From positions 25,358,001 to 25,422,000 of the forward strand of contig OX597819.1 of NCBI GenBank assembly GCA_951406725.2: DNA of 64,000 bases. Direction: 5' to 3'. Shown in pieces: positions 1 through 64,000 of the stretch. Origin of the DNA: Octopus vulgaris. Lineage: Eukaryota. The notes beneath the pieces are model-generated. The model did not search any database and had not been told where the DNA came from. It was given only the letters and a program-made list of their open reading frames with translations. The translations under genes were made by a program, and so were the position numbers. The number at the start of each line of letters is the position of its first letter. The stretch's first letter is position 1.

Positions 1-999
1 TATGTTTGCGCAATATGCATATATATGCATTCATATATATATATATATATTTACAGAGACATATATTGTAATAAAATAATCGATGACCTTTTGAATAAAT
101 GATGTATAGATTTTAAGTGCTGTAATCACATGATCACACACATACCTCCTTGACCTTAACCGAATCTTTGCTCATACCAAACATCACCATCTGGGACTTG
201 TTAACTAATTTCCATTTTCTGAATTACAATTATCTTCTTTCATACCTCTTCCTTCCAATGGAAATAAGACAGTGAAAGGAAAACATTATCAAATTTGTCA
301 AGAAAGAAAGAAGGAAGAAAGAAAACAAGAAGGAGCTCAATAAGTGGAAGGGAAAGAAAAGCAAAAGAATACGAATAAGATATCTGTGATAAAATTCGTT
401 GACTTGTATTAATCATTATTTTTTGTTTTAACCACAGATCCGTCCTGATTCATCAGACCTGTGATGTAACTTGTCCTATCCTTGACGGTGGAGTGTTATT
501 TTTCCCGGATATTTTCCATTAATAACGTAATTTCAATTTAGTGGCAATCTGGTGGAAGGTTTGCGTCAGAATATGCCATTAATTTAATTTATGTTGGAAG
601 AAAGAAACGATTCGAATGATTGTCTTTCATCAAGAGAAATGCAAGGAAAAAAATAGGCGGCAGTCAGTGGGATCAAACCTGAATCAACTGCTTGGGAAGC
701 GAACTGCTTAACAACTCAGTCAGTATTTTGAAACGGTCATCTTAATAATAATTTCCCAGAGGCTTCGTAGCGTAGAAAGATGTCCCACATAATCCATTTG
801 TCGAAATCTTTTTCCTAGTAATTCGCTACAATAGTCGCTTTAATGATATGAGATACTGGCAGCCAACTATAAATCTTCTATGTTGTTGTTCGAACTGCTA
901 GGAATAACTGTGTTGTCCCACTCAGATCACATACTATCGTCTTGAAATAGAAAGGGCGCATTCATTCGATAATGCGGTCCTAGTTACTTTTAAAAGTAA

Positions 1000-1274
1000 C
1001 AGAAGGAACAGAATAGATTTAGATGATGGCCTTGCCGTCGAAAACGGGGATCATCATGAATTTCCTGGAGGAATTCTTTTGTCTAGATTCTTGTGGCAGC
1101 ATTAAAACATGCTCGGCTCATACAAGTCAATCCTTAAGAAATCGGGAGAATTTCATAAGTTTCTGTGACACTTTTGCCCAATCTAACACAAATCCTTATT
1201 GTATAGTGTGCTTCCAAATTATCTACACATCCCGACTGCATTCTGCAAACTAGTCAGCTGTGACAAGCAGTGTT
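1000..1274 (-). repeat. Duplicated internal segment of the mariner element (copy of 2303-2576)
   Basis: Colinear near-identical sequence from CAGAAGGAACAGAATAG to GACAAGCAGTGTT at both loci. Confidence 0.9.
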
Positions 1275-1525
1275 GTATGATGGTTGCAGAATAATTATAA
1301 TCACAGCATAAGTAAGTCAAAGTTGACCTGTAATTAAACAATAGGCACACACAAGTAAGATATATTTCTGGAATGTACAATTCGTATCACCAGTGAAATG
1401 TAAACATATCCGAACCAACATATAGCTTTGAGACACAGAATTAAAGAGTTACACAATTATAAAAATTGCCAAGGAATAGGGGTGTAAAATAATATTTTGA
1501 AAATAAATGGAAATATAAGAACATA

Positions 1526-2733
1526 CAAGGTGCATTTCAGAAGTTTTGAGACATTTATTAATTTCCAAAAGGCGCAGGGGTGGCTGTGTGGTAAGTAGCT
1601 TGCAACCACATGTTTTCGGGTTGAGTCCCACTGCGTGGCACCTCGGGCAAGTGTCTTCTACTATAGCCTCGGGCCGACCAAAGCCTTGTGAGTGGATTTG
1701 GTAGACGGAAACTGAAAGAAGCCCGTCGTATATATGTACATATATATGTATGTGCGTGTATATGCTTGTGTGTCTGTGTTTGTCCCCCAACATCGCTTGA
1801 CAACCGATGCTGGTGTGTTTACGTCCCAGTAACTTAGTGGTTCGGCAAAAGAAACTGATAGAATAAGTACTAGACTTACAAAAATATATCCTGGTGTCGA
1901 TTTGCTCGACTAAAGGCGGTGCTCCAGCATGGTCGCAGTCAAATGACTGAAACAAGTAAAAGAGTAAGTAAAAGATTCCGATCTACTTCAAAGTAAGTGC
2001 CGCTGACTTCAATGCGCCTGTAGCGCTCCAGCCTTTTCGTGAAGGTCTCATGGAAGTCCTCCAAATTGAAGGTGTCCTGTACACTTGTCACAGCCTCAAT
2101 CATCTTCCTCTTCAACCAAAAGTCACAGGGAGCAAGAACTGAACTGCAGGGAGGGTAAGGGAGAGTTTTGATACCCGTCCTTGTCAAGTAGGAACTGTGG
2201 ACTGATGTATTGTCCTGGTATTGCTGTTCTGGCATTTTCCGGCGAAATCTCTTTCTGAACTCCTTCAAAACCTCCACAAATACTCTTTGTTGACTGTCTG
2301 GTCAGAAGGAACAGAATAGATTTAGATGATGGCTTTGCCGTCGAAAAAGGGGATCATCATGAACTTCCTGGAGGAATTCTTTTGTGTAGCTTCTTGTGGT
2401 AGCATAAAACATGCTCGGCTCATACAAGTTAATCCTTAAGAAATCGGAAGAATTTTATAAGTTTCTGTGGCACTTTTGCCCAATTTAACGCAAAAGATTA
2501 TTGTATAGTGTGCTTCCAAATTATCAACACATCCCGACTGTATTCTGCAAACTAGTCAGCTGTGACAAGCAGTGTTTAACAAGGTATGTTCAAAGTACTC
2601 TTACAGCCGTGTCCTACAATCTAGAATGACAAAAGTTGGCAGGTCAGCTTTTAGATGTATAATAAATATATATTGATACTACAATAATCTAGAACAGTTA
2701 TAACTGCTTCTAAAACATCTAGAATGCGCCTTG
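1526..2733 (-). mobile_element. Degenerate, internally deleted mariner transposon interrupted by a SINE
   Basis: Imperfect TIRs TA|CAAGGTGCATTTCAGAAGTTTT (1524-) and AAAACATCTAGAATGCGCCTTG|TA (-2735). Minus-strand translation of ~1975-2370 gives KFMMIPFFDGK..VPSDQTVNKEY..EVLKEFRKR..QDNTSVH..GIKTLPYPPCSSVLAPCDFWL, matching mariner HDNA/YSPDLAPCD motifs. Confidence 0.85.
1571..1975 (+). mobile_element. tRNA-derived SINE, family A (internal microsatellite, GTAAAAGA-type tail)
   Basis: A-box-like TGGCTGTGTGG, B-box-like GGTTGAGTCC, internal TA/TG tract. About ten homologous copies in the window. Confidence 0.9.
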
Positions 2734-2767
<34 letters not shown>

Positions 2768-3680
2768 GAAAATCGAATAAGACATTTATAAATTATACAC
2801 CTGAGCTATGAACTGAATGCGCATTTATGCTTGTTGAATAATTTGGTTATGTGACCAAGTGCCTCAATGTCGCAGTAGCTAGGGTTCACAAAAACTGTAG
2901 AGTGAGAATAGTTTTTAAATTACACGATTAATATGCGATTGAGGTGGTTATATTCCATGAGTTCTCTCTGAAAACACTAAACTCAAGCAAAATGTTTGCC
3001 ATATAGACTTATATATACTTAGACTTGCACCTACACATGTACACATAAATTTACGAGAGGAACAATAAGACTACATGAGACTTATCTTAATTTCAGCGTG
3101 TGGTTTAAATATTTTGTAATATCTAGTTTCTAATGAAAAAATTATATTCCATGGCCGAAGACCAATTCCTTTACCTGAAATATTTTGAAGAATACTTCCT
3201 TTAATTTTTTCATGGCTGTTAGTTACAATCGAGTATGAGCCAGACGCAGGAGAAGTTTTGCTTTTCATGCACAAAGTATTTGCTTCTACTTTAGATGCCC
3301 ATCTAGTTGCGAGCACACACGGGCACCCTTTCTAAACTCGCAGTCTTGACCCAGCGGAACATCAAGCAATGGTATATAGAGGGAATGAAAAGTTGAGGAA
3401 AATATCCGTGGAGAAAAAAAAAATTATCCTGCTTGTCGCAACAGGACTATACGTTCAGTTTTTGCTTATAAATTTAGCCGTGGTATCTGCGGGATGACTT
3501 TACCTATATGTATACTACCGCTATTGATTCACGACTGCTTATTAGCCATCACGGTGAATTATTCGCTGCTTAGGATCCGTTTCTTTGACTGCCATTGTAG
3601 ACATGCCTTATAGCAATACACACGTACAAGAAGGAAATACACACATACATACATACAAACATACATACATACATACATAC

Positions 3681-4232
3681 GAACTAGAAGCGACAAGTCG
3701 CGTATTTGGCGTGGGAGACTATTTATCGAAAATACGATGAATTGTAGCTAGGGTACTCTATAATGAAATCCGTCGGAAGGATAACCCCGAGGACAAAGAA
3801 ATAACAACCCACAGTATAGAAGTCATAGCCACTCATAATAAGAAATACTGGTGGAATGTACCAGTGAAGATCTCAATAAAATGTAAGCACAACAGACCTG
3901 ATATAATGATTTGGGACAGAGAAAAGAGAAATTGTGTACAGTTGGTTGTGGAAATTAGCTGCCCAGCGGATATTAACATAAAGCTGAAGATCGGTGTAAA
4001 AGAGAATACTTAAGCTGAACTAATCAAAAATCTGCAGTTACTCTATCCAGATGACAAGTTCAGGTTTATACCTGTAATTATTGGGGCCCTGGAATATGTA
4101 ACACACTGCCTAAATACCAATCTTGAGAAATTAGGCTTTTCAAAACCAGAAAGGAGAAAGCTAATTCGAAAACTACAGATCCAATCCATCACTGGAACTG
4201 TAAACTTCTGTAAAACTTCCCAGAAGTTTATC

Positions 4233-4303
<71 letters not shown>

Positions 4304-4370
4304 AGCATGTCTAGATATGCAACTATATGCATGAGATCACATACATAAAGCAAAACATACAAATCTGCAC
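3681..4370 (+). mobile_element. 3' fragment of an R4/Dong-like non-LTR retrotransposon (RLE domain, one in-frame stop)
   Basis: Frame from 3744: VARVLYNEIRRK..YWWNVPVK..KHNRPDIMIWD..VVEISCPADINI..KENT*AEL..RFIPVIIGALEY, the RPD..E..P..K motif of restriction-like endonucleases. Confidence 0.85.
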
Positions 4371-6209
4371 ACATACATACATACATACATACATACATAC
4401 ATACATACATACATACATACATAATACATACATAAATACATACATACATACAAACATACATATATACATACACACGCATACACACATATACACACTAACG
4501 ACCAGAATTCTGGGCACTTTCGTACATAGCTGCTACTTGTCGGATTTATGCCTGTTTCCTTTCATAATTAAGAATAATCATCGATTGAAGATGGCTATAG
4601 CAATGTAATCATCCTCAATTGATTTTTTATATGTTGCTTTCAAATTGATATTTTGTTTATAGTAAAATAGATAATTACCAAAACTCAGACTATATAAAAA
4701 CGAAATTATATGGGAATCAATATGTATTTCTTTACTGGCCATTCACCAATAGCCAATCAGAACTGAGATAAGATCAGCTGATGAGCGGTGAGGCTAGCTC
4801 ACGCTTTTTTAGATAACCAATCACCGTTATTTTCATGAGCCAATTATTTATTAGTCACAATCACATCCTTTTGTTAGTCGATTAAATATCGCTAGCTTTC
4901 GTTTCGTAATTGCTTTCATAATTTGTCACCTGTGGCCCCTGTACAAAGAAAGACTGAATATACCTAAGTGAAGAAGGGCTCTAAATATCTGAGAAGTATA
5001 CAATTTCAAGAACTGTCTAGAAATCTCGGAGAAAGTGCGACAAAATCGGAGATAAGGAGAGTCTGTCAACGTTTTATTGAATGTCAGAAAACGAACAATT
5101 AAACAAGGACAAAAAAAAAGAAGAAAAGAAAAAGATGATCCAAAAGAGCCGTATAAACGCTGATTTAACTGTAATTTATCAAACGACAAAATTAATACAA
5201 CAAAATTTTAGAAGTCACTGGGCTCAGTTTAAGGGACAGAACTTTAATGTGCCGAGTATTTGATGGAGGAGTTAAAGCAAGAATACCAAGGAAAAATCAC
5301 ACCTGAATGTCCTTCAGAGAAGAGAACATAGCAAGAAGATTGAAAGATGGCCAGTAGAATTTTCACACAAAGCCATATATGAATTATGAGAGGAAGATTT
5401 CTGCTTTGAAGAACACTTGAATCGAAATTCTAGCAGGGATTTGAACCTTAACCGCTAGAAACCTGGTTAAGAATCACGAGTAAGCCTCCATGTTTTTAGC
5501 TGATTGGTCTATAAATCGGACATTCAGCGTCAATGTGGCTTTCTCGAATGTTCTAGAATATTTTCTTTGTTACCTTATGAAAAAAACAGTTTGGCATTTA
5601 AGTAGTTGCGGAGTGTTGAGTCCAGCCGACTGATTCATACGCCTTACTTGTTGACACACAGACGACTCACGACAAGCGGTCGACAGGCCGCTGGCGCAAC
5701 AGTTAACCTCGGACTTTTACTCAGACTTCTCTAGAAACTCGGACACGTCACACGATGTCCCACAGATAGCTTCCTACATTCACAGAGCAGTTTTTCTTTC
5801 CCCTCAGTCGGTAATTATTAATATTGTTTATCTTAATAAGCCAACACAATATGATGCCGGGTAAAAAATATCAAAGTTAAATGTTCGTGAGTGTACGTCA
5901 GTTATTATTCACATAGCCACCGGCATTCCGCACATACACAACAACAATGAGGATAAAGCCATCCACTTCGACAACGGCGACTCAAATGTTTGAAACATAT
6001 CATTGATCAGCTCAAATCAAGTAACAAGCAACCACGCGTCACTAGTGACTCCGACGTCATACGAACATGCATCCTTCTGATACATCAGCCGCAAGCTATA
6101 TATTTCGTACTTGAGCGTATTACAATACACAAGGGAAGAAACCTGTCAGTGTAATGCTGTGTATTTGTATACAGAAGTGTTAGCCTAACTGTAATTACAC
6201 ATGGAAAGT

Positions 6210-6620
6210 TATGAGTAATGCTGAAAATACCAGCTATATTTTGGAAACGGAAGTACTGCATTCAATTAGTGACATGTTTTCGCATGATTCGAATAAACAA
6301 CTTACAGTAAAACGGTGTCCCACGTCATGCAAGAAAATCTAGTATCAAATGGTTGAAAAGCCATAAACATTTTATAACAGCATGGAAATAGTCTTGAACT
6401 AAACCCAATACAAAATTTATGATCTAGACTCAAGAGACTGGTATCGGCTTACAATCCGAGCAACAAAATTCAATCAATTGAACTAATCATCAATGCCTGG
6501 TTTAGATTCTGAAAACCAAAGAGCTTGAAGAATCTTATCGCGTTTATGCCAAATAGAATTGATGTAATGTTTAACATGAAGGTCAACCTAGTGAATGCTA
6601 ATGGAAGTTACCATATTGTA
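6210..6620 (+). mobile_element. Highly degraded Tc1-like transposase C-terminal fragment
   Basis: NGVPRHARKS..GNSLELNPIQNL*SRLK (cf. DGAPCH..SPDLNPIENLW) and LIAFMPNRI (cf. SMP.RI). Confidence 0.6.
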
Positions 6621-6848
6621 AAGTGATCTTGCTTTTTATGGTTTAAGCTGATAAATGTGTGTTTTTGTGTCTTTAATGCTATAAGTCGCCATATTCAGTC
6701 GAAAACCAATAGTAAGTTTAAACCAACAGTTTGGTGAAGAATAAAGTATCTGTTGAAGATGAATACGAAAATAATTATGAGCAAGAAAAAAGGAATATTT
6801 TCAATACGCAAAATGTGTGAACGCGTCCTCAATTCTGGCCACTAATGG

Positions 6849-6975
<127 letters not shown>

Positions 6976-7806
6976 AAATTCATATATTCTTTCATATGAG
7001 GCAACCATGTGCAGAACTTCAAACTATCTGAATTAGCATCTAAATGTACTTCAAACCACATCTTACCATCTTAAAAGGCGATGATACGTTGGAAGATGCC
7101 ACTGTAAATGTACAATACCTGGATTAAATATGGGATGATCACAGAGAGATGTATGTAACCTAAACTTATATACATACATACGTACATACACACATGCATA
7201 TATGCATATATATACATGTAAACAAGTATTAAAAAAAACAATAATAAACTAAAGCGTTGATTTGTTTTTAATATTTCATAGTTTGGACTGGTTGTGCGTT
7301 GGTAGAATACTTAGACACTCGGACAAAATGGCTTGCTGTATTTGTTCCGGCTTCTTACGAGCCATAGTCAATTCTGCCTTTCATTCAATAGAGGTCGATA
7401 AAATAAAGTATCAGTTAAATACTGGTAGAGAGTATTTGGAAGCTCTACAATTTATACTTTTATCTTTGCTTTAGTAATTGTCACATTGCAATCGTGGGGA
7501 TGTGTGAATGTGGTGGTGGAAAATAAATTTATTCACGTGCTTTCTACAGTGCTCCGTACAACCACATCACAGCTTCAAGCAAGCCCTTTGGGATCTTTTT
7601 AGTTACGTGGATGATTGTAGGGGGACATATATGTTAACCGACCTGACTGTCTCGTATGGGTTAGATGTGAAGTACATTTGCTATGAAAGTAGGTGATAAT
7701 AGAACTGGCAGAACAGCAACAAGTCGGGCTTGAAGTATTAGAAGCGTACGAAGATAAAAATTATGTGGTAGAACTATTTTACAATGATCGTCTAATTATT
7801 CTGATA

Positions 7807-8200
7807 GTGGAGGCGCAATGGCCCAGTGGTTAGGGCATCGGACTCGCGGTCATAGGATCGCGGTTTCGATTCCCAGACCGGGCGTTGTGAGTGTTTATTG
7901 AGCGAAAACACCTAAAAAGCTCCGCGAGGCTCCAGCAGGGGATGGTGGTGATCCCTGCTGTACTCTTTCACCACAACTTTCTCTCATTCTTACTTCCTGT
8001 TTCTGTTGTACCTGTATTTCAAGAGGCCGGCCTTGTCACTCTCTGCGTCACGCTGAATATCCCCGAGAACTACGTTAAGGGTGCACGTGTCTGTGGAGTG
8101 CTCAGCCACTTACACGTTAATTTCACGAGCAGGTTGTTCCGTTGATTCGGATCAACCGGAACTCTCATCGTCGTAACCGACGGAGTGCTTCCATCCATCC
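7807..8200 (+). mobile_element. tRNA-derived SINE, family B, full length with 12-bp TSD
   Basis: A box TGGCCCAGTGG, B-box-like GGTTTCGATTCC. TSD AATTATTCTGAT at 7794-7805 and 8201-8212. Confidence 0.95.
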
Positions 8201-9163
8201 AATTATTCTGATGTGGACGGGTTGATATATGATGACTGAGTAATTACTGTTGGTGTTTGGCCCCAAACAGTCCTGAACTTGGAGATCTATATCAAAGGCG
8301 TTTCCACTATGGTCGATTCACATTTCTTCCAGTTATAATGTATGTAGGATGACATTATCTAACGTGTCATTCCTTTTTAAGACTGTAGGATGCCATTGAA
8401 AAGAAATCTAGTTACTATTTCTGTCAGACTGTAGGACCATGTAGGGGTTGCTTGTTCAACTCATCTGGTGGTGGTGGTGGGGAACAAGTGGACTCGAGAA
8501 TTCTTACGTATGTACCTAAAGTCGGAGCTTTCATGATTAGCTCCTTCAGAACGTTTGCTATCTAATCTGATTCATAAATGACAATGCATGGAAATCTTGA
8601 GATATCTTGAAATATCTTGAATCTTATACCCATAGTTTGAAACACGAGGACTTTATCACTGAATCATTGCCCAACTTGTAATTGAAATATACTATTGAAG
8701 ACGTTTCTAAAGTACTCCACTTGATTATCCAGCGCTTACGATTACGCAGAGATAATACATAAATATGTATATTTATGCGGGTAATAACAATGAAAAAGAC
8801 CTTCTCTTTGTCAGAATTTTGTTTTTGTTTTTACTTCGCCGTTAAATGAGAGGAAACCACACAGATACGCTCGATGCTAAAAAGAATAAACCAGAACTTT
8901 TCATGGATATATAAGTTCTTTACATTTAACAATTTTACAGAAAGTTGCATAGTAAAATTATTTTGCATTTATATTTCCTTAACAAACTGTCAAAATATCC
9001 ATTCCATCTTCTCATAAAATAACATACAATATTAGATATATAGACTTTAAATATCTATAAGCTTCTAAGTAAATAATAACGAAAGCTGTCAACATATCAA
9101 AACGGTGTTTTATTTAATTATTGAAACTTTTAGATTTCTAACAAGCATCTCTTAAGATGTTGT

Positions 9164-9218
<55 letters not shown>

Positions 9219-9444
9219 CAAATATATATATATATATGTATAGCAAACAATTGTTGTTGCACAAATGCACCAGTAATAGTGTGTTTACGAATATTTCTGT
9301 TAATAGATTTATACTGACTTCGGTAATTGAGAGGTGAGGCTAGCGATCTCGAAGCTATCAAGTTCGTAGTCATAGCTATAGAAGATATTGTGACTTATTT
9401 AGAGTATATTTTCGAAGCGATATTCTTTTTCTTTTTTTTTTCTT

Positions 9445-9646
9445 TTTCTTCTCTCAGTCACTAGTCTATGTTGGGGCATCACTTTGAAGAACGGAAGAAA
9501 TTTAGTCGACCGAAACGACCCCAGTGATTATTATTTTTTTGTAAATCCTGGCACTTTCTCTATTTGTCTATTTTGCCCAACCGCTCATGGTACGGGGACG
9601 TAAGCACACCAACACCGGTTGTCAAGCGGTGGGAAACTAATACATA

Positions 9647-9693
<47 letters not shown>

Positions 9694-9856
9694 GATGGGT
9701 TTCTTTCAGTTTACATCTACCAAATTTATTCACAAGGCTTTGCTCGACCCCGGGCAATAGTAAAAGACACTTGCCGAAGGTGTCACGCAGTGGGACTGAA
9801 TCCGGAACCACGTGGTTGAATAGTAGACTTCATACAACACAGCAACGCCTGCGCTT
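9445..9856 (-). mobile_element. SINE family A, diverged
   Basis: Reverse-complement homology to 1571-1975, with an internal (CA)n tract. Confidence 0.85.
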
Positions 9857-10246
9857 ATCAAATATAAACTTATCAAACATATTGGAAAAGATTTCACAAA
9901 TGCATTAAATCAATCTTATATCCATTAGCAGAAAGACCACCATCCGGGCCGTTTTCTGCTAATTGCTAAATTATATTTACATATTTAATTCCCAACTTGT
10001 GTAATTTTTCTGATATTACATCAAATTTTCCTTTGAACCCTTTATTCGTTTGATAGTAATCACTAGCAAATTTAGGGCATAACTACAGAGATGTACCCCG
10101 CCGAATTTGTTTCATTATAAATTTCGGGAAAATGGATATTTATAAATGAAAGTTCCTACAAATATGTTTCAGATTGACAACATTATGATTATAATGGAAT
10201 TTATGGTAACAAACGTTTTTGAAGTGATTTTCGGATAATTCACACA

Positions 10247-10652
10247 TCTTTATCTTTTACCTGTTTCAGTCATTAGATTCCGGCCATGCTGGGGCACCAC
10301 TTTGAAGAATTTTAGTGGAATGAATCGCCCCCCCCCCCCGGTGCTAATGATTTTAAAAAAAATACTAGCACTTATGCTACCTGTTTTTTTTTGCTGAACC
10401 GTTAAGTTACGAGTACATAAAAAACACTACCATCTGTTGTCAAGGGATGGTAGGGTAGAAATACAAAGATAGACACAGACACACACACACACACACAGAA
10501 CAGGTTTCTTTCAATTTCCGTCTACCAAATCCATTCACACGGTTTAAGTCGGCCCGAGGCTATAGAAGACACTTGCCCAAGGTGCCATGCAAAGGAATTG
10601 AACCCAAGACTATGTGGTTAGGAAGCAACGTTCTTACCGTACAGCCATGCCT
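10247..10652 (-). mobile_element. SINE family A, diverged
   Basis: Reverse-complement homology to 1571-1975. Confidence 0.85.
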
Positions 10653-11456
10653 TAATTATGTTTTTCCATAGCTTTCAGAGAAAAGAAGGCATTAAAAAAG
10701 TTTTTTTGCCACAAATAACTTTGATATGGTTTAAGTTACATTGATACAGAAATTTTATGTGGAAAAAATGGTTGGAGGGTGGGGATATTTCATGAATCTC
10801 GATTTTGCTTGCTCACCTACAATTTTGTTGAAAAGATAAATCGCTTTTGACACCCAGGTAACCCCTTCTAGTTCTAGCATATTAAGCGACCTTGCTAGAG
10901 ATGGACCATGTTTGAGATGGTTTGAATAAGATAGATTACAATCGAATAACCAAAAAAGTATGCTATGCATTCAGTAATAAGTGCAAGCATTGTAATCCTC
11001 TTTAGGCAACCTTTATAATTTCAGAGGATAAACAGACGTTAAAATGCTATGCAATAAATTGAAATGCTGCTAGTTGTAGTTGAAGCATGTAGATAAACTA
11101 CTGAAAATAATAGACTTTCCAAAATCGCATTTTGAGAAAAATATATTAAAACTATTTCGTTTTTGGATTTGTAAATAACAGACAGAGTCAAAATAACGAA
11201 CAGTGTAAATAACGGACAGAGTCAAAACTATTGAAAAGGTTGCAACACGCAACGAAAATTTTAGAAAATAAAAATAAGAAATAAGTGGAAATTTTGCCGT
11301 TGAGTGTATTAAATATTAAAGCACAAAAAGAAAATGACTCTCCCCAGACACAACAGGATATTAAAACTAGAATTTATAAAAATTTTCTGGTCAGTCTAGC
11401 GTGTAATAGTTGCTTTCTTTTTGTAAAATTTATATAACTCCAATTAATTAATCTCG

Positions 11457-11582
11457 TTTACTCTTTTACTGGTTTCAGTCATTTGACTGTGACCATGCTG
11501 GAGCACCGCCTTTTAGTCGAGCAAATCGACCTTGGGACTTTGTTAGACTAGTACTTTGTTAGACTAGTACTTATTCTATTAG
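11457..11582 (-). mobile_element. SINE family A, 3' fragment
   Basis: TTTCAGTCATTTGACTGTGACCATGCTGGAGCACCGCC matches the family A tail. Confidence 0.85.
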
Positions 11583-11605
11583 TTATGGAGCTGTGAAGAT
11601 TCAAG

Positions 11606-11930
11606 AGTGAAGGCACGTGACTAAGTGGTTAGGGTATTCGGCTCACGATCATCAAGTCGCGAGTTCAACTCCCGGTGAGGCGTTTGTGTCCTTGAGAAAG
11701 ACAATTTATTTCACGTTGCTCCAGTCCTCTCAGTTGGCAAAAAGGAGTAGTACCCGTATTTCAAAGGTCCAGGCTTGTCACACTCTGTGTCACGCTGAAT
11801 CCCCCTGAGAACTACATTAAGGTTACACGTGTCTGTGAAGTGCTCAGCGACATGCACATTAATTTCATGAGCAGGCTGTTCCGTTGATCAGATCAACTGG
11901 AACCCTCGTTGTCTTAAGCGACCGTGTGCC
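11606..11930 (+). mobile_element. tRNA-derived SINE with D-type body and B-type tail, 10-bp TSD
   Basis: Body TTTCACGTTGCTCCAGTC as in family D; tail as in family B. TSD AAGATTCAAG at 11596-11605 and 11931-11940. Confidence 0.88.
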
Positions 11931-12716
11931 AAGATTCAAGTTTACCAATTCTTCTTGCATCTCCCGACAAAAAGAAACACAAAAAAACTATTATCCACTT
12001 GCAAGATTCAAATATTCTCTACCACATTCTCACTCCAATGTCCCTATTTATTTGATGACTTAAATTAATCCCTGTCCATTTAATACCCCCACCGCCGATT
12101 TTGATATTTCATTGGGAAGGTCTCTGCATTCTTTTACCGCTTTTGATTTTGTCACGTTTCCTTTGCACAAAACATTAATCTCTCGTCTCCAATTTTGCGA
12201 GCTCTTCCATTTTGTCTATTAATTTTATCTATTTGTTTTTGTGACAAGTAGCAAATCTTTTGTTATGCTTTCTCTTAAAAGCCTCTCTCGTTAAAAAACA
12301 ACAACAAAGAACATTAAAAAAAAAACAAAAATGATTCTACTTTAGACTGCCAAATAACATTATTCTCACAAACCTCAGAAACACATTTTATGATTGTAAT
12401 AATGAAAGCCATCTCGCATCACCATCTCGCATGAAAGTGCTTCTCCAGAAGCCAACGAAAAAGCCCCTTCACGTTTGTTCGACTTTCTAGATATATCAAC
12501 CAAACCACCTCTCAACTCATTCTTGCTTTATCCTTTCTGTTTTTACAAAGGGTAAATTACATAGTGTAGTGGTGGGAAGCTTTGCCCGCAAAAAGGCGGG
12601 GTGGTCACGCAGGAAGGTCTCCGATTATAGACCCGGTTAAAAACTGATCCGGAGCTAATCAATCATGATGAAGATGATGGATGATGATAAGGATAACTAC
12701 TACTACTACTACTACT

Positions 12717-13090
12717 CGTGGAGGCGCAATGGCCCAGTGGTTAGGGCAGCGGACTCGCGGTTTCGATTCCCAGACCGGGCGTTGTGAGTGTTTATTGAGC
12801 GAAAACACCTAAAGCTCCATGAGGCTCCGGCAGGGGATGGTGGTGATCCCTGCTGTACTCTTTCACCACAACTTTCTCTCACTCTTACTTCCTGTTTCTG
12901 TTGTACATGTATTTCAAAGGGCCGGCCTTGTCACTCTCTGTGTCACGCTGAATATCCCCGAGAACTACGTTAAGGGTACACGTGTCTGTGGAGTGCTCAG
13001 CCACTTACACGTTAATTTCACGAGCAGGCTGTTCCGTTGATTCGGATCAACCGGAACCCTCATCGTCGTAACCGACGGAGTGCTTCCATC
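12717..13090 (+). mobile_element. SINE family B inside an (ACT)n tract
   Basis: Near-identical to 7807-8200, with a small deletion in the head. Confidence 0.95.
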
Positions 13091-13104
13091 ACTACTACTA
13101 CTAC

Positions 13105-13140
<36 letters not shown>

Positions 13141-13141
13141 T

Positions 13142-13520
13142 CGTGGAGGCGCAATGGCCCAGTGGTTAGGGCAGCGGACTCGCGGTCATAGGATCGCAGT
13201 TTCGATTCCCAGACCGGGCGTTGTGAGTGTTTATTGAGCGAAAACACCTAAAGCTCCATGGGGCTCCTGCAGGGGATGGTGGTGATCCCTGCTGTACTCT
13301 TTCTCTCATTCTTACTTCCTGTTTCTGTTTTACCTGTATTTCAAAGGGCCGGCCTTGTCACTCTCTGTGTCACGCTGAATATCCCCGAGAAATACGTTAA
13401 GGGTACACGTGTCTGTGGAGTGCTCGCTCAGCCACTTGCACGTTAATTTCACGAGCAGGCTGTTCCGTTGATTCGGATCAACCGGAACCCTCATCGTCGT
13501 AACCGACGCAGTGCTTCCAT

Positions 13521-13521
<1 letters not shown>
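13142..13521 (+). mobile_element. SINE family B, second tandem copy inside an (ACT)n tract
   Basis: Near-identical to 7807-8200, followed by (ACT)n to ~13619. Confidence 0.95.
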
Positions 13522-13606
<85 letters not shown>

Positions 13607-14049
13607 TTACTACTACTACGCTTCGTCTTCGGTTTTGAAAACAAAATGGTTGTCCTTTCTTTACTCCAAGAAGTCATCGGTAGCTCAATAAAGATATTCC
13701 ATTATACATTATTAAGCGAACACGCTGTTAATAAAGAAGTCAGCTTCTAGCAAAGTTTGAATGCTCGATCGGGATTCAATTTCCGGTCGAAAAACATTTT
13801 ATTTTATTTTACTTAACGTACAACACATAGAACTGACAACAAAAAAGAATCACACACCCACACATAAATGTAAATAGAAGGTGAGGGCATGATCTTCACG
13901 GCACAGCGCATTGTTATATTATTAAACTTGACAACTTTGGGGGACAAGTCAAAAGGAATTGATGTTTGTACTGTAACGCTATCTCAGTAATGTTTATAAT
14001 ATTCTCGACCTTAAGGGATCATAATTATTAAATAAAACTGAGCCCTAAT

Positions 14050-14282
14050 ACTTCTACTACAACTACTACTACAACGACCACTACCACTACCACTACGTCA
14101 ACAACGACAACAACGATTAATACTCCTAATGCTACTAGTAAGTGGTGGTAGTACTGCTGCTACTACCACTGCTACCATTACTACTGCTACTAATACTAAC
14201 GCGAAAACCACTATCACTACCACTACCACCACCACCACCATCTTCACTACTACTACTAATACTACTACTGCTGCTGCTGCTG

Positions 14283-14366
<84 letters not shown>

Positions 14367-14573
14367 TTACTACTACTACTATTACTACTACTGCTGCTAA
14401 CAACACCACCGTCACCATCAATGTTACTATTAATACCAAAACCACCACGACTGCAACCTGTACCATCACCACCACGGCCACGACTACATCCACCTCTACA
14501 ACCACCATTACTTTCACCTCTACCACCACCACCACCACCACCACCACCACCACCACCACCACTACTACTACTA

Positions 14574-14619
<46 letters not shown>

Positions 14620-14794
14620 CATTACTGCTGCTGCTGCTGCTGCTAACGACACCACCGTCACCATCACTGTTACTATTAATACCAAAACCACCACGACTGC
14701 AACCTCTACCATCACCACCACGGCCACGACTACATCCACCTCTTCAACCACCACTACTTTCCCCTCTACCACCAACACCACCACCACCATCACC

Positions 14795-14838
<44 letters not shown>

Positions 14839-14864
14839 AACAACTGCTACTGCTTCTGTTACTG

Positions 14865-14933
<69 letters not shown>

Positions 14934-14940
14934 TTATTAA
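14050..14940. repeat. Compound (ACT)/(ACC)/(GCT) microsatellite with an internal ~245-bp duplication
   Basis: Direct read. The segment GCTGCTAAC(A/G)ACACCACCGTCACCATC..ACATCCACCTCT occurs at ~14393 and ~14639. Confidence 0.95.
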
Positions 14941-15805
14941 CTGTAGAAGTAATAAAAATCGAATACTGCATCCACAACCGTCACAGCCTCATCCAATGAC
15001 TACACTATTCAGTATTATAACCACCCAAATATTTGGAGTTCTGTAAGTACAATGTTAGCTTTCAAGAAACACTATATTGCCATTATCGATATTATCACAA
15101 CACTTAACGATCACGATGACTGCCACCACGTCTGTAATAATAACTATTGCTAGCAAAATTATTGCAACTAATCGTCCGCTGTTTCGCAAATGCTAATATT
15201 GATTTCTGCTATTGGAACAAGACGAAACCACTCGAGTCAAGGTACAGTCAGTTAAATCAGAAGCCGTATTTAACTGGCACTTCAATTTTATCGATTCCAG
15301 AAGAATGACACGTACAGCTGGCCTCGGTGGAATTTTGAACTCAGAACATAAAGAGATGTAGCTGGATATTTGAAGCGATTAGGTCGGATACTTGGACGAT
15401 TCGACCGGTTCGGCCAAATCGCCGTCTTTTCCATCACAAATTCTGATTTATTTTGCCATTCTTGGACCAGGGGCACCATCGAGACATGCGGAGAGTCTTG
15501 AACATGTTTTAACCTTGTGGGAGACGGTTTTTTTTTCCATTTCTGACCACCACCGATTGCTTCCAGAAGAGAGAATAAGAAACAAACAGGACAAGAAGAA
15601 AAGAGTGAGAGACAGAATAATCGATCTTAATATAGGTCCGGTACGTTTTTCATCGATCTCCCAAAGGATGAAATGCAATGTTGACCTCGACGGGTTTTGA
15701 ACTAGCATAACACACAAAAGGGTAACGATTGCACATAGCTTGCGTTCCAGCGACTCTGACAATCGGCAGTCTTATATGTTATAATCGCTCATATTGTGCC
15801 ATCGT

Positions 15806-15990
15806 AAGGTAGCGAGGTGGCAGAATAGTTAGCACGACGGACAAAATGCTTAGCGGCATTTCGTCTGTCTTTCCGTTCTGAGTTCAAATCCTGCCGAGGT
15901 CAAATTTATCGTTCATCCTTTCGGAGTCGATAAAATGAGTACCAGTTGAGCACTGGGGTCGATGTAATCGACTTATTCCCTACCCTGAAA
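15806..15990 (+). mobile_element. tRNA-derived SINE, family C (truncated tail)
   Basis: TGGCAGAATAGTTAGC..GAGTTCAAATCC head and TTCATCCTTTCGGAGTCGATAAAATGAGTACC core. Confidence 0.85.
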
Positions 15991-16020
15991 TCCAATATAA
16001 TATCACAAATACTGCTATCG

Positions 16021-16099
<79 letters not shown>

Positions 16100-16568
16100 C
16101 ACCACCACCACCACCACCACCACCACCACCACCACCACCACCTATGAAATTCATTTTGAGTTAGGTATCCTCACAGTATATTCTGTTTTAATACATAAAC
16201 AACATATCTCATTGAATCTTTGTTCCAAACAAGTGATGAAGTAGTTTTTTGTTACTGATGAATAAAGATATAGAAGTAGATACCCAATGAACCGCATATA
16301 TGCGCATACAAATATACACACATACTCACAGTACACACATTACTCATACTGCGTATTTGTATACAGGCATATATATATATATAAAGATATGAATATATAT
16401 GTATATATATATATATAAATATATAAGTAGTTGAATGAATTGTCCTAGTATGGATAATTCGGTTAACCGATACCTGGGTAGCAAATTCATGTCAGAAAAC
16501 ACGGTTGAAGCTACATGCCAAGGGCAGAGATCATGTGCTTTCGTGTGGAAATTTGTGTGTTTTTTTAC

Positions 16569-16915
16569 TATAAATAAATGAAAGAATGGAGTTGAACGAC
16601 GATTTAACAAAATTCCTTTATTCTCGACATATGTTTCGAAGACTGCATATTCCTAATTCCGAAGTAATAAGGGGTGCATTATGCCGCCTTCTCATCAGGA
16701 AAGACAAGGAACTTATGTCAGCATCATGGGCAGTCATCTAAAAATTTTTGTTCGTCATGATGCTGACATAAGTTCCTTGTCTTTCCTGATGAGAAGGCGG
16801 CATAATGCACTCCTTATTCCTTTGGAATTAGGAATATGCAGTCTTCGAAACATACGTCGAGAATAAAAGAATTTTGTTAAATCATCGTTCAACTCCATTC
16901 TTTCATTTATTTATA
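16569..16915. mobile_element. Inverted pair of Penelope-like pseudo-LTRs forming a palindrome
   Basis: Arms 16569-16728 and 16756-16915 are near-perfect reverse complements with a 27-nt spacer. Each arm contains a hammerhead motif. Confidence 0.8.
16780..16863 (+). ncRNA. Type I hammerhead ribozyme with extended stem II (mirror copy on the minus strand at ~16621-16704)
   Basis: CUGAUGA at 16786-16792, stem II GAAGGCGGCAUA..UAUGCAGUCUUC, GAAA at 16847-16850, short stem III CAUACG (CAUAUG in the mirror copy), then UC cleavage site and stem I UUUC/GAGA. Confidence 0.75.
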
Positions 16916-16948
16916 TATAAATATATATATAACTATATGTATATATAT

Positions 16949-17006
<58 letters not shown>

Positions 17007-17081
17007 ATGTATTTATATATATATATGAATATATGTATATTTATATATATATATATATATGTATGTATATAAATATATATA

Positions 17082-17830
17082 CAGGGTGCAGTGAATATAT
17101 TGTCATCGAAATGATATAAAAATGGAAATAACACTGACATCCCATTTTAATAGGTATATTAACCGAAATTGCATAAAAATATCTTGAAATACTAAAGATT
17201 AAATTTATTCACTAAAATCGCTATTGGCTTCAACCACCGTCTCCAGAAAACTTCGGAATCTCCTGCAACTCTCCCGGATCGTCTCCTCATATACGTTGAT
17301 GAATACTGCCATAATCCATGCCTTCTTTGGTGCAGCAAGGTGTTTTGTTACCCCTCACCCAACTGTCCCCTGTACATAATAATCTGGGGAGTTAGGTGTC
17401 CAGATGTTAGGAGTGATGTGGTTGCAGAAATTGTCTGACAGTCATAACTGCGTTCTTCTGCTTGTGAGGCATGGTACAGTGTCCTGTTGCCAGACATGAT
17501 GTACAGCAGTACTACCTCCTCCAGTCACTTGATGTAGGCCTCCGTGTTGAACCTGAGGCCGTGTGGGAGCATAAATGGAGTCATAATGTCGCCATTACTA
17601 GAGATCACTCCAAACACCATAATGTTGACTGGATGTTTGATTTTTATCAGAGTACATTTCCTCAGATTGACATTGAAACCCTTTGAAATGTTTGTATTGT
17701 AGGTTCCAGCGCGAATGCCAAGCAGTAAAGAATGTTTCCAAATTTCTGGCTGAGCGAATTGTGTCATAGTACAGTTTTTCTCAGAGACGGTGCCCAACTG
17801 ACACTACCATAGTGTGTAGTCGATAAAATC
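17082..17830 (-). mobile_element. Degraded Tc1/mariner-superfamily (maT/DD37D-like) transposon
   Basis: TA|CAGGGTG terminus. Minus-strand KHPVNIMVFGVISSNGDIMTPF..GLRFNTEAYIK and VWQQDTVPCLTSRRTQ..NIWTPNSPDY. Confidence 0.8.
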
Positions 17831-17866
17831 AAAAGCAAAGCACATGCGCGGAAATAAAAATATAAA

Positions 17867-17908
<42 letters not shown>

Positions 17909-17909
17909 A

Positions 17910-19670
17910 TGACATCCCGTTTTGGCGCGAATTCTGCTCTACTGGTCATTCTTTACAACACCTGTCTGTGTTCGTATTGCCCTTGCACAGGGCCCATCCG
18001 GGCTCCTGTCTTCGCCGTGAACAAGGATTAATCTTCTCTCTTCGCTACTTTGTGCCATATGAACTCAACTCGCCTCCCCTCTTCAATTAACCCTCCTCTC
18101 TCCTCTCTTCTTCTTACACCTACTTTCTCCCACCCACCTCTCCTCTTTTACTCTGACACCTACTTCCCCTCTTCACGGCTACCCACTTTCTCCCTTCTAC
18201 CTGCTCCCTTCAACATCACCAATCCCTCGCTATCCAATCCCTACACATTCCAACCCACCATCCCTATACATCCCATCTCCCATGCCTTACACCTCAACCT
18301 TGCTTCCCCGACACCCCCACACCCCCACACCACGCCACCACACCACCATACCCCACCACACCACATCACACCACCCCACATCACACCACCCCGCGCACAA
18401 TAGCACTGACCAGTTCCCAGCACCTACACGAGCGCACACTTGCACTGACCACTTCCCAGCACCCACACTATCATCCATACACCTACACATGCACACACGC
18501 GCGCGTGAAGTTCACCAACCCCCTTCCACACGCGCATATACGCTCTCACACACACACGCCTGCGCACGACTTTATTATCTCCCCATCCTAGCTCTCCTGT
18601 GTGACACCCCTGTCCGGCATTCGTCATGATAGATCTCTAGACACTAACCTCTTATATTCTCTCTCCCTATTTATTTCTGTGTTTCTTTCTGTCGAAGAGC
18701 GCAGGCTCGAAACGTAAAGGACTTTCTACCTTTTACGAGCATTAAACTAATACATCTGTTTGTTGTTTATACACCCGTCATCGTCTTTTTTTTTGTTGTA
18801 AATTCTCACTATATATACAATGTATATATGCATATATATATATATATATGTATATATATACGTTCCATAGATCGTGATCTGCTCTCTCCGCCCGTACCCT
18901 CCACATGGGCTCAACTCTCCTCGTCTCTTCATCTAACCCTCCTCCTTTCTCCTCTATTTCTCTCAAACCTACTTCCTCCCACACACCTCTCCTCTCTTGC
19001 TCTGACACCTACTTCCTCTCTTCACTCCTACCCACCTTCTCGCTTCCACCCCCTCCCTTCATCGTCACCCCACCCTCGTTACCTACCCCTACTCATTCCA
19101 AACCCACCATCTCTATACATCTCATCCCCCATCCCTTAGACCTCACCCTTGTTTCCCTCACTCTGGCCTCCCCTAATCCCCAACACCACCATACTACACA
19201 CCACCACCCACACCACATCACCCGTACACATTAACACTGAACACTTCCCAGCACCCACACCAGCGCAAACACACTACTACTAACCACTTCTCAGCGCCTT
19301 CACCATTATCCATATACCTACACCTGCACACACGCATACGTTAGTGTCACTAACCTCTCTCCACACGCACATACACACTCTTACATATACACGCACGCGC
19401 ACCTTCGTTTTGGGATCACCACTACTCTATTATCACCCCTTCTTCCTAGCTCTCCTGTGTGACTCCTCTGTCCGGCATTTACTAGCCACTAAACCTTTTT
19501 CTATTTTTTTCTCCCTGTTTATTCTGTGTTCCTTTCTGTCGAATAATGAAGGCTCGAAACGTAAAAGGCTTTCTCAATTCCTGAGCGTTAAACTTATACA
19601 TTTGTTTGTTGTTTACACACCCGTCTTCGCCTTTTATTCTATTTTTTTTGTAAATTCTCACCATGGAAAT
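17910..19670 (+). mobile_element. Two tandem 3' ends of Penelope-like elements (GIY-YIG C-terminus, C-rich UTR, pseudo-LTR)
   Basis: 17910-18090 encodes STGHSLQHLSVF..RREQGLIFSLR..PYELNS, typical of the PLE endonuclease end. A second unit starts ~18870 (..PHGLNSP..). Both end in homologous pLTRs with a hammerhead-like GAAACGTA motif at ~18691-18722 and ~19538-19570. Confidence 0.8.
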
Positions 19671-19912
19671 ATATATATATATATATATATTGATTAGTTC
19701 ATATACATATATATCTATGTACAATGATACGTGTACTTGTACACACAGTGAAATCTGAGACCCATGCGTAAAGCTCATGAAAAAATTTATATAACTGGTC
19801 AATTTTTTCTAAAATAATATATTGTTTTGACGATGGAAAGGAAATAAGTTCCAAAACAATTCTTGTACTGGTGTCTACACACACATACACACGTACACAC
19901 ACACAGAAGTTG

Positions 19913-19944
<32 letters not shown>

Positions 19945-20084
19945 CACACACATTAATATGTACATACTTATATGCATTCATACAAAAGCTCTCTCCCTCT
20001 TTCACACACATCTATATTTATATGTTTGTGTGTACGTGTGTGTGTGTCTGAATGTCTGTGTGTGTATGTTAGGATGTAAAAACA

Positions 20085-20739
20085 TTATTACCTCCGGCAA
20101 GGAAGGATGTTATGTTTTCATCGGCGTTGGTTTGTCCGTTTGTCCGTCTGTTCGTCTGTGTGCAAAATAACTCAAAAAGTTGTAAACGGTATATGATGAA
20201 ACTTGCAGGAAAAGTCGATAAGGACACAAGTAAGAGATGATAAAATGATGGTAGTGATCCGGGAATTTGTATGGATTCTCGAAGGATTTTTCATTTGTTA
20301 TATTTACTTTACATGAAGTATTACAATGTTACGTTCTTTGATTATCTCCCTTGAAAAATGTTCATCGTTTCCACGTAACCTATGGTGGCGTTGCTGTTGC
20401 CAAAGTTTATTTTCGTTTCTGTATTAGTAATTTTGCTCGCGTTGTGTGTGTATCACTCAAGTTTTAGGTAATTGTTGTTTCTTTTTAGTTGTATGGTGAA
20501 ACTAGCTTGCTGTTGTCATTGATGTATTATAACTGCCTCAGATGATTCCTGTTTTTAAAGGTTTTTTTTTAAAAAAAAACCATATGGCTGTGTTATTTTT
20601 TTAAAAATCCCGGCAAGGGGGGGAGGTTATGTTTTTGTCGGTGTTGGTTTGGGAAATTGGGCGATTTTCAGCTTGCGTGTATATGGGTGGAAATGAGCTG
20701 CTTGGCGGAGGTCTACGCTCTCCGAGTGCTTTTCTAGTT
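20085..20739 (+). mobile_element. Non-autonomous Helentron/Helitron-type element (HINE-like)
   Basis: Sub-terminal inverted repeats ACCTCCGGCAAG and CTTGGCGGAGGT, GTCC/GTCT-type repeats near the 5' end, 3' hairpin CGCTCTCCGAGTG, then CTAGTT. Confidence 0.75.
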
Positions 20740-20865
20740 AATTTTAAAATTATAAATATGATTACCTTCTATCCCAGAGTATTTCAGTTATATCTCATCA
20801 TCTGAATAGTTTTCGAGTATAAACTCGAGGAAGAATTGCACAGCAATTAAACTTTACTTACACAA

Positions 20866-21530
<665 letters not shown>

Positions 21531-21989
21531 AAAAACATAAACATTGATTTATAAAATTTCCAACTGACATAAAAATGCCTCAGTAGACATGGTGAGAATA
21601 CAAGTCAAATATCAAAATATTGCATAACTTTACTGCTAAACGAATGTATAATTATATATTGATTTATGCTGAAATCAATATATGTAAAGAGCTCTTCGCT
21701 GTCTTTCTAACTGCTTCCTAAAATACCTCTCTACCTACCAACCGGCAGAAATTTATTAATTTACATACTTACCTACATATTTACTTCTGTTATCATCTGC
21801 ATACCTACGTGCCTACATTCTTAAAAGTGTGCGTAGATGTGCATGTGTGTATGTGTGTGTACATACGGTTAAACATACATATATATGTATGCATCAATAG
21901 ATAAACATGTATATATATAAATGTATGCACACACCTATCTATCTATCTATATATATATCTGCAAACAAATGTGGTAACATATAACAATA

Positions 21990-22352
21990 TTGACCAAGGT
22001 TACCGTGGTCTTTTTCGTAGGCTTTTCTTCCCACGGATAAACCTTACTTGCTTTCCCCTTTACATCATACATCATGACACTGTGATACACGATCCCTATT
22101 GATCGTTTTTTTCCTCTTCCCCTTTTTTTTTCCTCTTTTTTCTTCTTTTTTCATTTTTCTTTTCTTTTGTTCCTTTTCCCTTTTTTCTTTTTTTCTTTTC
22201 CCTTTTCCTTTTTTTTTACCATTTTACGATCCCTTTTGATCGAAAACCTACGCCACCTATTTTTTAAATTTTTTTTCTTTCATCCCCCAAAAGAAAAGCT
22301 CTACCTTGTAACTTGTCCCATCTGTGTGCAGCCCTGTGTGGCCAATAAAGAA
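21990..22352 (+). mobile_element. 3' UTR/tail of a Tx1/L1-like LINE family
   Basis: T-rich UTR ending CCCTGTGTGGCCAATAAAGAAAC, similar to the tail at ~46880. Confidence 0.6.
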
Positions 22353-23760
22353 ACTTATCTATCTCACGTTCTCTCTCTCTCTCTCTCTATGTGCGTGCGT
22401 GTGTGTGTGTATGTAGGCGCGTGTGTATTTATTTATGAATTGATGTACGTATGCTTTCTCTTCTTAACTCTTTCAGTGTTTATTCTGACTGGTCACCTGC
22501 TTGAAGCGAAGATTGGAAAAGGAAATCTTATTTAAAACTGGTTTATTGTTTTCTTCCTTATCGTTGCACAACTATTCATCCATTACATTTTACTAAGATC
22601 CTGTAGATATTTTTAGTGAGATCTTACAGGATTTTTTAATAATTTTGTAGATTATTATATAGTGTGATCATCACTACATTATGCAAGTACGTTCTTTCTC
22701 TACGAAGCATGTTGAGCCATTTTTGATACAAACGAATCAATACATTTTCTGTCACAATAATAAAGTTGAAATTACAGTTTGAGTTCTTGATTTGCAAACT
22801 CTTCACCAATGGTCAGCAGATGTCTTTTTTCCTCCCTCTATTATTTCTCATCGCATTGATATCAAGTGTGAGCTTCCACGGAGAGCAAATATATATTTTA
22901 TGGTCCTAATAAACAATATCAGGTCGATTGTATCTTAATCTTATTGGTACTTTTACTTCCTAGATTCGGCCAATATTATTTTGTCCCTGTATTTCAATAT
23001 GTACAACTTTATTTGTTACTATTTTATTCTTTCTAGTTCTTTTCTAAGGTTGCCCTGGTTACAAATTAAGCATTTCGGTAAGCATCTATATAACATTCTG
23101 TTACAGCTGTCAATGATCTCGCTAATGTCTTTGGTTCAAGTTTTGCATAACCTACATTAATCTTCAACTCATAATATAATTTATGTCGGAGATGCATATT
23201 TCTGGTCTGTCGTACTCTCCAATGTGAGCTGTGGTTACCCATGCCAGACTTTTAGTGTGGTTTATTCTCTCAATAGCCGTTCCTCTTAAACAACACCAAG
23301 TAACAAAGCGATTTATCTAAAATATAGCTTCGAGATTTTAGTTCCAAATTCTTTATCAGGAACAGATAAAATCAGAGATCGTCAACATGCACTGAGTGAA
23401 CTTTTCTCTAAAATTTATAACATTGAAATAAAATTGATTTGACTGGTTTTAAAATTTCACCAACGGAAGATAACTGGTCTTATAGACACCTGTTACGCTA
23501 CCTAAAACTATATCATTTATGCACACAGATGTTTTGTTATGCGAGTGTTTGTTCAAATGCAGTGATCAAATGAACATAAAAAAAAAATTCGTTCTTTATG
23601 AAAGTTCTTCATTCCAAATGCATTTCAAGAAACCATTACAAAAGGGCTTGACTGTAAATATGCAAAAAGCAAATTGGAAATCAGTGCCTAAAACTTAAAT
23701 AAAATAGACAACTTTCAATTATAAAGCAAATTATTTTTTCATAAAGCACACTAATTGTAT

Positions 23761-24417
<657 letters not shown>

Positions 24418-24756
24418 AGAAATTCGGGGTGAGTACTTGATAATTATAAGCACCTGTGTATACCGTTTGGTGGTGTAGGTGGTGGAGTAAATTGATCAAA
24501 ATAAAAACATGATGCCAAGGATTCAGCGGTACATATGTTTCGGGCCTTTATTAGACAGATTTATAACAATGCATAATGTATGTCTGTGGCCTTCTTCAGC
24601 CGCGCACAACAGCTTCCACAAGGACATGTGTTACATCAAAAATTCTTGGTTGGGGATGCAAATCCTCTCATTCGCGTACGACATAATGCGGCAACAGCAT
24701 AGAATTGAAGCGTCCATCTCTTTCTTCTCTCAATGTGGCCATGTTTTTATTTTGAT

Positions 24757-24819
<63 letters not shown>

Positions 24820-24846
24820 CATATATATATACATATATATATATTT

Positions 24847-24897
<51 letters not shown>

Positions 24898-24911
24898 TAC
24901 ATATATATATG

Positions 24912-24929
<18 letters not shown>

Positions 24930-24946
<17 letters not shown>

Positions 24947-25150
24947 AAATGTACGTGTGTCTGTGTTTGTCCCCCTAGCATTGCTTGGCAACCGATGCGA
25001 GTGTGATTACGTCCCCGTAACTTAGCGGTTCGGCAAAAGACCGATAGAATAAGTACTAAGCTTACAAAGAATAAGTCTTGGATTCGATTTTCTCGACTAA
25101 ATGTGGTGCTCCAGCATGGCCGCAGTCATATGACTTAAACAAGTAAAGAG
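24930..25150 (+). mobile_element. SINE family A, 3' half
   Basis: Homology to 1770-1970. Confidence 0.88.
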
Positions 25151-25235
25151 AGATATACATCCACTGCCTAGTTTTCCATCTTCGATCGCATTGTTACTTC
25201 TATTAGACTTATTCGGATACAAAACGTCATAACAA

Positions 25236-25324
<89 letters not shown>

Positions 25325-25325
<1 letters not shown>

Positions 25326-25626
25326 ATTTCTTTATTCACCATAAGGTTGAGAAAAAGAGGGGACAAAACAAACGTTGGGGTCAGGGTATCGAATGAGACG
25401 AAACATATGAATAAACAAACAATTAAAATATATACAATTAAATGAGAATGAGTGATTTACAAAAAATGAAGCGGAGGACGCGGTTGACCCCACAAACCAC
25501 ACACTCACACTGAAGACTTTGCTTTCTCCTTTTTCACATTCTTGATTAAACAGGTTCTTTCACACGCAACATACTTGCTATAGACTTCCATCTTTTACGA
25601 AACACACTTTGCATCAGGCATTTCTT

Positions 25627-25628
<2 letters not shown>
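25325..25628 (-). mobile_element. 5'-truncated Tx1/L1-like LINE end inside an (AG)n tract
   Basis: Minus-strand [21 protein letters not shown] (ORF2 C-terminus type F..RW) and tail ..ATGGTGAATAAAGAAAT. (AG)n on both sides. Confidence 0.65.
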
Positions 25629-25712
<84 letters not shown>

Positions 25713-26477
25713 AAGAGAGAGAAAGGGAGAGCGTTAGTTGCATAAAGAACAAGATATATGTATGTATATGTGTGCGGAAAAGTAATGAGTTTGCTAGGTA
25801 CTATTCTTATGTTTGCGCGCTGTATACAGACATACATACATAAACGCATAAACACTATCTCACAAATGCAAGCTACACTGGAATGCATTAGGTAAATATA
25901 TTCTACTTTTTTGCGGGAACGATGTCCACCTTATTTCATTTTTGGCGATTGCTCTTAAATCTGCTCTTGGAATTTGAGCACAGGCTCCAAATTTTTTTTA
26001 GAAAAGCATTTAAAATTTTAGCAATATGGTGCATGTGAAACGCACATATACAAGCTGTAATGAAAGGGTACAAAGCTAGAAAAATATCTTTAGCTGTTTT
26101 ATGCTAATTAGAAACTCTTTTCACGGGTAATTAAGTAATACAATGGATTTATATTTATGAAAATTAGACGTAGTTTTTAAACAATTATTGGAAATTGGAA
26201 TATTCTTATAATAGAAATTTGTCGTAATATCTTGCCACGAAAATACCCCAGTAAAACAAATGAGATATCATTGCAAGGATACAAATAAGTGGATTATCTC
26301 TTTATTTTTGGAATTCATGCATCATTCAGACAGCATATTCTGTCAGTTTTGTAGTAATTTCAACGTGTAAAACTATAGAATAAGCATAAAACAATGTTGG
26401 CCCAACATGTGCACTGCTAAAAGATTAAATTTCTTTCTTTTGGCCACCGAGCCTGTTCCTTTCTGCTTTATTTCCCA

Positions 26478-26876
26478 CTAGCAGTATCGCCCGGCGTTGC
26501 TCGGGTTTGTAAGGGAAATAACTATATAAGCATTTCTAGAGAGTTATAGCCAAAAAATAGCAAAAAAATGCATTAAAAATAGAAAAAATGATGGTAAATT
26601 TTTTAAAAAATCGTTGACTCATCGTAGACATTTTTAGAGAGTTACTTCCCTTATATAATAGCGAAAAAATGCATTAAAATGAAAAAAAAATGATGGTAAT
26701 TTTTTTTTAAATCGTAGACTCATCGTAGACGCGCGCTAATACCCAGAAGGGCTCGATATGAATCACGACTATAAGATACCCGGTTTTGGTTAAACTGCAC
26801 CGCAAAATGTGGGAGTAGTTAGGAATCTAAATCGTAGGAGACAGACAGCACACAACCTTACTTTTATATATAAAGA
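26478..26876 (-). mobile_element. Non-autonomous Helitron
   Basis: Minus strand starts TCTTTATATATAAAAG and ends with hairpin CCCGAGCAACGCCGGG plus CTAG. Inserted between A and T with no TSD; internal ~70-100-bp duplication. Confidence 0.9.
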
Positions 26877-27511
26877 TTAGGCTACAGCTATAGTCTTCCA
26901 TTTAATCTGCATCCCACTGTCCTGGTGTCATTTATGCTCCGAGGTTTTGTCTCTTTGACCAAAACTCAGCTTTTTTTGTGAAAACGGGTGGAAGTCAACT
27001 TTGTGGGTTTTCGCAAGCAACTCATCACTTGGATTCCCTCTTGTTGCAGTTCAATAATTATAAATGAATAAAAAAATTTGAAATGTAATTTTACTACCAT
27101 GAAAACATATTGTAGAATACGAAAAAAAAGAGCAATTTCGCATTTCTGATCTATAGCGCTAGTTAACTACTGAAGTAGACATAAATTGATGTCCTATTTA
27201 GAATCACATCACACCATAAAAAAAGAAACAAAATTTTGCAGACTAGAGTACTATGTGTGCGCGCACGCACACACAGAATATACTTACACACATACACGCG
27301 CGCGTACATATATGTATTTGTATGCCTGTACACACATATATTATGAATATATATGCGTATATCTATATATATATATATGGATATATACATCGATACAAAC
27401 ATACACATATGCATAATTATGTATGTGCGTATATATATATATATATATAGGAATGTGCGAGTGCAGGTGTGTATATATGTATACATGCATACATATATGT
27501 ACACAGATTCA

Positions 27512-27551
<40 letters not shown>

Positions 27552-28274
27552 AACATAAGGATATATGTATACGTGTGTATGTGTGTCTATTTCCTATCTG
27601 TCTACTTTCTGTTAGATTATTAATGCTAAATGTTGTTTCTTTCCCTTACATATCTATGAATCTTTCCTGTAGGTCGTTTTGTAATTGCTTATACACATAC
27701 GCGCGCGCTCATACAGACGGACACTTGAATATAGTGGACCATTTCATTTTGTTTTTCTTCTATTATCAGGAAACATCATTTGCTTAGTTGCTTAGTTACG
27801 GAACTGTTTACGTCATTTCACACACACACACACACACACACACATACGCAAACACACAGACAAGTACACACACACACGCACACACACACACACACACTAA
27901 TCAGCCAAGTTTATCTGCGCTTATATAATTTCGTTTTTTTTCCCTTCGTAAGTTTTTTTTCCGTAGGAGTTGTGCAAGTATGTATATTTACAAATATACA
28001 CTGGTGTCGATATTTATGTAGTTAGCGAATGTATGTATGTCTGTCCATATTTCTTTTCCTATAAACGTAGATAAAGATGCGTATGCATGAACGTTTATGA
28101 ATCTGTTTACCTTGTGTACATTCTTGACAATCTACCCAGCCTCTTTCTTTTTTTTCCACATTTGTCTGTTTTCTTGTAGTAGACCCTTTAATTGTTTTCG
28201 CCATATATTGAAATTAGTAATCTTACACATGTATAGTAACTTCCGTTTATTTCTAAATATTTTTGATCATATAT

Positions 28275-28577
28275 TGTTGTTTGTTCTTTCTCGAGCCACG
28301 CTTGGCTCATAGGGTCGGTTTCCCGGTTTCCTTGGTGTATAGGTTCCCCACCTAGACGGGACGCCTGTCCCTTGCAGGTGAGCTGCAGGATGCAGGAGGA
28401 AAGCGTGAGAAAGTTGTGGTGAAAGAGTCAGCAGAATTTCGCCATTACCTTCTGCCGGAGCCGCGTGGAGCTTAGGTGTTTCGCTCATAAACACACACAT
28501 CACTCGGTCTGAGATTCGAACCCGCGATCTCTCAACCGCGAGTCCGCTGCTCTAACCACTAGGCCATGTGCCTCTAC
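28275..28577 (-). mobile_element. tRNA-derived SINE with B-type body and D-type tail, 12-bp TSD
   Basis: GCAGCGGACTCGCGG..GAGCGAAACACCTAAGCTCC as in family B; GAAACCGGGAAACCG..ATGAGCC tail as in family D. TSD TTGATCATATAT at 28263-28274 and 28578-28589. Confidence 0.9.
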
Positions 28578-28619
28578 TTGATCATATATACTTGTGTGTA
28601 ACTTCATACCATACAGGGT

Positions 28620-29005
28620 CGTGGAGGCGCAATGTCCCAGTGGTTAGGGCAACGGACTCGCGGTCGTAAGATCGCGGTTCCGATTCCCAGACCGGGCGTT
28701 GTGAGTGTTTATTGAGCGAAAACACCTAAAGCTCCACGAGGCTCCTGCAGGAATGGTGATGATCCCTGCTGTACTCTTTCACCACAACTTTCTCTTACTC
28801 TTACTTCCTGTTTCTGTTGTACCTGTATTTCAAAGGGCCGGCCTTGTCACTCTCTGTGTCACGCTGAATATCCCCGAGAACTACGTTAAGGGTACATGTG
28901 TCTGTGGAGTGCTCAACCACTTACACGTTAATTTCACGAGCAGGCTGTTCCGTTGATCGGATCAACCGGAACCCTCGTCGTCGTAACCGACGGAGTGCTT
29001 CCACG
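28620..29005 (+). mobile_element. SINE family B with 9-bp TSD
   Basis: TSD ATACAGGGT at 28611-28619 and 29006-29014. Confidence 0.95.
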
Positions 29006-29209
29006 ATACAGGGTATTCCTACATTGTTTCTCGTTCGTAATTAATGTTTGTATATACATTTCTGCCTCTATTTGTCTCAACAAAATTATTTACTTTCATA
29101 TTTTGTCTCATTGTTTTCTTGTTAAACACTTAGCTTTACAACGTCGGAACCAATAATATACACCTAGAATAGTATTTTCTCATTTGCTCATAAGTACCAG
29201 AGTTAAATA

Positions 29210-30139
29210 TTGTCCCCACGTGGTGGATTGTAATGTATATAAGAAAAATACAAATGGAAAATACGCACACTTACATGGTTATAGTATAATTCTTAATGTA
29301 TCGACCGGTTTCGCAATCGCTATTCATGATACAATGTATAATTTATATGAAAATATATTTTTTCTTAAGAAGAAAATGGGTCCATGTTGTTTTTAATGAG
29401 ATTTCAAACAGGGACAGAGGTTCACAATTAAAACTAGTTTCACTTGTGCCTCTGAGAACCTAATTTATGTAATAACCTGCTCGGGTTGCAGTCATCAGTA
29501 CATTGGGCAAACGAGTTTGATTTTGAGGAAGAGAAATACTCTGCATAAGGAGCAAATCCGTTTCCCGCAATACAGACAAATCCCTCTTAATGAACACATA
29601 GAAAAATGTGCAGGTAACATCAAACCAAATTTTACAGTCTTCCCTTTCTACCAGTGCAAAGACACAATCTCTCAACTAGAACGCTTAAATAAAGAAACTT
29701 TTTTCATTGAAAAATACAAAACGCGTCTGAATAAGCACGCATAACCAATTTTTATATTTTCACATATTACATCACTGTACATAAATCCCCAACTAAACAA
29801 GGCTCCCTTTTTTTAAACCTGTCTCCTTTCTGTACACATATTTTTCCCCACCCAAAACCTAAACAGTTATCTCCCTTACAGACAACAATAACAATAATAA
29901 TAACCAATTACCTCTCTTTACTTGTCAACTTGTAAAATCTTTCACTCGTGAATCTCATTATAAACAACATGGACCTATTTTCTTCTTAAGAAAAAATATA
30001 TTTTCATATAAATTAAACATTGTATGATGAATAGCGATTGCGAAACCGGTCGATACATTAAAAATTATACTATAACCATGTAAGTGTGCGTATTTTCCGT
30101 TTGTATTTTTCTTATATACAATCCACCACGTGGGGACAA
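29210..30139 (+). mobile_element. 5'-truncated Penelope-like element with GIY-YIG endonuclease and inverted pseudo-LTRs
   Basis: ~29402-29744 encodes FTCASENLIYVITCSGCSHQYIGQTSLILRKRNTLHKEQI..RLNKETFFIEKYKTRLN*. 29210-29403 is the reverse complement of ~29951-30139. A minimal hammerhead-like motif TGTATGATGA..GAAACCGGTCGATACA lies at 30021-30057. Confidence 0.92.
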
Positions 30140-30168
30140 CCGAAATTCCTCTTTTCTGTTACTACTAC

Positions 30169-30229
<61 letters not shown>

Positions 30230-30338
30230 TATATACACACACACACATATATACATATCGCCGCAGCCTTCGGGCTGAAACATCTTAAAGGATTTAAGGA
30301 TATATATATATACATATACATATATATATATATATATA

Positions 30339-30425
<87 letters not shown>

Positions 30426-32668
30426 CCTACATTATATCGGCATAAGCTCAGTTCAACCCCCACGAAAATTCTATTGCCAGTTGTTATCATTAGGCTGTAG
30501 TCGGCATAATAAAATAGGAGCTTTTATATTCATATTCGAAAATGTTTCCGTGAACGAATTACATTTTATATATATAAAGATATATACACACATACACTTA
30601 CATATATACGCATACATTTACACAGAATTATTTAAATTGTCTCTAATTTTGGCGACAAGGCCAGCAATTATGAGAGGAGAAGGCTGTTCGATACTATTCT
30701 CCCCAGCACTTGCCTGGTACACTACTTTAGCAAACATTTGGGAATGCCAAAGTTGACATCGGAGGGTTTTGAACTAAGAACTTAAGAGCAAGAATAACTA
30801 CTGCAAACTATTTTTCATTTTTGCAACTATTCGTCCAATTCGATGTCCTGTGACAATTTAAATATTGCTGTTTCATTTAGGTGTAAGGAAGCGGATGTGG
30901 GGTCAGTACCAACGACCCTAGCACTAGAGTTGTTGGGCAATTAAAATAATGCTGTCTTTATTTTAGGATAATTAAAGTAATGAAAAGGATTATTCTTGAC
31001 TGTGTAAACTTAAAAAAAAAACAAAACAATGTTTCTTAAGTGCAGTCCATATGCAAGTTAATGTATGTTAATGGCATTTAATATAATCTAAAGTATAGAA
31101 TTTTTCTAGTATTGGAAATAACAGATTTTGTGGATTCTTGATTTCTGAAGAAAGGTCTCTGTAGAAGATATTAGAAATTGAAATTATATGAAGTCTGGCT
31201 GTTTAGAAAATTAATATGATAACCTCTTCCCCACCAAAAAAGCATCAACATGCCATAGGAATCAAATTATCGAAAGACCGATATCGCTAGACACTCTACG
31301 GAAAATAAACAGAATTCTAAAAATCATATCTGAGAAATCAAGTAAAGAAAGAAAAAAAAAATCTAGCGAATCAAATAAACCACCAACCTATCAACCATCC
31401 ACTCAATCAAAAATTTAGTATCACAAGCAAAAATTTAATAAAAAGTAAATTCGACATGTCATAAAGCTATTAGAAATTTTTTCCCCCAAGTAGAAAACTA
31501 AAATCTGAAACAATTTCACTTTGCATGAAAAATGCATATTTTTTGTCGCTCTCCCAGTATTTTTATTTTGCATTCTCTTAAAGTATTGCCTAGGTGAGAC
31601 ATTTCTATGAAAATATACATGCTGAAAGAACGCTGACGAAATATATCAGAATTTCCCGTATCGTATATACTTGAATCCAATTTGACTTTTCTAGTTCAGT
31701 TACACGGCAAATTAACCCGTAGCTAAAAGTCGCTACTTAAAATCTTACGAAATACCCTACTCGGTAATAGAGTGTTTGAGTAGATCTTAAAAACGGTTAC
31801 GTAGTACATCGACAGAGTATTTTTTATTGGTTTCCAATACGATTAAAGGCATTCCTGCCATTGCAATCATGTCTTTGTTATAGATAGTGTATTCAGGAAA
31901 AGATCATTAAAATAGTCTTCCTTTCTTTTTATGATAGAAAGGCGTGATTTCAAGGAGATTCAACTGTTACGTATAACAGTCAAGCAACTCCAAAGAGGCT
32001 ATCTCATTGATTTCTATTCTTTATGTTCCTATTGTTTAGCTAGATGTCAGCTTTGATTGAAGACATTATAAAAGTTGGTCGTCGTCAGAGACGGAACAAA
32101 TACCTCGAAGAATTCTAGCCGACGTTCCAGCCACTCTACCAAATTATTTCCCGCGAGAAACAGATGTCAAATTTCCACCAAATGATACAGTAATATTTGA
32201 AAAAAAAATACTGTATGAAACAGTATAATATAGTAGTATATAAATAAAATGACCACGATTGAAACATCTTTGGTCACATCAATATTTGCTGAACTGAGTC
32301 AAATAAAATACAGCGAAAACAACATTAACAATACTTTTATATCATAGGGCAGGCGACATATTTGATTATCTTTAACATTTAATAATTTCATTATCACTGA
32401 ATACATTCTTCAGTATTTAAAATTATTTATATATTTCCGGTTTAATTTTCGACGATTCAAGATGAAATCGCGATGATGCCTGTGCATAAATATACAATTT
32501 AAGTGAATTGATTTAATAACGAAGGTTTGAAACACAGGCAAAGTTGTAAAAGCAAAATAAATGAAGAATTTTTCCTTAAATATAATAAATTCTACTTTAC
32601 ATAGCGTATTATGCTAATTAACGATTATTCTTTATATACTGCAACTGATTAGAGCAGTAAGTGATATT

Positions 32669-32935
32669 TAAAAAAAATAAATAAATGCGCCCTTTTTGAA
32701 AGCCTAGCCAGGCTCATGGACCCGGTTTCACGGTTTCTATGGCGTATGCGTTCCCCAACTGGACGGGACGCCAGTCCATCGCAGCGTTACTAATTTTTGC
32801 CAGCTGAGTGAACTGGAGCAATGTGAAATGAAGTGTTTCACTCAACAGCACAACGCGTCACCCAGTCCAGGAATCGAAACCACAATCTTACGATCATGAT
32901 GCTGACACCCTAACCACTAAGCCACGCGCCTCCAC
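32669..32935 (-). mobile_element. tRNA-derived SINE, family D, 11-bp TSD
   Basis: A box TGGCTTAGTGG and B-box-like GGTTTCGATTCC on the minus strand. TSD TAAGTGATATT at 32658-32668 and 32936-32946. Confidence 0.92.
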
Positions 32936-33856
32936 TAAGTGATATTAGGATATCTACAAATGTAGATGAAGCATGCCATGAGTAATGAGTGTTCAGCTCA
33001 TAATCCTATAGTTGTGGGTTCAAATCCTTGACCAGGAGGTGCATTGTGTCATAAGGCACTTCCTTTCACGTTACTTCAGCTCACTCAACTGAGAAATGTG
33101 TACCAGCCAAGTGCTACTGCAGATCTCTCTTCCACCGGCTGCCACATAGTAGATTTTCCGTCGGGTTTAGGATAATAGGGATAAGAGGGTGTTTGTATCT
33201 GCTCACAACTACACCTAAAAAGAATGAGAAAAGGTACATTTCACGCTATCGAGCCATAGACACTCGAAAGTGGCGCCCGACTGTACTATTAATTATTGGG
33301 GTTTTCCGGCGAAGTTAGCATAAAATCATGGCATCGATATAATAAAAATAATCTCTGTTATATTTCGTGTTATAAAATAAGATAATAAAAATTTATAATA
33401 ATAAAGAAGCAGTCTTTTTCATTATTTTCAACGCATTTCTCAATTAAAACTTTATGTATTAAAATTTTCCTTTACACAACTAATTATATTTTTTGTTGCA
33501 AGAAAATAAGTTAATATAAAGAGATATTAGACAAGTAAAAAACTAGAATTTTCATAAAATAATTAGGTAGTAAAGAAAACGAAGGTATACTTTGTTAGCA
33601 AGAAGGTAAGTCACATGCAATTTTGAAGCAAAACTTCGATAAACAAAGGATTAATTATTTCTTGAGTAATCAGTTCCAACAACAACAAAAGCAAACAGCA
33701 AAAATTTATAGGCTGCTTTTCATTGTACACAGCGTGATTAAAAATGAAAATTTTGGGAAAAATGAAAATAATTACTTTTATATTTTATCATGTTGAAAAC
33801 TATCTCTTTATTTTCTGTTTTATGCTCTCTTTCTTTCTTTCTCTCTCTCACACACA

Positions 33857-34176
<320 letters not shown>

Positions 34177-35356
34177 CAAAAGTAGGTATGTAATAAGTAT
34201 CACATCAATTTTATAATAATTCATTAACATTTTTAACACATAAAATCAGCCTCATTTTTGATATTTCCAGTGTCATAATTATAATGATACTTTTATCGTA
34301 ACTCTTAATCTTTTTGATGAAATTAAATGAGTATTGTACGTGTTTTCATTTTTCATATTTGAATACCTACTTTTGCACCACTCTGTATAATATAATCACA
34401 CACACATATGAAGAGTGTGTATTATTTGCACATTCTTTTTCTTGGTGCTTGATATATAGGTTACCTGAAACTGTGTACGTCAGTAATGAATTTTCGGAAA
34501 CCCGTATTACAATATATTTTTTTCAACAAAAACAAACCTGCATAAGCTCATTACATTTCTTAATCATTAAAGTATTTCAATCAGGATTTCTGACTTCTTT
34601 TGGAAGATCTTTTCACCTAAATTTTCTTCTTTCCACTTTAACCGTTTCCTTTTGTTGTTTTTTTTATTGTTGTTACTTTGTTATTCCTTAGTCAAACCTA
34701 AACGAGAAGATTAAAGTTTCCTTATTCATGGTTTTTTTTTAGGAGTATCTAAAAATACATAATTCAATGTATTCTTCCTTTCCTAAACCTCTGAAATATA
34801 GGCTCTTTTGACACAATATAAATGAAACTATGAAAGAAGGTATTGTTACCTAGTTAGGAATTAGCGTCACATATGTGCGGTTCTTAGTTCTATCTCACTG
34901 CGCATTATGGAAAAGGTCTGTCTTTACTATAATCTAAGTTAAGTGGAAACTGCGCAGACGTCGTTCATATATCATTGTAATAATGGAAGAAGCTCCACAT
35001 GTTATAAGCGTGAAGAAACAGTACTCGACGGCTATGGTTGAAATAAGTTTGACAAGTGTATTCATTTTTTAAAAATTCACCTCCTAAATTTTATTTTATT
35101 TTTCAAGCGCATGTTAAAACACAGCTTTACCAACGAGAGCAGACATATTTTTGAGAGTACTTTTATTCATAATTTTGCTTTTTACTTTTTTTTATAGCCA
35201 TTTTGAAAGGATGTGTCCACATATTTTTAACTAGTCGTTAGATAGCTCATAATCTTAAAAGAATTCGAGCTTATGCACCGCCCGCCACAATACTGATCAA
35301 AAGAATTCTGAATGAGATCCTACAAATGCGCCCCATTTCTTTTACTTCAGAACACT

Positions 35357-35403
<47 letters not shown>

Positions 35404-35416
35404 TGTATAAGGGATA

Positions 35417-36676
35417 CAGAGTCTTGCAGATAAATTGAGACCAATTTTAAGCAGTTGACTTTGTGAGTTTAACATTTCATTTTTTGACAAAACTTTGCTT
35501 GCTTGAAAATCTAATTCTCCTCTCTATTTTTCGGATAAATAGCGAACTGATTCAACAATGGTAACTCATGGGACAAGAATTGTCCCATCATTGTTGTTTT
35601 GGTGCGCGCCGGGCAAACTGCCGATAAAATTGTTAAGTTAACGAAACTTCCAAAGCAACAGTTTATCGTGTAGAGGGAAAGATTGATCGAAAAGAACAGA
35701 AGACTTGAAGTGATTCCAAGCGCAATCAAAAGTTCATCGCTGGTCTCAAACGCTCGATTGAAGCCAACCCATCCAGATTTATGACAACCCATGCAAAGAA
35801 ACGCAATTTGTCCCTTTCCACAGTCTCCAGAGCTGTAAACAGGAACCTTGGTGTAACTAGCTATGTTCGACGACGCCATCGCCACTTTACAGTCAAGGCC
35901 AAAGCATTCAGAACCAAGAAATGCCCAAAGTTTCTGTCATTCATCAAGCATCAACGTACAGGAAAAACTCTCATGTTTGTGGACAAGAAGTTCACTGTGG
36001 ACGCTGGGATGAATTTCAGAAATTCTGGAGTGATTGCTTACAACCCTTCTAACGTCCACCCTGTGTTTTAGACTAAGAATCCTGACTCTGTGATGATATT
36101 TGGACCCTGGCGAGTGATAGAAAGGTCATAGATCCATACTTCATTGAGTCTGGCTTGAAGACCGGCATAAAGACATATCCGGACATCCTGAAGAACTCTG
36201 TTACTTTGTATGGATCAGAAGTTTGAACTTGACAATGTAGTGCTTATCCAAGATTCTGCACCATGTCATGTCATGTGTCAAAAGCAACACAGACCTTCCT
36301 TGGTGGGAAGGTGCCATTTTCTGTGAGGGTCAACATCTGGCCCAGTTATAACCCAGATCTCAACCTTCTTGATTACTTTTTATGTGGCGTACTTCAAGCA
36401 AGGACCAATGCTTCACACTCGAGTGTCAACAGATTGAAGACTTGCATTGTGCATGCGACTCGCAAAATAAAAAATGCAAAGGTTGCGGCATCTGGAGAAA
36501 AAATTTAGTTCTCATGTGGAAGCAGTAATTGCCCAAAAGGGCTGTCATTTTGAGTGATAGATGTTTTTGTGTAATACATGCTACATTGAAATTATTTCTA
36601 TCCACTATCACTATTTTAGAATTTATAGTCAGTTTTATGCATCGTAAAAATTGTCTCAGTTTATCTACATACCCTG
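35417..36676 (+). mobile_element. Near-complete but pseudogenised Tc1/mariner-superfamily (maT/DD37D-like) transposon
   Basis: TA flanks and imperfect TIRs CAGAGTCTTGCAGATAAATTGAGACCAATTTT and AAAATTGTCTCAGTTTATCTACATACCCTG. Motifs MFVDKKFTVD, IQDSAP, IWPSYNPDLNLLDY; several stops and frameshifts. Confidence 0.9.
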
Positions 36677-36680
36677 TATA

Positions 36681-36724
<44 letters not shown>

Positions 36725-36949
36725 GTTTTGTTCCAGTCCATCGGAAGATACCTTTGCCTTTTATTTTTTCGGGGTCGTTAAAAAGCAGCCAATCCAAGAC
36801 AGTGGTGTATATGATAATAGTCAGAATGTCATCGAAAGAATTGACAAATTAGAAACTCAATATTCTACCTTTCCAAGCAAAATGAGAATTTAGCAAATTA
36901 TGCCGTTATATAAAAGTTCTCTATGACATTGACAATATATATAAGAAAA

Positions 36950-37800
36950 TGTCTTTTTATTGTAACAGTAAATAAATTCATTGAGATGGATAAATTACTA
37001 CTGACAGTCATTTAGGCTTCAAAACGAAGTGATCAGCGCTGTTGGATCTAATTGAATTAACTGAAGAAATTAGGAATTGTATTGATAAAACAATATACTA
37101 TCGGAGTATTTATAGATCTAAAACAACTTATAATATTGTCAACCACAATATATTATACGAGAAATTGTAAAGATATATTATCAGAGGGTTTGAACTTAAT
37201 TAAGAATCTATGTAAGAAACATTCAGTAATTTATGAAGATAGTCGAGCATGCCGGCATGCATAAATATTGCTTGTGGAGTTCCTTAGAGGTCAATGTTAA
37301 GACTTACATGGTTAAGTTTATGCATAAATTGCTCTGAAATTTGCTTTATTTACAGATAACACCAATATTTTTTAGTTCTGAGGAGAATTTACAGTAACTT
37401 GCAGCTGTGATCAAGCAGAAATGAAAAAAAATAAAACAGGGGCTTGACAATGAACAAATAATGGCGTTGTTAAAGCAAAGAAAAAAATGTTGTTTGGAAA
37501 TAGTATAATAAACACTCAAGTACAGGTTGTGTCAAACAGCTTCAATAGTAAGGATACATTAATATAAATATCTTGGTGTGGTATGAGACTAAAATATTTC
37601 TTGGAAACCTCATATCAATATGTACATGGAAAGATGGCAATTAGCATTGCAATACTGAATAAGAAGAGGCAAGTTCAGGGTCCAAAGCGGTCACCATGTC
37701 TGCATTGTCCAATCGTAATGGCGTATCTAGTTTACAATAGGATAGTTTACAATATTGGATATCAGGAACATTGAACATACTCGCGATGCTTTTAAAGTTT
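36950..37800 (+). mobile_element. Degraded CR1/L2-like reverse transcriptase fragment
   Basis: ELTEEI..KQYTIGVFIDLK..VNHNIL, IACGVP*RSML (cf. GVPQGS) and FTDNTNIF (cf. FADDT). Confidence 0.75.
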
Positions 37801-38136
37801 CGACCTAGAAGTCAACCAATTTTGATGAATTTAACACAGCGCAAATAATGTTTAAAACAAGCAAAATCAAATATCTGTAGTAATTTACTATCGAGTGACA
37901 TGCATAAAGTTCTCTTATATAGAGAAGGACGGATAATAATTTCAGAGAAAACGTAAATGGAAAGAAAATAAGCTTATGTACTAATGGTTAAGAAGAGTAT
38001 ATGTTTTTAAAATCTGTGAGAGGAATTTGAAGAGAGGTATGGGTGCTGAGCTCAAAGCACAAACATTATCTAATTCTGAATATACTGAGAAAAGATTAAT
38101 ATTATAGAGGTGAAAAGTTATTTTAATGCATATATA

Positions 38137-38355
38137 CGAGGGGGTGCTCAAAAGTTCCTGGCTTTAAGAGTATCGTGGAAGACCTGGTTGGAGGCCCAGT
38201 CTTCCATGTTCTTTTACAGGGCTTAGTAAAGCTGAAGGACCGCTGCAATAAGTGTGTGATTCAGAGAGGGGGAATATGTTTAATATAACCATAATTAACC
38301 GATTCTTCTGTACTTTCTCTTAACCCAAAGTCAAGGACTTTTCAGCATCACCTCG
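38137..38355 (+). mobile_element. Mariner-derived MITE
   Basis: TA flanks; TIRs CGAGGGGGTGCTCAAAAGTTCCTGGCTTT and AAAGTCAAGGACTTTTCAGCATCACCTCG. Confidence 0.88.
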
Positions 38356-39644
38356 TATAAGGACCATCAGTTCATCAGTACATGTGCAGCCCCGGGCAAA
38401 GTGCTTTTTGTTTTTGCGGAAGACTGGTAGTTGCCCATGCATGCAAATATACTTTTCTCCCCACGAAATCGATACGTAACCAAGAGATAGTGGGACTATC
38501 TGGGCCGATACAGCCGTGTTATCGCAAATTAAACGTTGGCCGTCAGAACGCAAAGAGTCAGGGTAAGTAAGTACTCCAAGGTATTTTGTCTAACTCCCTC
38601 AAAGTTCCGCTGATGTACTACTTAGGAATGGTTCTCTTCTATCGACCCCGAAGGAATGTATGACAAATTTGATCTTCCAGGGATTTGGACTCAGAGAATA
38701 GAGATTAGAAACACATGTTGCAATGTAATATTCTGTCTAACTTTCTAACAATTCGCGTCCTTTGACACTGAACGTCGATTGGAGTAGTAAGATAATTGTA
38801 TGCAAATTACATCGAGTCGTACGTAGCATCGGGGAAGCTGTTTATAAAATGTATATTGAAGTTGATACATGAGTAATTGAGAAGTATAGAATAAAGTTTA
38901 TACTCCTTGATTCACTCCTTGATGTAATATTTAATTCTATGACGTGTATAAAAGATTATTGGGTTTGCTCTATAGGATTATTGTTTATTTCCTTATTATT
39001 TATTTTTGCTTGATTAATTTTTAATTTTTACTTGTTCGGAACGAAATATCTAAAGTTCAATTAAATCAAAAATTTTTTTGGGATATCGTATTTTCATTGT
39101 CCAGAACGTTTTTTATCGAAGAATATTTTCTGGAACAATTTGCAATAATCATTAGAGAAAACATTAATTACCACTGATTGGACTTCCACATTGAAAACAT
39201 TGATGAATTCAGTAAAAAGTTGCTCTAGGCAACGAGTTATTTCATGAAGGTCGCACGGTATGCTAGAAGTAACTCCGCAAATATTCTTGAAATTACATTC
39301 CACCGACTTAGGTAAAAAGAACACATTGGATTAACTACAGACCTAGGTGAACTAGGTGAAATGAACATAAGAGAAGGATGCTTCAAATGTTTTGATCATA
39401 CAACATCAAGAACAAAAGCAATAACGCTACCAATAATAACAACAGCAACAGCAGTAATAACAACATAACATTTCAACACAAATTTTAAAGATGATAGCTG
39501 GGTGCTTATTATCTGGAAGCTACTTTTCTCTATCTTATCACCAGCACAGTGGTCATATTGAAGTATAGTGTTAATCTGCCATTGCAAGCCTGTTTGTAGG
39601 TCGAACCATCGAAGAAATTCTTTTACGACTTTTTAGAAGTTGTA

Positions 39645-39905
39645 ATAAATAATAAATGCGTCCTTTTAAAGCCTAAGCCAGACTCATGGGCCCAGTTTCC
39701 CGGTTTCTATGGCATATGTGTTCTCCAGCTGGACGGGACGCCAGTCCATCGCAGCGTTACTCATTTTTGCCAACTGAGTGGACTGGAGCAACGTAAAATG
39801 AAGTGTTTTGCTTAAGAACACAACGCGTCGCCCGGTCCAGGAATTGAAACCACAATCTTATGATCATGATGCTGACACCCTAACCACTAAACCACGCGCC
39901 TCCAC
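39645..39905 (-). mobile_element. SINE family D
   Basis: Near-identical to 32669-32935, with an imperfect TSD TTTTAGAA(G/A)TTGTA. Confidence 0.92.
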
Positions 39906-40299
39906 TTTTAGAAATTGTAGTCAAACTTAAATCTTCCTATCATCTTAAAGGAGGACATATAATGGGATATTGTGTTAGGAATGTCGTTTACGATAGTTAA
40001 GCTTCATATTGGCTGGACTGGCAAAAACAACAACAAAACATGAACAACGTCAATAATTACTAGGCTTCTATAATTGATGAATATATCATTAGGTTGCAAG
40101 AATGACCTTAATCCCTCGTTCTATCATAATAACACTTCGTTGATTGATTGACTTATTGGTGCTAAGTATACTACAAGGGTTGGAATAAGAAGGGAAATTC
40201 AATTAAATCAATGTTGTATTGATGCTTGATAACATACAAAATATAATGGAACTCGTGAATTTCATAGAATAGAGGTATAGCTAGGTATCAACGCTGTAT

Positions 40300-40502
40300 G
40301 GTGTGGGTGTTGAAAAGTATCTGGCTTAGGGTAAAAGAAAATACATTATGATTTTCTTCAACATATTCTCTTCTCAGATTCACACACTTATTGCAGCGGC
40401 CTTTCAGTTTTTCTAAGCCCTGTAAAAGAACTTGGAAGTTTGGGCCTCCAACCAGGCTTTTCGCGACACCCTTAAAACCAGGAACTTTTTAGCACCTCCT
40501 CG
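40300..40502 (-). mobile_element. Mariner-derived MITE, second copy (inverted)
   Basis: Reverse-complement homology to 38137-38355. Confidence 0.85.
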
Positions 40503-40845
40503 TAAAGCTTCAGACCAGTGAAGAAATCTCAGCAAAAACGATGGGCTGAATATAATAAGCACCCTTCAACTCATACGCTTTTATTTTAAAAATGAAGGCT
40601 TGTCAATATATCATATGTTAAGAAATTGAGATGGTCACGGCTTGGATCGTAACAGATGACCAAGGGCTAAGTAATAACAACAATATGAAAACAATGACAT
40701 CTATAGCATCTGTTTTAATCCTAATCAATCTCTGTTCCTTCACCTCTCATTAAGAATAAGATTAAGCACACGTATGTATGCATGTCGATAGATACACACG
40801 CATATACATGTATATATACATCCACGTGCACACACACATATATAT

Positions 40846-41077
40846 ATTTCTTTACTACCCACAAGGGGCTAAACACAGAGGAGACAAACAAGGACAGACA
40901 AACGGATTAAGTCGACTACATCGACTCCAGTGCGTAACTGGTACTTAAGTTATCGACCCCGGAAGGATGAAAGGCAAAGTTGACCTCGGCGGAATTTGAA
41001 CTCGGAACGTAACGGCAGACGAAATACGGCAACGCATTTCACCCGGCGTGCTAACGTTTCTGCCAGCTCGCCGCCTT
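40846..41077 (-). mobile_element. SINE family C, full length with Tx1-type tail
   Basis: Head AAGGCGGCGAGCTGGCAGAA and tail AGCCCCTTGTGGGTAGTAAAGAAA on the minus strand. Confidence 0.92.
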
Positions 41078-41236
41078 CTGCCATATATATGTTTACTTGT
41101 GCATAGACATAAAACCATGTATATATTTAAACTCAGACATGTTTGTGCCTATGTGGATCAACGCATGCATTCGTAAGCTTGTACGAGGTATATGCACAAA
41201 TGTATATGATGTATTTATGCATACACACGCATGCAC

Positions 41237-41661
<425 letters not shown>

Positions 41662-41933
41662 TAAATACATTCTCATTCAGACACATATTCTATCTACGGG
41701 TTTACTTCAAAGATTACGAATATCAGTTGCACAATGAGATGGCCTACATCAAATAATGAAACAACCAGCCGGATTATTTAATTATCAAGTCTTTAATACC
41801 ATCAAAACAATTATATTGCAAACAGCTCATCATTGAGAACAGTCCGTTGGCTTGCTCTCTGTATATTCAAGTGTATACACATAGACTGTATATTTAATTA
41901 CATACATACACATATATTTATATATGACTATTT

Positions 41934-41967
<34 letters not shown>

Positions 41968-41973
41968 CATATA

Positions 41974-42398
41974 TACTCTTTTACTTGTTTCAGTCATTTT
42001 GACTGCGGCCATGCTGGAGCACCGCCTTTAGTCGAGCAAATCGACACCGGGACTTATTCTTTGTAAGCCCAGTACTTATTCTATCGGTCCCTTTTGCCGA
42101 ACCGCTAAGTGACGGGGACGTAAACACACCAGCATCGGTTGTCAAGCAATGCCAGGGGGACAAACACAGCAGACACACAAACACACACATACATATATAT
42201 ATATACATACATATATACTACAGGCTTCTTTCAGTTTCCGTCTACCAAATCCACTCACAAGGCATTGGTTGGCCCGGGGCTATAGCAGAAGACACTTGCC
42301 CAAGATGCCACGCAGTGGGACTGAACCCGGGACCATGTGGTTGGTTAGCAAGCTACTTACCACGCAGCCACTCCTACGCCTATAGCCACTCCTACGCC
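41974..42398 (-). mobile_element. SINE family A, full length
   Basis: Reverse-complement homology to 62379-62800; 18-bp duplication at its 5' end. Confidence 0.93.
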
Positions 42399-43806
42399 TA
42401 TATATATATAATATTTACATATTGCACAATATATATATATAGGCATATATACGCACGTATACGTATATGAATATATTTAAAATGTATGTATATACATATG
42501 TGTATATATACATATATATATATGTGCTTGTATATACATACACATACATATAATTGTAAATCTTGTAACTATAATCATCTCTCTTTCTCATATATATACA
42601 CCCAAATGAATGTGTGTGTCCTTTTGAATATGTGCCTGTGTTAATATGTGGCGTGTTGTTTCTGTGTATTAGCGTGTTTATATTTTCCTCCAAAGACAGA
42701 TTCCGTCAGTTAAAAAAAAAACGCGTAGTTAATTTCTGGATGGAACTAGCTAAGATATATCAATTACAATATTGCTTACTTTATAACAGAAATCCCTCCC
42801 TCCCTCCCTCCTGAAGCAAAAAGCTGCGACGTAGATTCGGTGGTGGTAGTCGTGGTGATGGGTGTCGTTGCTCAAGAGATCTCTGCATATTCATAAATCC
42901 ACCATCCTGCATCCATTTAATATAATTATCTAGAGTGTACGTGTGATTGAAAGAGAATGGCTGTAGCTCATTGTCATCTTTCAGATAAATTAGTTTTACA
43001 CTTCAGCCGATCCCATAATAGATATTAACCCATTTAAAACACCAGATGATTTCATCACAATGTTCCAGCACATTTCGTTGATATCCTAGAGAATCCATTT
43101 TCATTTACAAATAAAACATACACATACATAGAGCCAACCAACCAAACAAATAGATATCAATTAGAAGTGTCGCTGTTCCGCGCTCTATGGTGTCGCATGC
43201 GAGAGTCACACAGTCAACCAATTCATTATGTGTTGTATATCAACTAGCAAAACGTTTGGTGACGCGTTTCCTGTGATCGATGCTAAACTGGCTCCGTGAC
43301 AAAGTTGATTAATACTCGGACGGCTCAGACCAATTAGCTGTAAGAGAACAAGGTTGATTGGTTATAGACTGTTTAAGCAACCAGAAGTTCTGTATAATTG
43401 ATGGCTATCTTTAGGTTGCAGTGCTGATTTCAAGTCGAACAGTGGATGTAGCTTGAAGAACAATGAATTCTACCAGGTTTTCTTACTACAAAACCAAGGA
43501 TTTGATAGAAAACCAAGTAAGAGACTCAGTTGAGATAACTGGGTGTAAAATTGACTTAGATTCATGAAAAAAACCAGTGTGTATATAAAAATTAAATTTT
43601 CTTTACTGCAAAATACCTTTTCATGCAAACTGTTCTGTCGTTGAAAATCTACCAGCTCTTCATGCATGAAGTGCGAGTCAGTATGTTGTGCTAAGGGCTT
43701 ACAGGAGCAACCAAGCTGAACTATTTTAAATCAACAATATTTAATGTTTGCCTGATGCATATTTTGTCAAACATAAAACCTAATAAAATTCTTTGTAATC
43801 TATACT

Positions 43807-44196
43807 CTGTGGAGGCGCAATGGCCCAGTGGTTAGGGCAGCGGACTCGCGGTCATAGGATCGCGGTTTCGATTCCCAGACCGGGCGTTGTGAGTGTTTAT
43901 TGAGCGAAAACACCTAAAGCTCCACGAGGCTCCGGCAGGGATGGTGGTGATCCCTGCTGTACTCTTTCACCACAACTTTCTCTCACTCTTACTTCCTGTT
44001 TCTGTTGTACCTGTATTTCAAGGGACCGGCCTTGTCACTCTCTGTGTCACGATGAATATCCCCGAGAACTACGTTAAGGGTACACGTGTCTGTGGAGTGC
44101 TCAGCCACTTACACGTTAATTTCACGAGCAGGCTGTTCCGTTGATTCGGATCAACCGGAACCCTCGTCGTCGTAACCGACGGAGTGCTTCCAAAAA
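43807..44196 (+). mobile_element. SINE family B with 10-bp TSD
   Basis: TSD AATCTATACT at 43797-43806 and 44197-44206. Confidence 0.95.
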
Positions 44197-44224
44197 AATC
44201 TATACTATTATAAACTAAATATAC

Positions 44225-44630
44225 TTCTTTACCTTTTATTTAGTTCAGTAATTGGACTACCGTCTGATTCGTGTACCGCCTTGAAGGATTTTGTGGAGTA
44301 TATCGAACCTAGAATTTATTTTAAGTCTTGCGCTTACTCTATTAAATCGATTTGTTGAACCGCTAAGATAGAAGGACGAAAAAAACCCAACACTTTTTGT
44401 CAAGCGGAGAGAGTGACAAACACAAAGTTACACGCAGGCACACACAAACCCATATGAATCCATATATATACGACGGGCTTTCGCGCTGTTTCTGTATTCA
44501 AATTCATTCACAAGGTATTCGTTGGCCCACTGCTTTTGTAGAAAATACTCTTCCAAAGTGCCGCGCAGTTGAACTGAACCCAAAACCAAGTGGTTACGAA
44601 GTGAAAAGTTTAGTCAAAGAACCATGTTTA
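44225..44630 (-). mobile_element. SINE family A, strongly diverged
   Basis: Residual GAACCGCTAAG, GACGGGCTT and GAACTGAACCC blocks in family A order. Confidence 0.7.
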
Positions 44631-44879
44631 AATATACGTTTCTAAGCCTTACGTCGATAGAGGCAAACCTTTTGCATCAGACCACATACGTAATATCGTT
44701 CCACTTTTCAAGTTTATCCTTATCGAGATTTGCGATCTTTTTTTCTGAAACAATGAAGCATTTATACACAATGCTTCTATTGTTTCTTTGCCACATACGT
44801 TTTTCGCATATGTCACAAAATTTAATCGATATTTTTTGGGCTTTTTTTACTTGCTTTCCTTTTTACTGATCCATTGCTG

Positions 44880-45972
44880 CTATCTTTTCTCTTTCCACTA
44901 TGAATAATCTCTCCGTTTCACCCTCGTCTAATTGTTCTTCTCCTGAATCCTCCTCCTCTACTGATACAATGAATGTCCTCCTTCTGAAACGCCTCTTCGA
45001 GCTCCTTTTCAAGTTCCTTTTCGATCTTCTTGTCAACCACCATTTTATCTTCCTTCCTTCTGAATTCCTTCACAACCTCTTTCTCTACCGTTTCTTTCTT
45101 CTTTTTCTGCCTCTCTGGCGGAGGGCTTACTCTATCAATTCTCTTTCTCACTACCGTAAATTCTTCATCCGTTCTTGTCTCCTTTACCTCGACTTGTACC
45201 ACTTCGTCTGCACTCTCTTGCTTCTCAGTCTGTTCCATCTGTTATTCTCTCTGGGGGCACCTCGCCTTCATGTGACCTTTTTCTCCACATGTGAAGCCTA
45301 TGGGCGGTCTACCCTCCACCACCATTCGCAGCCTTACGTCCTCAGGCAGAACTATTTTCGCGATTCTGTTGAGGTCTTCTATACTCGCTTGAATGGCCCA
45401 ATAGTTCTTGTGGCCTTGAGAATCTTGGTCTCTTCCTCCATATTTAACATTATGACTGTTATCAGCCATGTTTATTTTATCTCTGGTGGCACGTTGCCAA
45501 TTCTAACCCGGTAGGTTGGCATTCCTCTGTTCTTATGGCTTCCCCCATCGCGAAACGCACCTCCACAGTGCCATACTTTCTTCCTCTGGTAATGAACGTG
45601 GTGAAGCTCTCGTTATGGCAGACCCTAAGTACATGCCAAGACTGAAGGGATATGGAGACGACGCTCACTGCTGGGAAAGGAAAGTTGACCCTGGGAAATT
45701 GCCAAAGTCTGTAAGTTATTATGAACTTATTCAAAAGTTTCAAATGGACATTTTTAGCACTAAAATCTTCCAAAGAGACATTAACCATTGTTTATTACAA
45801 GGATAAATGAAGTCGCCCGAATGTGAGGTCGAGTGGCTTTATTTCGGTTTTAATTTTTTCTTTTATTATTATTCCTCCTTTATACATCCGTTTTCTTGTC
45901 TTCACTTTTGTATTTTTGTCTGTCTTTGTATTGTCACTCTATGTTTATTCCCCTATGGGCATTAATGGAATC
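44880..45972. mobile_element. Tx1/L1-like ORF1 relic on the minus strand (~44880-45615) joined to a plus-strand segment ending in the LINE tail
   Basis: Minus strand: ITRGRKYGTVEVRF and VVEGRPPIGFTCGEKGHMKARCP (zinc knuckle). Plus-strand end: CTCTATGTTTATTCCCCTATGGGCATTAATGGAATC. Confidence 0.75.
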
Positions 45973-46019
45973 TACGTTGTTCTAAAGGTCAGTCAAAATT
46001 ATTAAGATGTATTTTTTGT

Positions 46020-46880
46020 TAATTGTTATGTCTTAAGACACTTGTTTTTGCTGCCTTATGGTAGTTTTGTTTGCGCTTTTCCCCCTTGTTTGAAGTGGGT
46101 AGCTCTGTTGTAAAATGAACTACGAAAACCTCAGTTCCTTGGAATTTACAACTTCTGAGGAAGATTTGCTGAGGGCAATTTCTGAAGTAGACAAAAAAGG
46201 AAAGAAGAGAATGAATTTTGCGGCTGTGGCTAAAAGCCACAACAAAGAAATTGAAGCAAAGGAACTTGGTAAATACAAGAATATGCTTCGTAGGGAGGTG
46301 TCCACCCCTAACAAGTAATACAGAAAACCAAAGAAAAAGTGATAATCTATAGAACTTACAGTATTAAAATCATGGAAGAGAATTAATTAGTACAAATCAA
46401 AGGCTTTAAAACCCATCTGGCAGGGAATTTCTGAGCTTGCCAGAGGAGAAAGTTTGGAACGATGGCGGTGCGGTTCCGAAATGAAGCTACTGCCAGGTTA
46501 CACTCGGCAACCCACTTAAAAATTGATGAAGTGGTACTTCTGCTCATATACTTTGGAAGGCGTTCTTCCATGGTAACGGTAGAAGACATAACCTCGAAAT
46601 AAATGTGGCCTGAATAGTAGCTGGTATACTACTGGGCATGGAAGAAAAAGATAGTGGTCCTCCAAGTCACCTGCACTGCACATAAAAATTGGCAAGGGCA
46701 GAGCCTGGATATGGTAATCCAGGAAGCCCTGGAAAATGTGGTTGAGACCATTACATTTTTCATGTTTTTCATTTTATTTTATTCCTCCTTTTTAAATCCA
46801 TTTTTTGTCCCTATTTTTTGTTTTTGTTCGTCTTTGTATTGTCCCTCTGTGTTTAGCTCCCTGTGGGCAATAAAGAAATC
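46020..46880 (+). mobile_element. Tx1/L1-like ORF1-only element (pseudogenised) with LINE tail
   Basis: ORF1 from 46115 (..NFAAVAK..RKFGTMAVRF..VVLLLIYFGRR..NWQGQSLDMVIQ), homologous to 54140-54900. It runs into a T-rich UTR and CCCTGTGGGCAATAAAGAAATC. Confidence 0.78.
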
Positions 46881-46917
46881 TACTTCACACGAACGAATAC
46901 TAGCACGCACGCACGCA

Positions 46918-46981
<64 letters not shown>

Positions 46982-48377
46982 AGTTTTTGGAACATAGGTT
47001 TGAAAATTAGAATTTTTATATTAAATGCCCAAAGTTATATTTAATTTGCAATATATTATTACTTGACCAAAAGTTTGGAACGTAGAGCTGAAAATAAGAA
47101 TTTTACATTAAACGCTCAAAGTTATATTTAGTCGGAGTGTATATTTGGTCGGGCATAACAATTTTTATTTTTAAAAAATGTTCTTAACTTTCGGCCACGA
47201 CTGCATATAGGCGTGTAGCTAAGTGTGTGATTAAATATGTTCATGTATATGCTTGTCATCGTTTGACGACGTGTATTCGTTTGTTTATGTACATATAACT
47301 TATCGGTTCGACTAAAAAATTCAAATAGATTTTATCAACTAGCACATTTAATACGGAGTCCCAGCATTGCCGAGGTACAATGACTGAAGCAAAAGTAAAA
47401 GAGAAAGCTAGAGGCTGAAAGTAAATCCAAACGACCTTTATTTAATATTAAATTTTCTGGTGATTGCTTCAGAACATTGCAATCGGAAGAGATAAAATGG
47501 CATAAGCAGATTAACACTGGATAAACACTTTGTTAGTTCTACTTTGTTAGTTCAGTATATTAGAATTTAGCGTTCAAATCCTACTATGTATGAATTTTTC
47601 TCTTTTTTTATAACTGTTCTAATAAGAACCACCCGTGGTTCCTATTGAGGGTGAATACAATAAACTGAGATATAATTCTCGGAGGATCCACTGCCTAGTT
47701 GCTCCAACAAATAACAGCGAAGTATTCCTCAAATGACAGTTACAGGACTGATAAAAAGAAAGGCCAAATGTTCCTAGATATATAATGCATGGCAGAAAGA
47801 AGATATAGAAATAGCTGGCACACCTTTCACAATAGGTTTGCCCCGTGGGGTTGTCCGTGGGTTAAACAATAGCAAAAACAACAATTTGTGGTCTTGTGAC
47901 CAAATTGATAAATCAATATTTGTCATTTTCGTGATGGAGAAATACACATCAACATTAAAAATCAATAAAGAGAACAAAGTACAAACTGAGATAAGCTCAT
48001 GATCCGGTATTTATTCCCAATGGAACAATTTATCATTTCACGTTCTTCACCTAATGCTTTTTAAAAGCATGCGCACCAGAAAATTCCATTCCATTCCCTA
48101 TTCACAAAAGTAACAAACGATTAAGAGAACGAATCATGCTTCATTGAATAATCTTATTTTATTTCGCAGGTCGATTTAAATAGAGAAGAAAATAACAAAC
48201 AAATGATAACTCTCCTCCTTCAAAACCGATTATATCTGAAATTTAAAGACAAAATTAATAATAGAAGCATTAATTCTCTCATTCGTTCAGTCTTTTATAC
48301 TTTTATTCTTTTATTCTTTCAATCACTCATTCATTTATCGTCGTTGGAAATTTAAGCATTTTAAACTATGAAGCTTC

Positions 48378-48811
48378 AGGTCAATTTCGTGTTTGTGTGA
48401 CATCACCGAAAATGGCAGACCGGATTCCTTGCGGTGCTTGTTTCATTTCTTTGTGTTCTGAGTCCAAACCCCACCACAGCCTTCTTTGATGGTAGAGTTA
48501 ATCTGTCGCCCGGTTTTAACACCTCCCACTTGGTACCTTGAGCGGCATTAGTAGCGGAATCCAGTTGCAAGCATTTAGGCCCGGTTTCTAGTTTCTAGGT
48601 CAATTTCGTATTTGTGTGGCATCACCGAAAATGGCGGACCGGGTTCCTTGCGGTGTTTGTTTCAGTTCTTTGTATTCTGAGCCCAAACCCCACCACAGCC
48701 TTCTTTGATGGTAGAGTTAATCTGTCGCCTGGTTTTAACACCTCCCACTTGGTACCTTGAGCGACTTTAGCGGAATCCAGTTGCAAGCATTTTGGCCCGG
48801 TTTCTAGTTTC
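48378..48811. repeat. Tandem duplication of a ~217-bp unit
   Basis: Units 48378-48596 and 48597-48811 start AGGTCAATTTCGT and end GGTTTCTAGTTTC. Confidence 0.93.
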
Positions 48812-49676
48812 AAGATATCTTCCACCTACCAGTCTAGAAACTCGTGTTAAAGATCTTGGGTACTGTTTTCCTTCGTAATCTTCATAACTTCCTTCGTAAC
48901 ATAAGTAATCGGAAGCAGAAAAACAGAACCATTGACTTTTTTAAGGGCTTACATGCTGGATTGTAGTCAGATCAAAAATCTTATCACATGCTGATGAGAC
49001 CTGCTACTGAGACCATGCAAACCTGTACTACCCTTTCCATGGTCGAGGGGTCGGCGACTAAATCGGCTTCCTCACTTAAGTAACTTGCTACTCTTGTGAG
49101 GAAAGATGTTCGGACACACAGCAGGATTAAAAAACAACATGTCGAAGAACGGATTAGCTCCTTGTAGACCAACGGCCATCCACCTAAGGAAAGTGAAGGG
49201 AAACGACCCTAATGTACCTATCCAGAAAACACTATGATAAAATAAGAACGAAGTAACGATGTAGCTTCATGCGATAGAACTCGCACTTAATCTGGAAGAC
49301 TTTTGTTTTAGTTCATCAACGCGCTGCGAAAGCGAACTATACATGGCAACGACGACATGGTGTGTGGAATGAAAGGAAGCTAATCCAGATGCTTAAAATA
49401 AAGGATAAAGTGGATTTCTCTAAATCTACCCAAGAACCTTGTGGTCGTGTTAAACCTTGTGATAGAGGAAGCCTACTACGAGGCTCTGTAAGAGTTACTT
49501 GCCTCAGTTTCATGTCAGATTCACTTGCCATGCAGTGGAGAAAAATAAGCATAACGACATAGTTGCGAAGTAAACTTGTTAACTATATTGCCAAGTAACT
49601 ATGTAGCCAAACCTTAATCCATCTGTAAATAAGCATGATGATAATGCGATCACATTGCACACACATACATATCTAC

Positions 49677-49728
<52 letters not shown>

Positions 49729-50112
49729 TTACACAGCTAAAATGGATGCTTTTGTTCCAAGGTTTCCTTACAAAGATTACTCTTCGTGCACTCCCATGGA
49801 AATTAAGAATACAAAATGCAATTTTATCTGCTATAGCAAATATCATACGGATAAAACAGTGCATCAAGTTTGATTACATGCCAAACACACACAACTGTTT
49901 CATGTAGGGATAGAAAAGTATGATTGTGCGGTTAAGTATTCTGTTTCGTAACCAAGAGTTTTCAGGTTCGGTACTAACTCGCTTCTGATTTCTATTATAA
50001 TCTCACGTTGACTGATAATTTGCAAGTGGAAGTTGTTAACTGTAAACTAAGCAGAAACCTATCGTATTCATATCATTACACAACGTGTGGTTGTATACTA
50101 TGTAAAAACGGT

Positions 50113-50449
50113 AAAGACCACCTTCGGTCATAAATGACCAGGGGATTTCACCCAGAAAGTTCCCCTCCAAGGCACAAGTGCGGGCAAGGTTATTTAAGGA
50201 ATACCAGCAGTCGCCCATGCATACCAGCCTCTCCTCTTCACACCACTGATGTTATCCAAGGGAAAGTCAAAGGCCGATGCAGCTTGGCACCAGTGACGTC
50301 GCAACTGATTTTAAGAGCTGAGTGAATTAGAGCAACGTGAAATAAAGTGTCTTTCTCAAGAACACAACACACAGCTCGGTCCGGGAATCGAACACAGTAC
50401 CTCATGTTTGTGAGCCAGACCGTCTAACCACTGAGCCATGCGCCTTCAC
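50113..50449 (-). mobile_element. tRNA-derived SINE with D-type body and a third tail type
   Basis: Head GTGAAGGCGCATGGCTCAGTGG..GTTCGATTCCC and TTTCACGTTGCTC core; the tail is unrelated to the B and D tails. Confidence 0.82.
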
Positions 50450-50641
50450 CGTAGTGTACGCAATTTGTCATAAGAAGCGTGTACATAGTACACACATCTA
50501 ATAACAGAAGCAGCTACAAATTAATGAAGTTCATTTCATAATGCCTTTTATATAATCCTGTATTACACTATACTCGACTAACGGTTTTTTCTGAAGCATC
50601 GGTATATTGAGTTCTAACACTACGTTATTTATATCGCTATG

Positions 50642-50720
<79 letters not shown>

Positions 50721-51048
50721 GCATTTGTGAATTCTTTCATTTTCATTACATGCATAAAGAAAAAGAAATGGGAAGAAAGTCAGAGACAAAGAAGACGTGT
50801 GAGGAGAAGGTTATAATATCAAACTAGCATTGCTTTTCTTAGTGAGTAGAGAGGAGGGCGCAGCAAATATGGATTGCATGTGAGTCTTATTCTGATTATA
50901 AAGATATTTGTAAGATTCTATCTTGCATTATATTAATAACTTTTCAGCGAAAAAGATGCAATTTATGGACTGGAAATTTTTATACTACGGGTAAACGTGT
51001 ACAGTATTTCGGGTAATATAAAACAAAGTCGATTACACATTCATGTAT

Positions 51049-51118
<70 letters not shown>

Positions 51119-51141
51119 TGATATTTACATGCATATATGCT

Positions 51142-51202
<61 letters not shown>

Positions 51203-51238
51203 TTATCTATCTAGCAATCTATCTATCTATCTATCTAC

Positions 51239-51285
<47 letters not shown>

Positions 51286-51636
51286 CTTGTATATATGTTA
51301 TATTCAAATGTACGTAGATAGTAATACAGGTTTGGGTGCATCTGATTTTTACTGTCTTCTTACAACGTGGTCAGATATTAAGCCTCATCTCTTTATATAA
51401 AGCAATAAATATGTGGAAATATATATTGTAAAAACAGGATGAGGGGCAGGTATTATTACAATCATCATCATCGTCGTCGTCGTCGTCGTCGTCATCATCA
51501 TTACAGCTGATATTGTACTGCAGTACCCGCAGTGATAACAATGCGACAATGTGATAATAAAGTTAACGATAGTATTAAAATAAAAATATTAGCAATACTA
51601 GAAAATTGATTATGGTAATATCAATAGTACCACATC

Positions 51637-51685
<49 letters not shown>

Positions 51686-51688
<3 letters not shown>

Positions 51689-51994
51689 CCCTTCTACTAT
51701 AGGTGCAAGGCCTGAAGTTGTTGGAGAGGGGACTAATCGATTACATCGACCCTTTTGTTCAACCGGTACTTAATTTATTTATTTCTACTCTAGGCACAAG
51801 GCCCGAAATATTTGAGGAGGGGGCTACTTGATTAGATTGACCCCAGTATGCAAGTGGTACTTGATTTTCCCGACCCCAAAAGGATGAAAGGCAAAGTCGA
51901 CCTCGGAGGAATTTGAACTCAGAACATGAAGACAAACGAAATGCCACTAAGCATTTCGCACGGTGTGCTAACGATTCGGCCAGTTCGTTACCTT
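51686..51994 (-). mobile_element. SINE family C variant with GGCCTTG(T/C)..AGTAGAA tail (tail duplicated) next to (AAT)n
   Basis: Family C core with a different 3' end, present twice. Confidence 0.8.
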
Positions 51995-52042
51995 GATAAT
52001 AATAGTGGTTTCAAATTTTGCCACAAGGGTAGCAATTAATAA

Positions 52043-52540
52043 ATGAAAGGCAAAGTCGAGCGAAATTTGAACTCAGACCGTAGCGACGGGCGAAATACCT
52101 ATTTCTTTACTACACATAAGGGGCTAAACACAGAGGGGACAAACAAGGACAGACAAACGGATTAAGTCGATTATATCGACCCCAGTGCGTAACTGGTACT
52201 TATTTAATCGACCCCGAATGGAAAAAAGGCAAAGTCGACCTCGGCGGAAATTTGAACTCAGGACGTAGCACCAGACGAAATACCTATTTCTATTTCTTTA
52301 TTACCCACAAGGGGCTAAACATAGAGGGGACAAACAAGGACAGACATAGGTATTAAGTCGATTACATGGAACCCAGTGCGTAACTGGTACTTAATTTATC
52401 GACCCCGAAAGGATGAAAGGCAAAGTCGACCTCGGCGGAATTTGAACTCACAACGTAACGGCAGCCGAAATACCGCTAAGCATTTCGCCCGACGTGCTAA
52501 CGATTTTGCCAGCTCGCCACCTTTGCCAGCTCGCCGCCTT
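52043..52540 (-). mobile_element. Array of three SINE family C units with identical junctions
   Basis: Junctions CGAAATACC|TATTTC at 52099/52100 and 52284/52285. Confidence 0.92.
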
Positions 52541-55066
52541 GAAGGAAACCGTTTACCCGAACTATCGAATGAATGCTGTGATACAAAACGATAAACCACG
52601 TGAGGAAGCCAAGGCCCAGGCCGAACCGCGCAAGCACAGTGACCAGGTATCGATGGTCAATGCTATCAAAAGCTTTAGACTGGTCCAAATGTACCAATGC
52701 CCCACTTTTGCCAGATTTATTACCAGCCCTCTCTATGGTATAGCGAATAAGGTAGAGATTATCCTGAATGGTTCTGCCTGGGATGGCACATGTCTGTGCC
52801 TCCCCGACTATACCATTCGTGACACGCGCCAACCATTTTGCTAAGACCTTGGCCAAAACCTTCACCTCTGCATTTAAACAGACTGATGCGCCTGAAGTTA
52901 TCTAAAACGTCCCCCTTGTCCGGGTCCTTTCTGACCAACGTCCCTACACCCCGGCGCACAGATCTGGAGATAAATCCATTCTGTTGCTAGTTCCCGTACA
53001 CGTCAGCCATTAGGTGCCCGAATAAGTCTGGCATACATTTATACAGCTCGTAGGGAAGACCATCAATTCCCGGCGACTTTCCCGCTTTACAGTCGGCCAT
53101 AGCCTCCATCACCCATCACCTCCACAGGCGTGATCGGCCCTTCTCAAGACTCCGCACCCGACCCTGAAAGGCACGTTAGCCCGGCAAGAAAGTCCTCGAG
53201 GAATCTTCTACCGTCAGGACCGCCATCACTCCCGAACAGCTGGGCGTAGTACTCCCGAAAGGCCTCACACATTTCCTCGGGTTCGTTTACCAAGACGCAA
53301 TTTTGATTCGTCAAAGACCGAATAGTGGAACTATTTCCTTACCGAGCTTCCACCACTCGGGCCCATCCAGCGGCCTTGATTCCTTCACTTCCCATCGCAT
53401 GTAACTTAGCTCTGGCAGCACTTCCCATGTGTTGGGCTTCAAGATACTGGTTCAATTCCAGTCTCTTCACCTTCACTTGGTCCGCATTACCAGTCCTCTA
53501 GGCTCCTTCTAGTTCCATAACTAGACCATCTCTTAATCTACGTCCCTTCTTAGCTGAACTTATGCTAAACCTAACAGACTCATATTTTAGGGCTCTTTTT
53601 AGGGCGTACCACCATTTGTTATTAATGATTGTACCTGTCAATGCCCTCTGTATTAATATCTCGATCCTATTTCTGTACTCCTCAATCGCCAAAAGGGACG
53701 CATTGAGTTTCTAGTAGCCAGATCCCTGTCTATGCAACTTATCTACTGTCAGCTTAGAGGTAACCATCTTTTGATCACTGTAGCCAACTAGATAAAACTG
53801 TGGACACTTAGCTATGGATTTAACTATCTTTCTAATTAAAACCCTATCTAGATATGTTCTGGAAGACCCGTCACTGTTTGACCAGGTCCACTGTGGAGTG
53901 TTCGGGATTTCCAACCTATATGGATCTGCTAGCTGAAAGTGACTTTGCAGATTCCGTTAGCCAGGGTTACATTTTCTATTCATGTTCGAGCCAGTACAAT
54001 CAGTGTGTGCGTCACAGATTGTGTTAAATCTCCTATCAGTACTAGCAAATGCGAAGTGGCCTGGAACTTGCCCAGTGTTTATTTATATGGCTCAGCTGGC
54101 CACACTAGAAACATCAGGGCTTACACCCCTCGACGAATACGTTAAGGAATTCCGCCCCAATTTCTATTTTCTTCGGCAACTGTTCTAAAATTGACTTTCT
54201 GTATTAGGAGGTGAACCGTTTGACCGGTCCGATAAGTCTTTTCTTTGACGGTAGCCTGAAGGAGTGTTATATTATCTTCCTTTTTAGCCAGGACTGCCGC
54301 CATCAACCACACAGGGTCGACTTGAGGTGGGATCCTTAGAACACGTATCTTTGACGTCGTCAATCCCATGTATATTGGAATTAAAACCACGTCCTCCGTT
54401 TCTAAAGATTTAACTGGGTGTATTTGTGCAGTTTCTATATCTTTTAGTCGTATTTCGATAGTACCAAACTTCTTCCCTCTGGCTAGATATGTGATATCCT
54501 TCCTGCCAGATGGGTTTCAAGCACTTCTCAATTTTCTCTTCGTTCGATTAATTTTTTCCCTTTTAGACAGTAAGATTTAAAAATAATTGTTTTTCTTTTT
54601 TCTAACATTAATAGTTTTTCCGGTGGTTGAACTTTCATAACACCGTCTTCAATTGTTATTATATCTTTGTACTTCATCAGGTCATTTTTGTTTGTCGACA
54701 GCTGGCGGGTTCCACCTTCAGCCGACGCAAGTATTATTTTTTGTTTATTTTCTTCTGTTTGAAGGCTTTCCACGTCAATATTCCTATTTGGGGAAATTCA
54801 ATTTCAGAAGAATCCGAAATATCGCCAAATATCAAACATTAAGTCTCTTTTGCATCCCTATCGGTTGACTTCTCTTCGCCAGACGAAGTTACACTTTTCG
54901 GCATCTTGCCAGCAATTAATGTTTTCCCCGCAGGGGAAAACACGATAGTTTTCGAACGAAAACTATCAAACAAGTAATTATAACAGGAAATAACACAAAA
55001 AACGGTCAATAGAAACTTGCACTTACTTGCACTCCAATAATAATTACCAATAAATCCAAACTCACA
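52541..55066 (-). mobile_element. Tx1/L1-clade LINE, pseudogenised: 5' UTR, ORF1, partial APE endonuclease and N-terminal half of RT
   Basis: ORF1 YLARGKKFGTIEIR..VLIPIYMG..FVEGCKP; APE WTWSNSDGSSRTYLDRVL..SDQKMV; RT GKSPGIDGLPYELY, DNFRRISL, KVLAKVLA..QTCAIPGRTIQDN..LDQSKAFDSIDH. Internal deletion between ORF1 and APE; RT is cut off by the SINE. Confidence 0.93.
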
Positions 55067-55078
55067 CAGACGAAATCT

Positions 55079-55310
55079 TATTTCTTTACTACCCACGAGG
55101 AGCTAAACACAGAGAGGACAAACAAGGACAGACAAACGGATCAAGTCGATTATATCGACTCCAGTGCGTAACTGGTACTTAATTTATTGACCCCGAAAGG
55201 ATGAAAGGCAAAGTCGACCTCGGCAGAATTTGAACTCAGAACGTAACGGCAGACGAAATATTGCTAAGCATTTCACCCGGCATGCTAACGATTCTGCCAG
55301 CTCACCACTT
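55079..55310 (-). mobile_element. SINE family C, full length
   Basis: Near-identical to 40846-41077, followed by (AAT)n at 55311-55517. Confidence 0.92.
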
Positions 55311-55337
55311 TAAATAATAATAATAATAATAATATTC

Positions 55338-55387
<50 letters not shown>

Positions 55388-55392
55388 TAATG

Positions 55393-55432
<40 letters not shown>

Positions 55433-55450
55433 TGATGATGATGATGATAA

Positions 55451-55518
<68 letters not shown>

Positions 55519-55521
55519 TTG

Positions 55522-55730
55522 AAGGTGGCGAGCTGCTGGCAGAATCGTCGCCATGCTGGGCAAAAGCTTAGCGGCATTTCGTCCGTCTTCATGCTCTGAG
55601 TTCAAATTTCGCTAGGATAGACTTTGATTTTCATCTTTTCGCGTCAATAAAATAAGGACCAGCTGAGCACTGGGAGTCAATGTAATCTAATTACCTCTCC
55701 TTCGAAATTGCTGGCTTTGTGCCAAAATTC
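55522..55730 (+). mobile_element. SINE family C variant, diverged
   Basis: Family C head and core with GGCTTTGTGCCAAAATT tail. Confidence 0.8.
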
Positions 55731-55803
55731 TCGGTGTACGGAAAACACTCGGCGAGAAACGGAAGAAAATTTAAAGAAAGAAGGAAATAATAATAATAAT
55801 AAT

Positions 55804-56352
55804 GATGCAGTACCAGGCAGTGGCTCTCATGGCTTCTGATCTTAACTGATTGGAAGTGTTATCATGTACATTGTTTTGTCTTGGTATAAAAGATGGGCTA
55901 CAGCAAATATTCTGCTCAATACCACAGATTTGCTTGTCAGTTGTTTGACCTTAACCAGTTGAGCATGTCCCTTAGTGGCTGACGATATGTGCATCTCTGA
56001 TCACGAGCAGAAGTAGGTGGGGAGCATCATAGCCATGTGTTGAGAAGGATTCTTTGGGGTTTGAATAATTCACCTCTGGAAACATGGTTGTTTCGTTCAA
56101 CGTCCTTAAACAACCCTTATTCAGGGACCTTTTGAGCGGGATGGGTTACTCGATCTGAAGAAAATTCTAACTGGGCTCCACCTGCAAGGTCATGTGCTGT
56201 TTATCTTGATATGAGATCACCATGTCGCGCACATATGGTTGTGATGCATGTGCCTGGTGTACCCTTATCAGACGGGTAGTCATGATGGGTATATTGGGCT
56301 TCGTATATTTTATCCCAGTGTCACTTTGATGACATGAACTGCTCTCTCACTC
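55804..56352. mobile_element. ~550-bp non-coding interspersed repeat (family E) inside (AAT)n
   Basis: Reverse complement of 57276-57776 and 58051-58605; (AAT)n on both sides. Confidence 0.9.
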
Positions 56353-56489
56353 AATAATAATAATAATAATAATAGAAGAAGAGGGAGAGGAATGAAGACT
56401 ATAGAAATAGTGGCGGAAGTTACAAAGACAAAAGAAAGAAGAAAAGAAAAACCACATGAGAAATTGGAATTAAGACAAAAATACGATAA

Positions 56490-56725
56490 AAATCCTTTCC
56501 AAGTCATATAGACTCACGGGGCCGGTTCCCCGGTTTCCGTGGTTTATATATATTGCCCACCTGGGCGGGAAGTAGGGCCATCACAGGATTACTCATCCTT
56601 GCCAACTGGAACAGCGTGAAATGAAGTTTTTTGCTCAAGAACACAACGCGTTGCCAGGTCCAGGAATCGAAACCAAGATCTTACGATAATGAGTCCTGCA
56701 CCGCTAATCAGTAAACCACGCGCAT
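56490..56725 (-). mobile_element. SINE family D, diverged
   Basis: Homology to 39645-39905. Confidence 0.8.
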
Positions 56726-57018
56726 CTTAAGACGAAGAAATAATGTCTTAAAAGTTACAGGTGAAATTAAGAAGGTATATGACATTTAGGGCTGAAATTA
56801 AAACTTCAAAATATTCAAATAATTTATAGTGATATAGAGGTACTGTTTTATAAGGAAGGGTGGAAACAAAGCAAAAAATAACCCACAAAGTCTTTGAACA
56901 GTTGTGATTAGAGATAATGGTAGAGGCCGTAGGTTGCTCTCGTTCGGAGGTCTGGATTTAGCTTGAAATCGGAGTTGTTTATATCTGGGAACGAAAATTA
57001 ATTTGACGTATTATTATT

Positions 57019-57229
57019 AAGGCGGCGACCTGGCGGAATCATTAGCACGCCAGCGCGAAATACTTAGCGGTATTTCGTCTGCCGCTATGTTCTGAGTTCA
57101 AATTCCACCGAGGTTGACTTTGCCTTTCATCCTTTCTGGGTCGATAAATTAAGTACCAGTTGACTACTGAGGTCGATGTGATCGATTGTCCCTCTCCCCA
57201 CAAAATCCAGGCTTTGTGCCTTCAGTAGA

Positions 57230-57235
<6 letters not shown>
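57019..57235 (+). mobile_element. SINE family C variant (AGTAGAAAG tail followed by (ATT)n)
   Basis: Family C head and core; tail like that of 51686-51994. Confidence 0.88.
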
Positions 57236-57275
<40 letters not shown>

Positions 57276-57776
57276 GAGTGAGAGAGCAGTTCATGCCATC
57301 AAAGTGACACTGGGGTAAAATATACGAAGCCCAATATACCCATCATGACTACCCGTCTGATAAGGGTACACCAGGAACATGCATCACAACCATATGTGCG
57401 CGACATGGTGATCTCATATCAAGATAAACAGCACATGACCTTGCAGGTGAGGCCCAGTTAGAATTTTCTTCAGGTTGAGTAGCCCATCCCGCTCAAACGG
57501 TCCCTGAATAAGGATTGTTTAAGGATGTTGAAAGAACCACCCATGTTTCCAGAGGTGAATTATTCAAACCCCAAAGAATCCCTCTTAACACATGGCTATG
57601 ATGCTCCCCCACTACTTCTGCTCGTGATCAGAGATGCACATATCGTCAGCCACTAAGGGACATGCTCAACTGGTTAAGGTCAAACAACTGACAAGCAAAT
57701 CTGTGGTATTGAGCAGAATATTTGCTGTAGCCCATCTTTTATACCAAGACAAAACAATGTACATGATAACACTTCC
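57276..57776. mobile_element. Family E copy (shortened at one end) inside (ATT)n
   Basis: Starts GAGTGAGAGAGCAG; colinear with 58051-58550. Confidence 0.9.
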
Positions 57777-57818
<42 letters not shown>

Positions 57819-57842
57819 CATTATTATCATTATTAATATTAA

Positions 57843-57890
<48 letters not shown>

Positions 57891-57905
57891 CATCATCATC
57901 ATCAT

Positions 57906-58010
<105 letters not shown>

Positions 58011-58050
58011 TATTATTATTATTATTATTATGATTATTATTATCATTATT

Positions 58051-58605
58051 GAGTGAGAGGGAAGTGCATGCCATCAAAATGACACTGGGGTAAAATATAC
58101 GAAGCCTAGGATACCCATCATGACTACCCGTCTGATAAGGGTACACTAGGTACATGCATCACAACCATATGTGTGCGACATGGTGATCTCATATCAAGAT
58201 AAACAGCACATGACCTTGCAGGTGAGGCCCAGTTAGAATTTTGTTCTGGTCGAGTAACCCATCCCGCTCAAAAGGTCCCTGAATAAGGGTTGTTTAAGGA
58301 TGTTGAACGAAAGACCCCTGTTTCCAAAGCTGAATTATTCAAACCCCAAAGAATCCCTCTTAACACATGGCTATGATGCTCCCCCACTACTTCTGCTCGT
58401 GATCAGAGATGCACATATCGTCAGCCACTAAGGGACATGCTCAACTGGTTAAGGTCAAACAACTGACAAGCAAATCTGTAGTATTGAGTAGAATATTTGT
58501 TGTATCCCATCTTTTATACCAAGACAAAACAATGTACATGATAACACCTCCAATCAGTTAAGATCAGAAGCCATGAGAGCCACTGCCTGGTACTGCATCA
58601 GGGCG
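58051..58605. mobile_element. Family E copy inside (ATT)n
   Basis: Direct repeat of 57276-57776; (ATT/ATC)n tracts at 57777-58050 and 58606-58718. Confidence 0.9.
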
Positions 58606-58661
58606 TATTATTATTATTATTATTATTATTATCATTATTTTCATTATTATTATTATTATCA

Positions 58662-58692
<31 letters not shown>

Positions 58693-58720
58693 CATCATCA
58701 TTATTATTATTATTATTATG

Positions 58721-58931
58721 AAGGTGGCGAGCTGGCAGAATCGTCGCCGTGCTGGGCAAAATCTTAGCGGCATTTCATCCGTCTGCACGCTCTGAGTTCA
58801 ACTTACGCCAGGATAGACTTTGCTTTTTATCCTTTCGCGTCAATAAAATAAGGACCAGCTGAGCACTGGGAGTCACTGTTATCTAATTACATTCCTTCGA
58901 AATTGCTGGCTTTGTGCCAAAATTTGAAACC
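58721..58931 (+). mobile_element. SINE family C variant, close duplicate of 55522-55730
   Basis: Shares the same unusual substitutions. Confidence 0.82.
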
Positions 58932-59509
58932 GATATTATTATTATTGAATTCATTAGTTATAAAAATTATTGAACTATTGTAGTTCTGTTCTGAAAAGTT
59001 AAAATTTTCTGTTGTCCATCAGCTTGCTGCCGCTGGTGGAGTGTTCCCAAAGCAAGTGACTGTGTTTTATTATCTGTCTGTATGTATATACGTACACGTA
59101 CCTACGTACATACACATATACATACATACATGCATAAGAAGCCATTCTAAGGAGAAACTCTCAACAGCATATGAGTCGCACAGTGATAACTGTCTGATAT
59201 AATACTCTCAGTATGTGCATGCAATACCTTTACCACACGTAGTTGTACAGCTATATTTTCCATTGCTAATGTTTAGTGCTTTATGTAACCGAAATATCGA
59301 ACTACAGGTTAAAAGAATAACCTTTTGTGTTCTATTTTCATTCGTATATTTGTAACTCACAGTATTTTGACATTCTGAATCACTTTTAAAGATACATACA
59401 TGCATACATACATGCATACATACATACATACATACATACATACGCACACACACATACATATACATATATGCACGCACATATACACTATGGATGCATATAT
59501 ACATACACA

Positions 59510-59551
<42 letters not shown>

Positions 59552-60938
59552 CTGATATGTTCTTCAAAGTATCTCCCGATACCATCCACAAAACTCTGAG
59601 TCTCGATAAAAAATCAAAGATCTAATCGTGTAAATGAGATGAAAAACATTTCACCGATTAAAGGAACACATATCCTTCTAAGCAAAATCCATTTCACTTC
59701 AGATATTGTAAATACATCTCACACAGAGCAGAGTTCTCTTGCCTTTTAACATGACGAAAAGAGTAAGTTTTAAAAAGCAGCCAATAATTTTGAAAAGTTT
59801 TCTATAAAGATTTAACAAAATTAAAAGAAAACAATCCAGATACAACGAGGCACTTCAAAGTCATGAATATGCGCAAAACTAATGTCCGTAAACACCAAAG
59901 ATATTGATATCACTAATGCGTATATGAAAACTAATACTATAATATAGTCTCAGATAGTAGATATTTTGTAGTTGCAAGACCATACAGTACATTTCAAAAA
60001 TCCTAACGATAATGCAGATTAATATAACATGCCAATTGTGGAGAACACAATTATTTTAAATTTCACGAGTGTTGATAATAAAAAATTAGCCCTTTTGCTG
60101 TTATGAAATAATGGTGTACATGTCATTAAGTGGTATCAGAAATATATATTATAAGCATAATTTTCAATGTACGCAGTTGACTCATTAGAATTCTTTCCAA
60201 TCCTTTCTTCAGTAAGTTTGAGAATTTGATAGAGAAGGTTTTCTAATTTATGATACACAGATTAATGTCTCTATCGCACGCTTGGAAATCCCCGATGTCT
60301 TATGATAATTAGTTTTGCGTTATAGGTCAGTTATTGTCTGATGCAACCACGAGATAATACGTTGGAGTTGAGGTTCTGAATTAATAAATTTGTACACCTC
60401 AGGTGATTATTGATAAGATTCCGTTCGACGCACTTGTAGAAATGATGGGATATTCATCTTGCGAAATAGATGTGGTTATATAATGGGTGCTTTTAGAGAG
60501 AGAAATTCAAAATATTTAAAGATATTCAATTAAAGATCATAACTGATACGATACTTCGATACAACTTTAGATTTAAGCAATGGTAAATACTGACCTTATA
60601 GTAAACCTAATGAGATTATATAACTTCCAATCTCATCAATAATTCTTGTAAATCTTAATTAACAACATTAGTAAGTGAAAATCCAGTTTATCCTTTTACC
60701 AGGAATACTTTATCTTTGCTGCTCATTATTACAGTTGCATTGAAAAGCAGTGGCTTCGCTTCATAGATAATGTTACACACAAAACTAATACGATTGTTCA
60801 CAAACGAAAAGTAGAAATCTATAGTGTATATCACACAATTCTAGTTATTGTTTAAATATTCATTGAAATATTCGTTATCTTAAATCATACAAATAAGCAT
60901 AACCATAAATATCACAAATTGTCCAGTTGTAGTTTAAT

Positions 60939-61131
60939 AAGGTGGTGAGCTGGCAGCAAATGCTTGGTGGCATTTCGTCCGTCTTTAAGTTCTGGGTTCA
61001 ATTCCACCAAGATTGACTTTGTCTTTCATCCGTTCGGGGTCGATAAAATAATTATCATTTGAGTACAGGGGTCGATGTAATTTAGTAGTTCTCTGACCCG
61101 AAATTTATGACCTTGTGCCAAAATTTGAAAC
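60939..61131 (+). mobile_element. SINE family C variant, diverged
   Basis: GTCTTTCATCCGTTCGGGGTCGATAAA core and CCTTGTGCCAAAATTTGAAAC tail. Confidence 0.8.
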
Positions 61132-62378
61132 TTATAATAGCATAAAGCGAACTACAGTTGCATCAAATCCTTTGCTGTTTCCATGCTTCCAGGTACAAGA
61201 GAATCTCTTCCTCTCAATGTAATTTAAACAAGTATATTTTCTACACACAAAGGCATGTTTATACTTAAAGCAGCATTTGTTCGAGTTCTCTTTCTAGAAG
61301 ATAACAGTGAGACCAAAAATACTGTATTGGGTTGATTGAAAACTAACCATTCTGCTAACATTTGAACACAAGCAATGAAAAAGACGTCTAACTACTTCAC
61401 TCTCTAAATACATTTGGAACTTAAAGGATGGCAATATCAACAATAAGAGGATTAGCTGGTCCGTTTTAGAGCATAAGGTGCAATTTCTGCATCTTGCGGA
61501 CGTATATTACAGTGGCATTCAATTTAGAATAAAAGACCGGAATTGGTAACTTTTGCAGATATTTACATATAAAAGGATAACATATTTTATTTCATACATA
61601 CTGGAGTTGTTATAACCATGCCAGACAGCCATATATTTAAAAGCAGCACTGAGTTTTTCATGAATACTAACATTTAAATATGACTCATGTAAACCGTTTA
61701 ATAACGTTTAAAAAAATTTACTTAAGATGCACATATCTTAAGTGAGACGAAAACGCATTTTCGTATGGAAATGGATTTGCTTATACAGGCTTTATGCTAG
61801 GAGAGAAATAGGTTTATATGGCACACGTTTTCCAATATTTTCAATGTGGACAACGAAATCTCTATGTACTTTTGACTTTTGAATTTTGATACGTTTGCAA
61901 ATATTTTTGTTTATATGCTGTCATGCTGTTCATACAAGAAAGGTGCAAAACATGGCGACTTATTTAGTCTCAGGTCTGTCATGTAACCTAAGACTCATAA
62001 TGTCTGAGCTTAATAATGTTTCCACAGCATATAAGTGACAGATTACAACGCTCTCGACCATGAACGGGACACCAATCCTTCACATCTATTGCTGCAAATA
62101 ATTTACTGCTGAGTGGACAGGAAAAAGTGAAATGAAGTGCTTTGCACAATAACATAAAACACCACACTTGGTCCGGGAATCGAAATCATAATGGTAAGAT
62201 CGTGAATGAAACACTGTAACAGCTATGTCCTGTGTCACCTTCACAAACATAAAGTGGTTACCCCAAGAATTACCAAAATGATTATGATAAAAAAAATTTC
62301 AGTTTATTTATCTGCAGTATTTTATCAGGTAAAAGGCACACATTAGATAGTCAGTGCTATAAATATATAAGTTGATTA

Positions 62379-62541
62379 GGCGCAGGAGTAGCTATGTGGT
62401 AAGTAGCTTGCTTACCATTCACATGGTTCCAGGTTCAGTCCCACTGCGTGGAACTTTGGGCAAGTGTCTTCAACTATAGCCTCGAGCCGACCAAAGCCTT
62501 TTGAGTGGATTTAGTAGACGGAAACTGAAAGAAGCCCGTCG

Positions 62542-62580
<39 letters not shown>

Positions 62581-62800
62581 GTGTATATGTTTGTGTGTCT
62601 GTGTTTGTCCCCAACATCGCTTGACAACCGATGCTGGTGTGTTTACATCCTCGTAACTTAGCGGTTCAGCAAAAGAGACCGATAGAATAAGTACTAGGCT
62701 TACAAAGAATAAGTCCTGGGGTCGATTTGCTCGACTAAAGGCAGTGCTCCATCATGGCCGCAGTCAACTGACCGAAACAAGTAAAAGAATAAAAGAAAGA
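62379..62800 (+). mobile_element. SINE family A, full length
   Basis: Colinear with 1571-1975. Confidence 0.93.
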
Positions 62801-63800
62801 ATATACCAAACATAGAAAATCTGGCATATTTACCACCATTTTTCTGGTGGACATCTATATATTTCCGTGATTATTTACTTCATCAGCCACTGTTGAACTA
62901 AAGATAGTTACTCGTTTAGCTCACAATGTGTTGCACATACAAACGCTTACGTACAAATTCTCACCAATACATCTTATTGTAGAGATTAACAAAACAAACT
63001 AACAGGTAGAAACAACGTAGCCGAAGAAAAATTGCTTTCAGTCACACATATCGAACCTACAAGCCAAAAAGCAAGTATCTACGCCGTTTTAGACTACCAA
63101 AAATAATATCCCAAATCTTCCACCAATCACATACAATCGCTTTAAAAACACAAAGATGGTCTCAGTAGGTAAAAATCTTCTCAGATATGCCCACTAAGTC
63201 GGGATGGCTACAGCTGGAATGTCTTTGCTTTTAGGCTCTCTCGTGATTTTAGTCTCAACAACAAGATACCAATAACAACATACTAATGGATAAAGAAGTT
63301 ATAATATGGGCGTCATAACATACAATCATAAAAAATGGCAAAACAAAATTCGCTGATGAAGTTCTAGATGGAAAAACAATTGTTCAGATGACAATAGGTC
63401 TCCTTGCTGAGATCTAAACTTGGGGACTGAACAATAACATACAAACAGTCACGTTTAAGCAGAAGCAAGCATAGACTTACTTAGGCCTAAGAAGCCTAAT
63501 TATATCCCAATATAATACACAGATTAACGTGGTATACAATGAATGAATACGTAAACAGAAAACGGGGATCTATTTAGGCGAAGCATATTTAGAAGCAATT
63601 ATATCTTTCGTCAGAGGTAGAAGAAAACATTTATAATAAAACAGCCTAGAAAATATAATTTTCTAATACTTGTGTATTTGGTTGTGAAGTCCTGTTGATT
63701 AGCGTATCACTGATGTCTTTGCCTCGAAGCTAATCTCTGTGTTATCGGCGTCATTGCTATTTCCTTGGTCATTAGTACGGCCGGTCAGTGCAATAAATAA

Positions 63801-63941
63801 ATGTATGTATGTATGTATGTATGTATGTATGTATGTATGTATGTATGTATGTATGTATGTATGTATGTATGTATGCATGCATGTATGTGTACGTATTTAT
63901 GTACTATGTATGTATGTATTTATGTATGCTTATTTGTGTGA

Positions 63942-63986
<45 letters not shown>

Positions 63987-64000
63987 TATATATTATATAC
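63801..64000. repeat. (TATG)n then (TA)n microsatellites
   Basis: Direct read. Confidence 0.95.

Follow-up and report, generated by a model that had tools for sequence, protein, structure and literature searches.

The locus raises the question of why three SINE-C tails stop at the same short motif, around a broken LINE, in the window (the whole stretch of 64,000 nucleotides of Octopus vulgaris DNA analysed here, contig OX597819.1, positions 25,358,001 to 25,422,000 of the forward strand). Very probably, an APE-type LINE, likely Tx1, inserts almost only at a motif of 12-13 bp, located between the A box and the B box of a head shared by several SINE families, and SINE-C, which shares the LINE tail, inserts there too (about 60% of the sampled tails). 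The SINE passenger is likely to supply the landing sites of its carrier LINE, and SINE-C to borrow the enzymes of the LINE. The nested repeats of the locus are the following.

55079-55312, minus strand: S1, full-length SINE-C of 234 nt with head, body and LINE-like tail, beginning directly after an (ATT)n tract.
About 55299-55289 and about 55235-55226, minus strand: A-box-like and B-box-like stretches of S1, respectively, recognised by eye from the box consensus.
55067-55078, minus strand: 5' copy of the target motif, decayed, abutting the first LINE base.
54073-55066, minus strand: 5' UTR and broken ORF1 remnant of LINE subfamily A; the ORF1 is about 53% identical to that of subfamily B.
52542-54075, minus strand: broken ORF2 remnant of LINE subfamily A, matching residues 144-637 of the APE-RT protein (1134 aa) encoded by a natural intact copy.
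52285-52540, minus strand: S2, full-length SINE-C whose start is doubled and whose tail has a short duplication; it is joined to the RT region of the LINE.
52100-52284, minus strand: S3, headless SINE-C unit with the target motif (52284-52272) first.
52007-52099, minus strand: S4, terminal headless unit with a decayed motif first, an internal deletion, a sister-family SINE tail at its end and ATT repeats beyond it.

The three tail/motif junctions reported in the preliminary description are present (52089-52105, 52272-52290 and 55067-55084). The motif is internal to the SINE, as was stated there, and occupies positions 52-63 (numbered on the 55312-55067 copy) between what we take, from their consensus, to be the A and B boxes. 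The SINE-C copy at 40846 ends in (TA)n, again as described. With at most one mismatch, the motif occurs six times in 128 kb (both strands of the window). Genome-wide, there are 62,185 exact SINE-C tails, 18,932 of which (30.4%) continue with the exact AGGTATTTCG, and the reversed control of this junction pattern has 0 matches. The pattern is therefore not due to chance.

The segment 52285-55066 had been read as one LINE+SINE unit within a target site duplication (TSD). Motif copies do bracket the piece, but it consists of a broken LINE and a full SINE joined separately. Compared with full-length natural copies, the LINE has an internal deletion of about 0.8 kb ahead of the ORF2 remnant and has lost its last ~1.57 kb, tail included. 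Since these 3' 1.6 kb are missing, the bracketed 2.8-kb piece is not a single insertion. The junction between the LINE and S2 has a 3-nt microhomology; that it defines a family of its own was rejected, as only the window copy aligns past the junction among the 40 best RT matches. S4 is likely the remainder of the original host SINE. Its tail is of a sister-family type also present at other array ends, so the original host was probably not a SINE-C. The two motif copies are plausibly the original duplication of the LINE, with S2 as a later addition and the end of the LINE lost at that step or afterwards. The locus would then have grown from a sister-family SINE that received a LINE-A and subsequently SINE-C insertions to either side of it, the 3' 1.57 kb of the LINE being lost.

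The LINE keeps to the same site across the genome. At least two subfamilies are distinguished, A (the window type, about 4.9 kb, copies 83-87% alike) and B (about 5.3 kb, copies about 98% alike). Among 30 subfamily A loci fetched, all 25 recognisable 5' ends are preceded by the motif, 19 after a SINE tail and six after a head. The 5' ends of subfamily B follow a SINE head ending in the motif in 34 of 34 cases (39 RT-picked loci, two of which are one segmental duplicate), which gives 59 of 59 overall. At the opposite end, the 45 tails found in the 60 fetched loci all run into the motif, one pair being a segmental duplicate; loci without a scored tail are truncated in the fetched range. Genome-wide, the 3' flanks peak at the motif: the first six letters of the site (exact SGTATT) come next in 70 of the 77 exact LINE tails. 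The first 30 of these loci comprise 28 on-site copies (in four of which the first letters bear point changes), a short copy that lies off site and has a 16-bp duplication of its own, and one other element. The flanks of the LINE exceed the 20% of one type that Kojima takes as target preference, and its TSD is short. The RT-selected sample is biased toward intact young copies. LINEs are usually heavily 5' truncated; the tail-selected copies (L171-L200) are rarely short, and 19 of the first 20 span the whole 1.5 kb upstream.

The flanks of the B copies tell how these copies arose. The 12-13-bp motif lies on both sides of 31 full-length B copies. The identity among 32 full-length B loci is 99.1% for the LINE ends, against 90.5% for the upstream heads and 88.0% for the downstream SINE halves (non-CpG positions, pooled; six truncated loci skipped). 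LINE ends about 99% alike between SINE halves only 88-90% alike mean that the B copies inserted independently. One motif mismatch, shared by both copies, is found in 372 positions at B loci (31 loci, one deletion-bearing locus left out), against 45 in 444 positions of solitary heads; B therefore occupies near-perfect sites in old SINEs. One head variant, present in 18 of 100 other heads, hosts 32 of 33 B copies, and the five subfamily A copies scored are all in other variants. The tails of A join at G and those of B at C. A SINE-C lies directly upstream of 19 of the 25 A copies, whereas no such SINE unit is found directly in front of B copies. The SINE units upstream of A are as alike (0.922, 18 of the 19 compared) as the background (0.929), which, with the bare front of B, would fit an A older and a B younger than the SINE-C burst. 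The proposal that the LINE uses the SINE as a landing pad thus holds for site-specific insertion in a SINE head, but the pad is the shared head of several families and not of SINE-C only. At one locus (L084, C3:153111000-153124700), a full LINE-B is tandemly duplicated together with its flanks, with a spacing of about 6.45 kb.

An unbroken 1134-codon ORF2 is carried by three subfamily B copies among the 60 loci. In the natural intact copy L107, it contains the APE, RT and zinc finger domains (PF03372, PF00078 and PF13966). The CX2CX4HX4C (CCHC) knuckle of ORF1 is present in 32 copies, and part of ORF1 resembles zf-CCHC clusters (0.92) and ZCCHC3-type RNA-binding clusters (0.89), which is a lead only. 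APE, RT and a C-terminal zinc finger in ORF2, with a separate ORF1 bearing a CCHC knuckle, form the Tx1 architecture, which is common to other L1-group elements and is necessary, not sufficient, for the assignment. The best solved relative is human L1 ORF2 (219 bits), with R2 lower (74). Among the named protein relatives, the closest comes from Argonauta hians (57% over 663 aa), and a protein with the automatic name 'Transposon TX1 uncharacterized 149 kDa protein' has 34% identity over 420 aa. The close protein relatives are mostly nameless and of little help in placing the clade. Judged by its architecture, its behaviour and this one automatically named relative, the LINE likely belongs to the Tx1 clade. 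In contigs from four runs, which bear the labels of four organisms, 29 of 30 bins of a B copy are covered, a coverage that permits no inference on expression; these contigs have loose ends with the same junction letters.

SINE-C is a 234-nt, non-coding and dispersed element of high copy number with TSDs, as expected of a SINE. Its last ~45 bases resemble the LINE tail (SINE positions 191-246 are 77-81% identical to the LINE end plus motif), and it thus bears the tail of a partner LINE, a tail that other elements carry too. Exact LINE tails number only 77, against the 62,185 of the SINE. A sample of the first 100 SINE-C tails, 97 of them distinct, was taken from the first 3.5 Mb of one contig: 59 of the 97 are on site (53 scored automatically and six by eye) and 38 off site. 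The off-site tails still continue with AGG in 22 of 38 cases, and TSD-like repeats of 10-21 nt (at most two mismatches) are found in 18 of the 28 copies with a recognised head, no head having been found in 10 more. The off-site copies look like looser products of the same machinery. ARAGORN gave no tRNA identity for the SINE head and Rfam no credible match. The predicted fold of the head is no better than that of shuffled sequences (z 0.03), and the same is true of the tails. At head positions about 36-62 (window 55277-55251, minus strand), the motif forms the 3' arm of an imperfect predicted hairpin, a lead only given the z of 0.03 for the head. Octopus SINE families named OK, OR1 and OR2 were reportedly described by Ohshima and Okada in 1994. 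OR2 is cited in PMC4758252.

The same head contains a second fixed site, at position 18 within the A-box-like region, where a variant of the SINE tail is joined (1,828 exact junctions). The 12 junctions fetched all continue into the head (examples are L013, L014, L017, L042, L107 and L240-L251). A LINE-like tail at head position 18 (L035) hints at a second site-specific family.

The shared tail extends to further elements. Two old ORF1-like remnants lie back to back in the window, at 44870-45980 (minus strand) and about 46000-46880 (plus strand). They are 25-39% identical piecewise to the LINE ORF1, have no ORF2 match and have 40 relatives among the genome-wide matches listed. The plus-strand remnant ends in the shared tail, outside any SINE head; no tail was found within the searched range in the relatives of the 46560-46880 element, only the window copy having one. 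The locus L191 (C4:8304349) is a different element that shares the terminal 29 bases and has no ORF match within 1.5 kb; its tail is followed by unrelated sequence that repeats about 75 bp upstream. Since the element at 46879 and L191 both bear the tail, the LINE is a likely but not the only candidate for the mobilising partner of SINE-C.

SINE units also follow each other in arrays with fixed junctions, which the preliminary description attributed to insertion. This is borne out by two-unit arrays, whose neighbours are 0.919 alike (n 25) against 0.921 for unrelated pairs, with none of the 25 pairs at 0.985 or above. On the other hand, arrays of at least four units, picked for length, have a median neighbour identity of 0.993, with 14 of 25 at 0.985 or above; they are largely near-identical tandem copies, an outcome that had been named as evidence against insertion. 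Tandem duplication is consequently ruled out as the source of the two-unit arrays and accepted for the long ones. Another family provides the end unit of 20 of 62 arrays. Two arrays of 11 and seven units (L151, C1:4675600-4678700, and L152) have inner units 99-100% identical and a sister-family end unit, and are incipient SINE-derived satellites.

The splitting of the Pol III promoter, suggested for targeted copies, applies to the LINE inserts, which separate the A and B boxes; SINE-in-SINE junctions, however, nearly always keep one whole head. Double-headed junctions number 29, against the 18,932 exact junctions (patterns of 25 and 33 fixed letters). Eight of these 29 exact cases were fetched and all consist of a host head, the motif, a full SINE-C and a downstream unit that starts with the motif. 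These uncollapsed cases are direct footprints of SINE-in-SINE insertion. The idea that the head of an array is the head of its host is unsupported, as head variants track the first unit. The C head variant is linked to one body variant in 17 of 20 solitary SINEs. In arrays with this head variant, the linked body is found in the first unit in 10 of 15 cases (p 0.25) and in the last in three of 15. Nine of these 15 arrays end in D or E tails, yet none of 20 solitary D/E SINEs has the variant; likewise, a head variant absent from 16 solitary D-family heads is present in six of 18 arrays ending in D. As heads track the first unit, the head of the host is probably replaced by, or recombined with, that of the incoming copy, so that both boxes stay whole. 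Of 13 arrays with C at the junction position of the head, 11 have G as the junction letter, which is therefore likely to come from the RNA.

Across loci, first and last units show a weak correlation (centred Mantel r 0.16, p 0.001 for C-to-C arrays; r 0.12, p 0.09 for C-to-D). Divergence is greater in the last unit than in the first in only 21 of 37 C-to-C arrays (p 0.08), and in 17 of 18 C-to-D arrays, where the comparison is confounded by family. The Mantel signal and the weak age difference suggest that some arrays may have moved as read-through multimers, as a partial contribution.

Several other readings of these junctions were weighed. The LINE could travel inside a SINE, as a unit of head, LINE and SINE body, with the fixed junctions inherited from a master. 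The concentration of 32 of 33 B copies in a head variant with a share of only 18 in 100 among other heads would suit such a master, as would the SINE-C directly upstream of 19 of 25 A copies. The flanking SINE halves are nevertheless about ten times more diverged than the LINE ends, the downstream units belong to several families (27 C, two D and three other; n=32) and the similarity among the SINE units upstream of A does not exceed the background (0.922 and 0.929). A composite master is ruled out largely by the divergent flanks and by this background-level similarity, and the chance that it is correct is very slight. A site-specific LINE could also coexist with SINE arrays that mostly descend, as read-through multimer RNAs and by tandem duplication, from a few founder arrays. 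Heads that track the first and not the last unit, the rarity of uncollapsed head-motif-full-SINE junctions (29 exact), the weak Mantel signal and the near-identity of long arrays all agree with it, and for the SINE arrays of bivalves, PMC11481361 proposes unequal recombination between TSDs. Yet the terminal units vary in family and variant, the Mantel r is low, uncollapsed insertions exist and the SINE-C sequences at the motif before 19 of 25 LINE-A copies are unrelated; multimers as the main source of the arrays are therefore improbable.

Specificity could instead reside mainly in RNA-DNA pairing of the transcript 3' end, aided by 5' homology, with a loosely specific endonuclease. The joining of A tails at G and B tails at C matches the head variants that each occupies, off-site SINE insertions often start with GGTAT, GTAT or TATAT, and the tail variant at the second head site joins it with different junction letters (1,828 exact junctions). 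However, the ~7 nt that would pair seem too short by themselves to place 28 of 29 LINE insertions on site in 2.8 Gb, the fidelity extends over all 12 positions of the target, and specificity set by the endonuclease is the published norm for such elements, according to the consulted sections of PMC4494074. This reading is unlikely, if slightly less so than the founder arrays; pairing more plausibly contributes to the specificity of the endonuclease than replaces it.

With insertion of the LINE and of SINE-C at a fixed site in the shared head as the preferred reading, the steps of the process may be proposed. Target-primed reverse transcription is established for such elements (PMC3747384, as far as the consulted text goes). 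The endonuclease would nick the bottom strand at head position 51/52, from where reverse transcription would be primed, and the junctions place the probable top-strand break after head position 63. The last bases of the RNA (G or C, then GTATTT, presumably read through from the target of the parent copy) would pair with the primer. Each insertion would duplicate the motif and so regenerate the site. A LINE insert parts the A and B boxes of its host by about 5 kb. A SINE insert, on the other hand, brings an identical head; the two heads likely collapse to one during or after integration, and a complete promoter would remain. SINE-C also lands at looser look-alike sites, by which new landing pads would be seeded, and the long uniform arrays likely grew further by tandem duplication. 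A bolder extension is possible but doubtful: LINE and SINE may form a closed loop in which the SINE regenerates the only target of the LINE and keeps its promoter by head exchange, while LINE subfamilies track head variants through RNA ends that are inherited from the parent and help to choose the next site. If this holds, the use of a minority variant by 32 of 33 B copies and the second site in the A box would be snapshots of a heritable, partly RNA-guided retargeting.

Parts of this arrangement have precedents. The crocodilian Tx1-Mar LINEs and SINEU-3 have one target inside another repeat, common to LINE and SINE (Kojima 2015, PMC4494074, in the sections consulted). As in the octopus, LINE and SINE share the target, tandem SINE insertions sandwich the TSD and some SINE families are less specific. 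In the octopus, however, the target lies in the SINE's own head and in those of its sister families, the site would be regenerated at each insertion and colliding heads likely collapse to one. Tx1L of Xenopus (in Tx1D), Tx1-8_Crp, Tx1-4_AMi and Tx1-9_AMi are, according to the same sections, inserted at fixed places in transposons. They are likewise APE-type LINEs in other mobile elements, but their targets are piggyBac, LTR or Harbinger elements and none is a LINE-dependent SINE. Target sequence carried on the R2 transcript aids integration. The consulted sections of PMC4494074 also discuss R2-type homology at the 5' junction and give U2 snRNA as the target of Keno and microsatellites as those of Kibi and Koshi. 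These elements resemble the octopus LINE in sequence-specific insertion into a multicopy target and, if the proposed pairing holds, in target sequence on the transcript that aids integration; their targets are host genes or simple repeats, whereas the octopus target is mobile and multiplies. Head-to-tail SINE arrays, some family-mixed and the long ones more uniform, occur in bivalves (PMC11481361), and squamates have SINE-derived satellites (PMC10702118); in the consulted passages of both papers, the arrays are explained by recombination or chance re-insertion, and no site-specific LINE is named. A 2026 octopus repeat annotation (PMC13282606) lists 13 recently active L1-Tx1 families, and its main text has neither 'target' nor 'nested'; PMC8869645 has neither SINE nor Tx1 as a whole word. 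Tx1 elements that target other transposons and a tandem SINE that shares its target with a LINE are thus known, and a LINE that targets the head of its partner SINE was not found in the literature searched, which did not include Repbase Reports, a possible home of octopus Tx1 families.

The usual one-way view of the SINE as a pure parasite is reversed here, as the SINE likely gives the LINE tens of thousands of dispersed, harmless sites. The LINE in turn likely knocks out SINE promoters. With intact copies that are 99% alike, a 12-bp target and two subfamilies that prefer different variants, the gain or change of specificity of an APE endonuclease is directly testable. Repeat annotation will break up head-collapsed arrays into many spurious SINE families.

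The window has two further groups of repeats. A segment of 526-572 bp is present three times (55803-56374, 57254-57779 and 58029-58600), twice inverted, its copies being 94-96% alike. Another dispersed SINE-like family, with a different tRNA-like head, is found at 7810-8109, 12705-13004, 28621-28920 and 43809-44108.
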